Shown: positions 1 through 64,000 of the stretch, in pieces | How the letters are laid out: every line of letters starts with the position of its first letter | Position numbering within the stretch: the stretch's first letter is position 1 | Source of the DNA: a virus | Lineage: Duplodnaviria; Caudoviricetes | IMG/VR virus record: IMGVR_UViG_3300003320_000367 | Span: 4,819-68,818 of that record | Strand: one strand, 5' to 3' | Length of the DNA: 64,000 bases | Program-made: the position numbers and the translations under genes | Notes under the pieces: generated by a model | What the model was told of the DNA's origin: nothing | The model's input: only the letters and a program-made list of their open reading frames with translations | Databases searched by the model: none

Positions 1-23
1 GCCGAGACAAGGAGCAGAGCAAC

Positions 24-287
24 ATGTTGGGCATGCCGCAGGACACGATCAACAGGGACACGCAGGAGTGGCAGCGCATCGAGGAGGCTGTCGCGTTCCG
101 CATGCCCAACGGAGACGACATCCTGATCGTGCGCTCTGTGGCGTGCCCGACATGTGGCAAGCCCATCGCCCTGGTGCTGGCGGACGGGACGACGATCGGC
201 TACTCGCGTCGCCACGTCCAGTGCGGCGTCGTAACCGATGTGGCCAACGAGAGCAACGAGCAGGAAGATGGTGGCCAGGATGGCTGA
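24..287 (+). CDS. hypothetical protein with CxxC motif (start may lie upstream)
   Basis: 87 aa ORF containing CPTCG; stop overlaps the next ATG. Confidence 0.55.
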   Translation: MLGMPQDTINRDTQEWQRIEEAVAFRMPNGDDILIVRSVACPTCGKPIALVLADGTTIGYSRRHVQCGVVTDVANESNEQEDGGQDG

Positions 288-657
288 AGCGAATCTGAAC
301 GTGACCGTGGAGACAGAGGTCGAGCTCCATCCCGGACCCCGCACCTGTGAGTGGCTGGAGTCCCTGGGATGGATCCGTCCTGTGGCAGAGCCCGAGGCAG
401 ATGTGCAGACGGAGCCCGAGGACGAGGAGGAGTACGACCCGCGTCCCATGGAGCTGCTGACCGTGGAGGACGTCGTGCCTCCTGCTCGACCGCTGCGCAC
501 AGGGGCGATGTCCGGGGTCGAGGTGATGCGGTACAGGGCTGCGGTCCTGAGGCGCGATCTCATGAACGAGGTGTCGAGCCCGGAGCGAGTGGACGAGATG
601 CTCAGGATGCTGGACATCAACCCGGAGGCTCTGCCGGAGCCGGGCTGCGACTGCTGA
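280..657 (+). CDS. hypothetical protein
   Basis: ATG at 280 overlapping the previous ORF; typical high-GC codon usage. Confidence 0.65.
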   Translation: MAEANLNVTVETEVELHPGPRTCEWLESLGWIRPVAEPEADVQTEPEDEEEYDPRPMELLTVEDVVPPARPLRTGAMSGVEVMRYRAAVLRRDLMNEVSSPERVDEMLRMLDINPEALPEPGCDC

Positions 658-658
658 T

Positions 659-955
659 ATGCCCCGGCTCAACCCTGAACAGAAGCAGGCATACACGGAG
701 CTGGAGGCCGCCATCGAGCGAGTGCTCCGGCTCCGTGGTGCTGATGGCATGCTCGTTGAGTACGTGACGCTGTGCGCTGTGCAGACCATCGACGACGAGG
801 GCGACACAGCGGGCTCGGTCATGATGATCCTGCCCATGGGAGGCGGGCTGCCATATCACCGGGTCATGGGCCTGGTGGACTACACGAAGACGGTCCTGCG
901 CGCTGAGGTGGCGCGCAACGAGCTCGGAGCGGACGATGACGACGACGCTGGCTAA
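659..955 (+). CDS. hypothetical protein directly upstream of terminase
   Basis: 98 aa ORF tightly packed between neighbours. Confidence 0.7.
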   Translation: MPRLNPEQKQAYTELEAAIERVLRLRGADGMLVEYVTLCAVQTIDDEGDTAGSVMMILPMGGGLPYHRVMGLVDYTKTVLRAEVARNELGADDDDDAG

Positions 956-2543
956 CTACTTCCAGGAAGTGGCAGACGCCATGTGCGACGGCTCTGTTGA
1001 GGCCATGCGCATGTTGCTTGGCACCTCTGCTGGCAGGAGGTTCCTGACTGTTGACGAGCCGCTTCTGTTTGCCTTGACCTACATGCCGCACTCGCTCAAG
1101 ATGCCCGCTCCCATGGAGGATATCGCCGACGGAGCCGAGTCCGAGGTGGGCGTAATCTCGATGTCGGAGTTCCACTGGGACCTATGCGAGAAGGCGCGCG
1201 AGTGGGCTGAGAAGCCTGCCAGTCAGTTCGGACCGGCTGAGATGCGGGACGCCTTCATCGCACCTCGAGATGCCGGCAAGAGCACGTGGCTGTTCAAGAT
1301 CCTGCCCATGTGGGCGGCTGCACACGGCCATGTCAAGTTCGTGGCAGCGTTCGCCGACTCCGGCCCGCAGGCCAAGAAGCATCTGTCCTCGTTCAAGCGA
1401 GAGCTGGAGGCCAACCAGCTACTTCAGATGGACTTCCCCGACCTGTGCCAGCCGCTCAAGAGGCGTGGCAACGTCAACGTGGCCGACACCCAGGACCTGT
1501 ATCAGGCGCAGTCGGGGTTCGTGTTCGCTGCTGGTGGTGCGGATGTCTCTGTGCTGGGTATGAAGGTGGAGGACAAGCGTCCGGACCTGCTGATCCTGGA
1601 CGACCTGGAGCCCGATGAGGCCAGCTACTCGGACTATCAGATGGAGCAGAGGCGCGGCACACTGACCGACGCCATCCTGCCACTCAACATCCGAGCCCGC
1701 GTCATCCTGGCTGGCACCGTCACCATGCCCGGCTCGATCACGCATCAGTTGGTCAAGGCTGCTGCGGCGCAGCGAGGCGAGTTGCCAGAGGACGAGATCG
1801 AGGAGTGGATCAAGACCGAGAAGTTCCGTGTCCACCACTTCAAGCCGATCATCGTGGACGACGAGGGCAACGAGACCAGCCTGTGGCCTGAGAAGTGGCC
1901 CATGGAGTGGCTCAACTCGGTGCGTCATACCCGGTCGTTCGCCAAGAACTACGAGAACGACCCGCTCGCGATCGATGGCCAGTACTGGACTCGCGACGAC
2001 TTCACATATGGCTCGCTGCCGTGCGCGATCACGGTGCTGTCTGTGGACGGTGCAGTCACCGACAAGAAGAAGTCGGACTACACGGGGCTGGCCGTCGTTG
2101 GCGCCACGCTGCACAAGCCTGGTGATCCGCGTCGGCGCTGCGAGGTCAAGTACGCTGTTGGCGTCAAGCTCTTGGGCAAGGCGCTGCGAGCCAAGATCCT
2201 GCAGATCCTGGAGATGTACCCAGAGATCAAGGTGATCATGGTTGAGGCGAACCAGGGTGGTGAGCTGTGGCGAGAAGTCATGCACGACATGCCGGTCAAG
2301 GTGGTGCTGTTCAACAACAGCGAGCCCAAGGAGGTCCGGGCCGGCAAGGTGCACGCGCTGTACCAGAGGATCCCGACTCGTGTTCTGCACACGCAACGCC
2401 TTCAGCAGGCCGAGGAGAATCTGGTTGGATTCCCACGGCTCAAGCACGACGATATCGTGGACGCCATAGGCAACGCCGTGCTCAAGCTTCTCAGCCCGCC
2501 CAAGACGCAACAGCGTCGAGCCTCCAGCGGAACATATGGGTGA
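936..2543 (+). CDS. terL: terminase large subunit
   Basis: Walker A-like APRDAGKST, Walker B LLILDDLE, nuclease motifs SVDGA and HDDIVDA; sits before the portal. Confidence 0.93.
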   Translation: MTTTLANYFQEVADAMCDGSVEAMRMLLGTSAGRRFLTVDEPLLFALTYMPHSLKMPAPMEDIADGAESEVGVISMSEFHWDLCEKAREWAEKPASQFGPAEMRDAFIAPRDAGKSTWLFKILPMWAAAHGHVKFVAAFADSGPQAKKHLSSFKRELEANQLLQMDFPDLCQPLKRRGNVNVADTQDLYQAQSGFVFAAGGADVSVLGMKVEDKRPDLLILDDLEPDEASYSDYQMEQRRGTLTDAILPLNIRARVILAGTVTMPGSITHQLVKAAAAQRGELPEDEIEEWIKTEKFRVHHFKPIIVDDEGNETSLWPEKWPMEWLNSVRHTRSFAKNYENDPLAIDGQYWTRDDFTYGSLPCAITVLSVDGAVTDKKKSDYTGLAVVGATLHKPGDPRRRCEVKYAVGVKLLGKALRAKILQILEMYPEIKVIMVEANQGGELWREVMHDMPVKVVLFNNSEPKEVRAGKVHALYQRIPTRVLHTQRLQQAEENLVGFPRLKHDDIVDAIGNAVLKLLSPPKTQQRRASSGTYG

Positions 2544-2672
2544 GGGTATACTTCCCGCATTGCGGCTGATTGGCCCGATGCCCTGGCTGGGGCGCTGCAG
2601 GATTCGGCTTTGAATGGAGCCTCTCACCCCGGCTGAATTGTGTCTGGATTCGGTTATGGGAGGAGGTCCATA

Positions 2673-4217
2673 ATGCCGCACAAGCAGAAGCTCCGTGATT
2701 CGCTGAAGGAGCTCGACAAGGCCATTCCGGGATATGTCGAGGCCGACAAGTTCTACAAGGGCACGTTCGTCGAGCCCTTTCAGTCGCTCGTGATGCAGCG
2801 CCTGCTGGTCCGCAAGGAAGTCAACTACAAGGCCGTGCTCAGCGCGGTGCCGGTTGACGCCGTTGTGGAGAAGCTGGAGATCGTCGACATCCAGACGTCG
2901 GATCCCGAGATGACCGACTTCGTGCAGGACGAGGTCTGGAAGGCGAACCAGTTCCAGTTCGTCCACAAGACAGCCATCCTCGCGGCCGAGAAGTTCGGCG
3001 ACGCCTATGTGTTCATGTGGCCGGAGTACGACTTCGAGGAGCAGGTCGTCACGGAGGAAGGCGCGCCAGCGGCAGACCAGCCGCAGCAGGTGATGACCGG
3101 GATCGTGGCGTGCTACCAGAGCCCCATGAAGGTCCGCGTCTTCTACGACGACATGAACCCCGCCCGCAAGACCCACGCCGTCAAGCGGCTCAAGACCGGC
3201 AAGGGCAAGCAGGAGCGGGCGTGGCTGTATCTCGACGACGGCACGATCGAGCTCTACGAGACCCCGCCCAACAAGTGCGGCATCGACGACTTCGAGTATG
3301 TGGAGGACGTGGACAACCCGACCGGGCAGATCCCGTTCATCCACCTGCGCAACGATCTGCCGTACGGCTGCCCCTTGCACAAGAACGCGTATGGGCCGCA
3401 GAACCAGATCACCAAGTTCCTCGTGAACGAGGTGTCGGGCTCGGACTTCAACGCCTTCCCGCAGCGGTACGCGCTCGCCAAGACGCGGGGCTCTTCTGGC
3501 GGAGACGACATCGACTGGTCGGGCGAGGACGACACCGTTCCCGACAAGGAAGAGAACGTCATCTCCAAGCTGGTCTCCGGACCGGGGCGCATCTGGGACC
3601 TGTCGGGCTTCGACTCGGTGGGACAGTTCGCCAGTGCGGACGTCAACCAGTACATCCAGCCGCTGGACAAGGCTGTTGAGCTGATGGCTGCCGCCACGAA
3701 CACGCCTGTGTACTACTTCAAGGCGGACAGCACTGGAGGCGGTACGCCGTCGGGCGAGTCGGTCCGGCAGCGTGATGCCCGGCTCAACACCAAGGCCGAG
3801 TGGCAGCAGAAGCTCCTGGACTCTCAGTTCGAGGAGATGCTGGAGATGGCGATCGACCTCGCGTTTGAGGGCGTCGAGGACCTCTCCATCTCGATCAAGT
3901 GGAAGCCGATCGAGTACGTATCAGAGACGGAGAAGCTGGAGCTCGTCAGCAAGAAGATCGAGCTCGGAATTCCGCCTGAGATTGCCTTCACGGAGGCGGG
4001 ATACGACGAGGAGACGGTGAGCCAGTGGCTGTCTGGTAAGCCCAACGACTCCGAGCTGCTGCGCCGTGTCACCCTGCTCAACACGATGGGCGACGCCGTA
4101 CAGAAGATCGGCACGGCTGCGGCTCTGGGCATCGATCTCACCCAGGCCAACGAGCTCATCTCTGAACTGTTCAACGACATCGCTGGTCTGCGCGAGCAGC
4201 CGACAGAAGTGGAGTGA
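2673..4217 (+). CDS. portal protein (SPP1 gp6-like)
   Basis: GGAGG SD before ATG 2673; about 514 aa; PFIHLRND and FPQRY segments typical of actinophage portals; follows terL. Confidence 0.88.
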   Translation: MPHKQKLRDSLKELDKAIPGYVEADKFYKGTFVEPFQSLVMQRLLVRKEVNYKAVLSAVPVDAVVEKLEIVDIQTSDPEMTDFVQDEVWKANQFQFVHKTAILAAEKFGDAYVFMWPEYDFEEQVVTEEGAPAADQPQQVMTGIVACYQSPMKVRVFYDDMNPARKTHAVKRLKTGKGKQERAWLYLDDGTIELYETPPNKCGIDDFEYVEDVDNPTGQIPFIHLRNDLPYGCPLHKNAYGPQNQITKFLVNEVSGSDFNAFPQRYALAKTRGSSGGDDIDWSGEDDTVPDKEENVISKLVSGPGRIWDLSGFDSVGQFASADVNQYIQPLDKAVELMAAATNTPVYYFKADSTGGGTPSGESVRQRDARLNTKAEWQQKLLDSQFEEMLEMAIDLAFEGVEDLSISIKWKPIEYVSETEKLELVSKKIELGIPPEIAFTEAGYDEETVSQWLSGKPNDSELLRRVTLLNTMGDAVQKIGTAAALGIDLTQANELISELFNDIAGLREQPTEVE

Positions 4218-4221
4218 AACC

Positions 4222-4602
4222 ATGAACGCCGAGAGCTTGATGCACGAGCGCGGGTTCGTAGCCGTCGTGGTGCACAAGGACCGGCTCAACCGAGCCGAGA
4301 AGGAGGCGTGCCGGGGCGCGGTCGAGGAGGGGCTGCTTGCCGACGCTGGCAGGCACTTCGTGCTCCCCATCCAGGAGGAGCCGGTCGGCGACTTCGAGGA
4401 GGAGCAGGAGCTCGACGAGGACCCGACCACCATCCAAGAGGGCTGCAGCGACGAGCCCAGCATGTCGCAGCTCCGCTCACTGACCGTGGCGCAGCTGAAG
4501 GACCTGGCCGCCATGGAGGAGGTCGACCTCTCCGACCTCAAGCTCAAGGACGACATCCTGGGTCGCATGGCCGCTCACTTCGGCCTGGACCCGGCCAGCT
4601 GA
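4222..4602 (+). CDS. hypothetical protein with C-terminal SAP/Rho-N-like helix-extended-helix motif
   Basis: LRSLTVAQLKDLA...LKDDILGRM pattern. Confidence 0.6.
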   Translation: MNAESLMHERGFVAVVVHKDRLNRAEKEACRGAVEEGLLADAGRHFVLPIQEEPVGDFEEEQELDEDPTTIQEGCSDEPSMSQLRSLTVAQLKDLAAMEEVDLSDLKLKDDILGRMAAHFGLDPAS

Positions 4603-4614
4603 CAGGAGAACGAA

Positions 4615-4812
4615 GTGACGGAGTACATCGATAAGGTGCGAGCTGAAGCTCGACGGCTGTTCGCACGAGACCAGGTTGACGGCTTCGCTCAGTCTCGTGC
4701 ATATGACAACCGGGAGTCTGCCATCCTCAAGGACAGCAGGCTCTACACGCCGGTGGTCAGCTCCGACAAGGAGGTCCAGCTCAAGGGCTGGGTCGTGAAC
4801 GACAGGACGTGA
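4615..4812 (+). CDS. hypothetical protein
   Basis: AGGAG SD; fills the gap between neighbours. Confidence 0.6.
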   Translation: MTEYIDKVRAEARRLFARDQVDGFAQSRAYDNRESAILKDSRLYTPVVSSDKEVQLKGWVVNDRT

Positions 4813-4815
4813 GGC

Positions 4816-5862
4816 ATGGCCGAGCGCATCGACGCCGAGAAGCTGCTGGAGCTCGTGCAGCAGAAGCAGATTGACGCCATTGCCTCCATCGAGGACAAGG
4901 CGATCAAGGCTGCAACCGAGAAGCGGTATGCTGCCATCGACAGTGCCGTGCGCTCGGCCACGCTCAACTGGATCAAGGAATTCGGCTCCATGTCGGCCGA
5001 TGGGTCGGGTCCTGCACTCAACAAGATGATCAGCGATGCGTTGGGTGCGAGCAACAGCGCGCTCAAGGGGCTGGAGGACTCGGTCATCTCGTCCCTCTCA
5101 GAAGCCGTAGGCAGCGCTGTAACGACCGCGCAGGAGCAGGGCAAGGCTTTCGTTGAGGGTGCGACCGGCAAGTCGGCAGCGGCCAAGGTAGCCGTTCCTG
5201 CTGTCGATCTCGCGGAAGAGCGCGCGGCCGTGCGGGCTGCCGTGTCCGAAAGCGAGAAGGGCTTCAAGGCGCTCCTGAAGCGCAATGTTGTTGAGCGACT
5301 CGGCCTGCGAGGAATCCTGTCCGGCCTCACGCATGCACGCAACGCGCTGAACCGGGCCAAGTCAACGATCACGACGTCTGTGAACAACAACGTTCAGAAA
5401 ACGATGCACGCCACAGCCACGGCCAACAAGGCTCCGATGGAGGTCTGGGTTGCTGAGCGAGATGCCTGTGTGAATTGCCTGAAGTATGCAGGCCAGGTGG
5501 TGAAGCGTGGCGAGGACTGGGTTGGCGGGCAGTCGTGGGATCCGAATCAGGTGGACAAGAAGGCAAAGGGAGTTCGTCCTCCCTTGCATCCACATTGCCG
5601 ATGCAGGCCAGTCCCATGGAATCCAGCGTGGGCCAAGCCTGGCGAGGTAAGCTTGCCGGACGCGGTCAGCCGAGAGGCGCAAAGGTCCATCGCAAGAGGA
5701 TTCTCACTACCATCGGAATCCAATGCCAGCAGGATCAGGGCGTTGAAGGAATTGCTGAAGGGCAATCCCGACCTCCCCAAGACCGTGCTCGAAAGGGCTC
5801 GCCGAGATTTGAAGCGTGGCGAGTTCGGTCGGGGCAGGAGTGTTCCTACATCGAACCCGTGA
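4816..5862 (+). CDS. MuF-like head morphogenesis (minor capsid) protein
   Basis: WVAERDACVNC and PPLHPHCRC motifs; between portal and scaffold. Confidence 0.82.
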   Translation: MAERIDAEKLLELVQQKQIDAIASIEDKAIKAATEKRYAAIDSAVRSATLNWIKEFGSMSADGSGPALNKMISDALGASNSALKGLEDSVISSLSEAVGSAVTTAQEQGKAFVEGATGKSAAAKVAVPAVDLAEERAAVRAAVSESEKGFKALLKRNVVERLGLRGILSGLTHARNALNRAKSTITTSVNNNVQKTMHATATANKAPMEVWVAERDACVNCLKYAGQVVKRGEDWVGGQSWDPNQVDKKAKGVRPPLHPHCRCRPVPWNPAWAKPGEVSLPDAVSREAQRSIARGFSLPSESNASRIRALKELLKGNPDLPKTVLERARRDLKRGEFGRGRSVPTSNP

Positions 5863-5873
5863 GGTACTGAAGC

Positions 5874-6761
5874 ATGATGACCAACCTTCTCCGTCCTGGC
5901 CTGTCGGCCGCCAAGTCCGCCGGTGCGGGTCTGGACCTGCTGACTGCGGCCGGTGTGGACGGATACGAGCCTGGGTGGGCTCACCCCTACGCCACGGACC
6001 CCTTCTCGCCCGTGTTCTACGCCGACGGCGGGGACGAGGACGACGAGGGTGACGAGGACGAGGACGAGGAGGACGACGACAAGGGCGAGGAGGGCGACGA
6101 CGAGGACGACGATGACGACGAGGACAAGGGCAAGTCGCCCGAGGAACTCGCCGCCGAGGTCAAGCGTCTCCGTGCCGCCTACCTGAAGAAGCTGAACAAC
6201 TCCCGCAACCGGGGCAACCGGATCAAGGAGCTGGAGACCGGCAAGTCCAAGCTGGAGCAGGACTTCGCCACCCTTCAGGAGCAGTTCGCCGAGCTGCAGA
6301 AGACTGCCGGCAAGGAGATCGACTCCGAGGCCGCGCAGCGCCGGATCAACGAGCTCGTGGAGAAGGCGCGTGAGGACGGCAAGGAGGCGTTCAAGCCGGT
6401 CGTCATCAAGATGGCCGCCCGTGCCGAGCTCATGGCGCAGGGAGCGCGTCCGACCCTGGTTGACCGGCTCGTCCGGATGATCGACGTCAACGAGGTCGAC
6501 ATCGACGACGAGGACGGCACCATCGACGTCACGGACCAGGTCCTGGCGCTCAAGAAGGACATGCCCGAGATGTTCGGGCCGCGCAAGGCCACCACCAAGC
6601 GCACGCGCAAGACCACTGCCGGGGCCAACGGCGGCGAGGGCTCGGGGACCGGCAAGGGCTCCGCGCGCAAGGCCGGTGGAGCCGGTGGGAGCGACGAGGG
6701 TGCCGGTGAGGAGCGACTCACCGCTGCCCAGAAGGTAGCGAACCGGCTGCGAGGCCTGTGA
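5874..6761 (+). CDS. capsid scaffolding protein
   Basis: Acidic D/E tract, coiled coil, LKKDMPEMF-type C-terminal motif; upstream of the capsid gene. Confidence 0.8.
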   Translation: MMTNLLRPGLSAAKSAGAGLDLLTAAGVDGYEPGWAHPYATDPFSPVFYADGGDEDDEGDEDEDEEDDDKGEEGDDEDDDDDEDKGKSPEELAAEVKRLRAAYLKKLNNSRNRGNRIKELETGKSKLEQDFATLQEQFAELQKTAGKEIDSEAAQRRINELVEKAREDGKEAFKPVVIKMAARAELMAQGARPTLVDRLVRMIDVNEVDIDDEDGTIDVTDQVLALKKDMPEMFGPRKATTKRTRKTTAGANGGEGSGTGKGSARKAGGAGGSDEGAGEERLTAAQKVANRLRGL

Positions 6762-6793
6762 GCCTCCGGCTCCAGACATAGGGAGAAGTCGAC

Positions 6794-7054
6794 ATGGCCC
6801 TGGGCGAAGTCGAGAAGAAGTTCATGGACGACATGATCGCACAGCACCAGGCTGCGATCGTGGTCGCCGAGAACTACCTGAAGAAGAGCGACAACGCCAC
6901 ACGACCGGCCGATGTCGTGCGCATGGCCACGTCGATGATCTCCGACCACACGTACCAGATCGAGGAGATGCAGCGGCGCATGGACATGATGAGCGGAAAG
7001 AACAAGTCCGCTCAGATCGTTGCAGATCGTCTGATGGGCCGCGAAGCCTACTGA
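6794..7054 (+). CDS. DUF305-like helical protein
   Basis: FMDDMIAQHQAAIVVA...MATSMISDHTYQIEEMQR resembles the DUF305 helix pair. Confidence 0.65.
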   Translation: MALGEVEKKFMDDMIAQHQAAIVVAENYLKKSDNATRPADVVRMATSMISDHTYQIEEMQRRMDMMSGKNKSAQIVADRLMGREAY

Positions 7055-7192
7055 CGAATGCGTTTGCGCTGGATGGGGTATCATTGCCCCGAGCGTCGGC
7101 TTTGCGGCCGTGCAGCAGCCCTGGGTGGGGCACTAATCCCCACCTGGGGCTGATTGCATTTCACCAGATAACGATCCCTGAAGGGAGCCCAC

Positions 7193-8266
7193 ATGGACTA
7201 CTCCATGGACGACTGGGCGGCACGCAAGGCCGAGTTCGCGGCCAAGCGCGCGGCGCAGGTCGTGTGGACCGAGTTCGAGCCCGGTGACATCGTCGGCTAC
7301 CGCAAGAGCGGCCAGCCGATCTACTTCATGGTCGGCGGCGCGGCCGACAACTTCGACCAGTGGATCCCGGAGGAGACCGACTCCGAGGTCATCCAGCGCG
7401 TCGCGCAGGTGTCGGCGGTCGAGGCGTGGGGTCGTCACACGCCCATGAACTCGGCCACCAAGAAGGAGCCGCGCTCCAGCGGCATGGAGGTCAAGACCCT
7501 CAGCAAGTCGGGTCAGTACACCTCCAGCAACGACGAGAACGACGACGTCCTGCTGACGGCCCGGAAGCACACCGGCCTCCTGACCGTCGCCGAGGAGGAC
7601 CTGAACGACTCCGCTGCGGACATCATCGCGTCCAAGGAGAAGGACTGGGCCACCTCCTACGCGAAGTACTTCGACAACGCGACCCTCGCCACCTCGGCGG
7701 CCGAGAACGCGCCGACCGTCCCGTACACCTCGGTGTACTACGCGCTCACGCAGACGAACGCGACCACCGGCTACACCGCCAACGACAACATCGTCGGCAC
7801 CGTGACCGAGGGCACCGTCACGTACAACGAGCTGTCGGAGGCCCTGGGCCGGTACGAGGACGGCGACTACTTCGACGAGTCGATGTCGGTCTGCATCGCG
7901 CACCCGACGTTCCGCAAGCAGCTCCGCCAGATCAAGGACGACCAGGGCCAGCCCATCTTCGTCCGTGGCCAGGGCGGCGACGCGGGCACGCCGGACACCG
8001 TGTTCGACATCCCGGTCAAGTGGTCGAACGGCTGCCGCCTGTCCGCCACGGCCTCCGCCGCGCCCACGGGTGCGCCGATCATGGTCTTCGGCAACCGCGA
8101 CTTCCTGGTCGTCGGCGACCGGTCCACCGTCGAGACCCAGCCGATCCCGGCCGCGATCTCCACGACGGACGAGGCCAACGTCAAGATCCGCGTCCGCAAG
8201 GGCTTCGCCATCGGTCACGAGAAGGCGTTCGCCGTCCTCGTCGACGACGGCTCCGCCCTGTCGTAA
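7193..8266 (+). CDS. major capsid protein (HK97 fold)
   Basis: 357 aa; FRKQLRQIKDDQGQPIF and RKGFAIGHEKAFAVL motifs; follows the scaffold. Confidence 0.9.
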   Translation: MDYSMDDWAARKAEFAAKRAAQVVWTEFEPGDIVGYRKSGQPIYFMVGGAADNFDQWIPEETDSEVIQRVAQVSAVEAWGRHTPMNSATKKEPRSSGMEVKTLSKSGQYTSSNDENDDVLLTARKHTGLLTVAEEDLNDSAADIIASKEKDWATSYAKYFDNATLATSAAENAPTVPYTSVYYALTQTNATTGYTANDNIVGTVTEGTVTYNELSEALGRYEDGDYFDESMSVCIAHPTFRKQLRQIKDDQGQPIFVRGQGGDAGTPDTVFDIPVKWSNGCRLSATASAAPTGAPIMVFGNRDFLVVGDRSTVETQPIPAAISTTDEANVKIRVRKGFAIGHEKAFAVLVDDGSALS

Positions 8267-8395
8267 GCGCGGAAGCGCTACGTGGGCGCGTAAGCGCCGA
8301 ACGGGGACGCCCCGGTACCCGTCGCCGGGACCGGGGCGTTCTCAGCTTACGCGGCCAGCTAGGCAGCATTACGGACCCGAACCGAGGAGGACGGG

Positions 8396-8863
8396 ATGGC
8401 AAGCACGTGGGCGACCCCGGCGGAAGCGTCTGCGATCGCTGGCGTGACGCTGTACCAGTCCGACCTGGACTCGGCGCAGTCGATCATCGACCTGTACACA
8501 GACATCCACTACGGGTTGGTGCTGGATCTGCAGCCCCGCACCCTGCGCATCCTGAAGAACGCTCTGGCCTGGCAGGCCAAGTTCATGAAGGAGCAGGGCA
8601 CAACAGACTTCGGTACGACCACCGAGAAGCAGAGCGAGACGCTCGGTGACTACTCCTACACCAACGGCTCCAGCGGCTCGGGCTCGGGCGGGAGCGCGGA
8701 GGATTCCGCCATCCTGTCTCCGATCGCGCAGCGCTGGATAACCAAGCTCGGATGGAAGCGAACCCGCACTATCGATCCGTTGACCCCGAGTGAGTCTGTC
8801 CTCCTGGACACCGGAACGCTGGACGGGCTCTTCCCCTGGATTCCGAGGAGTGATCTGGGATGA
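8396..8863 (+). CDS. head-to-tail adaptor
   Basis: GAGGAGG SD; SETLGDYSYT motif; position after the capsid gene. Confidence 0.75.
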   Translation: MASTWATPAEASAIAGVTLYQSDLDSAQSIIDLYTDIHYGLVLDLQPRTLRILKNALAWQAKFMKEQGTTDFGTTTEKQSETLGDYSYTNGSSGSGSGGSAEDSAILSPIAQRWITKLGWKRTRTIDPLTPSESVLLDTGTLDGLFPWIPRSDLG

Positions 8864-9201
8864 GCTTGGTAAATCACCTGCTCAAGCAGACTGCCGATGT
8901 CTATCGGCGGACTGAAGTGTCGGACGGGCAAGGCGGAGTGGATTACTCCTATGCCCTGCTTGAGAGCGGACGCAGAGTCAAGATTGACCAAGCGTCCGCC
9001 AGGGAGCAGTTCGAGGCGGAGCAGGCCGGTGCATCCTTGACCCACAAGGTGTACCAGAAACACGACGACGACATCCAGCGTGGCGACGAGTTTCGCCAAG
9101 GCTCGGATCGTTTCCGCGTGATGAACGTCGTCGGCCCCTCCACACCGGGTGTGTATCTCCGCGCGGACGTGGAGCTCATCCAGAGCGAGCAGGAGGGCTG
9201 A
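8860..9201 (+). CDS. head closure (stopper) protein
   Basis: DGQGG turn, DIQRGDEF motif; synteny. Confidence 0.8.
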   Translation: MSLVNHLLKQTADVYRRTEVSDGQGGVDYSYALLESGRRVKIDQASAREQFEAEQAGASLTHKVYQKHDDDIQRGDEFRQGSDRFRVMNVVGPSTPGVYLRADVELIQSEQEG

Positions 9202-9383
9202 TGGCTGAGGAGGACATGCACGAGAAGCCCGCTCCGGCGGTGAAGCCGATCGGTCCCACAGAGGCGCGAGAGCGGGCTGAGGCTGCTGCCCGTGCCGGCA
9301 AGTGGGATGAGTCCACCGCATGGTCTCTGCTCGGCCTGCTCGCTCTGGAACGGCGTACAGGAGGTGGGCGTCGTGGGCATTAG
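9201..9383 (+). CDS. small hypothetical protein
   Basis: 60 aa ORF coupled to both neighbours. Confidence 0.55.
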   Translation: MAEEDMHEKPAPAVKPIGPTEARERAEAAARAGKWDESTAWSLLGLLALERRTGGGRRGH

Positions 9384-9720
9384 GGCACGCGGCATCCAAG
9401 GCGCGCAGCAGCGGCTCAGTCGTATCGCGGACAGGCTGGCAGGCGTCACGCAGGACGCCATCAACGAGTTCGCAGACGACGTCGTCGTGCACATGAAGGG
9501 AGTCGTTCCTGTCGACACCGGAAAGCTGCGCGACTCCATTGAGAAGAAGCAGGAAGGCGATGCCGTCACTGTCGGGCCACGCGGTGTCGAGTACGCAGAG
9601 TATGTCGAGTACGGAACGAGCAGGGCTCCTGCTCAGCCGTATGTCCGTCCGACGATCGAGTGGGCCAAGAAGAATGGACCCAAGCGAATCGCACGACGCA
9701 TAGAGGGGGCGATCGAGTAA
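9373..9720 (+). CDS. HK97 gp10-like tail completion protein
   Basis: PVDTGKLRDSI and YAEYVEYGTSRAPAQPYVRP motifs. Confidence 0.85.
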   Translation: MGIRARGIQGAQQRLSRIADRLAGVTQDAINEFADDVVVHMKGVVPVDTGKLRDSIEKKQEGDAVTVGPRGVEYAEYVEYGTSRAPAQPYVRPTIEWAKKNGPKRIARRIEGAIE

Positions 9721-10130
9721 TGAGCGCAACAGCCGAGGCTCCCTTCAACGACTTGCAGGCCGCGCTTTACACTGCGCTGAACGGCGTCATATCGGCCGGT
9801 GTATACGACGACGTGCCTGAGCGAATCACCAAGCCGTATGTCACAATTGGCGAGGTATTCGGAACGCCAGATAACTGGCATGGCGGATTTGGCTGGGACA
9901 TCCTGGCCACGATCCACGTGTGGACAAAGTCACGCGGATTCAAGTCCGCACTGGATGTCGCGAACGAGATCATCGCGGCGCTGGACCACAAGCGAACGGC
10001 TCTCACGCTGCCAGCGACATGGTCCATAGTTTCAATCCGATTCGTGCAGCTCCAGACGCTGCGCGACCCGGACCCCGAGATCCGCCACGTGCCGGTACAA
10101 TTCCGGCTAGTGATTCATCAGGAGGTGTGA
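9720..10130 (+). CDS. tail terminator (DUF3168-like)
   Basis: VYDDVP...PYVTIGE and IHVWT motifs; precedes the major tail gene. Confidence 0.82.
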   Translation: MSATAEAPFNDLQAALYTALNGVISAGVYDDVPERITKPYVTIGEVFGTPDNWHGGFGWDILATIHVWTKSRGFKSALDVANEIIAALDHKRTALTLPATWSIVSIRFVQLQTLRDPDPEIRHVPVQFRLVIHQEV

Positions 10131-10131
10131 T

Positions 10132-10569
10132 ATGGGTGGACAGGATGCATGGGGCACGCAGTTCAAGCGTGACTCCACGGGCAGCGGGAACTTCGTGGCC
10201 GTCGCCAGCGTCACGGACATCAGCGGTCCGAGTCGCCAGCGTGAGGCCATCGAGGTCACGGCGCACGATTCGCCGAACCAGTACCGCGAGTTCGTCAAGG
10301 GCCTGAAGGACGGCGGCGAGGTCGAGCTGACCATCAACTACGACCCCGGTTCGCCGACGATCGCCGACCTGGACGACGACTTCGAGGAGGACGCGCTCCG
10401 CGACTACCAGATCGTCATCTTCCCGGCCACCATCAACGAGTGGACCTGGGACTTCAGCGGGCTCATCACCGACCTCGGCGACGAGTTCCCGCACGACGAC
10501 AAGATGGAGCGGTCGGTCACCTTCAAGATCTCCGGCAAGCCGACCCTGACGCCGACTGCCGGCAGCTGA
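10132..10569 (+). CDS. major tail (tube) protein
   Basis: EVTAHDS...EFVKGLKDGGEVELTINYDP and FKISGKP motifs. Confidence 0.88.
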   Translation: MGGQDAWGTQFKRDSTGSGNFVAVASVTDISGPSRQREAIEVTAHDSPNQYREFVKGLKDGGEVELTINYDPGSPTIADLDDDFEEDALRDYQIVIFPATINEWTWDFSGLITDLGDEFPHDDKMERSVTFKISGKPTLTPTAGS

Positions 10570-10588
10570 GCAGCGAGGAACAAGAACA

Positions 10589-10999
10589 ATGGCACTGGTA
10601 ACGAAGCAGCAGATCTCCGAGGCTGTCGACCGCAAGTGGGAGGACGTGCCGGTCCCCGAGTGGGGCGGCGACGTGCGACTCATGGAGCTGTCGGCCTCCG
10701 ACCGGGGATACATCGAGGCGGGCTCGGTCGTCGCCAACGGCCAGACGCCGCAGCTCAAGGTCGAGTCGCTCAAGGTGTACCGCGAGAAGCTCGTGGGCAT
10801 GTCCATGGTCGACGAGAACTTCGAGCGGGTGTACTCCAACAAGGAGATCGCAGCCGGGGCTCTGGCCAACAAGTCCGGTGCCATCATCGAGAAGCTGGCC
10901 GCCAAGGTTCAGGAGCTCTCGGGCATGGGCCGGTTCGCCGTGAAGGAAGCCGAGGGAAACTCCGACGCCGCCCCGAGCGACTCTTCCGCTTCCGCCTAG
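10589..10999 (+). CDS. tail assembly chaperone; -1 frameshift extension to 11292
   Basis: Between tail tube and tape measure genes; slippery GGGAAAC at 10954-10960; -1 frame open to 11292 encoding ELTEWIAFEKITGPLG. Confidence 0.85.
   Translation: MALVTKQQISEAVDRKWEDVPVPEWGGDVRLMELSASDRGYIEAGSVVANGQTPQLKVESLKVYREKLVGMSMVDENFERVYSNKEIAAGALANKSGAIIEKLAAKVQELSGMGRFAVKEAEGNSDAAPSDSSASA
10954..10960 (+). other. programmed -1 ribosomal frameshift site G GGA AAC
   Basis: X XXY YYZ heptamer near the chaperone end; -1 frame gives the typical long chaperone. Confidence 0.8.
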
Positions 11000-11284
11000 C
11001 GGAGCACCTCGGGATGACGGTGGCCGATCTGGACCATCGCCTGAGCTCCACAGAGCTGACCGAGTGGATCGCGTTCGAGAAGATCACGGGTCCACTCGGT
11101 CGGCGTCGGTCGGATATCCAGGCGGCCACCATAGCGGCCACTGTAGCGAACGCGAATCGCGGCAAGGGCGGCAGGAAGTTCAAGATGTCGGACTTCCTGA
11201 TTCCATACGGAGAACAGCGCAAGACTCCCGAGCAGATGCTCGAGACGATCAAGAGCCTTAACCGGTCGATGGGAGGTGAAGAGC

Positions 11285-12874
11285 ATGGCTGATGTGACGA
11301 TCGATATCGATGCGAATATGGGTAACACATCCGCAACGATCAACGACGCATCCAACAGCCTTGACGATCTCGGCGACGCCGCCAACTCAGCGGGTGGCGA
11401 CCTCGACCAGGCTGGCAACTCGGCACAGGACGCCGGTGGCCGACTCGGAGCGGTCGGAGCCGGAGCCATCGGCGCGAGCGCTGCGTTCGCCAACATGAAC
11501 GACATCGTTGGTCAGGCTGTCGACCTGTGGCACCAGGGCGACCAGCGAGCCGACGATCTGGCGCGTGCACAGAACGACGTGGCGCAGGCAGCGCTCGACG
11601 TCAAGCAGGCCAACCAGGACATGCGCCAGTCTCAGATCGACGCGAACCAGGCTCAGGCCGACGGTGCTCAGGCTGGCATCGACCTGGAGCAGGCTCTGCT
11701 TGACCAGAAGAAGGCCCAGCAGGACTACAACGACGCCGTCAAGAAGTACGGAGCCGACTCGCTGGAGGCCCAGCAGGCCGCCATCGACCTGAAGCAGGCA
11801 GATCAGGACGCCAAGCAGGCCAAGATCGACGGCAAGCAGGCGACCGAGGACTACAGCCAGGCACAGCTCGACGGCAAGCAGGCTGCGATCGATGCCAAGG
11901 GTGCACAGCTCGACCTCAACGAGGCGCAGCGGAACGTCACGAGCGCGTCTGTGATGGACGGATGGTTCGGCGTCATCTCGCAGGTCGGCACCGCGCTGTT
12001 TGGCCTCATAGGCACGTTCGCTCTGTTCGGCACGGAGACTGTGGCCACAGCTGCTACCGCTGTTGGCTCGGCCATCGCCACGGCTGCTGCATGGGTCGGT
12101 TCCTGGATCTTGATGGCTGCCAGCGCGCTTGCGAGCGCGGCCTCGATGGCTGCTGCATGGCTCCTGTCCATCTGGCCGATCGCGCTTATCATCGCGGCCG
12201 TCGCCGGTCTCGTCGCCCTGATCATCATTTACTGGGACGACATCAAGGAATGGACCATCAAGATCTTCACCGCCGTCTGGAACTGGCTCAAGGGCCTGTG
12301 GGACGACATTGTTGATATCTTCTGGTGGGCCGTTGGAATGGCCAAGTCCATCTTCCTGAACTTCACCCCGCTCGGAATCATCATCAAGAACTGGGGCGCC
12401 ATATCCGGCTGGATCTACAACCAGTGGAAGGGGATCTCGTCCACTGTCGGCGGATGGGTGAAGCACATCAAGGGCTTCTTCAGCGGAATGTGGGATGGTG
12501 TCGTTTCCGGCCTGAAGTGGGCTCTGAACGGAATCATCGGCCTGCTGAACGACGGCATCTACGGTGTGAACGTCCTGATCTCCGGTGCCAACCGAATCCC
12601 CGGAGTCAACATCGGATTCATCCCATACATTCCGTACCTGGCAGAGGGTGGCGTCACGACCGGGCCGACAATGGCCATGATCGGTGAAGGTCGCGAGCAG
12701 GAAGCCGTGCTCCCGCTTAGCAAGCTTCAGGGTATGCTGAACATGGCTGGCAGCGGCGGCGGACAGGTCGTCGTGTTCGAGCTTCGCGGCGGAAGCCGTG
12801 CGTTCAGGGAGTTCTTCCAGGAGTCTGTTCGTACGACATCTGGTAAGAGCGTGATCAAGTTTGCGGAGGGATAA
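11285..12874 (+). CDS. tape measure protein (short, about 529 aa)
   Basis: Q/A/D coiled coil then amphipathic W/I/A repeats; C-terminal IPYLAEGGV and EAVLPL; follows the chaperone. Confidence 0.88.
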   Translation: MADVTIDIDANMGNTSATINDASNSLDDLGDAANSAGGDLDQAGNSAQDAGGRLGAVGAGAIGASAAFANMNDIVGQAVDLWHQGDQRADDLARAQNDVAQAALDVKQANQDMRQSQIDANQAQADGAQAGIDLEQALLDQKKAQQDYNDAVKKYGADSLEAQQAAIDLKQADQDAKQAKIDGKQATEDYSQAQLDGKQAAIDAKGAQLDLNEAQRNVTSASVMDGWFGVISQVGTALFGLIGTFALFGTETVATAATAVGSAIATAAAWVGSWILMAASALASAASMAAAWLLSIWPIALIIAAVAGLVALIIIYWDDIKEWTIKIFTAVWNWLKGLWDDIVDIFWWAVGMAKSIFLNFTPLGIIIKNWGAISGWIYNQWKGISSTVGGWVKHIKGFFSGMWDGVVSGLKWALNGIIGLLNDGIYGVNVLISGANRIPGVNIGFIPYIPYLAEGGVTTGPTMAMIGEGREQEAVLPLSKLQGMLNMAGSGGGQVVVFELRGGSRAFREFFQESVRTTSGKSVIKFAEG

Positions 12875-12876
12875 CA

Positions 12877-15800
12877 GTGGTGAGTCTGCCGCCCACTACT
12901 CGCGGTGAGCTGTTCTACGACGGTGCATGGAACAACGCATCCATAAGGCAGACGTCTGAGATCACCATCACTCGCGGCCTGTCTTCGGAGTCGACAACGT
13001 CGGCCGACCCGATGTCGTGCGAATGCGACCTCGACAGTCGCGACTTCCTGTACGCCCCTCGCAACCCAGAGAGCCCTCTGTTCGGCAAGGTGGGTCGCAA
13101 CACACCGTTCCGTCTCCGGATCGAGGCTGGAGGTCCGTACTTCACCTCGGCCGGGACGACGGGCGTGTTCTCGTTCTCGACGCCGGACAACGCAGCGTTC
13201 GACACGACTGGCGACCTCGACCTTCGCATGGACTGCAAGGCCGACGACTGGTACAGCGCTATGACGTACTGCGTCAGGTACACACCTGGCACGGTCGCGT
13301 TCGCGTTGGCCTCCAACAGCGCTGGCTACTTGTACTTCTGGTGGACGCCTGCCAGCGGAACCCGATACGCCAAGTCGACCGTTCCGCTGTCCCTGGCGAA
13401 CGGAGAGCGCGCTGTCATCCGCGTCACCGTGGACGTCGACAACGGGAGCAGCGAGTCCGAGGTTCGCTTCTGGATCTCCAAGGACGTCAATGCAGAGAAC
13501 TGGACGCTGCTTGGCGACTCCGTCACGCAGGCCACGGCCGCTCCGTTCCAGAACATCTCCGGATCCATCTACGTGGCCGACAACCAGCTGTCGCTCCTCC
13601 CCGACGGCTCGTCCGGCACCGACCGTTTCCGTGGAGAGGTCTACGCCTTCCAGCTCTGGGACGGTGTCAACGATCAGCTCAAGGTCGACCTCGAGATCGG
13701 ACGCGATGGCGTGGCCGGTGGCACGACGCTCGTCGACGGAACCGGCTTCACATGGACGCGGTCCGGCGTGTCGTCGTTCTCCAACAAGTACTACAGGGCG
13801 GTCGGAGAGGTTCCTTCCTGGCCTCCGACGCGGAACCTGACCGGCAGCGACAACTACGTCTCCATCGCTCCTACTGGCATCACTCGACGCATGGATGCCG
13901 GCAACAAGCCTGTCGACTCCGCGCTGCTCCGCTTCATCAAGGACCAGAGCCCGGTTGAGTGCTGGCCGCTCACAGACGGCCCGAGCTCGACGGTCGCCAA
14001 GTCCCTCGTCGGCGGACAGGACATGCAGATCCTGTTCGACCCCGACAACGACAACGGAGACCCGCAGAAGCTTGCAGGCGGATCGCTGGCGGACTGGATC
14101 GAGCCGGTCATCGCCTTCCCGCCCGAGTCCAACGGAACCATCGCTGGCAAGGTGCCGCGCGTCGCCACGCAGACGCACACGGACATCGACTTCTTCATCA
14201 CCGGCGGAGGATCGCGGTCCGATGGCGGATTCAGGATCATCGACGAGGGTGCGGGTACCAACACCGATCCTCAGATCGAGATCTTCATGGAGACGTACGG
14301 TGCCGGTGGAACCGTCGGAACGCTCCCGACGACATGGACATATCGAGACGATAACGGTTCGTCCATCGGATTGCTGTTCAGCCCGAACCCCGACGCAAAC
14401 ATCTACAACGATACGAATCCGCACCACATCAGGCTCCACTTCGAGCCGGGTTCTAGCAGCACGCTCGTCGAGCTGTATGTCGACGGTGCATTCGTAACAA
14501 ATGGGACGCTTGCATTCGGCATGCAGCCGATCAAGACGATCAAGTACGGAGCCGGATACACGACACCCGCGAATCCGCCGACGATGACCGACAGGTCTCT
14601 TGGATACTTCACGTACTGGGAGAGCGCTAGCGCTCCGACGGTTACGCAGATGTACCAGGCCATGCTCGGATTCCCCGGCGAGACGACGGGCGAGCGCATC
14701 CTCCGGCTTGCGGCTGAAAACGGCTACACGGCCTCTGTAAGCGGAGATAACGCCGACCAGGCAACCCTGGGCCTTCAGGACCGCGACAAGCTGCTAGCGC
14801 TGTTGCAGGAGGCTTCGGACTCCGACTTCGGATACCTCCTCGAACGTCGCGACGCGCTCGAGATCTACCATCGCGGGCAGAGCACGCTCTGGAACCAGGC
14901 TCCTGTCATAGAGCTGGACTTCTCAGCGGGCCTGATCTCGAAGCCGTTCAAGCCGGTCGACGACGACAAGCTGACAGAGAACGACGTCTCCGTGTCGGCC
15001 AAGCGCAGGAGCATCCCGTCTCGCAACATCCTGGAGACCGGATCGATGTCTGTGCAGGATCCGCCTGATGGCGTTGGCCGATACGACAACTCGTACGAGT
15101 ACAGCTACGACACAGACCTCCAGGCTGCCAACGCATCGTACATGCGGCTCAGCATGGGCACGTATGATGGCGTGCGGTACACACGCATCACGCTCAATCT
15201 CGCCAACGAGCGTGTGTACGCAATGCTGCACAAGATCCTGCGAGCCGATGTTGGCGACATCATCAGGCTGACCAACATCCCCAAGGACCATGGCCCTGGC
15301 CCGGTCGACGTGATGATCCAGGGCTACGAGGAAGTCATCGCACCCGACCAGTGGACGATCACGTTCAACTGCAGGCCTGGTGCCCCGTGGACCGCTGGAC
15401 AGGTGTACCTGCTCGGTGAGAAGAATCCGTTCGTCTGGATCGACACGGCCGGTTGCGTGTCGGGTGACACGGCCGACACGACGCAGCGACAGATCGACCT
15501 GTACACGACCGCCGACTACGAGTGGACGTCGGATCTGGCGCACAGCCCGTACGACGTGCGCGTCGGCGGCGAGGTGATGACCGTCCTGGGTCCGCAGGGT
15601 CCGATCCTGACCGAGTCCCTGTTCGACACGAGCATCTCGCCGTGGACGAGCCAGAACGGTTCGAGCGTGTGGTCGGACGCCGTAGTCCATCCGCATCCTC
15701 GTGCCCGTGGCTCGCTCAAGTTCACGCCGTCCGGAGGCTTCAGCGCTGGAGGTCCGCTGTCGGAGCTCTCCGCTGTCGGCACCATCACTCCGTCGGTGAC

Positions 15801-16788
15801 GTACGCCATCGGCTACTGGGTGTACTCGGTCAACGGTCTGTCCGACTTCCGTGCAGTTGCGGACTGGTACGACTCCGCCGGGACATATCTGTCCACCTCT
15901 GGCGCCACGGCTACCAACGCGCCTGCGAAGACATGGACATATGTCTCGGCTACTGCTGCCGCTCCTGCGAACGCGAGTCGATACCGGATGCGTGCAAGGT
16001 ATGGCGTCGCAACAACTGCAAGCGACGTCTACTACATCTGGGCTCCCCGTCTGACGCTCGTGAGCGCATCTGCGATCTACGACACATTCACGAGGACGCA
16101 GGCCGACACCTGGGGGACCAGCGACTCGGGAGACGTCTGGGGATTCTCGGGCGGAGCCGCTGCCGACTACGACACGACCGGCTCGGCTGGTACGCATACG
16201 TGCACAGCCGTCAACTCGTCTCGCTACAGTTACATCCCGGTCGGACATCTCGACCAGGACGTCAAGGTCACCGTCTCGACTCCCGCGCTCGCCACGGGAG
16301 GTCCGCACTACGTAGGACCTGTTGTTCGATTCACCGACTTCGACAACAACTACACGTGCAGGCTCGTGTTCAACACGAATCAGACGGTTCAGATCAAGAT
16401 CAACAAGCGCGTTGCAGGAACGCAAACAGACATCACAACCGTGAACCTCCCATGGACGCATTCAGCAGGAGGTGTGTTCGCTGTTCGTATGCGTATCGAT
16501 GGATCGCGAATCAGGGCCAAGGCATGGCCGACGTCTGGATCGACGGAGCCGACTGCATGGCACGTTGACGTGGTGGATACGGATCTTCCCAACGGAAGCA
16601 ATGTCGGAGTTCGAACTACGCTCGACAGCGCAAACACCAACACGCTTCCGTTCGTGATCTCGTACTGGCAGTTCGAGACTATCAGCAATCAGAGGTTCAG
16701 CGTCACGAGGTCGGAGAACAACGTCGTCAAGAGCCACGTGACCGGCGAAGACGCTAGGCTTGCAATTCCGGCTTACGTACAGATGTAG
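12877..16788 (+). CDS. large minor tail/baseplate protein with probable carbohydrate-binding domains
   Basis: 1303 aa, T/S/G-rich beta-type sequence, directly after the tape measure gene. Confidence 0.8.
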   Translation: MVSLPPTTRGELFYDGAWNNASIRQTSEITITRGLSSESTTSADPMSCECDLDSRDFLYAPRNPESPLFGKVGRNTPFRLRIEAGGPYFTSAGTTGVFSFSTPDNAAFDTTGDLDLRMDCKADDWYSAMTYCVRYTPGTVAFALASNSAGYLYFWWTPASGTRYAKSTVPLSLANGERAVIRVTVDVDNGSSESEVRFWISKDVNAENWTLLGDSVTQATAAPFQNISGSIYVADNQLSLLPDGSSGTDRFRGEVYAFQLWDGVNDQLKVDLEIGRDGVAGGTTLVDGTGFTWTRSGVSSFSNKYYRAVGEVPSWPPTRNLTGSDNYVSIAPTGITRRMDAGNKPVDSALLRFIKDQSPVECWPLTDGPSSTVAKSLVGGQDMQILFDPDNDNGDPQKLAGGSLADWIEPVIAFPPESNGTIAGKVPRVATQTHTDIDFFITGGGSRSDGGFRIIDEGAGTNTDPQIEIFMETYGAGGTVGTLPTTWTYRDDNGSSIGLLFSPNPDANIYNDTNPHHIRLHFEPGSSSTLVELYVDGAFVTNGTLAFGMQPIKTIKYGAGYTTPANPPTMTDRSLGYFTYWESASAPTVTQMYQAMLGFPGETTGERILRLAAENGYTASVSGDNADQATLGLQDRDKLLALLQEASDSDFGYLLERRDALEIYHRGQSTLWNQAPVIELDFSAGLISKPFKPVDDDKLTENDVSVSAKRRSIPSRNILETGSMSVQDPPDGVGRYDNSYEYSYDTDLQAANASYMRLSMGTYDGVRYTRITLNLANERVYAMLHKILRADVGDIIRLTNIPKDHGPGPVDVMIQGYEEVIAPDQWTITFNCRPGAPWTAGQVYLLGEKNPFVWIDTAGCVSGDTADTTQRQIDLYTTADYEWTSDLAHSPYDVRVGGEVMTVLGPQGPILTESLFDTSISPWTSQNGSSVWSDAVVHPHPRARGSLKFTPSGGFSAGGPLSELSAVGTITPSVTYAIGYWVYSVNGLSDFRAVADWYDSAGTYLSTSGATATNAPAKTWTYVSATAAAPANASRYRMRARYGVATTASDVYYIWAPRLTLVSASAIYDTFTRTQADTWGTSDSGDVWGFSGGAAADYDTTGSAGTHTCTAVNSSRYSYIPVGHLDQDVKVTVSTPALATGGPHYVGPVVRFTDFDNNYTCRLVFNTNQTVQIKINKRVAGTQTDITTVNLPWTHSAGGVFAVRMRIDGSRIRAKAWPTSGSTEPTAWHVDVVDTDLPNGSNVGVRTTLDSANTNTLPFVISYWQFETISNQRFSVTRSENNVVKSHVTGEDARLAIPAYVQM

Positions 16789-16801
16789 TAGGAGGTGCAC
16801 G

Positions 16802-17215
16802 ATGCGGAAGCTTGCCGGCATGCGGCTCACGGCCGATCTGCTCAACGACAACACGGCTGACGAGGAAGTCACGACTGGTGTAACTGCAGCGACAGACTTC
16901 ACGGTGTCCGACTTCATCGGTCGCAAGGTGAACGGCATGACGTTCATCACTGTGACCTTCAACAGGACCGGAGCGACGATCCCCGAGACGTCCGCCGGAT
17001 CCGGAAACATCGGCGACACCACGGCCGGAACTCTTCCTGTTGGATGGCGTCCGCAGGAGCTGATCGAGGCCATGTGGGATTCCGGCTTCAACGATGGTGG
17101 CGCCACGATCAATTCCAGCGGCACCATCACGCTCAGGACGACGTCCGGAAGCTCCGGGGTTGGTAACGGCCACAATCCGCGAATCACCGCGATGTGGATC
17201 AGCGAGAACGGATAA
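16802..17215 (+). CDS. minor tail protein
   Basis: GGAGG SD; AGMRLTADLLN start typical of actinophage minor tail proteins. Confidence 0.7.
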   Translation: MRKLAGMRLTADLLNDNTADEEVTTGVTAATDFTVSDFIGRKVNGMTFITVTFNRTGATIPETSAGSGNIGDTTAGTLPVGWRPQELIEAMWDSGFNDGGATINSSGTITLRTTSGSSGVGNGHNPRITAMWISENG

Positions 17216-17223
17216 GGAGAATC

Positions 17224-17466
17224 ATGGCATATGGCTCGGCAACTCCTGGTGCGAATCCTGAGCTGACTGCAAGGTTCAATGCTTCGACGACTGGCGGATA
17301 CTCGCTGTCGATCGACTGTTCTGTCTTCGCAGACAATTCCGGCACCGACGGCATCGACCAGGTGTTCCAGGAATTCATCGACCATGTCGCGTCCAATCCG
17401 AAGTTCTCATTCGTGTACGGACAGAAGAAGCAGAACCAGGTTCAGCAGATAACTCCGACTCCGTAA
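17224..17466 (+). CDS. hypothetical protein (tail module)
   Basis: AAGGAG SD before ATG 17224. Confidence 0.65.
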   Translation: MAYGSATPGANPELTARFNASTTGGYSLSIDCSVFADNSGTDGIDQVFQEFIDHVASNPKFSFVYGQKKQNQVQQITPTP

Positions 17467-17535
17467 GCACCGCAGAAAGCGCGGTCTGAAAGCATGAGAT
17501 AGGATTCTCGGGGTCAGCTGAAAGGAGCCTGCGCG

Positions 17536-17742
17536 ATGTCAACACCGCAGCACGATGACTCGGTTCCCGAGCGTCTCGCGAGAATCGAGACCAAGGTGGA
17601 CCAGATCCTGGAACGGACCCGAGAGGACAGGACCGACTTCCGATCCAGGATCAGGGCGTTGGAGTACTGGCGCTACGGGACAGGAGCGGCCGTGATCGCC
17701 TCTGTCGTGAATCTGATCCCCGGTTCAACCCCGAAGGGCTGA
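17536..17742 (+). CDS. small membrane protein (coiled coil plus C-terminal TM) next to lysis genes
   Basis: LARIETKVDQIL coil followed by a hydrophobic tail. Confidence 0.65.
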   Translation: MSTPQHDDSVPERLARIETKVDQILERTREDRTDFRSRIRALEYWRYGTGAAVIASVVNLIPGSTPKG

Positions 17743-17907
17743 GAGCCCGCGTAAGGCCCGAACGGCTGCCTGTGAGGCCCGCGTACCGACCCTGAGCTAC
17801 GGGGCCGCGTAGCGGGCCTCTACGGCCGTTTACGGATGCTCTCCGGGGAAGCCCTTCGGGTAAGATTGAAGACGGAACACGAATCGGGGGAGAAAGCAGG
17901 TGGCAAC

Positions 17908-18879
17908 ATGGCAAGTCCGATGAGTGCAAGCGCGCTCGTGACGGTGCTCCGTGCAGAGGGAGTCATCGTCAAGACGCCTCGCTCCGGATGGGCCACGCAC
18001 GAGCGAGACGACGAAACCGGCAAGACATTCGGCCCGGTCAACGGCGTCCTCATCCACCACACAGCGGGGCACGGCGACTTCAACGTCGTGTACGACGGAA
18101 ACTCGTCTCTCCCCGGACCTCGTGCACACGTCTACATCAACAAGGCTGGCGAAGCGCTCATGTGCTCCGCCGGACGTGCGAACCATGCAGGCGGCGGAGA
18201 CCCGAACGTTCTGCAACAGGTCATCAACGAGTCCTACGGCACGAAGCCCAGCGCGACGCAGTACCACGAGGGTTCGCCGGGTGCAGCCGACGGCAACGAC
18301 CACTTCTACGGGTTCGAGTGCGAGAACCTGGGAGACGGCAAGGACCCGTGGCCGCATGTGCAGTACGTGGCCATGGTTAAGGCGACCGTCGCGATCCTCC
18401 GTCACTACGGATGGACCGAGAAGTCCTGCATCGGCCACCTGGAGTGGTCGAACTGGAAGCCGGACCCGCGAGGCTTCACGATGGCCCAGTTCCGTGCAGA
18501 CGTCAAGGCTGCACTCGCACTCCCTGCCGGCAAGTGGCAGGCGACCCCGTCCGACACCAACACCGGAGGTAGCACCGTGGCCCTCAGCGAGGACGACATC
18601 CACAACATCTTCTACGCGGACATCGTGCCCGCGCAGGAGCCGCCCTACAACAACTCCGACTGGGAGCAGGGCAACAAGACCTGGACGTTCAAGTACACCC
18701 TGTACACGATCGTCAAGGCCGGTCGCGAGGCGCTCGCCAAGCTGACCGCGATCCTGGACGACACGGCCGCGATCAAGACCTCGCTCGGGTCGATCTCGTC
18801 CACCGGACTGACGGAGGCGCAGATGGACGCGCTCGCCGACAAGGTCGCCGACAAGCTCGCCGCGCGACTGAAGGACTAG
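17908..18879 (+). CDS. endolysin, N-acetylmuramoyl-L-alanine amidase (Amidase_2)
   Basis: VLIHHTAG, GRANHAG, YGFECEN, IGHLEW and DPRG motifs. Confidence 0.9.
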   Translation: MASPMSASALVTVLRAEGVIVKTPRSGWATHERDDETGKTFGPVNGVLIHHTAGHGDFNVVYDGNSSLPGPRAHVYINKAGEALMCSAGRANHAGGGDPNVLQQVINESYGTKPSATQYHEGSPGAADGNDHFYGFECENLGDGKDPWPHVQYVAMVKATVAILRHYGWTEKSCIGHLEWSNWKPDPRGFTMAQFRADVKAALALPAGKWQATPSDTNTGGSTVALSEDDIHNIFYADIVPAQEPPYNNSDWEQGNKTWTFKYTLYTIVKAGREALAKLTAILDDTAAIKTSLGSISSTGLTEAQMDALADKVADKLAARLKD

Positions 18880-18890
18880 CAGGAGGCACC

Positions 18891-19127
18891 ATGGCTCTCA
18901 GCACCAAGAACAAGAAGGTCATCAGAACCGTCATCCAGACGGCCGTCGGAATCGCCGTGGCTCTGCCCGGCCTGATCAACGCCTCGGGGCTCGACCAGTC
19001 GCTCCCCTGGGTGGCGGGTGCTCTCGCGGCATCCGCAGTCGTGACGCGGATCATGGCCATCCCGGCCGTCCAGAAGCTCCTGGGCGGGCTCAGCACCGAG
19101 GAAGAGGACAAGGTCCTCCAGAAGTAG
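18891..19127 (+). CDS. holin
   Basis: Two hydrophobic helices and a charged C-terminus; RTVIQTAVG and AVVTRIMAIPAV; follows the endolysin. Confidence 0.8.
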   Translation: MALSTKNKKVIRTVIQTAVGIAVALPGLINASGLDQSLPWVAGALAASAVVTRIMAIPAVQKLLGGLSTEEEDKVLQK

Positions 19128-19137
19128 GAGAAGTGAC

Positions 19138-20916
19138 ATGCCGATCCCCGTGGGGGTGGAAACCGTAACGGTGTCCAGCGGAGAGCCTCTTACGCTCCCC
19201 GATGGAACGCTGTACAAGGGCCACATCCGGTTCACAGCACCAGACCTGGCAGTCGTCCCCGGCGACGACTTCACCCTCGGGGGAGAGGCTGTCGCCGAAC
19301 TCGTCGACGGTGAATTCTCCATCACGCTCGTTCCGCAGGACGCCACAGGCATCGCTCCGACCGGATGGTCGTACACGATAGTCGGGGAATTCAGCAACGC
19401 ACCGGGCTGGACTCGATATGCGGTCCTGAGCAAAGACAGCCCGAGCGTTGTTCTGTCGGACATCCTGGATGCCACATCCACCGATCCCGCTCTGTCGAGC
19501 AGCTCTGTCTTCAAGAGCCAGGCCCTGAACTACATCGGCCTGGACACGGGCATCATCGAGGGTGGCGAGCTCAACGCCAACGCCATCAGCCCGCTCTCGC
19601 TCGACATCTCAGACACCAACGGCATCATCGTCGACTACGAGACCGATCCGCACGCTCCGGTCGTCACCGAGATCGCCTTCACCGCGCAGACCGTGGCCCT
19701 GGCCGACGCCACGAAGCCTGTGACCTGGTGGATGATTAGCAGCGCTGGTGCGGTCGTTCAGCAGACGACGAGGCCGACCAACACGCAGCGACGCACGCAC
19801 ATCCAGCTCGGTGCAACCGTCACCGATGGCACGTCGATCATCGTCGACCAGTCCATCCCGACGATCCTGCCGCAGCCGACCAACCAGCTGTACGACCTGA
19901 TGGACGCCATCGGTCCATTCAACATCACGGGCAACAGGCTGTCGGCTGCCAGCACCAATCTCACGCTCGCCAAGGAGAGCGGCAGCGTCTTCTCGCGAGG
20001 CTTCAACCACTTCGCCGGTGCAACGCTCACGAGCGATCCGCACGTGTCCTCGGTGGCGGCTCAGAACCCCGTCTCGATGCGATACGTCACCAGGACGCCC
20101 GCACCGGCAACGGCTCCCGTCACCAGCGTCATCCCTGGCAGCTACGACGTAGGCGGAGTCATCACGGCGATCCCAGGAGCAGGAACGGTCGCGACGATCC
20201 AGCGCGTTTTCCTGTTCCCCGAGAACTCTGTCACGCAGCAGATCGTCGTCCAGTACGGCCAGACGGTATACAGTAGCCTCGATGCTGCTGTTGCTGGCAT
20301 CAACACCGTGGCATACGTGAAGAATCCAGTGAACGAGTCTGGCGTCCTGATCGGCTATTTGGTCATGACGAAGAACTGCTCCAACCTCAGCAACTCCAAC
20401 CAGGCTCGCATCATCGCTGCTTCGCGTTTCAGCGAGAATCCGGCCGGTGTGTCGACCACCCTCGCTCTGGCTCTCGCCCTGACCGGCGGAACGATGACCG
20501 GCACGATCAACGCCACGTTGGCCACAGCGGCGACCGTCGCGCTGGCAAGCCTGGTGACCGGAGACACGTTCGACAGGTACAGGCGTTACGCCGACGGTCT
20601 CCAGGAATGGGGTCCCGGCAACGCGAGTCGTGACACGAACCTCTATCGCGGCGCTGCCGACAGGCTCCAGACAGACGACACCTTCCGCATCGGTGCGGCC
20701 GGAACGCTTGAGCTCGGGTCGTCCGGAGACGTCAACCTGTACCGGGCCGCAGCAAACCGTCTGGCGACAGACGACGTATTCGTTGCAGGTGCGGGGCTCG
20801 GAGTTGGCAACTCCGCCCTGGCCACGACGCCAGGCTCTGTCGTGCGCAAGATCGAGGTGTTCGACGCTGCCGGGGCAAGTCTCGGATTCATCCCGGTGTA
20901 CAGCAGCATCGCATGA
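19138..20916 (+). CDS. tail fibre / receptor-binding-like protein
   Basis: 592 aa, T/S/A-rich; N-terminal anchor-like domain; repeated DTNLYRGAADRLQTDD / DVNLYRAAANRLATDD. Confidence 0.65.
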   Translation: MPIPVGVETVTVSSGEPLTLPDGTLYKGHIRFTAPDLAVVPGDDFTLGGEAVAELVDGEFSITLVPQDATGIAPTGWSYTIVGEFSNAPGWTRYAVLSKDSPSVVLSDILDATSTDPALSSSSVFKSQALNYIGLDTGIIEGGELNANAISPLSLDISDTNGIIVDYETDPHAPVVTEIAFTAQTVALADATKPVTWWMISSAGAVVQQTTRPTNTQRRTHIQLGATVTDGTSIIVDQSIPTILPQPTNQLYDLMDAIGPFNITGNRLSAASTNLTLAKESGSVFSRGFNHFAGATLTSDPHVSSVAAQNPVSMRYVTRTPAPATAPVTSVIPGSYDVGGVITAIPGAGTVATIQRVFLFPENSVTQQIVVQYGQTVYSSLDAAVAGINTVAYVKNPVNESGVLIGYLVMTKNCSNLSNSNQARIIAASRFSENPAGVSTTLALALALTGGTMTGTINATLATAATVALASLVTGDTFDRYRRYADGLQEWGPGNASRDTNLYRGAADRLQTDDTFRIGAAGTLELGSSGDVNLYRAAANRLATDDVFVAGAGLGVGNSALATTPGSVVRKIEVFDAAGASLGFIPVYSSIA

Positions 20917-21839
20917 TCAAAATCTACATGCTCAGCTCCAACGCGGACTTCCGGGGCAATCGGTGGCGATTCGACGTTAAGGACGCCGCCGAGCGCCTCG
21001 GATGGACCGTGGTGCATCGTGAGACAAAGGGCGCAGAGCCAGACGATGTCGTTCGAGAAGCATCACAGTGCGACATATTCATGTGGCTCCGAGTTAACAG
21101 GGTCGACCCGGCTGGGAATCCATACGAAATGCTGCGTCGGATTGAGGCCACGGGAACCAAGACCGTCGGGCTGCACATGGATCTGTACTGGGGAATTGAG
21201 AACAGGATTCCGCTTATCGACCCTGTTTCGAATCCATGGTTCTCATGCCAGACTGTCTTCACTGCTGATGGCGGCAACCATGCCTTGTGGCGAGACAAAG
21301 GTATCGAGCACAGATGGCTTCCGCCAGCTATGGGCGACGCTCATTTCGGTCTGAGCGAGATAGCTGCTGGCAGACAGATCAAGCCGTACATCTTCGTCGG
21401 GACATGCTCAGGGATGATCCATGGCGACCATCGTAGGCAGCTGCTGTACTGGGCTCAGCGCAAGTGGGCGACGGAGTTCAAGCACTACGGCGTCAACAAC
21501 AGGATCGTCGGAGATCAGCTGAATCAGGTATATGCACGCGCAAGGATCGTGCTTGGCGACTCAGCTGCTAGCAGCTTCTACTGGTCAGATAGGGTTCCGA
21601 CCACCATGGGTCGTGGCGGGGTGCTCGCGCATCCTCGCACAGCCGGCATGGAGGCTCAGGGATACAACGAGAGCAACATGATCCTGTTCAACAGGTTCGA
21701 CTTCAATTCGCTTGGTGAAGCTATAGACTCCATGTCAGACGCCGATGTTGCTGCGATGCGAGAGGCTGCTCTCGCGGTAACATGGGAGCGACACATGTGG
21801 CGCCACAGGCTTGAGTCGATAGCGAGGACGGTTCTGTAA
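20913..21839 (+). CDS. glycosyltransferase (GT-B, CgeB/Glyco_trans_1_2-like)
   Basis: FVGT, LNQVYARARIVLGDS and YWSDRVPTTMGRGGVL motifs. Confidence 0.8.
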   Translation: MIKIYMLSSNADFRGNRWRFDVKDAAERLGWTVVHRETKGAEPDDVVREASQCDIFMWLRVNRVDPAGNPYEMLRRIEATGTKTVGLHMDLYWGIENRIPLIDPVSNPWFSCQTVFTADGGNHALWRDKGIEHRWLPPAMGDAHFGLSEIAAGRQIKPYIFVGTCSGMIHGDHRRQLLYWAQRKWATEFKHYGVNNRIVGDQLNQVYARARIVLGDSAASSFYWSDRVPTTMGRGGVLAHPRTAGMEAQGYNESNMILFNRFDFNSLGEAIDSMSDADVAAMREAALAVTWERHMWRHRLESIARTVL

Positions 21840-22753
21840 TGAGGATCCATCTCATCAGCAGGGATAACGGGGCTGGCTTGTCTACGGACATGTCCCTGCT
21901 GCAAGCGATGCTTGAAGAAGCAGGGCACGAGATCCATCGCGTCGACTGGACAGCACGCGGAATGGAGCGTTGCGATGTCGGCATCTTCCTGGAGCTTATG
22001 CAGCCCAGGCTTCTCCCCGCGATGCAGCACGCCATCGGAATCTTCAACCCCGAGTGGTTCATGGTCCAGTGGCGTCGGTACCTCAACAACATGACGCAGA
22101 TCTGGTCGAAGGGCGTCGATGCTCACAACGCCTTCCTCTCACTGGGCCACGAGAAGCGTGCACATCTGACCGGATTCCTGTCGCAGGACCTGTGGGCTCC
22201 GACCGGAACTCGTCAGGACAAGTGCCTGCATCTCAAGGGGCACTCCGACCTCAAGAACACACCTGCAATTCTGGAGGCATGGCGTAGGAATCCGGACCTC
22301 CCGGAGCTCATCATCATCTCGAACAATCCGGTCGAGGACCTGCCTCGTAACGTTACGTTGCTGCGGCGCGTGACCAATGAGGAGCGCAACAGGCTGATGA
22401 ACGAGTGCTACATCCACTTGTGCCCGAGCCGTGCAGAGGGATGGGCTCACTACATCACAGAGGGCCTGTCGACCGGTGCCGCTGTTATCACGACAGATGC
22501 ATCTCCTATGAACGAGCAGGTTCGTCCAGAGTTCGGATTCCTGCTCCAGCCCGCTGGCAGCCACGCACGCGGTATGGTTCGTGAGTACGACGTCAAGCCG
22601 GACGACATCGCGGATGCGGTTCGATCAGCGCTGTCGATGGACAATCACGAACGAGACAAGCGGTCGGCTCTGGCTCGGCGTCATATCCTCGATCGCAACG
22701 AGGCTTTCAAGAACAATGCACTTCGGCTTCTGGGAGAACTACGATGCATCTGA
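21839..22753 (+). CDS. glycosyltransferase family 1/4 (GT-B)
   Basis: HLCPSRAEGWAHYITEGLSTGAAVITTDASPMNE matches the E-x7-E GT4 signature. Confidence 0.85.
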   Translation: MRIHLISRDNGAGLSTDMSLLQAMLEEAGHEIHRVDWTARGMERCDVGIFLELMQPRLLPAMQHAIGIFNPEWFMVQWRRYLNNMTQIWSKGVDAHNAFLSLGHEKRAHLTGFLSQDLWAPTGTRQDKCLHLKGHSDLKNTPAILEAWRRNPDLPELIIISNNPVEDLPRNVTLLRRVTNEERNRLMNECYIHLCPSRAEGWAHYITEGLSTGAAVITTDASPMNEQVRPEFGFLLQPAGSHARGMVREYDVKPDDIADAVRSALSMDNHERDKRSALARRHILDRNEAFKNNALRLLGELRCI

Positions 22754-23307
22754 GCGAACTGCTCAAGAACGAGCTGGACAGCTATCGCAAGCGCACCGGC
22801 AAGGAGCAGGTCAAGATCCTGGAGACCGGCACCGTCCGAGATGAGCGCGAGCAGTACCACCAGAACGACGGCTGGTCCACGCTGACGTTCGCCGAGTACG
22901 TGCGCGACAACGGCGGCGAGCTCACGGGCATCGACCTCTATCTCGGAGCCGCCGACAACGTGCTGTCTCGACACGGAGTCCGGGAGCACGCCAAGCTCAT
23001 CCAGGGCTACTCCGTCGACGTGCTTGCCGGCATGCTGGAGCTGGCAGACGTGGTCCGGCCGTCGTTCGACGTCGTCTTGCTCGACAGCGACAACGACAGC
23101 AACCTCATTCTGCACGAGTTCATGATCGTGCGCCGGATGCTCAACCACGACGCGCTCGTCCTCGTGGACGACATCAACCTGTCGTCGCCGCACGTGTTCA
23201 AGGGCGACAAGATCGTGCCCTGGCTCGAACAGAACGGTCTCGGCTACAGGACGCTGCGCCGGACCGGTACGACCTACGCCACCGACATGCTCGCGATCGA
23301 CATCTGA
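22744..23307 (+). CDS. class I SAM-dependent methyltransferase
   Basis: ILETGT, GIDL, FDVVLLDS and VLVDD motifs. Confidence 0.8.
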   Translation: MHLSELLKNELDSYRKRTGKEQVKILETGTVRDEREQYHQNDGWSTLTFAEYVRDNGGELTGIDLYLGAADNVLSRHGVREHAKLIQGYSVDVLAGMLELADVVRPSFDVVLLDSDNDSNLILHEFMIVRRMLNHDALVLVDDINLSSPHVFKGDKIVPWLEQNGLGYRTLRRTGTTYATDMLAIDI

Positions 23308-23314
23308 GGTGGCC

Positions 23315-23869
23315 ATGCGCGAATCAGAGTGGACCAAGCCAAGGGCGGAGTGTCCGCATCCGGAGCGATGGACGACGGACGACGGTGAGTCGACCGAGCA
23401 CCAGGTCACCGACCTCGTGGCCGACTTCATCACCGCGCTCAAGCCGGACTTCGTTCTGGAGACCGGCACGGCGTTCGGTCAGACGGCCGAAGCCGTAGGA
23501 CGCGCTCTCGCGGCCAACGGGCACGGCAGGCTCGTAACCCTTGAGCCCGACCCCGAACGGCGCTCTACGGCCCAGCTACGGGTCTCCGGGCTGCCCGTAG
23601 ACGTGCTCGCCGAATCGAGCCTCGACTGGCAGCCCACGCAGCCCATCGACTTCATGTGGCTGGACTCGCTTCCGCATCTCCGTCCGCTGGAGATCCAGCG
23701 CTTCCGAGAGCACGCCAGTCCGTCATGCGTGCTCGGCATCCACGACACGGCGACCCACGGCACGATCGCTGTCGACCTCGACAAGCTGGCGTCCGAGGGC
23801 GTGATCGTTCCGCCCCTCTACCTGCCCACGCCACGCGGTGTGTGCTTCACGCGATACAGGAGCAACTGA
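23315..23869 (+). CDS. class I SAM-dependent methyltransferase (Methyltransf_24-like)
   Basis: VLETGTAFGQT, LVTLEPD, IDFMWLDS and IHDT motifs. Confidence 0.85.
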   Translation: MRESEWTKPRAECPHPERWTTDDGESTEHQVTDLVADFITALKPDFVLETGTAFGQTAEAVGRALAANGHGRLVTLEPDPERRSTAQLRVSGLPVDVLAESSLDWQPTQPIDFMWLDSLPHLRPLEIQRFREHASPSCVLGIHDTATHGTIAVDLDKLASEGVIVPPLYLPTPRGVCFTRYRSN

Positions 23870-24729
23870 TGAGCGAGATCGTTCTCGTTCCTGCATGGAG
23901 GCGGCCTGAGTTCCTGTGGGCCGCCCTCACGCGGATCTGGGCTGCGCGAGACCGGGACGACATCGTCGTTCGCGTCTGCCTCGACAGGCACCATCATCAC
24001 GACGTTGAGTGGGCCGCCAAGCAGTTCAACAGCCGGGTCGCGGAAGGCAAGTTGGAGATCGTCAACCGCGAGCAGCACAGGACGCGGGGCAACAGCTTCA
24101 ACGTCATCCGGTCCTACGAGGAAGCGCTGTCAGACGGATTCGACACGATCCACCTCGTCGAGGAGGACGTGCTGGTCGGATACGACTACTTCGACTTCCA
24201 CAGGCGTGCGCACGAGATCGTGCACGATGCCTTCTCGGTGTCGGCATGCAGGAATCAGAACTTCCCGATCGGACAGGACCCCGAGCCGGACGACGAGGCT
24301 CTGTACCTGCATAACTCGTACCAGTCCATCGGCGTCAGCTTCATGCGGGCTGTCCTGGAGTACTCGCTTGCCGGCATCGGGATGGAGTACTACAACAACA
24401 TGGTTGGGTACTGCAAGGAGCGCTTCCCGAACTCTGCCATCCCGGCTGGCCACGCCGAGCAGGACGGGCTCCTCCATCGGCAGCAGGAGCACCTTGCTCT
24501 GCCGACCGTCTACGGAGCCCTGCCGCGTGCATACCACGCAGGGTTCGTGGGCTACCACCGTAAGGGTGCCATGATGGCCGGGACCATCGAAGAGCGAGCC
24601 AAGATGATCCTGGGGATGTCGGCCGACGAGCTCAACGCTCGTGCCCACAGCTATCCGGACCACACCACGATCGACCTCGACAAGGAGCGGGACTCGGTCC
24701 GCTACGTCGTCAAGTGGCCGGAGGTATAG
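23869..24729 (+). CDS. glycosyltransferase (GT-A / family 2-like)
   Basis: VLVPAWRRPEFL start; IHLVEEDV DxD-like motif. Confidence 0.72.
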   Translation: MSEIVLVPAWRRPEFLWAALTRIWAARDRDDIVVRVCLDRHHHHDVEWAAKQFNSRVAEGKLEIVNREQHRTRGNSFNVIRSYEEALSDGFDTIHLVEEDVLVGYDYFDFHRRAHEIVHDAFSVSACRNQNFPIGQDPEPDDEALYLHNSYQSIGVSFMRAVLEYSLAGIGMEYYNNMVGYCKERFPNSAIPAGHAEQDGLLHRQQEHLALPTVYGALPRAYHAGFVGYHRKGAMMAGTIEERAKMILGMSADELNARAHSYPDHTTIDLDKERDSVRYVVKWPEV

Positions 24730-24731
24730 CG

Positions 24732-24947
24732 ATGGGTGATGTAACTGCTGATGTGTTCTGGGGAACGCTCCTGCTTGCTGGCGTGGCGTACGAGGTAGCC
24801 GCGATCAGATCCAAGAGATGGAAGGACACGCTGTCCGACACGACCCGCAAGTGGTTCATGACGGACAAGCCGGTCGGCAAGGCCGTGTTCGGCATCGGCT
24901 GGGTTGCCTTCGCGGGCTGGTACCTCTGGCACATCCTCTGGCAGTAG
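24732..24947 (+). CDS. small two-TM membrane protein
   Basis: Two hydrophobic segments with TLSDTTRKWF between them. Confidence 0.65.
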   Translation: MGDVTADVFWGTLLLAGVAYEVAAIRSKRWKDTLSDTTRKWFMTDKPVGKAVFGIGWVAFAGWYLWHILWQ

Positions 24948-24983
24948 TCTGCACAAAATCTCCGAGAGGGGTTTTGATCCAAG

Positions 24984-25000
24984 TGCACATGGGGTAAAGT
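24984..25000 (+). promoter_or_regulatory. putative early-type promoter -10 region (TGCACATGGGGTAAAGT)
   Basis: One mismatch to TGCACATGGGGTATAGT of the right-arm promoter at 59521-59537. Confidence 0.55.
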
Positions 25001-25042
25001 TCTTCTCGTCAGGACAACTCGAAAGCCCCAAGGAGGCTCCCC

Positions 25043-25570
25043 ATGATCACCACCGCCGCTGAGTTCGAGCAGGCCGCCTACTCTGGCTACGTCTCCCGTG
25101 GCATCGGCGACACGGACGGCTGGTACCACCCGATCGACAAGACCGCGTTCGTGGACGCCATGCGCCTCCGTCTGCCGGTCGCCCCGGAGGACTTCACCCG
25201 GTACAACGACACCGAGTTCCGGCCGACCCAGGAGGAGTGCGACATGTACAACCGCTCCTTCGGTGGCAAGCCGAAGAGCCTGCGCCTCGCGGTCCGGACG
25301 GACAAGGGCTGGAGGACGGTCGAGGTTGCCGGCACGAAGGCCGCTCACGAGTTCCTCTCGGTGCTCGCCACGAGGGTTGGCTGGCTGGAGGCTCGCCTGG
25401 AGGACTACGCGATGATCGACACCTACACCTGGGTGCCGCAGATCCGGATGCTCTTCGGCTCCTGGGTTAAGGGCAACATCGCCATCACGGACAAGAAGAA
25501 GATCCGCATGGGTGACCGGTTCGGCAAGTTCGCCGGTCTCCTGGACTACAGCGAGACCCACGAGCTGTAA
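25043..25570 (+). CDS. hypothetical protein
   Basis: CCCCAAGGAGG SD; 175 aa; strong codon bias. Confidence 0.8.
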   Translation: MITTAAEFEQAAYSGYVSRGIGDTDGWYHPIDKTAFVDAMRLRLPVAPEDFTRYNDTEFRPTQEECDMYNRSFGGKPKSLRLAVRTDKGWRTVEVAGTKAAHEFLSVLATRVGWLEARLEDYAMIDTYTWVPQIRMLFGSWVKGNIAITDKKKIRMGDRFGKFAGLLDYSETHEL

Positions 25571-25583
25571 GCCAGAACCAACA

Positions 25584-25622
25584 AGAAGAGCCCCGCTTCC
25601 CGGGAGGGAGGCGGGGCTCTTC
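25584..25622. terminator. putative bidirectional terminator hairpin
   Basis: GAAGAGCCCCGC...GCGGGGCTCTTC between convergent arms. Confidence 0.7.
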
Positions 25623-25737
25623 GGCGTTCTGATGCCGGCATGAGGGCTAGCTGGCCGCGTAACGAGCGAACGGGTCGGGGTCGGTCCCCTTGCCCACCGG
25701 CTCCGAGTTCGCTCGTTACGCGGGCTCCTACGGCTTC

Positions 25738-27573
25738 TCAGTCGTTCTTGAAGGCGAGGGGCAGGTGCTTGGACATCTGCGGGATCGGGCCTCGCAGAAG
25801 CACCCGGCGGAACCGGCCGTCGCAGACGACGATCTTGCCAGTGTCCGTCTCGCTCCGCAGGAGTCGTCCGATGCCCTGTGCGAGCCGCGTGTGCATGCAC
25901 TCGTTGCTGTACGAGAACTGCATGTCCCGCGTCTTCCCGCCGATCGCGTTGTGCAGAAGCGTCGGCACGGAGTAGGGCAGCTTCCAGATGGCCACCAGGC
26001 TGAGCGCCTTGCCCGGCACGTCGACGCCCTTCCAGAAGCTCTCGACGCCCACGAGGATGGCGTTGCCGTCCTCCTTGAACGCCTTCACCAGACCGGGGTT
26101 CGCGGACGTGTTACCGGGCTCCTGGCACAGCACGAGGCGCTTCCCCTGGTACCGGCGCACGGCCTTCTGGTACAGCCTGTCGGCGTCCACGTTGGACGTG
26201 GCCAGGATCAGGACGCCGCCGTCGGTCTCGTCGATGTGCTCGGCGAGGATGTCCCAGCGCTGGTCGAACCAGCCCTTGTTCTGCCAGTCGCCGGGGTCCA
26301 TGCCGGCATCCACGACGATGCCCTCGCACGCGCCACGCCAGTCGAACATCTGCGGGATGAAGTCCGGCTTGGCGGTGGAGTAGCCGGTGCGACGCGGCAG
26401 CGACGCGGGGACGGTTGCCGAGATCATCCGGGGCTGCCAGCGACGGCACGCGTCCTGCACGTGGATGCCGACGTTGAGCACGTCCCAGTGGATGCCGTTG
26501 GGGTCGATCCAGGTCAGGCCCTTGCCGTCGTCCCACTCCTGCTTGGCGGACACCTCCATCGCCTGGATCCTCCGTTCGAGGAAGCCCATCGCGGTCTCGG
26601 TCTCGTCCGGGTCGAGGTCCTCCAGCTCGGACAGTCGCGGGTCGTTCTTGACCTCCTCACGCAGACCCTTGAGGATGGCGACCACCTCAGCCCGCTCCTG
26701 ATCGTTGAGCGCCCGGTCCTTGAAGCGCTTCATGGGCGACTTGGCGTCGGCCGACCGGCCCTCGGCGATCTCGCTCTCGATGTACTTGTCCACGACGTCC
26801 TTCATGTCCTCCTGGAGGACCTTGGACAGGTCGGGGCCGAGAGCCCGGCCAGACGTCGGAGTGAGCTCCCAGCCCAGCGACGAGCGGACCGTCTCGGGCA
26901 GCTGCTGAGCCTCGTCCACGTACGGCTGTCCGAACGGGATGAGCTGGACCGCGCCATCGGTCTGGTCGTACAGCTTCGAGTTCACCAGCCACATGGAGGT
27001 GTTGGTGAGGACAACGTCGGCCTCGTGCGAGAGCAGGCGAGCCCGCTTGGCCCAGCAGATGCCACCGTCGTGAGCGCAGTCCTCGCGCATGCACACACCG
27101 TCGCCAGCGCACGAGACGCAGCGACCACCACCGTTGCATGGGTTGATGATGCCGTCGATCGGCTTGGCCTGCTCCAGGCCACGCATCCTGTCGACGGCGA
27201 AGCACCTGGCCAGCATGGCCTTGTACTCCTTGTTGTCCTCGTTGTTGGCCGACGCACACGCGTAGTGGCGACGACCCTTGACGACCGCGTACGTGAACAG
27301 CCCCGACTCCGCCATGCGGGGCAGGTCCTTGATGGCGTACTGGTCCAGCAGGGTGTTGTCAGCGGCGATGATGATGCTGTGGTCGCCGGTCAGCTCAGCG
27401 TTGGCCGCCGCGTGAGCGATGGCCGCGAACGACTTGCCAACACCGGTCGGAGCCTGGACATATCGAGCGCCTCCGTCGCTCAGGAACTGCAGGAGGTCCA
27501 GCTGTCGCGGACGAGGCGTGATGCCGGCAGCCTTCATCAGCTCAACCGCCGTCTCGTAGACGCCTTGGGTCAT
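25738..27573 (-). CDS. DinG/YoaA (XPD-family) helicase
   Basis: QAPTGVGKS, VDEAQ, FWKGVDVPG and QGIGRLLRS motifs; Cys cluster. Confidence 0.88.
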   Translation of the reverse strand: MTQGVYETAVELMKAAGITPRPRQLDLLQFLSDGGARYVQAPTGVGKSFAAIAHAAANAELTGDHSIIIAADNTLLDQYAIKDLPRMAESGLFTYAVVKGRRHYACASANNEDNKEYKAMLARCFAVDRMRGLEQAKPIDGIINPCNGGGRCVSCAGDGVCMREDCAHDGGICWAKRARLLSHEADVVLTNTSMWLVNSKLYDQTDGAVQLIPFGQPYVDEAQQLPETVRSSLGWELTPTSGRALGPDLSKVLQEDMKDVVDKYIESEIAEGRSADAKSPMKRFKDRALNDQERAEVVAILKGLREEVKNDPRLSELEDLDPDETETAMGFLERRIQAMEVSAKQEWDDGKGLTWIDPNGIHWDVLNVGIHVQDACRRWQPRMISATVPASLPRRTGYSTAKPDFIPQMFDWRGACEGIVVDAGMDPGDWQNKGWFDQRWDILAEHIDETDGGVLILATSNVDADRLYQKAVRRYQGKRLVLCQEPGNTSANPGLVKAFKEDGNAILVGVESFWKGVDVPGKALSLVAIWKLPYSVPTLLHNAIGGKTRDMQFSYSNECMHTRLAQGIGRLLRSETDTGKIVVCDGRFRRVLLRGPIPQMSKHLPLAFKND

Positions 27574-27679
27574 TGCCCTAACTCCTCATTCTGCATTCTT
27601 CATCGGGTTCTTACGGACCTCGAGAGTTTACCGTGAACGGGGTCGCCCGGCAAATGACCAGACGGGCGACCCCGTGGCA

Positions 27680-28282
27680 TCAGGCCGCCTTGAGCAGGTC
27701 AACCCGGTGCTTGCGGAGCCACATCACTGCATGTCGTGTTGCGTCACGTGCGTGATCCGGCCCCGGTGTGTACATCGCCATCAGCTTGAGCCGTTCGTCG
27801 GTCATGACCGACTTGGCGTCTCCAGGCGACTGCCAGTACGGCTCGAACTGAGCGCGCGTGCCGCTGGCCACCTTCAGGCCACGCCACAGCTGGTAGTCCA
27901 CCTTGTGTCCGATCCGGACAGGCGACAGGAGCTCGCGCCCCTTGATTGCCGATCGGAGGATGAAGTCCTCGATCACCATGTCGGCCTGCTCCGGACCGAA
28001 GGACCTGTTGGCGAACCATCGCAGGATCGCCAGCGTCTGCTCGTTCTCGGTTCCGTTGAGGCATGCAGCCTCCCATGCAAGCAGGCATCGCTGGAGGGGA
28101 ACCTCTCGCCTGGCAAGGCCATCTGCCCAGTACCACACTGTGCAGATCCCCGTTGATCCTCCGGGGTCAACAGCCGTGATCGACGAGAAGACCGTCAGGT
28201 CGTCCTCCTCCGAAGCGCGAAGCCTCTGGATGCCGTTGCTCGATCCACCGGAAGGATCGGATGTGGCCCAGGACCAATCCAC
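27680..28282 (-). CDS. RuvC-like nuclease (resolvase candidate)
   Basis: ITAVDPGGSTG, VIEDF and HARDATRH motifs. Confidence 0.72.
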   Translation of the reverse strand: MDWSWATSDPSGGSSNGIQRLRASEEDDLTVFSSITAVDPGGSTGICTVWYWADGLARREVPLQRCLLAWEAACLNGTENEQTLAILRWFANRSFGPEQADMVIEDFILRSAIKGRELLSPVRIGHKVDYQLWRGLKVASGTRAQFEPYWQSPGDAKSVMTDERLKLMAMYTPGPDHARDATRHAVMWLRKHRVDLLKAA

Positions 28283-28537
28283 CTAAAGAACTCCTCTCCA
28301 TCCGGACCTGGCGATGTAGCGCCAGCGGAACGTCTTGTCCTTTATGGTCAGGTCCTTCTTCCGATGGATGATCTCGACAGCCGAGCCGTGCCCTCCGAGC
28401 ATCTGCGCGATCGCCCTGAGCTCCGTGGCCAGCTTGGGCCACTCGCCGGGGTCGAAGTCCACGCCCTCCTCGAAGTCCCAGACGCCACCGTCCCAGATGA
28501 CCACTGGTGCATTCGTTGCGTCTGACACAGCCTTCAC
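28283..28537 (-). CDS. hypothetical protein
   Basis: GTG start coupled to the upstream gene. Confidence 0.55.
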   Translation of the reverse strand: MKAVSDATNAPVVIWDGGVWDFEEGVDFDPGEWPKLATELRAIAQMLGGHGSAVEIIHRKKDLTIKDKTFRWRYIARSGWRGVL

Positions 28538-28740
28538 AGCGCCTTGTTCCCGATGAGCACCTGCCACATGGCGACCTCGGCGATGGACGCCGGGCGAACA
28601 CGACCCTGGCGCGGGCTGTTATGGTTCTCGTCCGTCGCGTCGAAGACGACGTTGACCAGCCTGGCGTCTCGGCCAGAGCCGGTCACGACGAACCCCAGGC
28701 CCACGCCCACGGCCTTCTCGCGGTCGTTGCGCCACTTCAT
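28534..28740 (-). CDS. hypothetical protein
   Basis: AGGAG SD; 68 aa. Confidence 0.6.
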   Translation of the reverse strand: MKWRNDREKAVGVGLGFVVTGSGRDARLVNVVFDATDENHNSPRQGRVRPASIAEVAMWQVLIGNKAL

Positions 28741-28749
28741 GTGTTGCTC

Positions 28750-29262
28750 CTACTCTCCGCCGAGGAGGCGGGTGTCGTTCTCTTCCACCGCACGTGCGAA
28801 GATCTCCGTCGTGGAGCCCTCGTCACGGATACGGGCAGCGAGCTCAGCGTTGCCTACATAGCCGTTGGGCATCGCTTCCACTGCTGCCGCCACGCCGAGC
28901 GAGATCAGCTCGGGAAGCGACTTGTTGCCTCGCGATTCCAGCATGGCGCTTGCAACAGCCTCGTATGCCTTCTCCAGGCAGCTGAGGGCTTGCTCTCCAA
29001 CCGACATCTTCTTCCTATTGCAGTCGTCGACTCCGAGCCCAGACTTGCCATCCCAGCTGTCGCCCTTGTCGTTGTTGCATGGCTCGCACATCAGCTGGAG
29101 ATTACCCAGAGCTCGCGGGTGTCCACCCTTAGACAAAGGGCGAATGTGGTCAACGGTCAGTTTGTCGTTCGGGAACTCCTTCTTGCATCCTCGGCAGACA
29201 AGACCGTCTCGCGCTACGAGCTTACGTCTGTTCCTCGCTATCCCCTTCTTCGCCATCACCAA
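28750..29262 (-). CDS. HNH endonuclease
   Basis: RDGLVCRGC...TVDHIRPLSKGG...NLQLMCEPCNNDKG. Confidence 0.88.
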   Translation of the reverse strand: MVMAKKGIARNRRKLVARDGLVCRGCKKEFPNDKLTVDHIRPLSKGGHPRALGNLQLMCEPCNNDKGDSWDGKSGLGVDDCNRKKMSVGEQALSCLEKAYEAVASAMLESRGNKSLPELISLGVAAAVEAMPNGYVGNAELAARIRDEGSTTEIFARAVEENDTRLLGGE

Positions 29263-29482
29263 CCCATTTGATCCTCATGCCGGCAGCCTCGACAGCTCTG
29301 GTCCAATTGCGGAACTCCTCGACGGATTCCTCATTCATGAACCTTGCTATCGCATGCAGAACCGATCCCCGTTCTATGTACAGATACGTTCCCTTGCGCC
29401 CCGGTGCATCCGAGATCGTAAGGTTCCCCGGATGCTCAGTTGTATCCGAGGATGATGTTGTCTCCGAGTTCGACATCTGCAC
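29222..29482 (-). CDS. hypothetical protein
   Basis: 86 aa ORF in a packed operon. Confidence 0.5.
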   Translation of the reverse strand: MQMSNSETTSSSDTTEHPGNLTISDAPGRKGTYLYIERGSVLHAIARFMNEESVEEFRNWTRAVEAAGMRIKWVGDGEEGDSEEQT

Positions 29483-29684
29483 GACCGGCCTCCTCGATCA
29501 TGTTGCAGATGATCGCGTGACGTGGCGGGTCCGTCACGCCGCACAGCGAGCAGCAGTAGCCCTTGTTGGATCCAGAGATCTGACCGGCCCTGCCGCACCC
29601 CACGATGATGCAGTCACTTTGCGCCACGTGCGTCCTCGTTGTCCTTGTGCTCAGCACATTCCCAGCCGCCCTCTCCGTCTGCAC
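29436..29684 (-). CDS. Cys-rich hypothetical protein (start uncertain)
   Basis: CIIVGC...CCSLC...H motif. Confidence 0.45.
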   Translation of the reverse strand: MQTERAAGNVLSTRTTRTHVAQSDCIIVGCGRAGQISGSNKGYCCSLCGVTDPPRHAIICNMIEEAGRADVELGDNIILGYN

Positions 29685-29811
29685 GGATCAGGTCGCCCTC
29701 TTCGAACCGACCTTCGATGCACTCGTAGTGCGAGCACGCACCGCCATAGTTGGCGTTGAAGGCCGGACCCTTCTTGTTCGGCTCTCCACCGAACGTCATG
29801 GACGGGCTCAT
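29614..29811 (-). CDS. small putative Zn-binding protein
   Basis: CSHYEC...FEEGDLIRADGEGGWECAEH. Confidence 0.55.
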   Translation of the reverse strand: MSPSMTFGGEPNKKGPAFNANYGGACSHYECIEGRFEEGDLIRADGEGGWECAEHKDNEDARGAK

Positions 29812-29929
29812 CGCCCTCGTCCCGCTCCGCTAGAACCGGCCCAGATCAGGGCCGCAGCGACGATCACGATGACGATTATGCTCTTGCCCGACATGCCTGT
29901 GCTGCTGTCCTTCGCAGCGAGCAGGATGC

Positions 29930-30397
29930 TCAGAGCTGACGCATGCACTTGACCTCCAGCAGTTCAGCGGCGAAGTACCAGTCGATACCTTCGCCGACCT
30001 TGTCCAGTTCGAACGAGCGCTTGTACGCATCGGCCGCATCGCCCTCAAGGATGGACCGCGCAGCCCTCTCGTGGTAGCCGGTCTTCATCAGGGAGCACAG
30101 CTCTGCGCGCTTCGCGTTGATCGAGTGACGCCAGCCGAGGTCCACGACGCCAGCCGTCATGTACAGGCGCTCGTCGTTCCACTCCATCGGCTCGAGCGGA
30201 TCCTTGGGTCGATAGGTCGAGGACGTCTGGGGCAGCTGCCCCTTGTTGTCGCCCTTGTCCGCGTTGGCGTCTCCGCCGCTGATCAGCGCGACCACCCAGA
30301 CCAGAACCACCAGTCCGAGAACGAACACGATCCTGCGAACCCAGCGACGAGCCGGGCTGTCGTTCTGGCCGGGCTCCCAGTCGTAGTCGAGCTCCAT
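29930..30397 (-). CDS. membrane-anchored hypothetical protein
   Basis: GGAGG SD; single TM segment IVFVLGLVVLVWVVALI. Confidence 0.65.
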   Translation of the reverse strand: MELDYDWEPGQNDSPARRWVRRIVFVLGLVVLVWVVALISGGDANADKGDNKGQLPQTSSTYRPKDPLEPMEWNDERLYMTAGVVDLGWRHSINAKRAELCSLMKTGYHERAARSILEGDAADAYKRSFELDKVGEGIDWYFAAELLEVKCMRQL

Positions 30398-30399
30398 GT

Positions 30400-30705
30400 C
30401 TACTGCCTCCAGATCTCTCGCCATCGGACTCGGCCTGTGACCCAGAACCAGATCATCCGTGGCTTGGTTGCGTACCGCCATACGCGGTCGTATGCGCCGA
30501 AGTATCCCTCGAACGCATGGATATGGAAATACGCCTGGCAAGATTCGCACCAATAGAGCCCGCCGACCCTGAGAAGCTCAGGATTCGGCAGGTGTGCACA
30601 ATCCTCTTTGTGTGGCGTCCCGCTCACAGCCACGACCCCTTCCCGTCGCACAGCCCGGCGAGCCGGACGATCCAGTGGAGCGGACTCCAGCGGAACCTCC
30701 AGCAA
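30400..30705 (-). CDS. hypothetical protein (start uncertain)
   Basis: CxxC/H motif YWCESC; fills the gap. Confidence 0.45.
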   Translation of the reverse strand: MLEVPLESAPLDRPARRAVRREGVVAVSGTPHKEDCAHLPNPELLRVGGLYWCESCQAYFHIHAFEGYFGAYDRVWRYATKPRMIWFWVTGRVRWREIWRQ

Positions 30706-30738
30706 GCCGGGCAGATCATGCGTTCGTGCACAGAACCG

Positions 30739-30975
30739 TCAGGCCGAGCCGCTGGTGTCGCTGGGCGACGGGGTCGGCGAGGAGGGCGACGGGCTCTGGG
30801 TCGGAGTCTGGGTTTCGACCGGCGACTCGGAGGGCGACGGCGACTCGGTTGGGTTGCAGCAGCATCCCGTCGAAGGATCCGTGGTCTCCGCGCTCGACAC
30901 GCTCGCCATCGCTGCGGTCGCCCCGAGTACGACGCCCGCGATCCCCACAGCGATCGTGTTCAACTGCTTCTTCAC
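30739..30975 (-). CDS. secreted S/T/P-rich small protein
   Basis: Signal-peptide-like N-terminus, CCC, then SPSPSESPVETQTPTQSPSPSSPTPSPS. Confidence 0.6.
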   Translation of the reverse strand: MKKQLNTIAVGIAGVVLGATAAMASVSSAETTDPSTGCCCNPTESPSPSESPVETQTPTQSPSPSSPTPSPSDTSGSA

Positions 30976-32024
30976 TTCTTCTCCATTCCCGGCCGACGGC
31001 CGATGGTGTGGAAAAGCGGCTTGAACGACCGCTGCTCGTCCTTGGCCCAGGGCTTGTCGCACTGCCCCTCGGGCGACTCCCAGCCCTGGAAGGTGCACTT
31101 GGCACCCTGCCGCCCCTGGCCGTTGCACAAGCCGCACTTACCCTTGGTGCCGTAGACCTCGTCGATGACGACCTCGCCGTCGCCCATGCACTCGATGCAG
31201 AGCGTGCCGGTCTTCTCGCACGAGATCTTGATGTACGGCTCCAGCCACGGGCTCTGCTCCAGGATGGCCGTGCGCATCTTGCGCATGACGTCGACCATCT
31301 CCCACATGAACATGGAGCATCCCCGGTACGCGAACACGTTGATGAACTCGCGCACGGTGTAGGTGCACTGGATGAAGTTCACCGTGCCCTCAGGCAGGAT
31401 GAAGCGGGCGTCCTGGTACGAGATGTCGCGGTCGCACGCGATCTGGTACGCATCCCAGGCCGCCTCAGCCGCCTTCTGGAAGGCCGCACGGGCGACGGGG
31501 TCCTTCCAGACGGACAGCGGCATGCGGACGTCCGGCCGGTCGCCGTACCACGTCGCACGCTGGCTCTGCTGGTGGAAGGCCGCGTTGCGCGACCGGACGA
31601 GCTGATGGGTCAGAGCCCGGCTCGCGTTGAAGACCTGGAAGACGATCGACTGCGTCTCCAGCGCGGACTGGAGGCCGCCCCGCATCATCTCCTCCCAGTC
31701 GCGGTCGTCGTCTCCGCCGTCCGGAGCGAGGCCGACCGTGGCCCGCGTCGCGGAGGACAGGACCGCCTTGAACAGCTCCTGGTCGACGCCCTGGACGAGC
31801 TTGACCTGCAGACCGGCGGTGCCCGTGTAGATGTCGCCGTTGTCCGTCGGCGAGACGTGCTCGCCATCGTTGACCGAGTGCTTGTTGAACGCGACGTCGG
31901 CCAGCGTGATGTTGCCGTGGTCGTCCGGATTGTGCACGTAGTGCGCGCTCGATCCGAACGGGGCGAACGGCTGCTCCATGCGGTGGTTGTCGAGCCAGTC
32001 CGGAATGTTGTTGCCGATGCTCAC
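30972..32024 (-). CDS. thyX: ThyX-like flavin-dependent thymidylate synthase
   Basis: SRALTHQLVRSRNAAFHQQSQR (RxR-x7-S) and DARFILPEG. Confidence 0.8.
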   Translation of the reverse strand: MSIGNNIPDWLDNHRMEQPFAPFGSSAHYVHNPDDHGNITLADVAFNKHSVNDGEHVSPTDNGDIYTGTAGLQVKLVQGVDQELFKAVLSSATRATVGLAPDGGDDDRDWEEMMRGGLQSALETQSIVFQVFNASRALTHQLVRSRNAAFHQQSQRATWYGDRPDVRMPLSVWKDPVARAAFQKAAEAAWDAYQIACDRDISYQDARFILPEGTVNFIQCTYTVREFINVFAYRGCSMFMWEMVDVMRKMRTAILEQSPWLEPYIKISCEKTGTLCIECMGDGEVVIDEVYGTKGKCGLCNGQGRQGAKCTFQGWESPEGQCDKPWAKDEQRSFKPLFHTIGRRPGMEKK

Positions 32025-32362
32025 TGGTTGCCCTGCTTCCTGATCTCGTCGATGATGGCCTCGCCCCACGCCACGAACACAGCGGCGTTCTGCACGACCT
32101 CGTCGAACAGCTTGCGGAGGTCCGTCTCGCTCGCGGCCTCCATGAACTCCTCACCGGCGATGGTCAGCCAGTCGTCCTTGCCGGCAGCGTGGTTGGCGTC
32201 GCAGATCTCCTTCCACTGCTCCTGGAGAACCTTGGCCAACTCGCTTCCGGTTCCGTGCGGGTGGCGCTGGACACCCCACCTCTCCAGCTGCCTCTGACGC
32301 TCGGCTCGCACCGCCGCCATCATGGCGATGTGATTGGAGTCCAGCTGAACCCTGTCGCTCAT
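32021..32362 (-). CDS. MazG-like nucleotide pyrophosphohydrolase
   Basis: All-alpha; EEFMEA...DEVVQNAAV motif. Confidence 0.62.
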   Translation of the reverse strand: MSDRVQLDSNHIAMMAAVRAERQRQLERWGVQRHPHGTGSELAKVLQEQWKEICDANHAAGKDDWLTIAGEEFMEAASETDLRKLFDEVVQNAAVFVAWGEAIIDEIRKQGNQ

Positions 32363-32484
32363 TCCGTTCCTGTTCTGTGAAAGCCGTAGGAGCCCGCGTA
32401 ACGGATCGCGGGGACGGCATCGGTACCTTCTACCGGCGGACCGTGGTTCGGCCGCCTACGGGGCGCGTAGGCCCCATGCCGGGG

Positions 32485-33159
32485 TCAGTCCGTCCCCGGC
32501 GTCACGGAGCCTCCGGCCGCGATGCGCTCGATCACGGCCGTGGCGTCCGCCTCCGACATTCCGACCACCTCGTGCGGGATGACCTGCATGGGCTGCGTCT
32601 CGTCGGACTCCATCGCGGCCGACTTGCCGTTCTGGCGAGGCCAGTTGACGTACTGCCTCGGCTTGGCCGCCGTCGGCCACGTGACCTTGATGGACTGCGT
32701 GTCCTCGTTACCGGGAAGGTCGGTCGGCTTGGCCTTGGCGTCCTGCACCTTGGGCCTGACGGTCATGAGCGCCGTGGCCGTGGCTCGTACGCGCTCGGGG
32801 TTCGGCGGGGCAGGCGTCTCCTGGGTGCGCTCGGACGCGCTCTCCGCCTCCTCGCCGTACGGCTTGACGTTGTGCGACCACTTGCGCTGGAGCGCCTCGT
32901 AGTCCGGCTCCTCCCAGTGCTCCTCGGTGACGGCGACGACGTTGACGATGATCGTCTCCAGGTCGGTCGGCATGATGAACTGCTTGTGGCCGTTGACGTT
33001 GATGAACTCGATGGCGTAGTCCCGCAGCGACAGGGCCGACTTGGCCTGCTGCTCCAGGTCCTCCAGCTCCCAGCCGGTGTGCACCTGCTTGTGCTGTGCC
33101 CGGTACTGGCGTCCGCTGTGGGCCACGTAGATCAGCTCGACAGTGGCGATCTTGCTCAT
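32485..33159 (-). CDS. hypothetical protein
   Basis: 224 aa ORF with GAGGGAG SD. Confidence 0.7.
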   Translation of the reverse strand: MSKIATVELIYVAHSGRQYRAQHKQVHTGWELEDLEQQAKSALSLRDYAIEFINVNGHKQFIMPTDLETIIVNVVAVTEEHWEEPDYEALQRKWSHNVKPYGEEAESASERTQETPAPPNPERVRATATALMTVRPKVQDAKAKPTDLPGNEDTQSIKVTWPTAAKPRQYVNWPRQNGKSAAMESDETQPMQVIPHEVVGMSEADATAVIERIAAGGSVTPGTD

Positions 33160-33306
33160 GAGTAAAGCTCCCTCTGCTTCTTGCGAGTCTTGGCCTTGCG
33201 GGACTGGACGAGATGCACGAGCATCTTGCCTTGGAACAGCTGGTTGCTCTTACGACGACGTGTCGCCCGCTGATACGAACGAACGCGGCGCATGGTGTCG
33301 CTCATG

Positions 33307-33486
33307 TCACTTCCAGACAACGGTCACGGGGTGATCGGTCCAGACCCACGTCTTGAAGGCCCAGAACGCCCCGATGAACACGACGACCGGGCACACGTTC
33401 CAGACCAGCGTCAGCGAGATCCGCTGCATCAGCGAGAGCTCGTCGTCCTGCTCGTACAGAGCCTTGAGGCTCATCCTCCGGAACAT
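33307..33486 (-). CDS. small membrane protein
   Basis: GAGG SD; single TM segment. Confidence 0.55.
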   Translation of the reverse strand: MFRRMSLKALYEQDDELSLMQRISLTLVWNVCPVVVFIGAFWAFKTWVWTDHPVTVVWK

Positions 33487-33500
33487 GGCCCGGTCCTCTC

Positions 33501-36500
33501 TCAGTCGGGGTCGATAACCCACATGTGTGAACAGTGCACTGTCTTGCCGTAGAACGGCTTCTTCTCAACACGCATCAAGACGAAGTCGTGGCCCAGCTTG
33601 ATGTCCCACAACGCATCCTTCAGCTTCGGATACAGCCACCTGTTGACCTTGACAGTCATCAGTCCGGACTCGTCCTCCATGTACAGCGTCATGCTGTCCT
33701 TGAGGTTCGGATCCTTGACCGTTGCCGGGTCCAGCTCATCACCCGTCCGAGACCTGTGGTTCTCAAACAGGTCCTGGAGGTTCCGGGCTCGGACCGTTCC
33801 AAGTATAACGTGTCGAGATTTCTTCGCCTCGTAGGGGATGTTGTCTGCCAGCGTATCGGGCACCGGGCAGCTTCCGAGCTCACCGCGCTTGATGGCCTGG
33901 ACGATCGTCGCAGCGCCGTTCTTGAGCTTGTCGAGCTCGAACGGATCCTCCTTCTCGCAGAACTCCTTGATCTTGGTCATCTTGGCCGGTCCGATGCCGC
34001 GCACCTTGATCAGATCATCCCAGGAGTCGAACCCATCGAGGTCGTCGCGTGTCTCCAGGATGGCACGGGCATACGACTCGCCAATTCCGCTGATCTGGTG
34101 GAAGCCCGCCTGCACGCCACGGTTGCTCGGATGGATCTCCCATGTCTCGCTGGATGTGTTGAGCTCCGGAGGGAAGATCTTGTAGTCGCGACCATACCGG
34201 CTGTCGCCCGCGTCCCGCATCAGGGTGATGTGCTTCCCCTTCTTCGGGTCCGGATCGGTCTTCCGCAGCTGAGCTGCATAGAAGGCGAGCGGATGATGCT
34301 GCTTGAGCCACATGCACCAGAAGGCCAACATGCTGTACGACACACAGTGCGCCATGTTGAAGGCGTACGTGCCCGACGTGACCAGCTTCTTCCAGATCTT
34401 GTCGGCCAGCTCGTCCGAGATGTCCTGCGAGCGTGAGCCCTCCAGGAACGTCTGGTACAGCCGGTTGAATGCAGCCTCGCCCTTCTTCTGCGAGATTACC
34501 TTCCGGATCTCAGAGGCATGGACCCACGGGAACTTGCCAACGTTGCGGCACAGCGCGAGGATCTGCTCCTGATAGATGATCTGGTATTGACTGTAATGCG
34601 TCAGCTCGTCTACCAGTGGATGGAGATGCTCCACCTTTTGGCGCCCGTGCTTGACTGCAATGTAGTCACCAGTGCTACCACTATGGAGCGGCCCAGGACG
34701 ACTGAGCGCGTTGATGTCGCAGAGTTCCAGGAATGTCGTGGGAGCCACCTCCTGGCAGACCATGCGAGTCGTGCGACCTTCGAACTGGAAGATACCGACA
34801 ACGTCAGCTCGCCGAAATGCGTCGAGCGTTTTCTCATCCTCCATCGAAATTGCATAGAGGTCCTCCAGCGACATTCCGATCAGGTCGAGTGCGATGCGAA
34901 TCATCCCCATGGTTTGCAGCCCAAGGGCGTCCAGCTTCAGGAGGCCGAGGTACTCGCCGTCGTACTTGTCGACGGAAAGCACCGCGAGCGACTTCTTCTC
35001 CTTGCCGACATTGTCCTTGGTGTACGTGGCCACGTACTCATGGAGCGGCTTTGCCCCGACGACCACGCCCGCAGCGTGAACTCCGAATCCCTTGAGGTTG
35101 CCTTCGAGCTGGATGGCCCGGTGCAAGTCCGGGAACTCGTCGAACACCTCCTTGGCCTGAGGGAAAGCCTCGACCGTGTCAGCGAGCGACGCGTCGAATC
35201 GGGAGTCACCACCCGACCGCTCAACGATGACCTCCTTGACCTGCTCCGCCTTGAACTTGGGGATCTCGTACACACGGGCGACGTCGTCAACCGCGTTCTT
35301 GCCCCGGTAGCGAGTGTAGGTTCCGATGTTGCCGACGCGGTCTGCTCCGTACCGCTTGATCATGTGCTGGCGGACATAGTCCCGACGCTCGTCATCGAAG
35401 TCGAGGTCGACATCCGGCAGGTCGTGGCGGTTGGGGTCGATGAATCGCTCGAACATCATCTGCGGATAGAGCATCGGGTCGATCTCGGTGATCCTCAGGA
35501 GGTAGCACACCAGGCTGGCAGCCGCCGACCCGCGCGCCGGTCCGACCGGGATGCCGGCATCCTTGGTGTGGCGAACTGCGTCCGACAGCATCAAGAAGTA
35601 GTCGACGAAGTCCTTCTGGACAATCAGATCGAGCTCGTACTCGGCACGCGCCTTGTAGTTGAGCTGCCTGTCCTTTGGGAACTTGTTGAAGCCTCGGTAC
35701 TTCCAGCCGTCGTTCATCCACTTGCGGATCATGTCGACAGAGGACATGCCCTCGCGATATCCGGGCTCCTGGTCGATGGGGTAGCGCACCCGGTCCATCT
35801 TCGGGAGCAGGACCTGGCAGCGCTCGGCGATCTCAGCCGTGGACGCGATGGCCTCCTCGGCTCCGCGCTTCGACAGGCCGGTTCCGCGCAGCCGGTCGTA
35901 CACCATCTTGTCCGACGTCGGGAACGTCAGGCGGATGTCGTACTCCCAGCCCGCCTCTGCGGCCGCCACGGTTCCGATGTTGCGCCCGGCTGCATGCAGG
36001 ATCTTCTGCATCTCATTGTCTTCCGGGAACGGATAGTGGCAGTCGGATGTCGCTGCCAGCTTGATCCCGTACTTCTTCCCGACCTGCTCATACCACTGAT
36101 TGAGCTTGCCGGACCGAGCGAGTTCCGGAAACTGCTGTGTCTCCAGGTAATACCGATCTCCGAACAGCTTGTGGAACGCGCGCAACGTCTTGAGCGCTTC
36201 GAGCTCGTCGCCCTTGCGAATCCACTTGCCTCCGAGGAGGTTGTTGGCCAGCATGGAGTCGGCGCAGCCCGAGAGACAGATGAGACCCTCGTGATGATCC
36301 TTGAGCATCTCGCCGGTCACGGTCGGCCAGCGATAGAACCCCTCGGCCCAGGACCGCGTGACGATCTGGTTCAGATTGTGCAGACCAGTCTCGTTCATCG
36401 CAAGCAGCGTGAGGTGCGCCTTCTGCGACATGCCGACGCGAACCTTGCCGGTCTTGTCGACCCACTCCATCTCGCGCATGTTCGACGGGGCGGTGTACGC

Positions 36501-36698
36501 CTCCAGGCCGAACAGCGGACGCACGCCGTACTTCTGGCACGACAACATGTGCTTGACGTGTGACGAGATGTTGCCGTGCTCGGTGAGAGCCAGGGCAGCC
36601 ATCCCGAGATCGGCAGCTCGCTTGGCGTGCGTATCGGGCGAGCCATATCCGTCCATGTACGAATACGTCGTGTGATGGTGCAGCGACACATACTTCAT
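33501..36698 (-). CDS. dnaE: DNA polymerase III alpha subunit (C-family, PHP domain)
   Basis: SLHHHTTYSYMDG, ALTEHGN, GPARGSAAASLV, LPDVDLDFD, HAAGVVV and KLDALGL motifs. Confidence 0.95.
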   Translation of the reverse strand: MKYVSLHHHTTYSYMDGYGSPDTHAKRAADLGMAALALTEHGNISSHVKHMLSCQKYGVRPLFGLEAYTAPSNMREMEWVDKTGKVRVGMSQKAHLTLLAMNETGLHNLNQIVTRSWAEGFYRWPTVTGEMLKDHHEGLICLSGCADSMLANNLLGGKWIRKGDELEALKTLRAFHKLFGDRYYLETQQFPELARSGKLNQWYEQVGKKYGIKLAATSDCHYPFPEDNEMQKILHAAGRNIGTVAAAEAGWEYDIRLTFPTSDKMVYDRLRGTGLSKRGAEEAIASTAEIAERCQVLLPKMDRVRYPIDQEPGYREGMSSVDMIRKWMNDGWKYRGFNKFPKDRQLNYKARAEYELDLIVQKDFVDYFLMLSDAVRHTKDAGIPVGPARGSAAASLVCYLLRITEIDPMLYPQMMFERFIDPNRHDLPDVDLDFDDERRDYVRQHMIKRYGADRVGNIGTYTRYRGKNAVDDVARVYEIPKFKAEQVKEVIVERSGGDSRFDASLADTVEAFPQAKEVFDEFPDLHRAIQLEGNLKGFGVHAAGVVVGAKPLHEYVATYTKDNVGKEKKSLAVLSVDKYDGEYLGLLKLDALGLQTMGMIRIALDLIGMSLEDLYAISMEDEKTLDAFRRADVVGIFQFEGRTTRMVCQEVAPTTFLELCDINALSRPGPLHSGSTGDYIAVKHGRQKVEHLHPLVDELTHYSQYQIIYQEQILALCRNVGKFPWVHASEIRKVISQKKGEAAFNRLYQTFLEGSRSQDISDELADKIWKKLVTSGTYAFNMAHCVSYSMLAFWCMWLKQHHPLAFYAAQLRKTDPDPKKGKHITLMRDAGDSRYGRDYKIFPPELNTSSETWEIHPSNRGVQAGFHQISGIGESYARAILETRDDLDGFDSWDDLIKVRGIGPAKMTKIKEFCEKEDPFELDKLKNGAATIVQAIKRGELGSCPVPDTLADNIPYEAKKSRHVILGTVRARNLQDLFENHRSRTGDELDPATVKDPNLKDSMTLYMEDESGLMTVKVNRWLYPKLKDALWDIKLGHDFVLMRVEKKPFYGKTVHCSHMWVIDPD

Positions 36699-36958
36699 TT
36701 GCAGTTGATCCTCACCCACGGGGAAGGCTCCAGCACAGCGCCGATCCGATTGCCTTCGGTCACTTGTTCCTGAAGCCATTCGAGGTACTTGTCCAGGTCA
36801 TTTCGCGACACCTGGCATATGCGACTGGCCGCCTCGCACAGCGCCACGTGACGCCCCCGAATATACCGGTCCTTGTTGCCGGCATCCATCTCTCGTTTGG
36901 CGCTCAGGACCTCTGACAGCAACCATGTGATCGTCGCTCTGCTGGGGGCTCCCGACAT
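36695..36958 (-). CDS. hypothetical protein
   Basis: AAAGGA SD; coupled to dnaE. Confidence 0.6.
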   Translation of the reverse strand: MSGAPSRATITWLLSEVLSAKREMDAGNKDRYIRGRHVALCEAASRICQVSRNDLDKYLEWLQEQVTEGNRIGAVLEPSPWVRINCK

Positions 36959-37030
36959 GTTGTTCCTTTCATGCAGAGGGCCGACCGTCCACCGGAGGGG
37001 TGGCAGACGGTCGGCCCGGTCTCGCGGGTG

Positions 37031-38026
37031 TTACTGGCGGTTGGCCCAGTCGGCCAGCGTGCGGAGCCCGGCCTCCTGCTCCTTGCTCATGACGTGGTGG
37101 TCCTTCTGCGCCCGCTCGATCAGAGCGGTCGGCACGAGCGACAGCGGCTCACGGTCGGCACCGGGGTACGGCTCGTGGTAGTACCGGATGCGACCGTCCA
37201 CCTGCTCGGTGACGACTCGGGCCGGTCCGACCTTCGCTCCGACTCCGTGCTGCATCGCGTCGGCCTCGGCGAACTCCTCCGTCATGAAGGCGTCCGCTCC
37301 GTCGTTCCGGACGCGGAAGCCGTACGCGCCGTTCTCCGGGCTCCGCGAGGACTCGTCGGTCACCGGGGACCCGCCGAGCTCCCGCGCTCGCCTACGGGCC
37401 TCTCGAGCGCCGTAGAGGCGCTCGTCCGTGCCGCGCTTCAGCCGGTCGGCCATCTCGACCTGCTGCTTGACAGCCCAGTCGTGCATCGTCGGAGTCGGCC
37501 GGTCCTCTCCGTCGCTCATGGATGCTGCGTACTCCGCCTCGGCCTGCTGCTCGCCGAGCATGTTCGTGGCCCGGTCGCGGACCAGCGTGCGGAACGGCTC
37601 CGTCAGGACGCCGGACATCTTGAGCGCGTTCTCCGCGTCGCCACCGACCATCCGGAAGAAGGCGTCCACGGCGGCATCGTCCTCGTTGTAGACGTACGCC
37701 TGCTCTGCCTCGCGCTGGAGCCCGAACATGTGCAGCGTGAGGAAGAGGTGGCTGATGAGGTCCTTGATGATCTCGTCGGTGTCCTCGAAGTCCAGCTGCT
37801 CGCCGTCCCACATGGCTCGCTTGAGCTTGATCATCTTGCGGTGGATGTCGGAGTACTGCCCGCGCACTCCGAGCTCGTACGCCGAGCCGGAGCCGTAGTC
37901 CCTGTTCTTCCTGGCGAACAGCGCCAGCCACTCCGGCATGATGCGCGTGGCGATGACGACAAGCTCTTCGCTGTCGCCAGACTGGCCTCCGATGAAGACG
38001 CTGTCGCCGTCGTTCTCAACCCGCAT
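37031..38026 (-). CDS. DUF1599-like (nucleotide-modification-associated, all-alpha) protein with long C-terminal extension
   Basis: FARKNRDYG...SDIHRKMIKLKR...EDTDEIIKDLISH pattern. Confidence 0.68.
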   Translation of the reverse strand: MRVENDGDSVFIGGQSGDSEELVVIATRIMPEWLALFARKNRDYGSGSAYELGVRGQYSDIHRKMIKLKRAMWDGEQLDFEDTDEIIKDLISHLFLTLHMFGLQREAEQAYVYNEDDAAVDAFFRMVGGDAENALKMSGVLTEPFRTLVRDRATNMLGEQQAEAEYAASMSDGEDRPTPTMHDWAVKQQVEMADRLKRGTDERLYGAREARRRARELGGSPVTDESSRSPENGAYGFRVRNDGADAFMTEEFAEADAMQHGVGAKVGPARVVTEQVDGRIRYYHEPYPGADREPLSLVPTALIERAQKDHHVMSKEQEAGLRTLADWANRQ

Positions 38027-38666
38027 AGATCCCAGTCCTGTTCTTGTGCATTTCGATCAGCTCCAGGATCGTCTCCTGGGCTGCGCTCAACGTCCAGACA
38101 AACATCTGGTCGTCATCGGGCGTGTAGCCCTGGTTGGCCTCGTTGCGCCGCATGATCGGCACGACTCCGAGCCTCTTCGCCACCCCCAGCTGACTGAGGT
38201 CGTCGTCCAGCGCGCAGACCACACGATCGCGCCCGACGGACTTGACGAGGTCCCTGTACTTGTGCTCGCCGTACAGGATGTGGTCTACCTTGATCCCGTT
38301 CCGGCGAAGCCAGTGCTGGGTGTCAAGGTCGATGGTCGACATGTGCAGATACGGACGCGTTGTGCATGCAGCCACTGCTACACCAGCGCCACGGATCGAG
38401 CGGACCATCTCTGCGGCACCTTCGAACACTGGGATGGAGCGCTTCATGCCACCCATCCTGTATGCCAGCTTGCACTGGCGATACGTTGCCTTGCTCATGC
38501 CGAGCTGTGCCGCGAACGACCCGACGACGCCAGGGTCCCACTTGATGTCTCTCCCGGTCCACATCTGGGCGAACCGTTCGAAGTGCCTGTGGTAGTCCCC
38601 GAGCGTCCCGTCGAGGTCCAGCGCCACAATCGGCGAATTAGGCCCCGGTCGTCGAGATCGATACAT
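38016..38666 (-). CDS. HAD-superfamily phosphatase / deoxyribonucleotidase-like
   Basis: VALDLDGTL, CTTRP and ALDDD motifs. Confidence 0.8.
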   Translation of the reverse strand: MYRSRRPGPNSPIVALDLDGTLGDYHRHFERFAQMWTGRDIKWDPGVVGSFAAQLGMSKATYRQCKLAYRMGGMKRSIPVFEGAAEMVRSIRGAGVAVAACTTRPYLHMSTIDLDTQHWLRRNGIKVDHILYGEHKYRDLVKSVGRDRVVCALDDDLSQLGVAKRLGVVPIMRRNEANQGYTPDDDQMFVWTLSAAQETILELIEMHKNRTGIYAG

Positions 38667-39432
38667 CCGGCTCTACTCCGTCCATGATCTTGTTGGCCTC
38701 CTCCCAGGCCTCGTGCGAGAGGACGCCCTTGGTCCACTTACCGTACCGCCCCATCCGGTGAACTCCGGGGAAGCATCGGCAAGTTGTGCTGATCGGCTTG
38801 ATTACGCGCCAGATCTGGCCGTTGTACTGGATCGGGTACTTGTCGTGCGGCCACTCGGTGTTGGTGAAGCCGAGGATCTTGCTCGCACGATACCAGTCGA
38901 ACCCCGGCTCTCCGTTGCACAGAACCGTGTTGTTCGAAAGCTGGCACTCCAGCTCGTTCGTGGCCCAGATCTGCTCGGACTCGAACTTGTGCGTTCGCTC
39001 GAAGCAGAGGATGTGCGCCGGGATCGTCGAGATGACGACGTCCGGATTCCACTCGCGCATCACCTTTGACAGCACCTTCGGCGAGATGGTGACGTCGTGC
39101 ACGTCAGAGCCGTACAGCGACCACAGGCTGTCGTACGCCTCGCGGATGTCCCAGGCGAGATGCCGACCCACGAGCGTCTCGGGGCTGACCTCGACCTTGG
39201 CGTCCGGCCCGTACACCTTGTCCCTGTACCCGGCCACGCTCCCCGAGATCTCGTAGTTGATCAGGAACGGCTCCTTGATCGACACGCCCGGGATCGGAGC
39301 GTGCAGATACTGAGCGCCGTTCATGAACGACTTGCGCGCCTTCGACATGACGATGAAGTCCGCGCCCCGGTTGTATGCCGCATGCGCCGCGATGAGGCCT
39401 GCCGGGCCACAGCCCAGGATCAACACCTTCAC
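38638..39432 (-). CDS. FAD/NAD-dependent oxidoreductase-like protein
   Basis: KVLILGCGPAGLIAA Rossmann motif; C-terminal MGRYGKW. Confidence 0.75.
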   Translation of the reverse strand: MKVLILGCGPAGLIAAHAAYNRGADFIVMSKARKSFMNGAQYLHAPIPGVSIKEPFLINYEISGSVAGYRDKVYGPDAKVEVSPETLVGRHLAWDIREAYDSLWSLYGSDVHDVTISPKVLSKVMREWNPDVVISTIPAHILCFERTHKFESEQIWATNELECQLSNNTVLCNGEPGFDWYRASKILGFTNTEWPHDKYPIQYNGQIWRVIKPISTTCRCFPGVHRMGRYGKWTKGVLSHEAWEEANKIMDGVEPDVSISTTGA

Positions 39433-39608
39433 TTGATGAGGCTCCTTCTGAATGTGATCACCACATGTCCGTGGCGTGTGTGGAACAGGACGCCGTTCAG
39501 GAACGTCCACTTGAATCGCTGCGTCTTGAGGATCGGTCCGCCGCCCCGAGCAGCATACATCAGGGCGACAGGACCGTACAGGCAGCGATGCCTCGGATGC
39601 TTCTTCAC
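39429..39608 (-). CDS. small hypothetical protein
   Basis: GTG overlapping the upstream TGA; stop overlaps the next start. Confidence 0.45.
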   Translation of the reverse strand: MKKHPRHRCLYGPVALMYAARGGGPILKTQRFKWTFLNGVLFHTRHGHVVITFRRSLIK

Positions 39609-39811
39609 GCTGACGGAGAAGATTCCCCATCGCTTGACGGCAAGCTGACTATAGCGATCAGCTTGTCGCCTATCTCGTGGATCCTGCATCGTGTTGCTCC
39701 GGCCCTTGCGTGCGGCTCGCACTGCGAATCGATGACGTGAATTCCGCCGCACACCCTGTCCTTTGCGCAGATGCATCCGTCCTCTGGAGGCAAGCAGCAG
39801 ATGAGGCTCAT
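39605..39811 (-). CDS. small Cys-rich hypothetical protein
   Basis: ATG coupled to the upstream stop. Confidence 0.45.
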   Translation of the reverse strand: MSLICCLPPEDGCICAKDRVCGGIHVIDSQCEPHARAGATRCRIHEIGDKLIAIVSLPSSDGESSPSA

Positions 39812-40047
39812 CGCCTGAGCCTGGACATGTTCGGATGCGGCATCTTGTAGAACGACTTGAGGTCGCTCGGCGCGGCCCACAGCTTGGGATTGATTCCCCA
39901 CTGGACTGCGTCCGAGTCGTCGGCCATCTTGCGATGGTCTATCCAGAGGTCGAGCAGCGCGTCGACCAGATCCGGATTGTTGTTCTTGCGAGCGAGAGTG
40001 ATTCGCTCTCCGATGTATCTGGCAGCCTCGGGTCTGATTTCAGCCAT
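39808..40047 (-). CDS. hypothetical protein
   Basis: 79 aa; coupled to neighbours. Confidence 0.6.
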   Translation of the reverse strand: MAEIRPEAARYIGERITLARKNNNPDLVDALLDLWIDHRKMADDSDAVQWGINPKLWAAPSDLKSFYKMPHPNMSRLRR

Positions 40048-40604
40048 TACAGATTCACCACCCTGCGTCTGATGTTATCCGGCAGCCAGAGGTCGTCAAC
40101 CTCCATCGCTGCCTTGTCCTGCTTGTTCACCCTGAGCTCGTATCCGTCGCCTGTCGGAACGGGCCAGAGAACAGGCCAGTATTCGTCCACCTCCGCCCAT
40201 GGTACCTTGACGTCGGCCACGATCGCCTTGTGTCGGATGCCAGCCGACCAGTGCGACTGCATGACGTGCTCGTCCTCGAACCATGCCGGCATCTGGAACT
40301 CGTGGCCTCGCCGCGTCAACTCCCTTCCGGCGTTGGCGAATTGCCAGAACCATCCGACGTCGTTGTATCGGTTGAGCCTGAGCTCCTGGCACGCCAGAGC
40401 GCCGTAGACCAACAGCGCGAGATGCCTGTCCTTCCAGCCCTGCTCAGCAGCCGGAAGCTTCTCGGCTCCTCCGCCGAATCGGCTGTGTGCCGAACCGAGC
40501 AGCTTGACCAGATCCTCCAGCGCATCGTCCATGAGCAGGTCGAGCGTCATGGTCGGCCTCGGATCGAGCCACCAGATGACTCGGACGTCGCTCACTTGAA
40601 CCAT
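40047..40604 (-). CDS. pyrimidine-dimer DNA glycosylase-like (MSMEG_6728-family-like) protein
   Basis: LLVYGALACQE, PAWFEDEHVMQSHWSA and YWPVLWP resemble this family; N-terminus divergent. Confidence 0.5.
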   Translation of the reverse strand: MVQVSDVRVIWWLDPRPTMTLDLLMDDALEDLVKLLGSAHSRFGGGAEKLPAAEQGWKDRHLALLVYGALACQELRLNRYNDVGWFWQFANAGRELTRRGHEFQMPAWFEDEHVMQSHWSAGIRHKAIVADVKVPWAEVDEYWPVLWPVPTGDGYELRVNKQDKAAMEVDDLWLPDNIRRRVVNL

Positions 40605-40792
40605 CCTTCCACTTCCTCAGCCGAGACACCCGGCTTGTGCTCTACGACGTCGATGATCTCGAAGCCCTGGTCCTCCAGCTCGTCGGCTCGGTCGTTGGCT
40701 CCATCCTCGCTATACGAGACGACCGATGCAGTGACCTCGCCACGTTCGTTGAGCCACACGGGCTTGAAGCAGCGATATGTTGACTTCTTCAC
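40592..40792 (-). CDS. small acidic hypothetical protein
   Basis: GGAG SD before GTG. Confidence 0.55.
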   Translation of the reverse strand: MKKSTYRCFKPVWLNERGEVTASVVSYSEDGANDRADELEDQGFEIIDVVEHKPGVSAEEVEGWFK

Positions 40793-41130
40793 CGCCTGTC
40801 CTCCATGCGGATCTCGAGCAGATTCGAGGACGTCGGCTTGACCAACACGGTCGTGGCCGCGTAGATCTTCAGCGTGTCGTTCTCGATGTGAACCTGGAAC
40901 TGGTCGGCCCAGCCCCGTTTGTCGCCCGTCTTGAAGATGATGCGGGCGTCTCGCGGCAGCGCCTCGTCCTCGATCGGATGCGAGCACTGGAGGAAGGTGT
41001 TCGTGTCGTTGACGTCCTGCTCAAGTGCTTTCTGCATCTGCCGAATTGAAGCGCGCAAGGAGTTCAGGTGGTCCTGCGCCCACTTGGGCAGGCGCTCCTC
41101 ACGCGGGTCGATCTTGTAGTAGATATCCAT
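40789..41130 (-). CDS. hypothetical protein
   Basis: GGAGG SD; 113 aa. Confidence 0.7.
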   Translation of the reverse strand: MDIYYKIDPREERLPKWAQDHLNSLRASIRQMQKALEQDVNDTNTFLQCSHPIEDEALPRDARIIFKTGDKRGWADQFQVHIENDTLKIYAATTVLVKPTSSNLLEIRMEDRR

Positions 41131-41219
41131 TCCACCTCCCTCAAGGCCGCGCTCCGGCCCGTCCAGCTCCCCTGCTCGGATGCAGAGAAGTAGCCGGAGC
41201 GCGACGTTCAGGACTCGGC

Positions 41220-41939
41220 TCAGCCAGCCGAGACGGCGATGCCGACCATCTGGCCGGACTTGACGAGGAAGTCGTCGCGGTCGCCCTGCTTGACGTCGAC
41301 GGAAGTGTCGATCACCTTGAGCTCCCAGCCCGCGTTCGGCTGGCCGGGCTGGATGACCTTGCCCTCCTCGTCGCGCCGACGCCGGATGTGCGCCACGGCG
41401 ATGGTGTTCTTCGGCTTGTACAGGCTCGGCTCGATCCAGGCGACGGGCGTCTTCGATCCGCAGGTGGAGTCGTACAGCGTGACCGTGATGTTCTTGGCCC
41501 GCCGCATGTCGCTGCCCTTCTTGAAGGCCGCAGCGTTGAGGACGATGTCCGTGATGCGGATCGGGATCCGCTTGAACTCCAGGCGGAGCGTCTCGTCGTC
41601 GCCCGCTCCCTCGCCCGTCTGGTTGTCACCGGTGTGCGTGGCCGAGCCAGCGGCCGAGCCCTCGTTGGCGAAGGAGTCCAGCTCGTCCCAGCCGAGGTAC
41701 TTGACCGGCTTGGTCCGGGCGTAGAACGTGCCGACACCGTCCAGGTCGGAGCCGACCTTGCGGCTCAGCCAGCCGAGCGCACCGCCGTGTCCGCCGGTGG
41801 ACTTGTCCCAGCCCAGGCCCATCTCCAGAACCTCGACGCTGTCCAGCGGGTTCCAGCCGTCGTCCGGCGTGATCGTCTGGAGCTGGGCGTAGTCGACCTC
41901 GACGACCGGGGTGGTGTAGCCCTTGCTCAGGTCCGCCAT
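41220..41939 (-). CDS. terD: TerD-domain protein
   Basis: MGLGWD, DLDG, HTGDNQTGEGAGDDET motifs. Confidence 0.85.
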   Translation of the reverse strand: MADLSKGYTTPVVEVDYAQLQTITPDDGWNPLDSVEVLEMGLGWDKSTGGHGGALGWLSRKVGSDLDGVGTFYARTKPVKYLGWDELDSFANEGSAAGSATHTGDNQTGEGAGDDETLRLEFKRIPIRITDIVLNAAAFKKGSDMRRAKNITVTLYDSTCGSKTPVAWIEPSLYKPKNTIAVAHIRRRRDEEGKVIQPGQPNAGWELKVIDTSVDVKQGDRDDFLVKSGQMVGIAVSAG

Positions 41940-42109
41940 GGGGAATGCATCTCCTTCTCCGGTCCACTCAGACCGGAATCAGTAGGAGCCCGCGTAAGGG
42001 CTCCGGGGGACGGGGTCGGCCCCTTTGACCGACCCCAGGGTTACGACGTGCGAGAGGCCCCGTAGCGGGCTGCCTTGGGGCCTCTCTGGGTGGGACGGAC
42101 GCGCGCCGG

Positions 42110-42970
42110 TTAGAACGGCGGCTCGTCGTCGCCGTCCTGGACGACGATCTCGTCCTCGACGAGCTTGGCGAGGAGCTTCTTCTTACCAGCGGGACCCTTG
42201 AAAGGGTTGAGGTCCGAGTCCTCGTACTCGTACTGCTTGGCGAGCTTCTTCAGCTCCACGAGGGACATCTTGGCGGCCGTGTCGTACGGAACGCCCTCCT
42301 CCTCGTCCTCGTCGCTGGAGTCCTCGTCCTCCTCGTCCTCCGACTCGTCCTCGTCCTCCTCGTCGACGTCGTCGACCTCGTCCTCCGCCTCGTCCTCGAC
42401 GTCGTCGACCTCGTCCTCCGCCTCGTCCTCGACGTCGTCGACCTCGTCCTCGGGCTCGGACTCGTCCTCGGCCTCGACCTTGGACTTCGGCTTCCAGCCG
42501 GGGATGATGTCGGCCGACTCCGCGATCCAGGGCGTCTCCTCGCCCTCGATGGCGTTGCGCGTGTCCTTCTTGCGCTGGAAGGTCATGCCCGCCTTGACGC
42601 CCTCGGGCTTGCGACCGCCGATGCGGGTGACCTTGCCGCCGTCGTCGACCTCGTCGTGCACGACGTCCGCCATGTTCTTGCCGCAGACGGCCTGCATGTA
42701 CTGGGCGATCCGGGTCTGCTGGATCTCGTGCTCGCCGGGGATCAGGCGGTGCCAGGCGGTGAAGCCCTTGCACTCACCGGACTCGATCTCCCACATCGTG
42801 TTGATGTAGGGGGTGCCGGGGTTCTTGGAGTTCTCGCCCGTCAGCCGGATGGACGCCGACTTCTGGACGACCGGGTAGATGACACCCGGCTTCGGCAGCG
42901 GACCCTCGTATGGGGTGAAGCCGGAGTCCGTGGAGACGTTGTTGCCAACGCCGAACTTCATCTTGGCCAT
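42110..42970 (-). CDS. ssDNA-binding-like protein with acidic tail
   Basis: Follows the AAA ATPase; duplicated DEVDDVEDEAE tract; ends in EPPF. Confidence 0.65.
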   Translation of the reverse strand: MAKMKFGVGNNVSTDSGFTPYEGPLPKPGVIYPVVQKSASIRLTGENSKNPGTPYINTMWEIESGECKGFTAWHRLIPGEHEIQQTRIAQYMQAVCGKNMADVVHDEVDDGGKVTRIGGRKPEGVKAGMTFQRKKDTRNAIEGEETPWIAESADIIPGWKPKSKVEAEDESEPEDEVDDVEDEAEDEVDDVEDEAEDEVDDVDEEDEDESEDEEDEDSSDEDEEEGVPYDTAAKMSLVELKKLAKQYEYEDSDLNPFKGPAGKKKLLAKLVEDEIVVQDGDDEPPF

Positions 42971-42990
42971 GTGCTGAGTTCTCCTTGTGG

Positions 42991-43776
42991 TTACGCCGTG
43001 GCGCGGCGAGCAGCCGTCGTCTTCTTGGCTGCGGTCTTACGGACGGGGCGAGATGCCGGTGCCTCGATGGTCTCGCGGACCTGCTTGAGGGTCGGCTTGT
43101 CGATGTACCGAGGCAGCTTGCCGAAACGGTCCTTGCCCCGATACGGGCCGGTGTTGCGGAAGTAGACACGGCGCACTTCGCGACCGTTGTCGTCCTCCGC
43201 CATCACCCCGAACCCGGCCACGTTCATGTGGCCGAGAGCCTGCTGGGCGACTTCGCCCCTGCCACCGTGCACGTACGGGAGGATGTAGGGCTCGCCCTCG
43301 GCGTCCTCCAGGTTGTACGGATGCGCGGTGTACAGCGTGTTCATCGGCAGGTCGTTGAACTGCATGATGAACTTGATCGTCTGGATCTGCGCCTTCTGGT
43401 GCACGTCCATGGATGGGACGTCCGGATCGCGCTTGCCAGGGTTGGCGGCGTACGAGGCGTCGAGCGCGGATCGCTGGAGGATGCGCTGGGCTCCTCCGAC
43501 CGTGTCCACGCACGCCCATCGGAACTCCTTGTGACCTTCGTCACGGAGCCATCGATACGCCTCGTCCAGGTCCTTGTAGGTCTTGATGGGCCACTCCTCG
43601 GCGGTTGAGCCGAGCGCGGCAGCGGAGATGGTGCCCTCGGGGTCGCACGTGAGGAACAGCACGCCCTCGTCCGAGCCTCCGAACACCGTCTTGCCCCACC
43701 CAGCATCCGCCACGAGCGTCATGTGGATGAACGCCTTCTGGTCCTTGATGGACCTGATGGCTTTAGGCCGTGCCAT
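42991..43776 (-). CDS. AAA_24 / Sak4-like ATPase
   Basis: ADAGWGKT, WACVDT and YRGKDR motifs. Confidence 0.82.
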   Translation of the reverse strand: MARPKAIRSIKDQKAFIHMTLVADAGWGKTVFGGSDEGVLFLTCDPEGTISAAALGSTAEEWPIKTYKDLDEAYRWLRDEGHKEFRWACVDTVGGAQRILQRSALDASYAANPGKRDPDVPSMDVHQKAQIQTIKFIMQFNDLPMNTLYTAHPYNLEDAEGEPYILPYVHGGRGEVAQQALGHMNVAGFGVMAEDDNGREVRRVYFRNTGPYRGKDRFGKLPRYIDKPTLKQVRETIEAPASRPVRKTAAKKTTAARRATA

Positions 43777-43939
43777 CGTCCTCCTCTTCCATCTCCGCGA
43801 TCCGCTGGTCGATCTCGTCGAGCCGCGTGCGGATGAACTCGTGATCCTCGGTGCTGATGGCCTTCGCCCCCAGCGCCCGTCCGATCCTACGCCTCAACCG
43901 GTCAACCTCGCCGGGGCCAGCGTCCTTGACGCTCCTCAT
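43763..43939 (-). CDS. small hypothetical protein
   Basis: Coupled to neighbours. Confidence 0.55.
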   Translation of the reverse strand: MRSVKDAGPGEVDRLRRRIGRALGAKAISTEDHEFIRTRLDEIDQRIAEMEEEDDGTA

Positions 43940-44934
43940 GCTGCCTTCCTCATGTCTCGGTGGTCCCCGTACGGGTCCCTCTTCTTGTAGACCGCCTCCT
44001 TGTACTCCTCTACGTCCGCACCTGCTTCGTCGAGCATGCACATCTTGTAGAACTCGCATCGCCAGGAGCAGTCCCTCTGCGGCCTCTTGTAGATCGGGAG
44101 CGTGCCGTTACGCATGGCCTCCATGTGCATGGCCTCAGCCTGGATGCGACGCTCCATGTTGGCCCTGTTGGCCTCCGACTTCCAGTCGACCTCTCGGACG
44201 AACAGCGGAGCCGGTTGATTCTTGCTGACCGAGCCGTTCTTGTTGAGCGACTCGCCGCGCTCGTTGGTCGGCCGGTCGTCCGGCAGCCCCTTGCGCATGA
44301 AGTTGTACTGGATGCCAGCGATCTCCTCGCGTGGCCCGATCAACCCCTGCTTGCGGAGCACACGCGTGGCCACGTACCAGTACGAACCGGCCTGGTCGTC
44401 GAGCGGCAGATGCGCGGTCGAGATGCCGGCAGCCGTCTTGTGCTCCATGAGGAAGATCTCGCCGGTGCCCGTGTCCCTGTACACCCCGTCGAACGTGCCA
44501 ACGTAGCGCACCAGAGCCTTGCGCTTTCCGTTGGGCAACCGGCCGACTCGCGGGTCGGCGATGAGGAGGCGGAACGTCTGTTCCGTGGCGATGACGTCCC
44601 AGTGCTCGTCCTCGCCGTACTTGTCGACGTAGCCCTCCATCATCGCGATGCCGAGCTCCTTGGCCTCGACGAACTTCGCTCCATCCTCGTCGTACTCGGT
44701 CGGGATGTAGCGCTCCTCGTCGGCGCAGAAGTCCTCCCAGGTGTCAGCCGGGTGCGGACCGCGCTCCTTGCCCTTGCGATACCACTCTGCGAGAGCGATG
44801 TGGATCCCTTGGCCGAACCAGAGCGGGTTCGAGTCCCGCTTGGCTGCCAGGCCCTCGTTCGTGGACCACTGCCACTTCTGGGGGCACTCCTTGAAGGTTC
44901 CTCGCTCAGACGTTCGCAGCATCTGTATGGGCAT
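43936..44934 (-). CDS. PD-(D/E)XK exonuclease (RecB/Cas4-like)
   Basis: RTSERGTFKECP, VGTFDGV, LMEHKT and CSWRCEFYKMC motifs. Confidence 0.85.
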   Translation of the reverse strand: MPIQMLRTSERGTFKECPQKWQWSTNEGLAAKRDSNPLWFGQGIHIALAEWYRKGKERGPHPADTWEDFCADEERYIPTEYDEDGAKFVEAKELGIAMMEGYVDKYGEDEHWDVIATEQTFRLLIADPRVGRLPNGKRKALVRYVGTFDGVYRDTGTGEIFLMEHKTAAGISTAHLPLDDQAGSYWYVATRVLRKQGLIGPREEIAGIQYNFMRKGLPDDRPTNERGESLNKNGSVSKNQPAPLFVREVDWKSEANRANMERRIQAEAMHMEAMRNGTLPIYKRPQRDCSWRCEFYKMCMLDEAGADVEEYKEAVYKKRDPYGDHRDMRKAA

Positions 44935-45151
44935 AGAGCTCCAGCTCCTCGTTGGCGTGCGCCGGACGGACGATGTGGTGCATCCCCGTCAGACTGCCTC
45001 GGTTGATGTCGAACCAGCCCATGCTCGGGCCGGTGCTCCATCCGCCCTTGAGTTCCTTGTCGTGGTTCTTGGCCTTGTCGGCCGTCGTGAACACGCCACG
45101 GACTCTGGTACGCGGTCCTTCGGGGTCCTGGATCAGGAGGAAGATCTGCAT
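44906..45151 (-). CDS. hypothetical protein
   Basis: GGAGAG SD. Confidence 0.55.
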   Translation of the reverse strand: MQIFLLIQDPEGPRTRVRGVFTTADKAKNHDKELKGGWSTGPSMGWFDINRGSLTGMHHIVRPAHANEELELYAHTDAANV

Positions 45152-45240
45152 GTTGCTCTCCGGGGATGACGAGGGGGACCGGCCGGTGGTGGCGCGGTCC
45201 CCCTCGGGTTGTGCGGTTGGTGCTGGTGCCGGCAGCGAGA

Positions 45241-45783
45241 TCAGCCGAGGTCGTCCTCGTCGAAGTCGTCCTCGACCGGGGCGGTCTTCTTCGCGGCGGG
45301 CTTGGCGGCCGGACGGCGGCGACGGCGGGACACCGGCTTGGCGGGTTCCTCGTCCTCCTCCTCGACCTCCGGCTCCGGCTCGGCCTTGGGCTTGGCGGCA
45401 GCGGAGCCCCGGCGACGACGCGACGGACGCGCGGGCTTCTCGGCCTCGTCCTCGGTCTCGTCGGCCGCTTCGGCCTTGGCCTTCTTGGCCGCCTCCTTCT
45501 TGGCCTTGGCCTCGGCTTCGTCGCGCTTGCGCTGCTCGCGGGCCTCGCGCTTCTCCTCGCGCTCCGCCTCGCGCTTCTCGGCGTCGGCCCGCTTCTCGGC
45601 CAGAACCGCCTGGTTCTCCGGCGACTTCTGGAACTCGATCCGGAGGGCGCAGGCCATCTGGACGGACTTGACGTCGACGTCCTCGTAGCCGGTCTTGTCG
45701 GCGATCCACTCGGCGAACCGCTCGTGCAGGTCCGAGGGGTCCTTCTCGACCAGCTTCTCGAAACGCGAGTTGTCTTCACTCAT
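45241..45783 (-). CDS. hypothetical protein, paralogue 1 of a 3-member family
   Basis: PSDLHERFAEWIADKTGY...KSVQMACALRIEFQKSPENQ plus charged tail. Confidence 0.8.
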   Translation of the reverse strand: MSEDNSRFEKLVEKDPSDLHERFAEWIADKTGYEDVDVKSVQMACALRIEFQKSPENQAVLAEKRADAEKREAEREEKREAREQRKRDEAEAKAKKEAAKKAKAEAADETEDEAEKPARPSRRRRGSAAAKPKAEPEPEVEEEDEEPAKPVSRRRRRPAAKPAAKKTAPVEDDFDEDDLG

Positions 45784-46023
45784 TGGGAATTGCTCCATAT
45801 CGGATCGGGTTGGCACGGACAACTATACCTCAAATTGGCCGTGCTCGATTGTTTCAGGAACGCGTGTCGCGATTGTTACGCCTGGAGTATCGGTCCTTGA
45901 TTCTGTGTCGCCTTTCACATTCCGCCTGTCCCGCCTGGTAGCCGACGCGATATGCGTGCCAGGCCATCCCGGACGGAACCAGCGTGAGCGTTATGACGAA
46001 CAGAACATCCATCAGATCCACAG

Positions 46024-47910
46024 CTACTCCTTCAACAGTCGAAGCGCGAACTTCACCCCTCGTCGTCCGTCCAGGATCTTCTTCTGGATCTCGTCCTTGC
46101 CGACGTTCGAGTGGGCGATGCTCTCGTCTATGCTCCCCCTGGCGTAAAGGTAGTGGATTGTTACTCGGTGGATGCGGGACACTCGGTGGATGCGGTCTTC
46201 GACCTGCTCCTGGTCGTCCGGGATGAACGTCTCGTCCATGAAGAACAGCTCGTCGCAGTGCTGGTCCAGGTCGATAGCGACGCCACCAGCCATCGTGTTG
46301 ATGAGCATGATGCGCGGGCCACCTTCGGCCTGGAACTTCTCCTGCGCTGCCAGGCGCTGCTTCGGCGTCACGCTGCCGGTGATCTTCAGCGTCGGCACCT
46401 TGAGCTTCCGGAACTCGGCCTCCATGGCGTCAATCACCCGGCTGAACTGCGAGGCGATGACGTACTTGGTGCCGTTGCTGTACCTGTTGCTCCCGACCAG
46501 GCCACGTTCCTCCAACAGCTCAAGGAGGAACAACCACTTGCAACTCTTGGACATGATCGGACCGTCGGCTCCCTGGTACGCCGTTGCGATCTGGCGCAGC
46601 CGGGTGAGTTCGGCGAGGACTCCCGTCACGGAGACTGCCTCCTCGCCGAACATCGCCTCACCCATTTCCCGCATCTCATCGTACTGCTTCTGCTGCTGGG
46701 GCGACGGATCGCACCAGTGCTCGATGTACTGCTTGGGTGGGAGGTCCTGGGCAACCTCAGCCTTGGTCCGTCGCAGCATCACGTAGTCCAGCGATCGGTA
46801 CAGCGCTTCAGCACGAGCCGGGTTCAGCCCGCCGATGCTCTGTCCGAACCGTGTCTCCTGGACCTCCAAGTACTGAGACGCCCAAGTCCACTTGGAGCTG
46901 TACTGCTTGGGATCGAGCCAGTGCAGGACGCCCCAGAAGTTGACCGGGTTGCCCTTGATGGGTGTGCCGCTCAGAGCGACCTTCAGCCCGTCGTCGTCGA
47001 TCGGCAGGCGACACAGCCCCTCGGCCATCTGCGTCTTGGCATGCGCACCCTTGATCCCGCTCAGGAACCGGTGTGACTCGTCGACCGTGATCGTCGTCCA
47101 GGACGGCTCGAAGAACTCCGGGAACTGGATAACGTACGGACGAGGCGCGGTCTTGTGCCCCTCCTCGCGATGGAAGATGTCCTCGTCTGGCGTTGAGAAG
47201 TCCTCGACGAACGACTTGCACTTCTGGCACCAGCGACCCATCTTGATGCGGGTCGTCTCGGGGTTGATGATGACGAATCGGGGTTCGTCAGCTGGAGCTT
47301 CCAGTGCGGCGTTGATCGCCCTCTTCTTCTGGAGCGCGCTGCCGGTCACCGGGAACACTCTGAAGTCGGTCCACTTGCGAACCTCCTTCTCCCACACGAT
47401 GCGGATGGCCGTGGCCGGGCATGCGATCAGGTGAAGTCCGACCTCAAGCCCGCGCTCGACGATGCCTCCGAGCGTCTGAATGGACTTGCCCAGACCTGGC
47501 TGATCCGCCAGCAGGACGCCGCCCTGTGGCTGGTTGGCGAGGAACGACGCACCCACACGCTGATAGGTCCTCGCGTCCATCGCCATAGCCAGCCGGGGCA
47601 GGATCTCGTGCAGGCGGTCCAGCTCTGTGTCCTTGAGCTGCCCCAGAGACCTCATGGCCTCTTCTTCTGCGCGAGCCAGACGAGCCCAGGCAGTGAGCCG
47701 AGGCCCGATGTGCAGCATGTCCGTGAAGACGTGGCGCAGCATCCGACAGGTCTGAAGCGACAGCGGATAGCTCCAACAGCGCCTCTTCTTTGACCAGTTG
47801 TGCCCCGGAACCTCCTGGCACATCTCGCTCACGCCGGGGAAGAACGGACTACGCAGGACGATCCGGTCACCCTTCTCGTCGAGCTCGATATGCACTCTGG
47901 GTGCCGGCAT
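46024..47910 (-). CDS. SNF2-family helicase
   Basis: LLADQPGLGKS, VDESH, ALSGTP and QVEDRIHR motifs. Confidence 0.92.
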   Translation of the reverse strand: MPAPRVHIELDEKGDRIVLRSPFFPGVSEMCQEVPGHNWSKKRRCWSYPLSLQTCRMLRHVFTDMLHIGPRLTAWARLARAEEEAMRSLGQLKDTELDRLHEILPRLAMAMDARTYQRVGASFLANQPQGGVLLADQPGLGKSIQTLGGIVERGLEVGLHLIACPATAIRIVWEKEVRKWTDFRVFPVTGSALQKKRAINAALEAPADEPRFVIINPETTRIKMGRWCQKCKSFVEDFSTPDEDIFHREEGHKTAPRPYVIQFPEFFEPSWTTITVDESHRFLSGIKGAHAKTQMAEGLCRLPIDDDGLKVALSGTPIKGNPVNFWGVLHWLDPKQYSSKWTWASQYLEVQETRFGQSIGGLNPARAEALYRSLDYVMLRRTKAEVAQDLPPKQYIEHWCDPSPQQQKQYDEMREMGEAMFGEEAVSVTGVLAELTRLRQIATAYQGADGPIMSKSCKWLFLLELLEERGLVGSNRYSNGTKYVIASQFSRVIDAMEAEFRKLKVPTLKITGSVTPKQRLAAQEKFQAEGGPRIMLINTMAGGVAIDLDQHCDELFFMDETFIPDDQEQVEDRIHRVSRIHRVTIHYLYARGSIDESIAHSNVGKDEIQKKILDGRRGVKFALRLLKE

Positions 47911-48326
47911 CAGCTACTCCATACGATCTGGTCGCGCATGAACCCCATCCGGTCGAGTTCGTCCCAGCATCGCTCGCATGGCTCGCGTGTTGAGTACAGC
48001 ATCACGTCAGGGGTTACCAGCTTGTAGTGGCGGAAGTACTTCATCGCGGCGTTGATCTCCGCGTGTACAGCAGTGCACTCGCCATCGCCATCGAACCGGG
48101 ATCCGGTCGGCAGCTGCTCGAACGAGAGCAACCCACGCGGGCAGCCTCCGTCGTCGCAGTTGGTCCGACCGGACTCCGGCCCGTTGTATCCGACGAACGT
48201 CCAGTAGTTGTCGACAACCAGAACGGCACCGACTTGAGAACGACAGCACGAGCTCCGTCCGGCGACAGCCTGCGCCACGCCGAGCCAGACCTTGCGCCAG
48301 TCGTCACGAGATCGTTGGGATGTCAA
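47910..48326 (-). CDS. dCMP deaminase
   Basis: QVGAVL, GYNG, VHAEINA and PCERC motifs. Confidence 0.88.
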   Translation of the reverse strand: MTSQRSRDDWRKVWLGVAQAVAGRSSCCRSQVGAVLVVDNYWTFVGYNGPESGRTNCDDGGCPRGLLSFEQLPTGSRFDGDGECTAVHAEINAAMKYFRHYKLVTPDVMLYSTREPCERCWDELDRMGFMRDQIVWSS

Positions 48327-48516
48327 TCTGAATCACCAGCCAGAAGTAGTACAGGGAGGTGAAGAACGCTACCGTCCCCGGAACGACGAACGACTGGTCC
48401 TCGTCGGCGTGAAGAAAGAATCGGCGCTGGACCCACAGGGCCAGGCAGCCAGACCCGATCCCGAGGGTCAGCTGACCCAGGATGACCAGGATTCCGACGA
48501 GTCCGATCTCGCTCAT
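48304..48516 (-). CDS. small two-TM membrane protein
   Basis: Two hydrophobic helices. Confidence 0.55.
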   Translation of the reverse strand: MSEIGLVGILVILGQLTLGIGSGCLALWVQRRFFLHADEDQSFVVPGTVAFFTSLYYFWLVIQIDIPTIS

Positions 48517-48752
48517 GTGTGCAGTGCTCGCTCTCTTGCTAGTTGCCGGGCTTGTGGGTTGCGGTCGCGGACGCACCCGGCTTCGGGGTGTCGTCCGTCT
48601 TGGTGCTGTCTCCGCCGCAGCTCTGCAGGCCGATGGTCAGAACCACCCCGCAGATAACTCCGGTGAAGAACGTCTTGGGTCCGCCTCCGCGCATCTCCAT
48701 CGCGGCTTCCTTGGACAGGGCAAGAGAGGCACCGTCCGGGACCTGATTCCAT
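48513..48752 (-). CDS. membrane-anchored / lipoprotein-like small protein
   Basis: Hydrophobic helix ending LQSC, then a T/D/K-rich tail. Confidence 0.55.
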   Translation of the reverse strand: MESGPGRCLSCPVQGSRDGDARRRTQDVLHRSYLRGGSDHRPAELRRRQHQDGRHPEAGCVRDRNPQARQLARERALHT

Positions 48753-48888
48753 CTCATCTCACGGCCTCCGAGCCGATGGGACGGGCAGGAGCGCCCCGAG
48801 AACCGATCCTACGGGGTCGTAGGCGGCCTACGGGGCGCTCCCGAGTACCTTTGCCCGACGCGGTCGCGCCGAGCCGTTACGCAGCCGT

Positions 48889-48981
48889 TTACAGGCTCTG
48901 CGCGATGACGACGATCGCTCGGGCTACACACCCCAGGAAGATGCCCCAGAGTATGCACCTGACGAGCTCGTGCCGAGTCAT
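48889..48981 (-). CDS. very small hydrophobic peptide
   Basis: ATG coupled to the upstream stop; 30 aa TM-like. Confidence 0.4.
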   Translation of the reverse strand: MTRHELVRCILWGIFLGCVARAIVVIAQSL

Positions 48982-49550
48982 GACGTGAGCTTGGCGTAGC
49001 AGGTGTCCCCGATGCCGCGCTCTCGGGTGTGCTTCTGCGTCAGCGGCGAGCCGCATCGTCCACACGTGCCCACGTTCAGACCGAACAGAGCGAACGCGGC
49101 GACCGGGTCCTTGGCGATCCGCTTGAGGATCTTCTCGGGCCGGTAGATGCGCTGCATCTTGAAGTCGCCAGGCGCTCCGGTCAGCTCCCACAGGATGCGG
49201 TGTCGCGTCCCGCCGATGGCGTAGAACCGGATGTCGTCGTCGTCCTCGTTGCGCAGAGCATACTTGCCGTTGTCCACCTTGGCGAACAGCTCCTCGCGAG
49301 AGGCTCCAGCGTTGGGCTGCTTGAGCATCTTGCTCAGGAAGTCGCCGATCTCGCGCAGGCTCAGCCCGGCGATCATCAGGTGGTAGTCCTCGTCGCTCAT
49401 GTCCTTGTGCTCGGGGAGGCGAACCTTCTCGCGACCCAGGGCCTGCGCCAGGGACATCTGCTTGGGACTGGGCTGGCCCGGCCTGCTGGCGAAACAGGAC
49501 CGGACCTGAGCCACGCTGGCGTGCTCACCCTTGCAGTTACCGCACCTCAT
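48978..49550 (-). CDS. DUF6011-like Zn-ribbon protein
   Basis: N-terminal CGNC..H; C-terminal CGRCGSPLT...RGIGDTC. Confidence 0.7.
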   Translation of the reverse strand: MRCGNCKGEHASVAQVRSCFASRPGQPSPKQMSLAQALGREKVRLPEHKDMSDEDYHLMIAGLSLREIGDFLSKMLKQPNAGASREELFAKVDNGKYALRNEDDDDIRFYAIGGTRHRILWELTGAPGDFKMQRIYRPEKILKRIAKDPVAAFALFGLNVGTCGRCGSPLTQKHTRERGIGDTCYAKLTS

Positions 49551-50527
49551 CAGCCGATCGCCTTCCTTCCACCGCCAACGCGGTCCTGGCCGATGTCGGC
49601 GGTGCGACCGTCGCGCTGGCCACGCTCGTACGCCTCGCCCACAAGGCTCTGCCTGTAGCCCTTGCCGTCCTTGTGTCCGAGCAGCTTCTTGAGCTCGTCC
49701 ATCATGTCCTTGACGGCCTTGTTACGGTCGTACAGAACGAGCTCTGCACCGGACGTCGCGGCAACCTGCTGCTCGCGGTACTTCCGCAGCTCGTGGAACC
49801 GGCGACGAACCTCGTTGAGGAAGCCCTGTGCGTAGGACCGCTGGAAGGTCACGGGCGACTGCACGGCTCGGTATGTGTCGCCGATCTCGGAGCACCAGCG
49901 CTTGCAGGCTCGGATCAGGCGACCGCCGTCCTTCTTGCCCTTGCCGGCATCGTCCACCTCCCAGGGCGTGATCTCCCAGCCGGGTCCGAGCGGCAGCCCG
50001 AGCTCCGTGGCCTCGTGATACGCCTGGTTCATCAGGTGCGCGATGTTCCGCCACTTGATCCCAGCCTCGTGCAGGATGTAGACGTTCTCGTCGTAGCTGA
50101 GCTCCTTGATCGGCTTGGGGTCCAGCTTCTGGAGCGCCTGGAGGCGCAGCGAGGTGTACACCATACCGACCAGCTCGATGTTGGACGGGAACCCGACGAG
50201 GTATCCGGTTCCATTGGTCCATCCGAGGAACTGGCAGTCGTAGTGCTCGGCCACGGCGATGATCAGGTTGTACCACTGGTTGCCCAGCTTGTCGTTTGCC
50301 GGCATGAACTCGAAGACGACCTTGTCCGGCGTCTCGACCTTGCCACCGGCGATCTTGCGGGCCTCGGCGAGCATGGCCGCGTCGATCGCGTACTTCTGCA
50401 TGAGCTGCTCGGCCTTGGCGAGGTACGCATCGCGCTCCGCCGGGTTGTCCGTCCCGTCCGCCTTGTTGAGGACGGCCTGGATGCGAGCGAGCATCGGGTT
50501 GGTCTGCTGCTTCTGGTTCTCGATCAC
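49550..50527 (-). CDS. DUF2786-family protein
   Basis: LARIQAVLNKADGT...ERDAYLAKAEQLMQKYAID; SYAQGF. Confidence 0.8.
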   Translation of the reverse strand: MIENQKQQTNPMLARIQAVLNKADGTDNPAERDAYLAKAEQLMQKYAIDAAMLAEARKIAGGKVETPDKVVFEFMPANDKLGNQWYNLIIAVAEHYDCQFLGWTNGTGYLVGFPSNIELVGMVYTSLRLQALQKLDPKPIKELSYDENVYILHEAGIKWRNIAHLMNQAYHEATELGLPLGPGWEITPWEVDDAGKGKKDGGRLIRACKRWCSEIGDTYRAVQSPVTFQRSYAQGFLNEVRRRFHELRKYREQQVAATSGAELVLYDRNKAVKDMMDELKKLLGHKDGKGYRQSLVGEAYERGQRDGRTADIGQDRVGGGRKAIG

Positions 50528-50543
50528 GATTGCGAATCTCCTC

Positions 50544-50600
50544 AGGACTCGTCAGCACCGGCACCTTACCGGCGGACCTCCTTCTCGGAGGTTTCGTCCT
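50544..50600 (-). ncRNA. type II hammerhead ribozyme HH-H
   Basis: AGGAC GAAA CCUCC gagaa GGAGG UC| CGCCGG uaaggug CCGGUG CUGACGA GUCCU; predicted cut after 50575. Confidence 0.9.
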
Positions 50601-50614
50601 AGGCTGAGGATGGA

Positions 50615-50764
50615 TCAGAAGAAGATGGCCCAGATGGCCAGCCCGGCGATGGTCATGCCGCCAAGGAACGCCAGGGCCAGGATGCCAGTCATGATCAGGC
50701 AGCACCCCTTGCCGTCGCGGTCCATGTCGTGCTTGTCCCACCAGTTCTTCATGAAGCTGGCCAT
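50615..50764 (-). CDS. small membrane protein
   Basis: Single TM segment; coupled start. Confidence 0.55.
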   Translation of the reverse strand: MASFMKNWWDKHDMDRDGKGCCLIMTGILALAFLGGMTIAGLAIWAIFF

Positions 50765-51081
50765 CAGGGGCGGAACTCCTCGTCGATCTCGTCGAGCTTG
50801 TGCTCCAGCTCGTCGAGGCGCTCGGGGCGCAGAGCCCTCACGTCCTCTTCGAGAGCGTCGGCCTCTCGCTCGGGTAGCTTGGGGTCCGACATGAGCATGG
50901 TCAGGATCTTGCGGATGCAGCCCCAGCACGAGAGCAGCCCCATGGGGTACCACTCGCCAGCTTCCGGGGTGATCTCCGGATCGTCCAGATCACGAGGGAT
51001 GCAGCAGACAGCCGCCTTCTCGTGGCACAGATAGCAATTGGACCCGCGTTGCGCCGGGCTGACGCACACCTCTGGCTTCAC
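50764..51081 (-). CDS. Cys-rich hypothetical protein
   Basis: CYLC...CCIP...CWGC. Confidence 0.6.
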   Translation of the reverse strand: MKPEVCVSPAQRGSNCYLCHEKAAVCCIPRDLDDPEITPEAGEWYPMGLLSCWGCIRKILTMLMSDPKLPEREADALEEDVRALRPERLDELEHKLDEIDEEFRP

Positions 51082-51362
51082 CGGATCGCCTCCCACAGCG
51101 GCTTGGGGGCGTACGGGTTGTAGTCCGACCACGAGCTGACCTGGTCGGTGGCGACCCAGACTGCCTTGCGCTCGGGCTCTCTGAGCTCGCCCTCGACGTG
51201 GTCGCTCAGCTCCTCGCCGGAGATGACGCCGACGACCGCGCCAGTGAGCGGGTAGGTCGGCTGGATGCAGGCAAGTACCTCCACCTCGCTCGTGTCGACG
51301 TCGGACGCCTTGAGGTCCTCCTGGATCTCCAGGAGCTTCTCGATGAGTTCGTCCAGCTTCAT
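51078..51362 (-). CDS. hypothetical protein
   Basis: GGAGG SD adjoining hammerhead HH-G; MKLDELIEKL. Confidence 0.75.
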   Translation of the reverse strand: MKLDELIEKLLEIQEDLKASDVDTSEVEVLACIQPTYPLTGAVVGVISGEELSDHVEGELREPERKAVWVATDQVSSWSDYNPYAPKPLWEAIR

Positions 51363-51378
51363 ATGCAAGATCCTCCAC

Positions 51379-51453
51379 GATCTCGTCAGCAGCCGCACCA
51401 TACGGCCGGACGCCCGTCCCACGGCTGGCAGCCGCGTTCCGAGCGTTTCGATC
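51379..51453 (-). ncRNA. type II hammerhead ribozyme HH-G
   Basis: GAUC GAAA CGCUCG...CGGGCG UC| CGGCCG uauggug CGGCUG CUGACGA GAUC; predicted cut after 51409. Confidence 0.9.
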
Positions 51454-51562
51454 TGGGGTGGAGGTCACCCTCTCTGCGACCTTGCGTAGGCCACAGCGAG
51501 GGCGATGGTTAATAACCAGAACCACAGCCCCGAGAGGTCTGGTCTGGGCCTGTGATTCACGT

Positions 51563-52045
51563 TCAGTCCTTCGTCTCGACGAACCCGGCCTCGTCCGTTC
51601 CGAAGTCGCTCGGAGCGTTCTCATCCCGGATACCGTACTCGCGCCGACGCTTGACCTCCTCGGCTGACACGAGCGTCATCTGGCGACCCTTGAAGTCGAT
51701 GCCGATGTCGTACCGCGCCTTGAGCTCGTGTACCAGCCACGCCGGGTTGATCCACAGCGGCACGTACATCTTTCCGTCGTTGCAGAGCTCGATGTACGCG
51801 GCCTTGAGCAGGTCGTCGCATCCCATCTCGCGGAGCGTCTTGGGCAGCTCCATCATGTCCGGGGTCGGGTCGGTGTTGCACCAGCGCAGGTTCCAGTCGA
51901 CCTCGTCGTTGTCTGCATCGCGCAGCCGCAGCCGGTTGATCGCGTCGTTGGCCTTGTCCTGGTCGGTGAACACTGCGAAGTGCTCCTCGCGGTCCTCCTC
52001 GACCAGGACCTTGTAGATGTTCCAGACCGTCGACTCGGTTTCCAT
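51563..52045 (-). CDS. hypothetical protein
   Basis: GAGGAGG SD adjoining HH-F; METESTVWNIY. Confidence 0.75.
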   Translation of the reverse strand: METESTVWNIYKVLVEEDREEHFAVFTDQDKANDAINRLRLRDADNDEVDWNLRWCNTDPTPDMMELPKTLREMGCDDLLKAAYIELCNDGKMYVPLWINPAWLVHELKARYDIGIDFKGRQMTLVSAEEVKRRREYGIRDENAPSDFGTDEAGFVETKD

Positions 52046-52058
52046 GCATCCTCCTCGG

Positions 52059-52120
52059 GGACTCCTCAGCAGCGCCATCCAGCGCCGGACCATCGGGGCC
52101 GGAGCCCCTAGGTTTCGTCC
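52059..52120 (-). ncRNA. type II hammerhead ribozyme HH-F
   Basis: GGAC GAAA CC..GGGGC uccg GCCCC..GG UC| CGGCGC uggaug GCGCUG CUGAGGA GUCC; predicted cut after 52088. Confidence 0.87.
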
Positions 52121-52180
52121 TTGCCCCAGCACCCCGGCCGGAGGACTCGAAGTCTCTCCGACCGGGGGCGTCATGGGGTG

Positions 52181-52645
52181 TTACTTCTTGGTGGCCGCCG
52201 TCCGCCGGGTGCGCCGGGCGGTGGTCGCCTTCTTGGGCTCAGGAGCGGCCTCCGTGGCCGCCTCCGCGCCGTTCTCGCCGTCGCCCTCAGCGGTGGGCTC
52301 GGCGTCCGCCTTCGGGGCCTCAGCGGGCTCCTCGGGCTTCGCCTCGTCCTTCTGCTCGCCGCCCTTGAGCTTGGCGAGCTCCGCCTCCAGCTTGGCCAGC
52401 TTCCGAGCCTTGGCCTCCTCCGCCTTCTTGGCGGCCTCAGCCTTGCGCTCGGCGAGAGCCTTCTGGTTCTCCTCGCTGGACTGGAAGTCCATCCGCATGG
52501 TGACGGCGAGCTGGACCGTCTTCAGGTCCGGGGTGTAGCCCGTCTTCTCCTCGATCCACTTGGCGAACGCCTTGTGGAGCTCGGTGGGCTCAGCGGCCGC
52601 ACGCTCAGCGAAGGTCTTCTTGCTGGGGGTGGTGTTCTCGGCCAT
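52181..52645 (-). CDS. hypothetical protein, paralogue 2 of a 3-member family
   Basis: PTELHKAFAKWIEEKTGY...KTVQLAVTMRMDFQSSEENQ plus K/A/E tail. Confidence 0.8.
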   Translation of the reverse strand: MAENTTPSKKTFAERAAAEPTELHKAFAKWIEEKTGYTPDLKTVQLAVTMRMDFQSSEENQKALAERKAEAAKKAEEAKARKLAKLEAELAKLKGGEQKDEAKPEEPAEAPKADAEPTAEGDGENGAEAATEAAPEPKKATTARRTRRTAATKK

Positions 52646-52661
52646 GGTGTTTCCTCCTTGG

Positions 52662-52725
52662 GGACTCATCGGCACCGGCATCCACCGGCGGACGAGCAGC
52701 GCTTCCCAGCGGGCTCGTTTCGTCC
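52662..52725 (-). ncRNA. type II hammerhead ribozyme HH-E (variant core CCGAUGA)
   Basis: GGAC GAAA CGAGC...GCUCG UC| CGCCGG uggaug CCGGUG CCGAUGA GUCC; predicted cut after 52691. Confidence 0.78.
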
Positions 52726-53148
52726 TTGTTGTTGATGAGTGCCGGCATCTCCTCAGCTTGTTGAGGGTTGCGGTTGCCGGCATACCGTCCACCTTTCGAC
52801 TTCCTGGCCAGAGGTGCCCCGAGCGGGGTGTCTCACTTGACCCAGGCTTGAAGAGGTGGAGTTCGTCGCTCGCTAGCAGCTTTCAGTACCGCCCGGATGT
52901 GTGCGCTTCCTCCACCCGCAGTGGGTGGCGGCTGCCCGTCCTCGGGAAGTCCAGTCGCTTCGCTCGCAACTACCGGTTTTGGGGAGTCCGGTTCCTGTCT
53001 AGAGTCAGCGGCCAGGACCAGGGTCCTGTGCGCGATCTCAGCCGTCTCTCTTGGCTGTCCTGCTCGGGTTCGCGGTCTTCGGGCGGAACCTCGACCCTCG
53101 GCCAGACCGGCCATCCGGGGAGTTCGTTCCTTGCCCTCGTCGCTTCCT
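52692..53148 (-). ncRNA. candidate structured non-coding RNA B (promoter to HH-E cut)
   Basis: No SD-led ORF; 5' part homologous to 57582-57675. Confidence 0.55.
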
Positions 53149-53155
53149 GAGTAGA

Positions 53156-53185
53156 ACTATGCGCCATATCCGGGTCCGAGGCAAC
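53156..53185 (-). promoter_or_regulatory. putative early promoter GTTGCC-N18-CATAGT
   Basis: Matches the repeated right-arm promoter family. Confidence 0.65.
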
Positions 53186-53352
53186 TCAGCCCCTACCTGG
53201 TCATTCACCGTGTTTGACCAGGTAGGAGCATGTGCAAACTTCGTGGAACTTTTTTCGACTTTTTCTATTTCCGCAGGCCGGCATGAGTGCGACGCGTCAT
53301 GGGGTGAATCGGGCGAACCATATCGTCAACGGCGATTCACCCGGCCTCCGGC

Positions 53353-53754
53353 CTACCAGCAGCCGGTGTGGATGGGCGTGAACTTGAGGTTCTCGTCCTC
53401 CGCCTTGAACAGCGCCTTGGTGTAGTCGGTCTTCCGCACGGTGTACCAGACGTCGTCGTCCTTGGCGGAGCCATTGACGTTGTCCAGCTCCACGCAGTAC
53501 AGCGCGGGCTTGGCCCTGCGATCGACGACCTTCTTCCAGCTGGTCACAGTCTTGTAAGACTTGCACTTGCCGGCAACCTTGCGCGTGCAGACGCGCTCGG
53601 TCTTCTTCTCCCTGTGGCTCTTCTCCTTGACGGCGGCCACGTGCCTGACATCGTCGCGGTCGCCAGACACCGGCTTCTGCGCGGGTGCACTGGCGTCGCA
53701 CGCCACGGCCGCAACCATCACAGCGCCAACCAGCACTGCGTTCCTGATCCTCAT
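53353..53754 (-). CDS. putative lipoprotein
   Basis: MRIRNAVLVGAVMVAAVAC lipobox-like signal. Confidence 0.7.
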   Translation of the reverse strand: MRIRNAVLVGAVMVAAVACDASAPAQKPVSGDRDDVRHVAAVKEKSHREKKTERVCTRKVAGKCKSYKTVTSWKKVVDRRAKPALYCVELDNVNGSAKDDDVWYTVRKTDYTKALFKAEDENLKFTPIHTGCW

Positions 53755-53770
53755 GCTGTTCCTTCGCTCG

Positions 53771-53959
53771 TTACTTCACGATGTTGTACGAGACGACGAC
53801 GTGCTTTGCAGCATCTTCGGCGATCATCTCTCGCACCCGCTCGTCGCGGTCCTCTGGGAGGATCGCCTCCCAGAGGTGCTTCGGAATCCTGAGCCAGCCC
53901 TTCATGGTGGTGGCTGCCGGTCCGTAGCCGATCTCAAAGTGGACCTCGATGTCGTCCAC
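53771..53959 (-). CDS. small hypothetical protein
   Basis: AAGGAG SD before GTG. Confidence 0.6.
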   Translation of the reverse strand: MDDIEVHFEIGYGPAATTMKGWLRIPKHLWEAILPEDRDERVREMIAEDAAKHVVVSYNIVK

Positions 53960-54066
53960 ATTCGGCTCCTTCGGCCGTAGGTGGCCCATAGCGGGCTCGG
54001 GAGCGCCCCGGCCTCCCAAGGGGATGACCGGGGCGCGTTCGGCCCTTACGTGGCCGCGTAGGCCCG

Positions 54067-54435
54067 CTAGAGAGCCTTCAGGGCGTACAGCCGGTTCTGC
54101 TCGTCGCGCACGACCAGCGATCCGTCCTGCATCTCGCCGACCTGCTCGAAGAGGCCGAGGGACTTGCCGGCATCCGGGTTGCCCTTCTCTGACACGTCCG
54201 GCTTGGTGTCGGCCTCCAGGCGCCAGCTGTTGCCGGCAGAGATGACCGTGATGTCCATCCGCTCCATCAGCCGTCGCATGACGTTACGCACGGAAGCCTG
54301 GTGAGCCTCCGGCGGAAGCGCGTTCATCAGCTCGTGCACGGTGACGATGCGACCCCGGTTGGCGAGCATGAACTCGACAACGCGGGGCTCGACGACGATG
54401 CGCTTGCGACCCTCTGCGGGCTTGCCACGAACCAT
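54067..54435 (-). CDS. hypothetical protein, possible winged helix
   Basis: CCCCAAGGAGG SD; VTVHELMNAL...SVRNVMRRL. Confidence 0.7.
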   Translation of the reverse strand: MVRGKPAEGRKRIVVEPRVVEFMLANRGRIVTVHELMNALPPEAHQASVRNVMRRLMERMDITVISAGNSWRLEADTKPDVSEKGNPDAGKSLGLFEQVGEMQDGSLVVRDEQNRLYALKAL

Positions 54436-54455
54436 GGTGCAGTCCTCCTTGGGGA

Positions 54456-54848
54456 CTAGTTCTCGTACTTGACGTGCTCGGCCGCGTCGGTGGCCGCGTA
54501 GGTGTTGTTCTTCGGGTTCAGGACGATCCAGCGCTGGCGCTCCAGGCCAGCCCAGACCGCAGCCCGCTCCAGCTCGTTGAGCCTGCCGCCCTTGGTCACC
54601 TCGGCCTCGTGCTCGGCCACGGCGAACAGGAACAGGGCTCGCAGGTCCATCAGCGAGTATCGCGTGGCCAGTGCGTGGCGGACGTGCGGGCGAGTCTCCT
54701 CGCGCTTCGACTTGGAGCCGAGCCGGTACATCGCCAGCTGGTACTCGGTCGCGAAGTCGAGATGGTCCGCGAACGTCTGCGGGTTGAGCGGGACGCCTAC
54801 GGTCTCGGCGTCGAACGCCACTTGGATCCTGTGCTTCCGGTCGTACAC
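54456..54848 (-). CDS. hypothetical protein
   Basis: AAGGAGG SD adjoining HH-D. Confidence 0.75.
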   Translation of the reverse strand: MYDRKHRIQVAFDAETVGVPLNPQTFADHLDFATEYQLAMYRLGSKSKREETRPHVRHALATRYSLMDLRALFLFAVAEHEAEVTKGGRLNELERAAVWAGLERQRWIVLNPKNNTYAATDAAEHVKYEN

Positions 54849-54862
54849 TTGGTCCTCCTTCG

Positions 54863-54915
54863 GGACTCTTCAGGAGCGTCATCCAACGCCCGACCTCCTT
54901 TCGGAGGTTTCGTCC
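54863..54915 (-). ncRNA. type II hammerhead ribozyme HH-D
   Basis: GGAC GAAA CCUCC gaaa GGAGG UC| GGGCGU uggaug ACGCUC CUGAAGA GUCC; predicted cut after 54892. Confidence 0.9.
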
Positions 54916-54919
54916 TTGT

Positions 54920-55105
54920 CTACAGTTCGGACATGACCAGCAGAATGCACTCGTCGCTCATGAACGGAAACTCCCGCTTGATGGCGTCGAACACGAGCTG
55001 CTGGTCCTGGGTCAGCGCCTGCGCCTCCTGCGTCGGCTCGGGATCAGCGCGGCGATCAGCTCGCCCAGAAGGTCTGCGAGCAAGTCGATGAAGAACACCG
55101 CGCAT
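54920..55105 (-). CDS. small hypothetical protein
   Basis: ATG coupled to the upstream TGA. Confidence 0.5.
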   Translation of the reverse strand: MRGVLHRLARRPSGRADRRADPEPTQEAQALTQDQQLVFDAIKREFPFMSDECILLVMSEL

Positions 55106-55266
55106 CACTGCCCCGCCGGAGGACCGTACAGGTCCATCGCGTCGGCGTCCGGCGGCTGGACCTGCTGCTCGGGCGTGTGCCCTCGGACCTCCTGCTGGAT
55201 GACCGGGTCGGCCTCCGGCGGAGGAGCCGCCTCGTGCCCGCCGTGGGACTTGGGGATGCCGCTCAC
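55105..55266 (-). CDS. small disordered P/Q/E-rich peptide (below ORF-track cutoff)
   Basis: AAGGAG SD, GTG start; MSGIPKSHGGHEAAPPPEAD... Confidence 0.45.
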   Translation of the reverse strand: MSGIPKSHGGHEAAPPPEADPVIQQEVRGHTPEQQVQPPDADAMDLYGPPAGQ

Positions 55267-55493
55267 TTGTCACTCTCCTTCTTGGCCTTGGCCAGCGGGA
55301 TGAGGAGCCCCTGCTCGCTCATCGACACCATCTTGCAGAAGCTGACGATCTCCTTGATGACGCGCGGAGGCGCGCTGTGGATGACGACGTAGTCCTTGTT
55401 GACCACTCCGTCGAAGATCGCGAACGTCGACATCTTGATCAGTCCGTCGGCGTTCATGATGTAGTCGTACACAGCCTTGCGGTCGTTGTCCAT
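55263..55493 (-). CDS. hypothetical protein
   Basis: CCCCAAGGAGG SD; MDNDRKAVYDY. Confidence 0.7.
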   Translation of the reverse strand: MDNDRKAVYDYIMNADGLIKMSTFAIFDGVVNKDYVVIHSAPPRVIKEIVSFCKMVSMSEQGLLIPLAKAKKESDK

Positions 55494-55513
55494 GGGGTGT
55501 CCTCCTTGGGGAC

Positions 55514-55828
55514 TCAGTTGACCGGGTCGACCCGGTCGAGGTAGCGACGGAGCGCGGCGCGCACCGACTGAGGCTTGACGCCGTAGGAGCGCGCTAGGCG
55601 ACCGACGGAGTGGCAGTCGCCGCCCTCCTTGAGGAACGCGCCGTAGAGCTGTGCACCGGCCAGCGGGAGCCTCTTGTAGGGCCGAGGCTTGTGGCCTTTG
55701 CGGAGCAGCACCTTCCGGATGGTGCTCTCGTTGACGCCGAAGTGCCTCGCCGTCCGCGAGTTGTTCTGGCCGTGTTCGCGCCACGCCTTGACGACCTCGT
55801 CGTCGCTCGGCAGCGGGATCAGACCCAT
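55514..55828 (-). CDS. tandem helix-turn-helix DNA-binding protein
   Basis: NNSRTARHFGVNESTIRKVL and SVGRLARSYGVKPQSVRAAL. Confidence 0.72.
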   Translation of the reverse strand: MGLIPLPSDDEVVKAWREHGQNNSRTARHFGVNESTIRKVLLRKGHKPRPYKRLPLAGAQLYGAFLKEGGDCHSVGRLARSYGVKPQSVRAALRRYLDRVDPVN

Positions 55829-55842
55829 GGAATCCTCCTTGG

Positions 55843-55895
55843 GGACTCATCAGGAGTGCCATCCAGCACCCGACCGGTCGAAGCCGGTTTCGTCC
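55843..55895 (-). ncRNA. type II hammerhead ribozyme HH-C
   Basis: GGAC GAAA CCGG cuucga CCGG UC| GGGUGC uggaug GCACUC CUGAUGA GUCC (canonical core); predicted cut after 55872. Confidence 0.93.
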
Positions 55896-55914
55896 TTGTG
55901 TGCAAGCCGGCATG

Positions 55915-56220
55915 TCATCGGCCGATGGTGCCGCGCTCCATCTCGCGCTTGCGATAGTCGGCTGCGGCGTCCAGGCACGGCGTGCGGTTCTTCTTGAGGT
56001 CCTGCACAGCCTGCCAGATTGCGCCGGAGTAGTTCCAGCCCGCGCTCAGGTTCATCCGGGTGTGCGCCTCGGCGACAGCCACCGTGCGCTGCCCCGGCGT
56101 GAGCTCGCGCAGGATGGGCGCAGCCGCCCGGTTGCCACGGTGCGTCGTCTGGTTCTCCCACTCGTCGAGCTGCTCATCGGTGATGACGCGCTCGCCAACC
56201 TGAGGCTTGTTCGTGGTCAT
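55915..56220 (-). CDS. hypothetical protein
   Basis: GAGGAGG SD adjoining HH-B. Confidence 0.75.
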   Translation of the reverse strand: MTTNKPQVGERVITDEQLDEWENQTTHRGNRAAAPILRELTPGQRTVAVAEAHTRMNLSAGWNYSGAIWQAVQDLKKNRTPCLDAAADYRKREMERGTIGR

Positions 56221-56234
56221 GTGGTCCTCCTCGG

Positions 56235-56306
56235 GGACTCGTCAGTACGGCGATCAGCCGCAGACGGCCCGCCCTCCCCTGGCTGGGGAGTCGGGCCGTT
56301 TCGTCC
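56235..56306 (-). ncRNA. type II hammerhead ribozyme HH-B
   Basis: GGAC GAAA CGGCCCG...CGGGCCG UC| UGCGGC ugauc GCCGUA CUGACGA GUCC; predicted cut after 56263. Confidence 0.9.
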
Positions 56307-56317
56307 TTCGAGGTTGC

Positions 56318-56920
56318 TTAGTCGTCCAGCGCGGGGCAGCAGGGCTTGGCGTTGTAGGCCATGTAGTTGTCCTTCAGGCTGCTCTCGCCCGAGTCGATCA
56401 TGTCCGAGTAGATCAGGTGGGTCAGCTCGGTGTGGCTGCTGACCTGCGCGGTCTCCTTGGAGAAGCCCTTGGCCTTGGTCATCTTCTTCAGGTCGGCGCA
56501 GCCGAACTTGTGCACCTCGGGCTCGCCGTTGCCGTAGACCACGGTCAGCTTCTGGACCGGACCCGGCTCCTCGGTCTTGGCCTCCTCGGCGACCGGCTCG
56601 ACCTCCTTGGGCTCCTCGACCGCCTCGGCCTGCTCGCCACGGAGCTTCGCCAGCTCGGCCTCCAGCTTGGCCTTCTTGCGCTCGGCCGAAGCCTTCTTGC
56701 GGGCCGCAGCCGCCGCCTTGCGCTCAGCCAGCGCCTTCTGGTTCTCGGGGGAGGCCTGGAAGTCCATCCGGAGGACGGTCACCAGCTGGACCGTCTTCAG
56801 GTCGACCCGGACGCCGGTCTGAACGAACAGCCACTCAGCGAAGTCCTCGTGCAGCTGGGTCGGAGCCTTGGCCGCGATGGCCTCGTAGTTCTTCGGGGTC
56901 TTGTTGGTGTTGGCAGCCAT
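56318..56920 (-). CDS. hypothetical protein, paralogue 3 of a 3-member family (extra C-terminal Cys/His domain)
   Basis: PTQLHEDFAEWLFVQTG...KTVQLVTVLRMDFQASPENQ; VHKFGCAD...PCC. Confidence 0.8.
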   Translation of the reverse strand: MAANTNKTPKNYEAIAAKAPTQLHEDFAEWLFVQTGVRVDLKTVQLVTVLRMDFQASPENQKALAERKAAAAARKKASAERKKAKLEAELAKLRGEQAEAVEEPKEVEPVAEEAKTEEPGPVQKLTVVYGNGEPEVHKFGCADLKKMTKAKGFSKETAQVSSHTELTHLIYSDMIDSGESSLKDNYMAYNAKPCCPALDD

Positions 56921-56963
56921 GGGGTCCTCCTTGGGGACTTCGTCGGTTGGCCTTACAGTAAGA

Positions 56964-56993
56964 ACTATACTCCATTGCAGCCGGCATGGCTAC
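56964..56993 (-). promoter_or_regulatory. putative early promoter GTAGCC-N18-TATAGT
   Basis: Repeated promoter family. Confidence 0.75.
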
Positions 56994-57064
56994 TCTGGAG
57001 TGGAACTTTCTTGCCGGCACAGCCGGGGAGCTGGGGGCTCCCCGGCTGGCCGTCGCGCCTTGCC

Positions 57065-57268
57065 TCAGCGCTGGATCTCGTCCGGACCCGGCGTGCCGAG
57101 CGGGTTCTCGACCTGGATCAGGTCGGTGCCCTCGGCCCCGGTGGGCTGCGGCCGGTCGGTGATGCGGCTGTTGTCCGCGTGGTTCCCCGACTGGCCACCC
57201 TGGCCCTCGTGCTGCGTCCCGTTCGGCGGGTTGCTCGCCTGCGGTACGCGCTTCGGCAGGATGCCCAT
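57065..57268 (-). CDS. small disordered hypothetical protein
   Basis: AAGGAGG SD adjoining HH-A. Confidence 0.65.
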   Translation of the reverse strand: MGILPKRVPQASNPPNGTQHEGQGGQSGNHADNSRITDRPQPTGAEGTDLIQVENPLGTPGPDEIQR

Positions 57269-57282
57269 CGTGTTCCTCCTTG

Positions 57283-57346
57283 AGACTCCTCAGGACCGCC
57301 GTTCAGCGGCCGACAGCCAGCGTCTCCCGACGGGGCTGTTTCGTCT
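57283..57346 (-). ncRNA. type II hammerhead ribozyme HH-A
   Basis: AGAC GAAA CAGCC...GGCUG UC| GGCCGC ugaacg GCGGUC CUGAGGA GUCU; predicted cut after 57312. Confidence 0.9.
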
Positions 57347-57678
57347 TGTGTGTTGCGAGGGCGTCGGTGGGACCTACCATCCGCTCCGCCCTCTCGCCAG
57401 GCCCTTGCGCCTTGCCAACCTCTCGGATGTTCTCTCGTGGGGTGGCTGGTTCCGTGTCTCCCTAGCCAGTCCCGCGTCCGTCCCCGAGGAGTTGCGCGCT
57501 ACTACCCTGTCTACCAGTTTTCTTGTGGTGGGTTGGTGCCCAGTCTCCGAGATTGCATTTCCTGCTTCCGACCCCTCGCACGGCCGCCTTGCTCGGTGTT
57601 CGCGTTCTTCGGGTGGAGCCTCGACCGTCGGCTGGAGTCGCCGTCCCGGGAGCTTCGCTCGCCGCCCTCTCGCTTACA
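57313..57678 (-). ncRNA. candidate structured non-coding RNA A (promoter to HH-A cut)
   Basis: No SD-led ORF; homologous to 53053-53146. Confidence 0.55.
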
Positions 57679-57684
57679 GGAACT

Positions 57685-57714
57685 ATCATGCTCCATATCC
57701 ACGGGAAAGGCAAC
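57685..57714 (-). promoter_or_regulatory. putative early promoter GTTGCC-N18-CATGAT
   Basis: Variant of the promoter family with TGGAG before the -10. Confidence 0.6.
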
Positions 57715-58000
57715 ACGGCGTCTACCTGGTCAAACATGATGAATGCCCTGGTAGGAGGCTTGCCGGCATTTCGAAAGTTTTTTGAAGAATCTTCGTTTGA
57801 CCAGGTAGACCTGAGGATGGGCTGGGCGCGGCCCTACGTGGCCCGTAGGCGGCTCCGCGCGGGCTCTCGGGCCCAACGGGGCTCGGGCCGGTCCTACGGC
57901 CGTTACGCGGCCACGTAACGGGCATGCCGGCATGCGAGCGCCCGAACGCGAGAGAGCCCCGCTCCCTGAGTGGGAACGGGGCTCGGGCCGGTTGGCCGGA

Positions 58001-58201
58001 TCAGCCGCGTGCGATCCTCTCGATCATGGCCTTGGCGTGCGGGCCGAAGTCGTCGGTGGACATGTCGCCAGCGACCATCTCGTCCACGATGTACGTCGCA
58101 TCCTCGCGGTCGATCATGTTGACCATCATCACCGTGTAGATGACATCCTCGCGAACCTCGTCGGCCGACTTGGCTTCCAGCGCGGCCTTGAAGTCTTCCA
58201 T
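58001..58201 (-). CDS. small acidic hypothetical protein
   Basis: CCCCAAGGAGG SD. Confidence 0.7.
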   Translation of the reverse strand: MEDFKAALEAKSADEVREDVIYTVMMVNMIDREDATYIVDEMVAGDMSTDDFGPHAKAMIERIARG

Positions 58202-58309
58202 CTCGCCCTCCTTGGGGACTCGTGCGTTGACCAGATCATCTTACCGTGCGTCTGGAGAAATGGAAACCCCCGACCCTCCGAAGGGAGAGCCGGGGGTCGC
58301 CGGGGTTGG

Positions 58310-58669
58310 TCAGGCGCGGCAGCGGTTCAGCGCCTTGTAGGCCTCCTGCATCGCCTTGCGCTCGGCCTTCTCCATCTCGTTCTGGACCTGGGAGGTGGAG
58401 CCAGCAGCCGGGTTGAACATCAGCTGGTCGGCCGCGTCCTCCAGCCACTCCTCGATGGCCGCCATGCCGGCACGGTTCCAGCGGGTCTGCAGCTTGGCGG
58501 TCAGGCGGGCCGCCGCCTGCGCCTCGATCAGGACCTCCAGGGTGCCGGAGGTGACGATCACACCGGCCGCGAACTGGTCGGTGACGCGGGCCTGAGCGGC
58601 GAGCAGGGCCTGCGCGGCGGACTGGGCGATCTTGGCGACGGTCTCGGCGGTCTTCGCGGAGTTCATCAT
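58310..58669 (-). CDS. Ala-rich helical hypothetical protein
   Basis: CCCCAAGGAGG SD; own promoter. Confidence 0.75.
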   Translation of the reverse strand: MMNSAKTAETVAKIAQSAAQALLAAQARVTDQFAAGVIVTSGTLEVLIEAQAAARLTAKLQTRWNRAGMAAIEEWLEDAADQLMFNPAAGSTSQVQNEMEKAERKAMQEAYKALNRCRA

Positions 58670-58723
58670 GGCGGCCTCCTTGGGGCCTCGGAGGAGAGCC
58701 TTGCGCTCTCCCTTACAGTAAGA

Positions 58724-58753
58724 ACTATACTCCAGTCTGGAGGTTCGCGCTAC
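58724..58753 (-). promoter_or_regulatory. putative early promoter GTAGCG-N18-TATAGT
   Basis: Repeated promoter family. Confidence 0.75.
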
Positions 58754-58829
58754 TCCAGATCGAAGATTCTTTCTACTGCCTCAGGCCCGCACCCCCGAAG
58801 GAGTGCGGGCCGGTTGCCGGCAAGTGCGC

Positions 58830-59186
58830 TCAGCCCTCCAGGGGCAGCGCGGGCGGAACGTACCCGGTCCGCTCGATCGCCACGATCAGCATCGCCCGCA
58901 GCGCGGGGACGTCGGGCGAGTCCGAGTTGACCACGTCGTCGTACAGCTCACGCGCGGTCGCCTCCAGGTCGGTCACCAGCTCCATGTTGTCGGGCGTCAT
59001 CGCGTCGTACATCGCGCAGCTGCAGTAGCTGTGCGACCCGCACCCGCAGCCCGTCGCCTTCAGCGAGAACAGCTCGCCGGTCTCGTCCTTGATCACCAGC
59101 ATCGCGACACCCGCCAGGTCGTACCGCTCCTGCGTGATGTCGACGTCGCCGAGGACCGTGTAGCCGGGGATCGTGTAGTCGCTCAT
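58830..59186 (-). CDS. hypothetical protein (GCGCGSHSYCSC motif)
   Basis: CCCCAAGGAGG SD; own promoter. Confidence 0.75.
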   Translation of the reverse strand: MSDYTIPGYTVLGDVDITQERYDLAGVAMLVIKDETGELFSLKATGCGCGSHSYCSCAMYDAMTPDNMELVTDLEATARELYDDVVNSDSPDVPALRAMLIVAIERTGYVPPALPLEG

Positions 59187-59228
59187 GATGGCCTCCTTGG
59201 GGCTCTTGCTCTCTCGCTTACAGGAACT

Positions 59229-59258
59229 ACTATACTCCATGTGGAGCCGTTTGGCTAC
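59229..59258 (-). promoter_or_regulatory. putative early promoter GTAGCC-N18-TATAGT
   Basis: Repeated promoter family. Confidence 0.72.
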
Positions 59259-59488
59259 TATGCAGCCGACTCAATTTTGCGGATGTGCCCCGCGTAAACG
59301 GCGTCGCCCTTCGCCAGGTGGACGTAGTCCTCGAATCGGTTCCACTCGGGCGTGTCGCCCTTGCAGGCCAGGCCCTTGTAGCACCGCACCCGCACGCGAA
59401 GGACCGTCTCCTCGGGGCGCTGGATGATGCGCCTGGTGATGACGTAGGTGTAGCCCTTGCGATAGATCTCGCGGGTGTTGGCGGCCAT
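59258..59488 (-). CDS. small basic hypothetical protein
   Basis: CCCCGAGGAGG SD; own promoter. Confidence 0.75.
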   Translation of the reverse strand: MAANTREIYRKGYTYVITRRIIQRPEETVLRVRVRCYKGLACKGDTPEWNRFEDYVHLAKGDAVYAGHIRKIESAA

Positions 59489-59520
59489 TGCGTCCTCCTC
59501 GGGGACTTGCTGTTGATAGA

Positions 59521-59551
59521 ACTATACCCCATGTGCACATCTACGCGCTAC
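59521..59551 (-). promoter_or_regulatory. putative early promoter GTAGCG-N19-TATAGT
   Basis: Repeated promoter family. Confidence 0.7.
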
Positions 59552-59629
59552 CCCTTTGTGCAAGCCGGCATGCCGGCAAGGGCAGAGCCCCGGCTCCGCT
59601 GGGGAACCGGGGCTCTTCTTGGTGCCGGG

Positions 59630-59932
59630 TCAGCTGGGGTCGACCAGGACGATCGCCTTCTCGCCGCCCATCTCCCCGGCGTCCACGTACGCGCCGAGCT
59701 CCGTCTGGAGCAGCGTCGCCAGCCACGTGGCGTCCATGTGGGCGGGGACCGCGTAGAACCCGTCCAGGGAGACCTGCTCGTCGATCTTGGCCAGGAGCGC
59801 GTCGCGCTTGCCGACCAGCATGTCCAGCGTGTTCTCCTTCAGGAGGGTCGGAACGGTCGGGTTGGCGACGTCCAGGTCGTAGGACAGGACGGAGATCTGA
59901 ACGGCCAGCTCGTACTTCTCGTGCTCGTCCAT
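59630..59932 (-). CDS. hypothetical protein
   Basis: CCCCAAGGAGG SD. Confidence 0.75.
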   Translation of the reverse strand: MDEHEKYELAVQISVLSYDLDVANPTVPTLLKENTLDMLVGKRDALLAKIDEQVSLDGFYAVPAHMDATWLATLLQTELGAYVDAGEMGGEKAIVLVDPS

Positions 59933-59986
59933 CGGGGCCTCCTTGGGGCCTCGGGGCCGACCCTCGCGGTCGGCCTTACACTAAGA

Positions 59987-60016
59987 ACTATACCCCATGT
60001 GCAGATGGATGGAAAC
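59987..60016 (-). promoter_or_regulatory. putative early promoter GTTTCC-N18-TATAGT
   Basis: Variant of the promoter family. Confidence 0.62.
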
Positions 60017-60142
60017 CTGCATCCTGAAGATTGTTGAAAATCAGTAGGTGGCCGTTTGCCGGCTTGCCGGCACGAGGTCGGACGCGGGTAGCCGAGAGGC
60101 CCTCTCCGGCTGTGGAGAGGACCTCCCTGGGCTTCCTAGGGG

Positions 60143-60871
60143 TCAGCAGGACACGCACACCCGGTACTCGCGACGGGTCGGGATGCCGTAGTACGACGGG
60201 CCGGACTCGCGACCCGGGATCGGCTCCGACACGATCTTGGTGTTGGCGTAGGTCACGCCGCCCTTGCACCGTGCGCAGATGGCCTTGTCGTAGGTCTCCG
60301 GGAACCGGTAGTCGACCGAGACCTCGCCCGGCTTGTGCAGCTCGCGGTGGTCCGTGCCCTGGCTGGTGGCCGGGATGCCCGGCACCTGGACGACATAGGT
60401 GAACCGGGTCTGGCCCCACATCGGATTGACGTTGTCGCCGTGGTCGATCACCCGGACGACCTCGACCTCTCCGGCGGGGCAGACATAGCCGTGGGGGCGC
60501 TCGCCCGGCAGGAAGTACAGCTTGTCGCCGACCTGGTGCTCGGCACCCTCGACGATCTCGGCCTTGGACTCCTCCTGCTGCGCGGCCTTGGCCGCCTCGG
60601 CGATGGCCTCCAGCGCAGCCAGCGCGGCCTTCTCGCAAGTCTTGCAGAGCTTGCGGCCGCCGGTGATGCGAGCGGCGTCCAGAGCGTCCTGCAGGTTGGC
60701 GTAGCTGGCTCCCTGGGCCAGACGGCCACGGGTCAGGACGCCGCAGGCGTTCTCCGCGTAGTAGGCCACGACGCCGGTCTCGTTGATGTTCTCGTCGGTC
60801 TGGTTGCTGGTGGTCTTGCAAGCGATCCCGGCGATGTGGTTGGTGGCTCGGTTGTAGCGGATGCTGAACAT
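60143..60871 (-). CDS. hypothetical protein with Cys motifs and an SH3-like segment
   Basis: CCCCGAGGAGG SD; LCKTC and ICARC. Confidence 0.75.
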   Translation of the reverse strand: MFSIRYNRATNHIAGIACKTTSNQTDENINETGVVAYYAENACGVLTRGRLAQGASYANLQDALDAARITGGRKLCKTCEKAALAALEAIAEAAKAAQQEESKAEIVEGAEHQVGDKLYFLPGERPHGYVCPAGEVEVVRVIDHGDNVNPMWGQTRFTYVVQVPGIPATSQGTDHRELHKPGEVSVDYRFPETYDKAICARCKGGVTYANTKIVSEPIPGRESGPSYYGIPTRREYRVCVSC

Positions 60872-60913
60872 TGGGTGCCTCCTCGGGGCTCCGTTCCCTG
60901 CCTTACGAGAGTA

Positions 60914-60943
60914 ACTATACTCCATCTGCACATGCGACGCTAC
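60914..60943 (-). promoter_or_regulatory. putative early promoter GTAGCG-N18-TATAGT
   Basis: Repeated promoter family. Confidence 0.75.
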
Positions 60944-61109
60944 CCGTTTCCGCAAAATTGTTGAAACGGATTTGCCGGCCTCCTGCAGCCTCCAGGGTGG
61001 CGTCTGGGCTTTAACGGATGCTGCACATGTGGACAGGCCGGCAGACAGGCCCTAGAATGTGCAGGAGCCCCGCTCCCTCCTGTTGGAGGTGCGGGGCTCC
61101 TTGGGTCGG

Positions 61110-61385
61110 TCAGACCTCGCCGTCGTTGTCGGTCAGGTGCTTGAGATCCAGGTCCATCGCGTCCGCATCGGCGCTGGGGTGCTCGATGATCTTGTAGCCC
61201 ACCGCGTTGATGTCGTCGCGAGCGACCCAGTAGGCATATGCCTGGGGCTCGCCGGGGACCGTCTCGACCACCTCGTGCCACTGGCCACGGATCCGGCCGG
61301 TCGGGTCGATGGTGGTGCCGGGGATCTCAGTCGTCGCGCGGACCTTGATCATCAGCTCGTCGTCGGTGTTCTCTGCGTCGAACAT
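61110..61385 (-). CDS. hypothetical protein
   Basis: CCCCAAGGAGG SD; own promoter. Confidence 0.75.
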   Translation of the reverse strand: MFDAENTDDELMIKVRATTEIPGTTIDPTGRIRGQWHEVVETVPGEPQAYAYWVARDDINAVGYKIIEHPSADADAMDLDLKHLTDNDGEV

Positions 61386-61422
61386 CTGGCCTCCTTGGGG
61401 CGCTCTCTTGCTTACGAGAACT

Positions 61423-61452
61423 ACTATACTCCAGCCGGGGTGGAGGCGCTAC
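61423..61452 (-). promoter_or_regulatory. putative early promoter GTAGCG-N18-TATAGT
   Basis: Repeated promoter family. Confidence 0.75.
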
Positions 61453-61474
61453 CCTCCACCCCGACTTTCTTGGA

Positions 61475-61714
61475 TCAGATCCAGGTCTCGCCCATCCAGT
61501 AGCCGGTGCCCATCGCGGCCCAGCTGACGCCCCGGTAACCCTTGGCCTTCATCTCGTTGGAGAGGTTGAGCAGGGCGTCCTCGTTGTTGCGAACCTTGCG
61601 GACCTCCAGCGTCTCGCGCTCCGCGCCGTAGCCGGTCTTGAAGGTGGCGGTCGCCCAGCCGTTGCGCTGGTTGCGGTACTCGATGCGGATCGCGGGGAGC
61701 TGGTTCTCGGTCAT
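61475..61714 (-). CDS. hypothetical protein
   Basis: CCCCAAGGAGG SD; own promoter. Confidence 0.75.
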   Translation of the reverse strand: MTENQLPAIRIEYRNQRNGWATATFKTGYGAERETLEVRKVRNNEDALLNLSNEMKAKGYRGVSWAAMGTGYWMGETWI

Positions 61715-61753
61715 CTGGTGCCTCCTTGGGGCGTTCTCTCGCTTACAGTAAGA

Positions 61754-61783
61754 ACTATACTCCAGACTGCAGTCTTCCGCTAC
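61754..61783 (-). promoter_or_regulatory. putative early promoter GTAGCG-N18-TATAGT
   Basis: Repeated promoter family. Confidence 0.75.
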
Positions 61784-61948
61784 CCCTTTGTGCAACTTTC
61801 TTGAAGATTCTTTTGCAGGCATGCCGGCTTCGATTTTGGGCATCAAACCAAGTCTACTCCATGTCCACATGCCGGCGCTACCCATCGGCCAAGATTCTTT
61901 GGACATGCCGGCACGCCCCGACCCGGAGGCCGGGGCGCAACCCGCAGA

Positions 61949-62134
61949 CTAGCAGCCGAAGCCGTGGGGGTGGGCCATACGGCCGCAGTCCAGGCAGACG
62001 TGGGACAGGCAGTAGCGGAACGGCGGGAGCGCGGCACACGCCGGGCACGCGGCCACACGAGCCGCCGTAAGCGACACCAGCCGGACGTAGAGGGCGGAGA
62101 CGGGCACCAGGACCGGAGCGGGACGAGCGGGCAT
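61949..62134 (-). CDS. small Cys-rich (Zn-finger-like) protein
   Basis: CCCCAAGGAGG SD; CPAC...C...CLDC. Confidence 0.65.
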   Translation of the reverse strand: MPARPAPVLVPVSALYVRLVSLTAARVAACPACAALPPFRYCLSHVCLDCGRMAHPHGFGC

Positions 62135-62165
62135 TTGGACCTCCTTGGGGTCGTTGACGAGTACA

Positions 62166-62236
62166 ACTATACTCCAGATGCCGGCAAAAAGCAACTCTGC
62201 AGTTTTGTTGCCTTCCATGTCGAGATGGCGTATAGT
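62166..62236. promoter_or_regulatory. back-to-back divergent promoters (- strand GTTGCT-N18-TATAGT; + strand GTTGCC-N18-TATAGT)
   Basis: -10 boxes at 62166-62171 (-) and 62231-62236 (+). Confidence 0.7.
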
Positions 62237-62282
62237 TGGTGTTGTGGGCGGGTGGTCCGCCCCGGTCCCCAAGGAGGGCGAG

Positions 62283-62615
62283 ATGGCAACCAAGCACGAG
62301 CTGGCCATGCAGGTGGCGGCGGCTCTCGGTCGGCCCAACGACGACGCGACCATCGCGGCGTACCAGGTGCTCCCGATGGCCGAGCTGGAGGTACAGGCGC
62401 GTGAGCTGCCAGGCGTCGTGGCGCGTCTCCGGGCCGAGGGCCACTGGAACGCCGAGGCGGAGGCGATGCAGGTCCAGCTGATGGACACCGACGAGTGCGA
62501 GCTGTGCGGCGAACCGGCGGACGGCGAGATGGGCCAGTTCCAGGACAGCGACCGGACCGAGGTCGTGTGGTGCCACGCGGGCTGCGGTGAGGACGCCGGT
62601 CTCGACATGTGCTAG
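62283..62615 (+). CDS. hypothetical protein, lone + strand gene in the right arm
   Basis: CCCCAAGGAGG SD; C-terminal CELC...CHAGC. Confidence 0.75.
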   Translation: MATKHELAMQVAAALGRPNDDATIAAYQVLPMAELEVQARELPGVVARLRAEGHWNAEAEAMQVQLMDTDECELCGEPADGEMGQFQDSDRTEVVWCHAGCGEDAGLDMC

Positions 62616-62625
62616 TCCAAATGCA

Positions 62626-62666
62626 AGAGAGCCCCGGTCCCCTGCAGAAGGGATCGGGGCTCTCTG
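62626..62666. terminator. putative bidirectional terminator
   Basis: AGAGAGCCCCGGTCC...GGATCGGGGCTCTCT between convergent genes. Confidence 0.68.
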
Positions 62667-62967
62667 CTTGCCGGCTGTGGCGACAGGGTCGCGTGTCAGG
62701 TGGCTCCTATGCCATGCCGGCAATCTCTTGAGGTTGTGTCCTCAGCTGTTGGTCACAGCCTCGTAGTCTGCAAGGTCGCGGATCACGTCGGTGGTCGGTC
62801 GCTTGCGTCCTGACGGAAGCCTACCTCGTTCGCGCCACGCGGGCTCGCAGACGCCCTCTAGGACGGCTGGAACGCTCGGAGCGGCCGGTTGCCCAGGGTC
62901 GGGCTCGTTCGCTCGGCAGGCGGCCACGGAGGGGCTCGGACAGTCCCACGGACACCATGCGCACTGG

Positions 62968-63273
62968 CTACTCGTCCGAGGCATCCTCGAACTCCTCGGT
63001 GGACATCGTACGCACCCGCTCGTCAAGCAGATTGATGAGGCGCTCGTTCCACGGACTGAACGGGCTCGTGAGGATCTCGAATCCCTCGCTGTTGGACTCT
63101 CGCTCGTTCAGCGTACGAGCCAACATGAGCGCGAGCGTCTCGACTCGGAGCGCCCACGTCTCGTCCGGGCTGAGCCCGTTCAGCTCTGCATACTCTCGGA
63201 CCTCGGCGTCCAAGTAGTTCTGCATAGCGCGCTTCTTGCTGTAGTCACCGAGCTGCATCTTGTCATCCTCCAT
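62968..63273 (-). CDS. hypothetical protein
   Basis: Coupled to the primase stop. Confidence 0.6.
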   Translation of the reverse strand: MEDDKMQLGDYSKKRAMQNYLDAEVREYAELNGLSPDETWALRVETLALMLARTLNERESNSEGFEILTSPFSPWNERLINLLDERVRTMSTEEFEDASDE

Positions 63274-64000
63274 TGAGCGTGAACTTGCCGACTGCTGCAT
63301 CGCCCGTGAGAGCGATGCCCAGAAGCACCTTACGCTTGCTGGAGTCGTCGTTTCCGAGCTTCTTGGTGCCCATCTTGAAGCCCAGCTCTTCCAGTCTGGC
63401 GTAGAACGCCGTAAGCCCCGGCGTGTCGCGCGAACGCTCTGCCTTCGCCCACGCCTGCATGTGCGTGAAGAGGTCCCGCCTCTGCGGCGTGTAAGCCTCG
63501 TCCCCGACGACGACGTCTCCGTCCTCGACGGCCGATGCAAGCCACATCTGCACAACGTCCGCATCCGAGCGGTACGCCATGGATGCAGTCACAACCTGAG
63601 AAGGAGGGACTAGTCCTTCCTCGCGATACAGGCGGAGCCCCTCGACGATCCAGGCCAGGACGCCCTCCTGCTCGCCAGGGAACCCGCCGTCGCCGAGGAT
63701 CTTGTCGGCCAGCTTCTCGTCACGATCGGGGTGCCCCTTGGGGAAGGCGACCGACCACGGGACGACCTGGATGCGGTTCCAGATGGCCTCGTCCTCGGCG
63801 TTGATCCTCGACAGGTGGTTCGTGGCCACGAGCACGAGGCACTCGGGCTGCCAGCGGGTGTTGCCCTCTCGACTGTAGTTGCCTCGCGTGGAGACGCCGT
63901 CGCCGCCCGTGAGCTGCTTGACGAAGCGCTCGTCCAGAGGCTCGTTGGGCGCGAGCTCGCTGCTGACGACGAAGCGCTTGCCCCGGATGGCGTCGCGGTC
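63263..64000 (-). CDS. P4/D5-family primase-helicase, C-terminal part (runs off the window)
   Basis: RFVVSSE, FVKQLTGGD, LVATNH and AIWNRIQVVPW SF3 helicase motifs. Confidence 0.88.
   Translation of the reverse strand, partial: DRDAIRGKRFVVSSELAPNEPLDERFVKQLTGGDGVSTRGNYSREGNTRWQPECLVLVATNHLSRINAEDEAIWNRIQVVPWSVAFPKGHPDRDEKLADKILGDGGFPGEQEGVLAWIVEGLRLYREEGLVPPSQVVTASMAYRSDADVVQMWLASAVEDGDVVVGDEAYTPQRRDLFTHMQAWAKAERSRDTPGLTAFYARLEELGFKMGTKKLGNDDSSKRKVLLGIALTGDAAVGKFTLNGG

Follow-up and report, generated by a model that had tools for sequence, protein, structure and literature searches.

A protein-free leader region of a Streptomyces phage group appears to be conserved as a folded RNA that ends at a type II hammerhead motif

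Hammerhead ribozymes in phage operons are usually read as mRNA cutters, and the locus described here raises the question of what is cut off when such a motif closes a long stretch that contains no gene. The locus lies in a 64,000-nucleotide stretch of DNA (the window), which makes up most of a 68.8-kb virus record. The closest relatives were the Streptomyces phages Lizz, PHTowN, ShakeNBake, Dryad, Gibson, Rooney, Wentworth, and phiRKBJ001, with 86 to 90% identity over 2 kb, and Yara was a remoter relative than these eight GenBank phages. In the annotation of Lizz, the virion arm runs rightward and a long leftward arm carries the replication genes, and neither an integrase nor a repressor is annotated; the phages form a small group and are lytic-looking. 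All of the genes surrounding the locus were on the minus strand, and the locus stood at the head of a run of about 45 same-strand genes that included the replication genes. Read along the minus strand, the region consisted of an A-rich tract, an inverted repeat, -35 and -10 elements, a stretch of about 430 nt that held no credible gene, a C/A-rich linker, a hammerhead-like motif, AAGGAGG, and the ATG at 52645 (Table 1). A first-pass annotation had proposed a promoter, a long ORF-free region, and a hammerhead in this order, and we found -35 and -10 elements at the place where it had put the promoter and a type II hammerhead-like motif at 52725-52662. Together with the comparative results described below, this confirmed, at the level of sequence, a protein-free stretch of about 460 bases, here called RNA B, that appears to be conserved as a folded RNA, with its own promoter at the start and a hammerhead at the end, just before the next gene.

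Table 1. Positions of the features of the RNA B locus and of its paralogue in the window
Feature	Position	Strand	Description
Operator-like inverted repeat CTACCTGGTCA...TGACCAGGTAG	53193..53225	.	Just upstream of the -35 element; arms conserved in relatives
Promoter (predicted)	53156..53184	-	-35 TTGCCT (53184-53179), 17-nt spacer, -10 CATAGT (53161-53156); conserved in B copies
RNA B	52691..53148	-	About 458 nt, predicted start to predicted hammerhead cut; no coding signal, conservation step, covariation in 15 distinct copies
5' domain P1, long irregular hairpin (predicted)	53060..53148	-	Nearly invariant among B copies; common to RNA A
P2 hairpin CAGCC-AAGAGAGAC-GGCUG	53039..53057	-	Invariant; helix 7
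Pseudoknot module AGACAGG-AACCGGAC-UCC-CCAAAA-CCGGUAG	52970..53000	-	Common to B, A, the minimal RNA, and type C
Variable stem with constant loop ACUGC	52903..52935	-	Strongest covariation; helix 17, 6/12 pairs changed on both sides
P6 domain, closing stem CUCCACC...GGUGGAC	52787..52861	-	Helix 18; two pairs changed on both sides (UA to GC, AU to GC)
P7, palindromic UGCCGGCA stem and inner hairpin CCUCA/UGAGG	52740..52782	-	Helices 22-23; inner hairpin covaries (AUCC/GGAU, CUCC/GGAG)
C/A-rich unstructured linker	52726..52739	-	Length variable; duplicated in L020
Hammerhead HH-E, type II (putative)	52662..52725	-	Stem II GGAC/GUCC, GAAA, stem III hairpin, GUC, 6-bp stem I hairpin, CCGAUGA
Downstream gene with Shine-Dalgarno sequence	52181..52659	-	Shine-Dalgarno AAGGAGG 52659-52653, ATG 52645; 154 aa; phrog_20596
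Paralogue RNA A	57313..57681	-	About 369 nt; behind it lie the rest of hammerhead HH-A (57312-57283) and a 67-aa ORF

The RNA B region is non-coding. Between about 53340 and 52650, GC3 periodicity was absent, with a between-frame spread of 0.03 to 0.30 compared with 0.4 to 0.7 in the flanking genes, and the corresponding gap was empty in nine annotated GenBank relatives (514 to 712 bp), as was the gap holding the paralogous RNA A (563 to 856 bp). Among 18 copies, gap runs of 1, 2, 4, and 5 nt occurred in the RNA B region, whereas the next gene had gap runs of only 3, 6, 9, and 12 nt, and no third-position excess of variable sites was found in any one frame of the region. The lost periodicity, the empty gaps, and the indels that do not come in threes bear out the earlier description of the region as ORF free. 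A missed small protein gene, for instance the 93-codon ATG ORF at 53114-52833, is scarcely credible: ORFs of 65 to 93 codons are present on the same strand, but such ORFs arise by chance in high-GC DNA, no Shine-Dalgarno sequence or GC3 signal accompanied them, the indels that interrupt the region separate close relatives, and the ATG is missing from RNA A. The region was nonetheless more conserved than the neighboring gene, with 27% variable columns versus 38% in the latter.

Conservation started at the predicted transcription start. In 17 aligned copies, from phages and contigs whose flanks differ by 10 to 15%, the fraction of invariant columns was 0.42 to 0.68 in the 200 nt upstream and 0.92 to 0.96 over the first 100 nt (53148-53049), with a step from 0.58 to 0.92-0.96 exactly at 53148. 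Additionally, RNA A was found in some contigs and relatives behind a different type of promoter (GTAGCG...TAAAGT), with the conserved sequence still starting at the same CUGUAAGCGA. The step and the shared start behind differing promoters fit a transcript that begins at 53150-53147. The B promoter itself matched the consensus weakly (8/12), a promoter scan of the window did not list either the A or the B promoter, and a terminator scan of the window gave nothing above shuffled sequences. The motif CTACC(T/A)GG(T/G)CA had five exact copies in the 64 kb, as an inverted pair at the B promoter and as three copies at the A promoter (57722-57808), and was absent from the other early promoters. On the basis of this shared motif, the A and B promoters form a class of their own, probably under the control of one DNA-binding protein. 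Farther upstream, a 10-bp inverted repeat, GGGTGAATCG...CGATTCACCC (53293-53341, minus strand), follows the stop of the upstream gene and precedes the A-rich tract of the B promoter. The related motifs GTGAATCGCCGT and CGATTC occur upstream of RNA A in relatives and are deleted in this phage, and GTGAATCGCCGT had no repeat within the window.

Covariation was tested on 15 distinct B copies with the hammerhead left out, using the RNAalifold structure plus one pseudoknot stem. The common fold contained 126 pairs, and 96.7% of the cells were paired, compared with 29 to 42% when the partners were slid. Eleven pairs had changed on both sides, versus 5.3 +/- 1.1 in shuffled alignments (none of 500 reached 11) and 0 to 4 in the slid controls. 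The supporting changes fell in five helices, namely, the ACUGC-loop stem, which gave the best support, the P6 closing stem, the P7 inner hairpin, and helices 9 and 14. The pseudoknot module followed the pattern AGAC(A/U)GG-loop-CC-(A-rich)-AAAAC-GG(U/C)AG in all of the RNA types and showed covariation in both stems (A-U to U-A in stem 1 and G-C to A-U in stem 2). The 5' domain did not vary within the B copies, and the A and B types differed there by two compensatory pairs alone; with almost no covariation to draw on, the fold of this domain is mostly a prediction. G-U pairs were present in some copies at 15 of the 126 pairs and in all copies at four, so the fold exists only on the minus-strand transcript.

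Two hairpins had been named in the first-pass annotation. For the hairpin described as compensatory between A and B, the U-G versus C-G difference is a change on one side only, but true flips (C-G to G-C and A-U to G-C) adjoin it. The hairpin AGUUGC...GCGACU was recovered in the single-sequence fold, whereas the alignment fold paired GUUGC with a distal GCGAC instead, and as far as these folding models go, both the local and the distal pairings are possible. A longer rearrangement was considered and rejected as a conserved switch: in the full-length RNAalifold fold, a 21-bp pairing linked the pseudoknot module to the hammerhead, and this pairing showed no change on both sides, was broken in one relative (L010), and had no counterpart in RNA A.

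The covariation bears on two readings in which the RNA itself would have no function. According to the first, the region is a passive spacer or a decaying duplicate, a functionless long leader that the ribozyme removes. The folding energy is in keeping with it, as there was no thermodynamic signal relative to shuffled sequences (z = -0.10 sense and +0.23 antisense), but a decaying leader is hard to reconcile with a region more conserved than the neighboring gene and nearly invariant over its 5' 100 nt, with the covariation, and with the retention of both copies in the eight closest of the nine GenBank relatives and in long contigs spanning both places; we consider this reading improbable. The second takes the locus to be an element acting as DNA, either a transcription-activated replication origin or a set of protein-binding sites. 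A highly conserved gene-free block that lies next to an A-rich tract and inverted repeats and is present in two copies per genome would suit such an element. The compensatory changes and the alternation of G-U with Watson-Crick pairs fit a folded single strand of one polarity instead, conservation starts at the transcription start rather than at the repeats, and the 2',3'-cyclic phosphate end that the ribozyme would make is chemically unable to prime DNA synthesis. We therefore regard an element of this kind as very improbable. The best reading is that RNA B is a member of an undescribed family of modular, structured non-coding RNAs. With Rfam 15 covariance models, no family reached its gathering score anywhere in the window, nothing was found within the RNA B body (52726-53148) up to an E value of 10, and a full-text literature search returned no paper describing the RNA B family.

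A hammerhead motif lies directly 3' of the non-coding region. The only Rfam matches up to the same E value were sub-threshold hammerhead matches, with five Hammerhead_II (RF02276) matches on the minus strand between 50.5 and 57.3 kb; of these, HH-E, at the end of RNA B, scored 23.9 bits (E = 0.55) and HH-A, at the end of RNA A, 22.6 bits, both below the gathering score of 37, so that HH-E was about 13 bits short of the Rfam threshold. In the cmscan alignment HH-E had the type II architecture, with three stems round the core, of which stem II was open and stems I and III ended in loops, and stem III occurred among the relatives in four compensatory versions (GAGC/GCUC, GACC/GGUC, GGUC/GGCC, and AACC/GGUU). 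The reference core is CUGANGA; HH-E has GAAA and GUC, its core, CCGAUGA, carries a U4C change that was present in 11 of the first 13 distinct B copies, and four relatives (L010, L011, L015, and Yara) had the canonical core CUGAGGA. In a viroid, a U4C core is reported to be weak in vitro but active enough in vivo (PMC3088659). Judging by the motif and by the covariation of stem III, we infer that HH-E cuts after GUC, between 52691 and 52690. A separate type II hammerhead that did pass the threshold (39.3 versus 37 bits) was seen in a remoter phage contig, L039:12410-12473, where it lies behind the first gene after another RNA type (type C, described below).

The retention of a slow-looking U4C core in most B copies may also be read as a sign of regulation, in which RNA B would be a cis-acting leader that responds to temperature, a protein, or a ligand by controlling cleavage of the hammerhead or the access of ribosomes to the gene behind it. 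The c-di-GMP-II riboswitch that sits beside a group I ribozyme provides a precedent for an aptamer next to a ribozyme, and the 21-bp alternative pairing, which joins the pseudoknot module to stem I and the core of the hammerhead, would be a candidate gate. That pairing, however, did not stand up as a conserved feature, the relative that breaks it has a differing hammerhead, and the distance from the conserved core of the RNA to the hammerhead ranged from about 60 nt in the minimal RNA type to about 250 nt in B, with a variable, unstructured linker. Additionally, the genes behind A and B are unrelated, and Rfam gave no match to a riboswitch family. A sensing leader is thus quite unlikely in our assessment. 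As for the linker, one metagenomic copy (L020:4000-4066) had a tandem duplication of CACACAAGCAACACACAAGCAACACACAAGG that lengthens it before the hammerhead, which fits an unstructured spacer of free length.

Judged by its sequence, RNA A is a true paralogue of RNA B. The first-pass annotation had stated that the same layout recurs 4.5 kb away with a homologous 5' part, and both points were borne out. A 27-nt core pattern taken from the 5' domain occurred exactly twice in the window (0 expected) and twice in the whole phage record, positions 7-99 of B aligned in blastn with positions 7-100 of A (93 nt at 78% identity, E = 2e-15), and the two hammerheads aligned at 73% (E = 4e-6). The middle parts of A and B gave no BLAST alignment, yet they had in common the pseudoknot module and an internal-loop helix with GGACGG on one side and ACAUCC on the other. 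The likeness is thus not confined to a promoter-proximal DNA element: the homology covers the first 95 nt or so of the transcript and reappears in the pseudoknot, the internal-loop module, and the hammerhead. The sequence homology, the common structural modules, the covariation, and the recurrence in relatives all support the earlier view of a duplicated and diverged cassette of non-coding RNA and ribozyme.

The 27-nt core was present in each of the nine GenBank relatives and in seven IMG/VR stretches, and metagenomes from soil or rhizosphere added a further 15 stretches. The eight closest GenBank phages carried both A and B, as did the long contigs that span both places and most of the longer metagenomic contigs, and Yara carried one A-type copy and one RNA of type C. 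In Yara the A-type RNA precedes a homologue of the gene behind B, so the type of RNA and the downstream gene are not tied to each other. A scan of 185,579 bacterial and archaeal genomes for the core returned one B copy on a 1.5-kb contig and two matches in Nocardioides. We discarded the Nocardioides matches as chance matches inside coding DNA, and the B copy, on a contig binned with an Acidobacteriota MAG, is probably phage carry-over.

Several variants mixed the parts of A and B. In a natural hybrid (L026:1229-1428), the lower 5' stem was of the B type and the apex and body were of the A type. A minimal form of about 190 nt (L029:7131-7348 and L037 around 11270-11790) combined an A-type apex with the B-type P2 and pseudoknot module, and in both contigs two hammerheads lay behind it, with a 43-codon ORF between them. 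These mixed forms suggest, by their sequence, that the A and B paralogues have recombined in nature. Type C, a third type, is a long gene-free leader found in Yara at the A position (L006:2676-3361) and in two unrelated contigs (L039:11560-12200 and L040:7790-8430). It had only the pseudoknot module in common with RNA B, lacked the 5' domain pattern, and had no hammerhead directly behind it. A hairpin of type C also covaried, with the versions CCGAGGG-UCCAACC-CCCUCGG and CCGGGGG-UCCAAUC-CCCCCGG.

The other early promoters of the window (e.g., at 59185-59225 and 61715-61750, minus strand) are followed by short leaders of the form CUGUAAGCGAGAG-(7-9 nt)-CCCCAAGGAGG-(5-6 nt)-AUG. RNA A starts with the same CUGUAAGCGAGAG and RNA B with AGGAAGCGACGAG, and after the predicted cut the A and B mRNAs would each keep a 5' hairpin followed by ...GAGUCCCCAAGGAGG..AUG. 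With the same start and end as the short leaders, the RNA and its ribozyme look like a self-removing insert, that is, a cassette set into a standard short leader.

The gene that follows RNA B has a paralogue behind the first promoter after the RNA A unit (56318-56920, minus strand); both were assigned to phrog_20596, and Pfam and PHROGs searches with eight neighboring proteins assigned no function. In Lizz and Rooney, the annotation places two helix-turn-helix proteins between A and B. The RNA A unit contained, before the next promoter, the RNA, the 67-aa ORF, and a strong hairpin alone. This hairpin, a 12-bp GC stem (CAGCCGGGGAGC-loop-GCUCCCCGGCUG, 57025-57062, minus strand), has no U tract and is kept in relatives with changes in the loop; it is probably a terminator. 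Because the unit is so short, RNA A itself is likely to be its main product. A possible antisense action of RNA A was examined and dropped: nt 191-202 (57480-57491), CUCCUCGGGGAC, are the exact complement of GUCCCCGAGGAG, which comprises the hammerhead tail and the Shine-Dalgarno sequence, at three gene starts (52051-52062, 56227-56238, and 59495-59506). The match was not conserved and was at about the chance level, and an anti-Shine-Dalgarno role is not supported, since in relatives the segment changes together with its partner inside the RNA. No antisense target was found for RNA B.

A weak hint of transcription came from RNA libraries. Words of RNA B occurred in six RNA-labeled runs from four studies, all of them metatranscriptome runs available as assembled contigs, in which depth and uncovered parts are not interpretable and DNA carry-over is possible. 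One soil run had a 188-nt contig (52958-53145) that showed 3 mismatches and had no loose end, and a second contig of that run ended at 57680, in RNA A. A root run, X4, left no part of the region uncovered and had contigs that crossed the promoter and the cut site, and runs X17, X18, and X19 had short contigs inside B.

The observations can be arranged as a pathway in four steps. Transcription would begin near 53148 at a promoter whose flanking operator-like repeats are found at the A and B promoters alone, and the first 430 nt or so would fold into the 5' hairpin domain, a small hairpin, the H-type pseudoknot, and three further hairpin domains; the start and the multi-domain fold are both supported by the sequence and by its comparison among relatives. 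The type II hammerhead would then cut after the GUC at 52691. This would free an RNA whose 5' end is tucked into P1 and whose 3' end carries a 2',3'-cyclic phosphate behind the terminal stem III hairpin, and the mRNA left behind would begin with a 5'-OH and a 5' hairpin, followed by the standard short leader (..CCCCAAGGAGG..AUG). In the last step, the released RNA would be the product, accumulating and acting in trans on a host or phage factor; a sponge, a decoy, or a scaffold, as suggested in the first-pass annotation, would be candidate roles. Our preferred reading, that RNA B is a stable trans-acting RNA released from the mRNA by the ribozyme, is one that we hold with about even confidence.

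The closest working analogue of RNA B is the Pleft leader RNA of the cluster A mycobacteriophages L5, D29, and StarStuff, a stable RNA of about 500 nt that is the most abundant transcript, is toxic to the host, and has a 3' end formed by an unexplained mechanism (Dedrick et al. 2017, PMC5712189). Like the Pleft RNA, RNA B fills a gap of about 500 nt that holds no gene and separates the first gene from an operator-controlled early actinophage promoter (the operator being a candidate in our case). In contrast to RNA B, the Pleft RNA has no ribozyme, is a single copy at the genome end, and belongs to temperate phages. No homology between them was found by blastn (word size 11) against 50,697 phage records that included L5-type phages; only the group of Lizz, Gibson, Wentworth, Dryad, and Yara was matched. 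GOLLD and ROOL are large, multi-domain, phage-borne non-coding RNAs that were recognized by covariation. A and B differ from these in their smaller size, their position in a 5' leader, and the hammerhead that bounds them, and neither family was matched up to an E value of 10.

The main rival to the trans-acting RNA is a put-like processive antiterminator. Its 5' domain would fold on emerging from RNA polymerase, bind the elongation complex, and allow read-through of pauses and terminators in the leftward operons, and the hammerhead would just free the mRNA. In phage HK022, the paralogous putL and putR RNAs lie behind the two early promoters PL and PR and act without a tether to the nascent transcript (Hwang et al. 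2022, PMC9378689). The paralogous, structured A and B RNAs are likewise placed directly downstream of two co-regulated early promoters; because put needs no tether, cleavage would not abolish an action of this kind. RNA B also heads the 45-gene run with replication genes, and the 5'-proximal domain is the most conserved part of RNA B. However, put RNAs are about 70 nt long and consist of two stems, compared with 370 to 460 nt, many modules, and a ribozyme end in A and B, so that several further conserved modules would be unexplained by this role. Furthermore, the RNA A unit stops after the 67-aa ORF at the strong hairpin and is followed by a fresh promoter, and there was no match to put by sequence or by Rfam family. 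Overall, we judge the antiterminator to be unlikely. The same holds, a little more firmly, for its fuller version, in which A and B would be protein-independent modifiers of RNA polymerase with antitermination or antipausing activity, detached by the hammerhead so that the RNA rides on the polymerase and the mRNA is free for translation. If true, the put-like reading would provide the first put-type mechanism outside the lambdoid coliphages and the first that is coupled to a ribozyme.

The stable trans-acting RNA that we prefer would give the hammerhead a different part to play. According to Perreault et al. (2011, PMC3088659), type II hammerheads occur commonly in bacteria and phages, and in the haloviruses HF1 and HF2 an HHphage variant lies 13 nt upstream of the first early ORF, where a mapped 5' end matches the cut. 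The 3' boundary of RNA B is a motif of the same class (RF02276), apart from the C at position 4 and the score below the Rfam threshold. Whereas the known examples are described as cutting mRNAs between or before genes, the upstream product here would be a conserved, structured RNA of about 430 nt. If the piece cut off is indeed a conserved multi-domain RNA, natural type II hammerheads would gain a concrete role, the maturation of a non-coding RNA from a 5' leader with restoration of a short mRNA leader. Among actinophage leader RNAs, this may also offer an answer for the abundant Pleft RNA, whose 3' end is unexplained. The RNA family described here is small, modular, and easily altered, as seen in types A, B, and C, the 190-nt minimal form, and the natural hybrids, and the hosts are genetically tractable Streptomyces strains, which makes its function directly testable.

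Follow-up and report, generated by a model that had tools for sequence, protein, structure and literature searches.

A promoter-proximal structured RNA with a predicted hammerhead-made 3' end in a relative of cluster BN Streptomyces phages

The virus genome analysed here very probably encodes a real, conserved and structured non-coding RNA of ~367 nt, termed RNA A, whose 3' end is made by a type II hammerhead ribozyme (HH-A) that precedes the ribosome-binding site of a short gene. A paralogue, RNA B, lies a few kilobases away, and both RNAs follow promoters that share an operator-like sequence. Our tentative reading is that RNA A is an independently functional RNA that is released by processing.

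Genomic setting of the two paralogues

The window, that is the whole stretch of 64,000 nucleotides that was analysed, comes from a genome record of 68,818 bp that is rated complete. Between 52.5 and 58 kb it shares 83-86% nucleotide identity with Streptomyces siphophages of cluster BN, with matches to Lizz, ShakeNBake, PHTowN, Rooney, Gibson, phiRKBJ001, Wentworth and Dryad and a more distant one to Yara. RNA A, RNA B and the nearby genes of interest all lie on the minus strand (Table 1), and in every annotated relative the sites of the two RNAs are gaps of ~560-860 bp without an annotated feature. Each paralogue lies behind a promoter and terminates in a type II hammerhead that sits immediately upstream of a ribosome-binding site; that of RNA B is termed HH-E. 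The 5' start of RNA A is probably at ~57678, give or take 3 nt. In the transcription unit of RNA A (unit A) the leader of 367 nt is longer than the coding part of 204 nt, and the unit ends at a strong hairpin with the next promoter behind it; no internal terminator was seen in unit A before this end hairpin.

The second gene after RNA A (P0001) and the first gene after RNA B (P0002) encode proteins that are themselves paralogous (54% identity over the N-terminal 120 residues; both phrog_20596) and that combine a conserved helical N-domain with a coiled coil. Their AlphaFold model has a pLDDT of 78; a Foldseek comparison of the fold with the PDB gave no match at E <= 0.001, and a VIA-wide structure search returned coiled-coil matches only and no functional clue. 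The N-domain has homologues in small Prim-Pol/D5/integrase islands of Streptomyces (L260, L261), where the RNA is absent beside them, and in Yara-like genomes the P0001 homologue is located upstream of the RNA unit and not downstream of it. Because of this change in synteny, and because the island homologues lack the RNA, we claim no RNA-protein pair.

Table 1. Features of the RNA A and RNA B loci, with positions in the window unless a contig is named.
Feature	Position	Strand	Remarks
Operator-like half-sites TGACCAGGTAG around the promoter	57722..57808	-	exact at 57798-57808 (+) and 57722-57732 (-)
Operator-like copy with 2 mismatches	57744-57754	+	near the RNA A promoter
Putative promoter	57685..57713	-	-35 TTGCCT (57713-57708), 17-nt spacer, -10 CATGAT (57690-57685)
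RNA A, ~367 nt	57312..57678	-	3' end is the predicted hammerhead cleavage site after C57312
P1, imperfect hairpin ("rod")	57602..57673	-	six short helices P1a-f; comparative and MFE
P2 hairpin	57569..57586	-	CGGCC / 8-nt loop / GGUCG; four sequence versions
P3 small hairpin	57555..57565	-	GCA-GGAAA-UGC; position kept, sequence and length free
H-type pseudoknot	57513..57542	-	S1 UGGG/CCCA, S2 ACCA/UGGU, A-rich loop CCACAAGAAAAC between
3' domain ("rod 2"), long-range closed irregular hairpin	57396..57511	-	apical loop GGGAGACACGGAACC
Terminal hairpin before the linker	57359..57391	-	hairpins of other sequence in relatives
CA-rich linker CGCAACACACAA	57347..57358	-	probably unstructured; upstream of HH-A
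HH-A, type II hammerhead	57284..57346	-	cleavage predicted after C57312
67-aa ORF served by HH-A	57065..57268	-	start ATG at 57268
12-bp GC hairpin after the 67-aa ORF	57011-57052	-	followed by the next promoter, 56992-56964
P0001	56318-56920	-	second gene after RNA A
RNA B, paralogue, ~460 nt	52691..53153	-	5' domain 52969-53153; 127 bits with model R1
HH-E	52663-52724	-	hammerhead at the end of RNA B
P0002	52181-52645	-	first gene after RNA B
Streptomyces homologue (G128 element)	L266:8383-8720 = G128:C1, about 574,380-574,720	-	found with R1 and pattern

A conserved RNA without coding signal

RNA A contains 9% U and 62% purines. Over the 366 nt between promoter and hammerhead, the GC content by codon phase is 0.64/0.67/0.65, a flat 0.64-0.67 as opposed to a GC3 of 0.88-0.95 in four neighbouring genes. 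Frame-breaking indels are present inside the best-conserved part of the RNA, namely a 2-nt insertion in Wentworth-type relatives and 1-nt indels between RNA A and RNA B, and the sole SD-like ATG ORF in RNA A, of 27 codons as read by eye, is located in a hairpin that is replaced in relatives. A preliminary description of this DNA had seen no SD-led ORF here and proposed a non-coding RNA, with which the lack of any coding signal agrees. It had also aligned the two paralogues closely over ~95 nt; this similarity is real (75% identity over 124 nt, blastn E 5e-15) and extends to about 170-230 nt. Of the further blocks that it had listed as shared, however, UAGACAGG occupies non-homologous positions, after the pseudoknot in RNA A and before the pseudoknot in RNA B, its true counterpart in RNA A being GGAGACUGGG.

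We built a covariance model (R1) on 30 distinct 5' domains. In every relative whose genome is complete or nearly so it detects two copies and no more, and it yields no further match at other places in the window or in the remainder of the genome. Homologues of the downstream protein P0001 led to more diverged genomes, each of which likewise carries two copies, of further subtypes. Among diverged genomes, Yara, L256 and L259 show 86-88% identity in the 5' domain of RNA A with near-full coverage, compared with 68-82% for the flanking genes. Across the window no family of Rfam 15 reaches its gathering cut-off; when the 351-nt leader was compared with Rfam at E values up to 10, as the preliminary description had suggested, snoRNA models were the only matches, so that the leader is assigned to no Rfam family, and the RAGATH motifs in Rfam gave no match to it either. 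Among GenBank phages, blastn in distant mode detected the RNA only in nine listed BN-cluster records. Scans of metagenome and genome contigs with a degenerate 21-nt pattern returned mostly chance matches, from which sorting with nhmmer retained only BN-like contigs.

Boundaries of the transcript

The putative RNA A promoter (TTGCCT-17-CATGAT) matches 8 of 12 consensus positions by our own count and falls below the threshold of a generic sigma-70 scan, but it is conserved in relatives. In the metagenomic relatives L010, L013 and L014 a different promoter is found upstream of RNA A, and homology is kept from the -10 onward, which indicates that the constrained unit starts at the predicted transcription start. 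The promoter proposed in the preliminary description is thus backed by its conservation and by the homology boundary at the -10, although not by the generic scan. The replacement promoter in these three genomes is of the phage's general early type, GTAGCG-N17-TAAAGT. Exact copies of the operator-like sequence TGACCAGGTAG are found in the window only at the RNA A promoter and at the RNA B promoter (53193-53225), and with up to 2 mismatches it occurs 30 times in the window vs 12.6 expected. Directly upstream of the RNA A promoter, at 57830-58000 of the window (minus strand), there are GC-rich repeated hairpin words, among them CCGGCCCGAGCCCCGTT twice, together with inverted repeats rich in CGTA/TACG. 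These elements may be terminators or insulators of the preceding unit.

At the other end, HH-A has a complete core (CUGAGGA, GAAA and GUC) and three stems, with stem II open and directly abutting the SD AAGGAGG, which is followed by the ATG of the 67-aa ORF. Relatives have either GUC or GUA as the cleavage triplet and show compensatory changes in stems I and III. The Rfam score of HH-A is 22.6 bits (E 0.42 in a 6.5-kb search), which does not reach the gathering cut-off of 37 bits, because stem III carries a long insert and stem II is short. The hammerhead named earlier as the boundary of the RNA therefore stands on its intact core and covarying stems and not on the Rfam cut-off. A hammerhead pattern matches the window 4 times vs 0 expected, and a looser search yields eight hammerheads, each of which ends a few bases before an SD and start codon, as is likewise the case in relatives. 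Cleavage by HH-A would give an upstream product of ~367 nt, and the release of RNA A by self-cleavage, as put forward in the preliminary description, is consistent with the in silico tests, from which we infer it. RNAalifold suggested a long-range pairing of ACUCCCGGG with the hammerhead core, which was rejected because it is not backed by covariation and is interrupted in L259 by an A-C mismatch.

The core of HH-E reads CCGAUGA (U4C) in most genomes, CUGAGGA in L009, L014, L025 and L010, and CCGAAGA in Dryad and L043. Since the core varies among genomes, the cleavage efficiency of the RNA B hammerhead may differ between phages. In the linker before this hammerhead, a CA-rich repeat of the ACAAC/CACAAG type is expanded in two contigs (L025:3635-4143 and L043:3624-4129). 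A conserved motif, GGTTCGCTCGTACCTCTAAACGA, is found inside the long stem III of the hammerhead in L267 (about 6010-6060) and also in L268, and it matches intergenic DNA of the Streptomyces phages Salutena, Jevington and Marav.

A fold supported by compensatory changes

Comparison of ~33 distinct copies supports a fold with a ~72-nt rod (P1), the hairpins P2 and P3, an H-type pseudoknot and a second rod. The folding energy of RNA A is no better than that of shuffled sequences (z -0.53; opposite strand -0.45). In a MAFFT alignment, which was not fitted to the structure, 83.6% of the cells pair, and 23-47% do so in slid controls. In the same alignment 10 pairs are changed on both sides vs 4.3 in shuffles, with none of 500 shuffles reaching 10. 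Much of this covariation separates subtypes A, B, C and Y at a small number of deep splits, so that the independent events are modest in number. An alignment fitted to the model increases the paired cells to 87.1% with the same counts of both-side changes. The frequent G-U pairs indicate that the fold is specific to the transcribed strand. The preliminary description had proposed a structured phage RNA and an alignment of homologues for covariation; the RNA is non-coding, it is conserved above its flanks in diverged genomes, and its compensatory pair changes, which no shuffle equals, exceed both the shuffled and the slid controls, so that the proposal is upheld.

The P1 rod is the individual minimum-energy fold in 15 of the 17 distinct variants. 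Its helix P1c exists in six versions (GAGC/GCUC, GGAAC/GUUCC, GGAGC/GCUCC, GGAAGC/GCUUCC, GGA/UCC and AGCG/CGCU, the last being suboptimal) with full or near-full complementarity. For GGUCGAGG...CCCGA a local hairpin was considered, but the long rod was preferred, as the local stem is disrupted in subtype C and P1c is fully paired in five or six versions; the local hairpin is a possible alternative conformer. All four compensated versions of P2 (CGGCC/GGUCG, GGGCC/GGUCC, CAGCC/GGCUG and GGGCC/GGCCU) form the same hairpin, and the P3 site carries longer and different hairpins in paralogue B, including UUCG- and GCAA-looped versions. Within the pseudoknot, S1 is formed in 20 of 20 distinct variants and S2 has at least 3 pairs in 19 of 20. 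S1 switches in a compensatory manner from AGGG/CCCU to UGGG/CCCA, and S2 is found in the compensated versions ACCA/UGGU, ACCG/CGGU, ACCGG/CCGGU and CGGG/CCCG. Of the 32 pairs predicted in rod 2, nine still pair after changes on both sides, and three sequences show a two-pair swap from CUCGGG/UCCGAG to UCCGGG/UCCGGA. No antisense target for its apical loop GGGAGACACGGAACC was found in the window. Compensatory changes are also present in the terminal hairpin (pairs 134-152).

Homologues beyond cluster BN

When 151 Streptomyces genomes were compared with R1, a single weak match was obtained, in the genome G128. The pseudoknot of this match fits a degenerate 29-nt pattern without mismatch and is the only such match among 401 Streptomyces genomes. 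The G128 RNA has the same order of parts, with a short P1, P2, P3, the pseudoknot, a short rod 2 and a CA-rich linker, and ends in a tRNA-like cloverleaf that closes with CACCA, the hammerhead being absent. It is located upstream of an excisionase-like ORF and a tyrosine integrase, as part of an integrated element. A promoter/operator that resembles the phage one precedes it. The cloverleaf-like MFE structure of its 3' module has an ensemble frequency of 0.59. For this module ARAGORN reported 0 genes, the tRNA and tmRNA models of Rfam made no call, and one weak mascRNA-like match was obtained (21.9 bits); identity as a tmRNA or tRNA is therefore unsupported by ARAGORN and Rfam.

A scan of IMG/VR with the pseudoknot pattern identified at least eight further uncultured viral contigs of 26-88 kb, in which the module (~34-35 nt) is almost invariant and the flanks of the leader are unlike those of the BN phages. 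Among GenBank phages, the IMG/VR leaders match at the pseudoknot with BN records only. After the module, a hammerhead follows in L267 and L273, and a T-arm-like structure is located just before the SD in L269; in L270, L271 and L272 neither structure was found after the module within the sequence examined. Only the 5' half of a hammerhead is retained in L272. The same place before the SD is thus taken either by a hammerhead (window, L267 and L273) or by a tRNA-like structure (G128 element and L269), and the 3' processing module appears to be interchangeable between the two. The tRNA-like modules of G128 and L269 are presumably cleaved by RNase P. In this respect the two relatives recall MALAT1/mascRNA, where the 3' end is formed via a tRNA-like structure: a tRNA-like structure follows the homologous RNA where the phage has its hammerhead. 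The likeness is limited by the fact that RNase P cleavage is a prediction for G128 and L269 and that the window itself uses a hammerhead.

Possible modes of action

The reading that we tentatively prefer, in which RNA A is released and functions independently, is favoured because the RNA dominates its unit, both of its ends would be protected, and the 3' device is swapped while the RNA is kept. RNA A would be transcribed from the minus strand from its operator-controlled promoter, and self-cleavage by HH-A would set its 3' end. The same cut would also free a short downstream mRNA with a 5' hairpin beside its ribosome-binding site. Hammerhead chemistry leaves a 2',3'-cyclic phosphate, which together with the stem III hairpin would shield the 3' end, as the 5' rod would shield the 5' end, and RNA A could persist as a free molecule after cleavage. 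It would then act alone; its most likely role would be to bind a conserved host or phage factor, either as a platform or as a decoy, and the near-invariant pseudoknot may be the part that such a factor recognises. Against a released RNA speak the folding energy, which is no better than shuffled, and the apical loop, which has no complementary target in the phage. Furthermore, all copies are located in 5' leaders directly behind promoters, as cis-regulatory elements would be.

A broader and unlikely extension of the released-RNA reading places the ~35-nt pseudoknot, rod 2 and the flanking hairpins at the centre of an undescribed class of mobile-element RNAs, whose modules would have been exchanged among several actinophage lineages and at least one integrated element. 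Members of this class would always be promoter-proximal, would be freed by an interchangeable device, either a hammerhead or a tRNA-like structure, and would bind either a small ligand or one conserved host target, for which RNA polymerase, Rho, an RNase and a defence sensor are candidates. Structured RNAs found beside hammerhead and twister ribozymes are the subject of the RAGATH idea, and the present locus is similar in that a polycistronic phage region would be cut by several hammerheads, with an unassigned structured RNA beside one of them. Arrays of type II hammerheads have been found to flank (pro)phage genes (Perreault et al., 2011, PMC3088659). Unlike in these cases, the ribozyme here forms the 3' end of a promoter-proximal RNA of ~367 nt, and relatives may carry a tRNA-like structure in its place.

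The main alternative to release, possible but less probable, is that RNA A is a cis-acting regulatory leader, which folds close to the promoter and would target either the nascent transcript or the polymerase that is making it. Such a leader could mediate processive antitermination or an anti-Rho effect in the manner of put, nut and EAR, or could be a ligand- or protein-sensing switch, and the ribozyme would simply detach it from the mRNA once its work is done. The position of both paralogues and of every homologue found, directly behind a promoter and before genes, fits this explanation. In the phage, two promoter-proximal paralogous copies are placed behind co-regulated promoters that share a private operator, which recalls nutL/nutR of lambda and putL/putR of HK022, where two paralogous elements lie just downstream of two promoters with one operator; the EAR element, in addition, contains a pseudoknot. 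Long untranslated RNAs require protection from Rho, which a leader of this kind would provide. If cleavage is slowed by the U4C core of HH-E, RNA B would not be separated from its mRNA and would act in cis, which argues for a leader and against release of this paralogue. However, RNA A is much larger than the put, nut and EAR elements, would be severed by a ribozyme, and has no sequence or Rfam similarity to them. Put-type RNAs that act in cis are thought to need a tether, and a cut 370 nt downstream would sever this tether. Unit A is also short and has no terminator inside that would need read-through.

The pseudoknot bears on the same question. Compact H-type pseudoknots with an A-rich third loop are known from the preQ1-I, SAM-II and guanidine-III aptamers and from the luteovirus frameshift pseudoknot of the BWYV type. 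In architecture only, the module of RNA A is similar, with the order S1, CA loop, S2 (CCG), one junction base, S1', A-rich loop and S2' (CGG), and its ~35 nt show very high sequence conservation, as in small pseudoknot aptamers. The near-invariant module with its A-rich loop thus resembles small aptamers and polymerase-binding elements in size and architecture, in favour of a cis-acting leader. On the other side, no riboswitch family and no antitermination family of Rfam matches, no terminator, SD platform or other ordinary expression platform adjoins the pseudoknot, and the SD is >200 nt away, beyond the ribozyme. A frameshift signal of the BWYV type (-1) finds no slippery heptamer upstream of the pseudoknot and no ORF or coding signal.

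More improbable is a leader that controls processing or decay without a specific partner, in which the rods would be substrates or shields for RNase III or RNase J/E and would set the timing and stability of the transcript, with the early RNase III sites of T7 as an analogy. Sequence conservation would then stem from nuclease recognition. The two long imperfect duplex rods would suit such a role in a phage that already uses RNA processing, with eight hammerheads before early genes, but it leaves unexplained why a near-invariant pseudoknot is common to otherwise unrelated leaders and why a leader discarded by a hammerhead is conserved above the level of coding sequence.

An element that acts at the level of DNA or in replication, be it a protein-binding DNA array or an RNA transcribed at an origin or used as a primer (ColE1 and the RNA-based origins of some mycobacteriophage prophages being examples), is very improbable. 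The compensatory changes and the G-U pairs speak for selection acting on RNA transcribed from one strand, and the predicted 2',3'-cyclic phosphate end could not serve as a primer, as DNA polymerase cannot extend a 2',3'-cyclic phosphate. RNA-based replication origins have been described in mycobacteriophage prophages (Wetzel et al., 2020, PMC7157519), and non-coding RNA regions of ~400-500 bp are known to be needed for replication in actinobacteriophages; the region studied here is likewise unannotated, non-coding and conserved. It differs in that cluster BN phages are described as lytic (PMC8852317), and that each genome carries two copies, which are placed before ordinary genes. That the region encodes a small protein or leader peptide is hardly credible, since the ORFs of 63-91 codons that can be drawn on the minus strand start upstream of the -10 or lack an SD, the sole SD-like ATG ORF is not conserved, the three codon phases hardly differ in GC, and indels of 2 nt and 1 nt occur among relatives.

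Implications

It is rare to find a large structured RNA without a known function, and phages have already yielded such RNAs. New here are the fold model and the subtypes of the RNA, a pseudoknot module that, as judged from sequence comparison, recurs almost unchanged in other uncultured viral contigs and in one integrated element of Streptomyces, and a tRNA-like structure that appears to take the place of the hammerhead in two homologues, those of the G128 element and of L269. Since both ends of RNA A are defined, by the promoter and the predicted ribozyme cut, the RNA can be made and tested directly, and the compact, near-invariant pseudoknot offers a handle for pull-downs, probing and ligand screens. 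The paralogues and the swaps of modules, of the promoter as well as of the hammerhead against a tRNA-like 3' end, constitute natural comparative experiments, and the question is testable in the phages themselves, as members of cluster BN have been isolated and grow on standard Streptomyces hosts. If RNA A acts in cis, it would represent a new type of regulatory leader; if its target is a host factor, it would amount to a new device for takeover or counter-defence in actinobacteria that is based on RNA.
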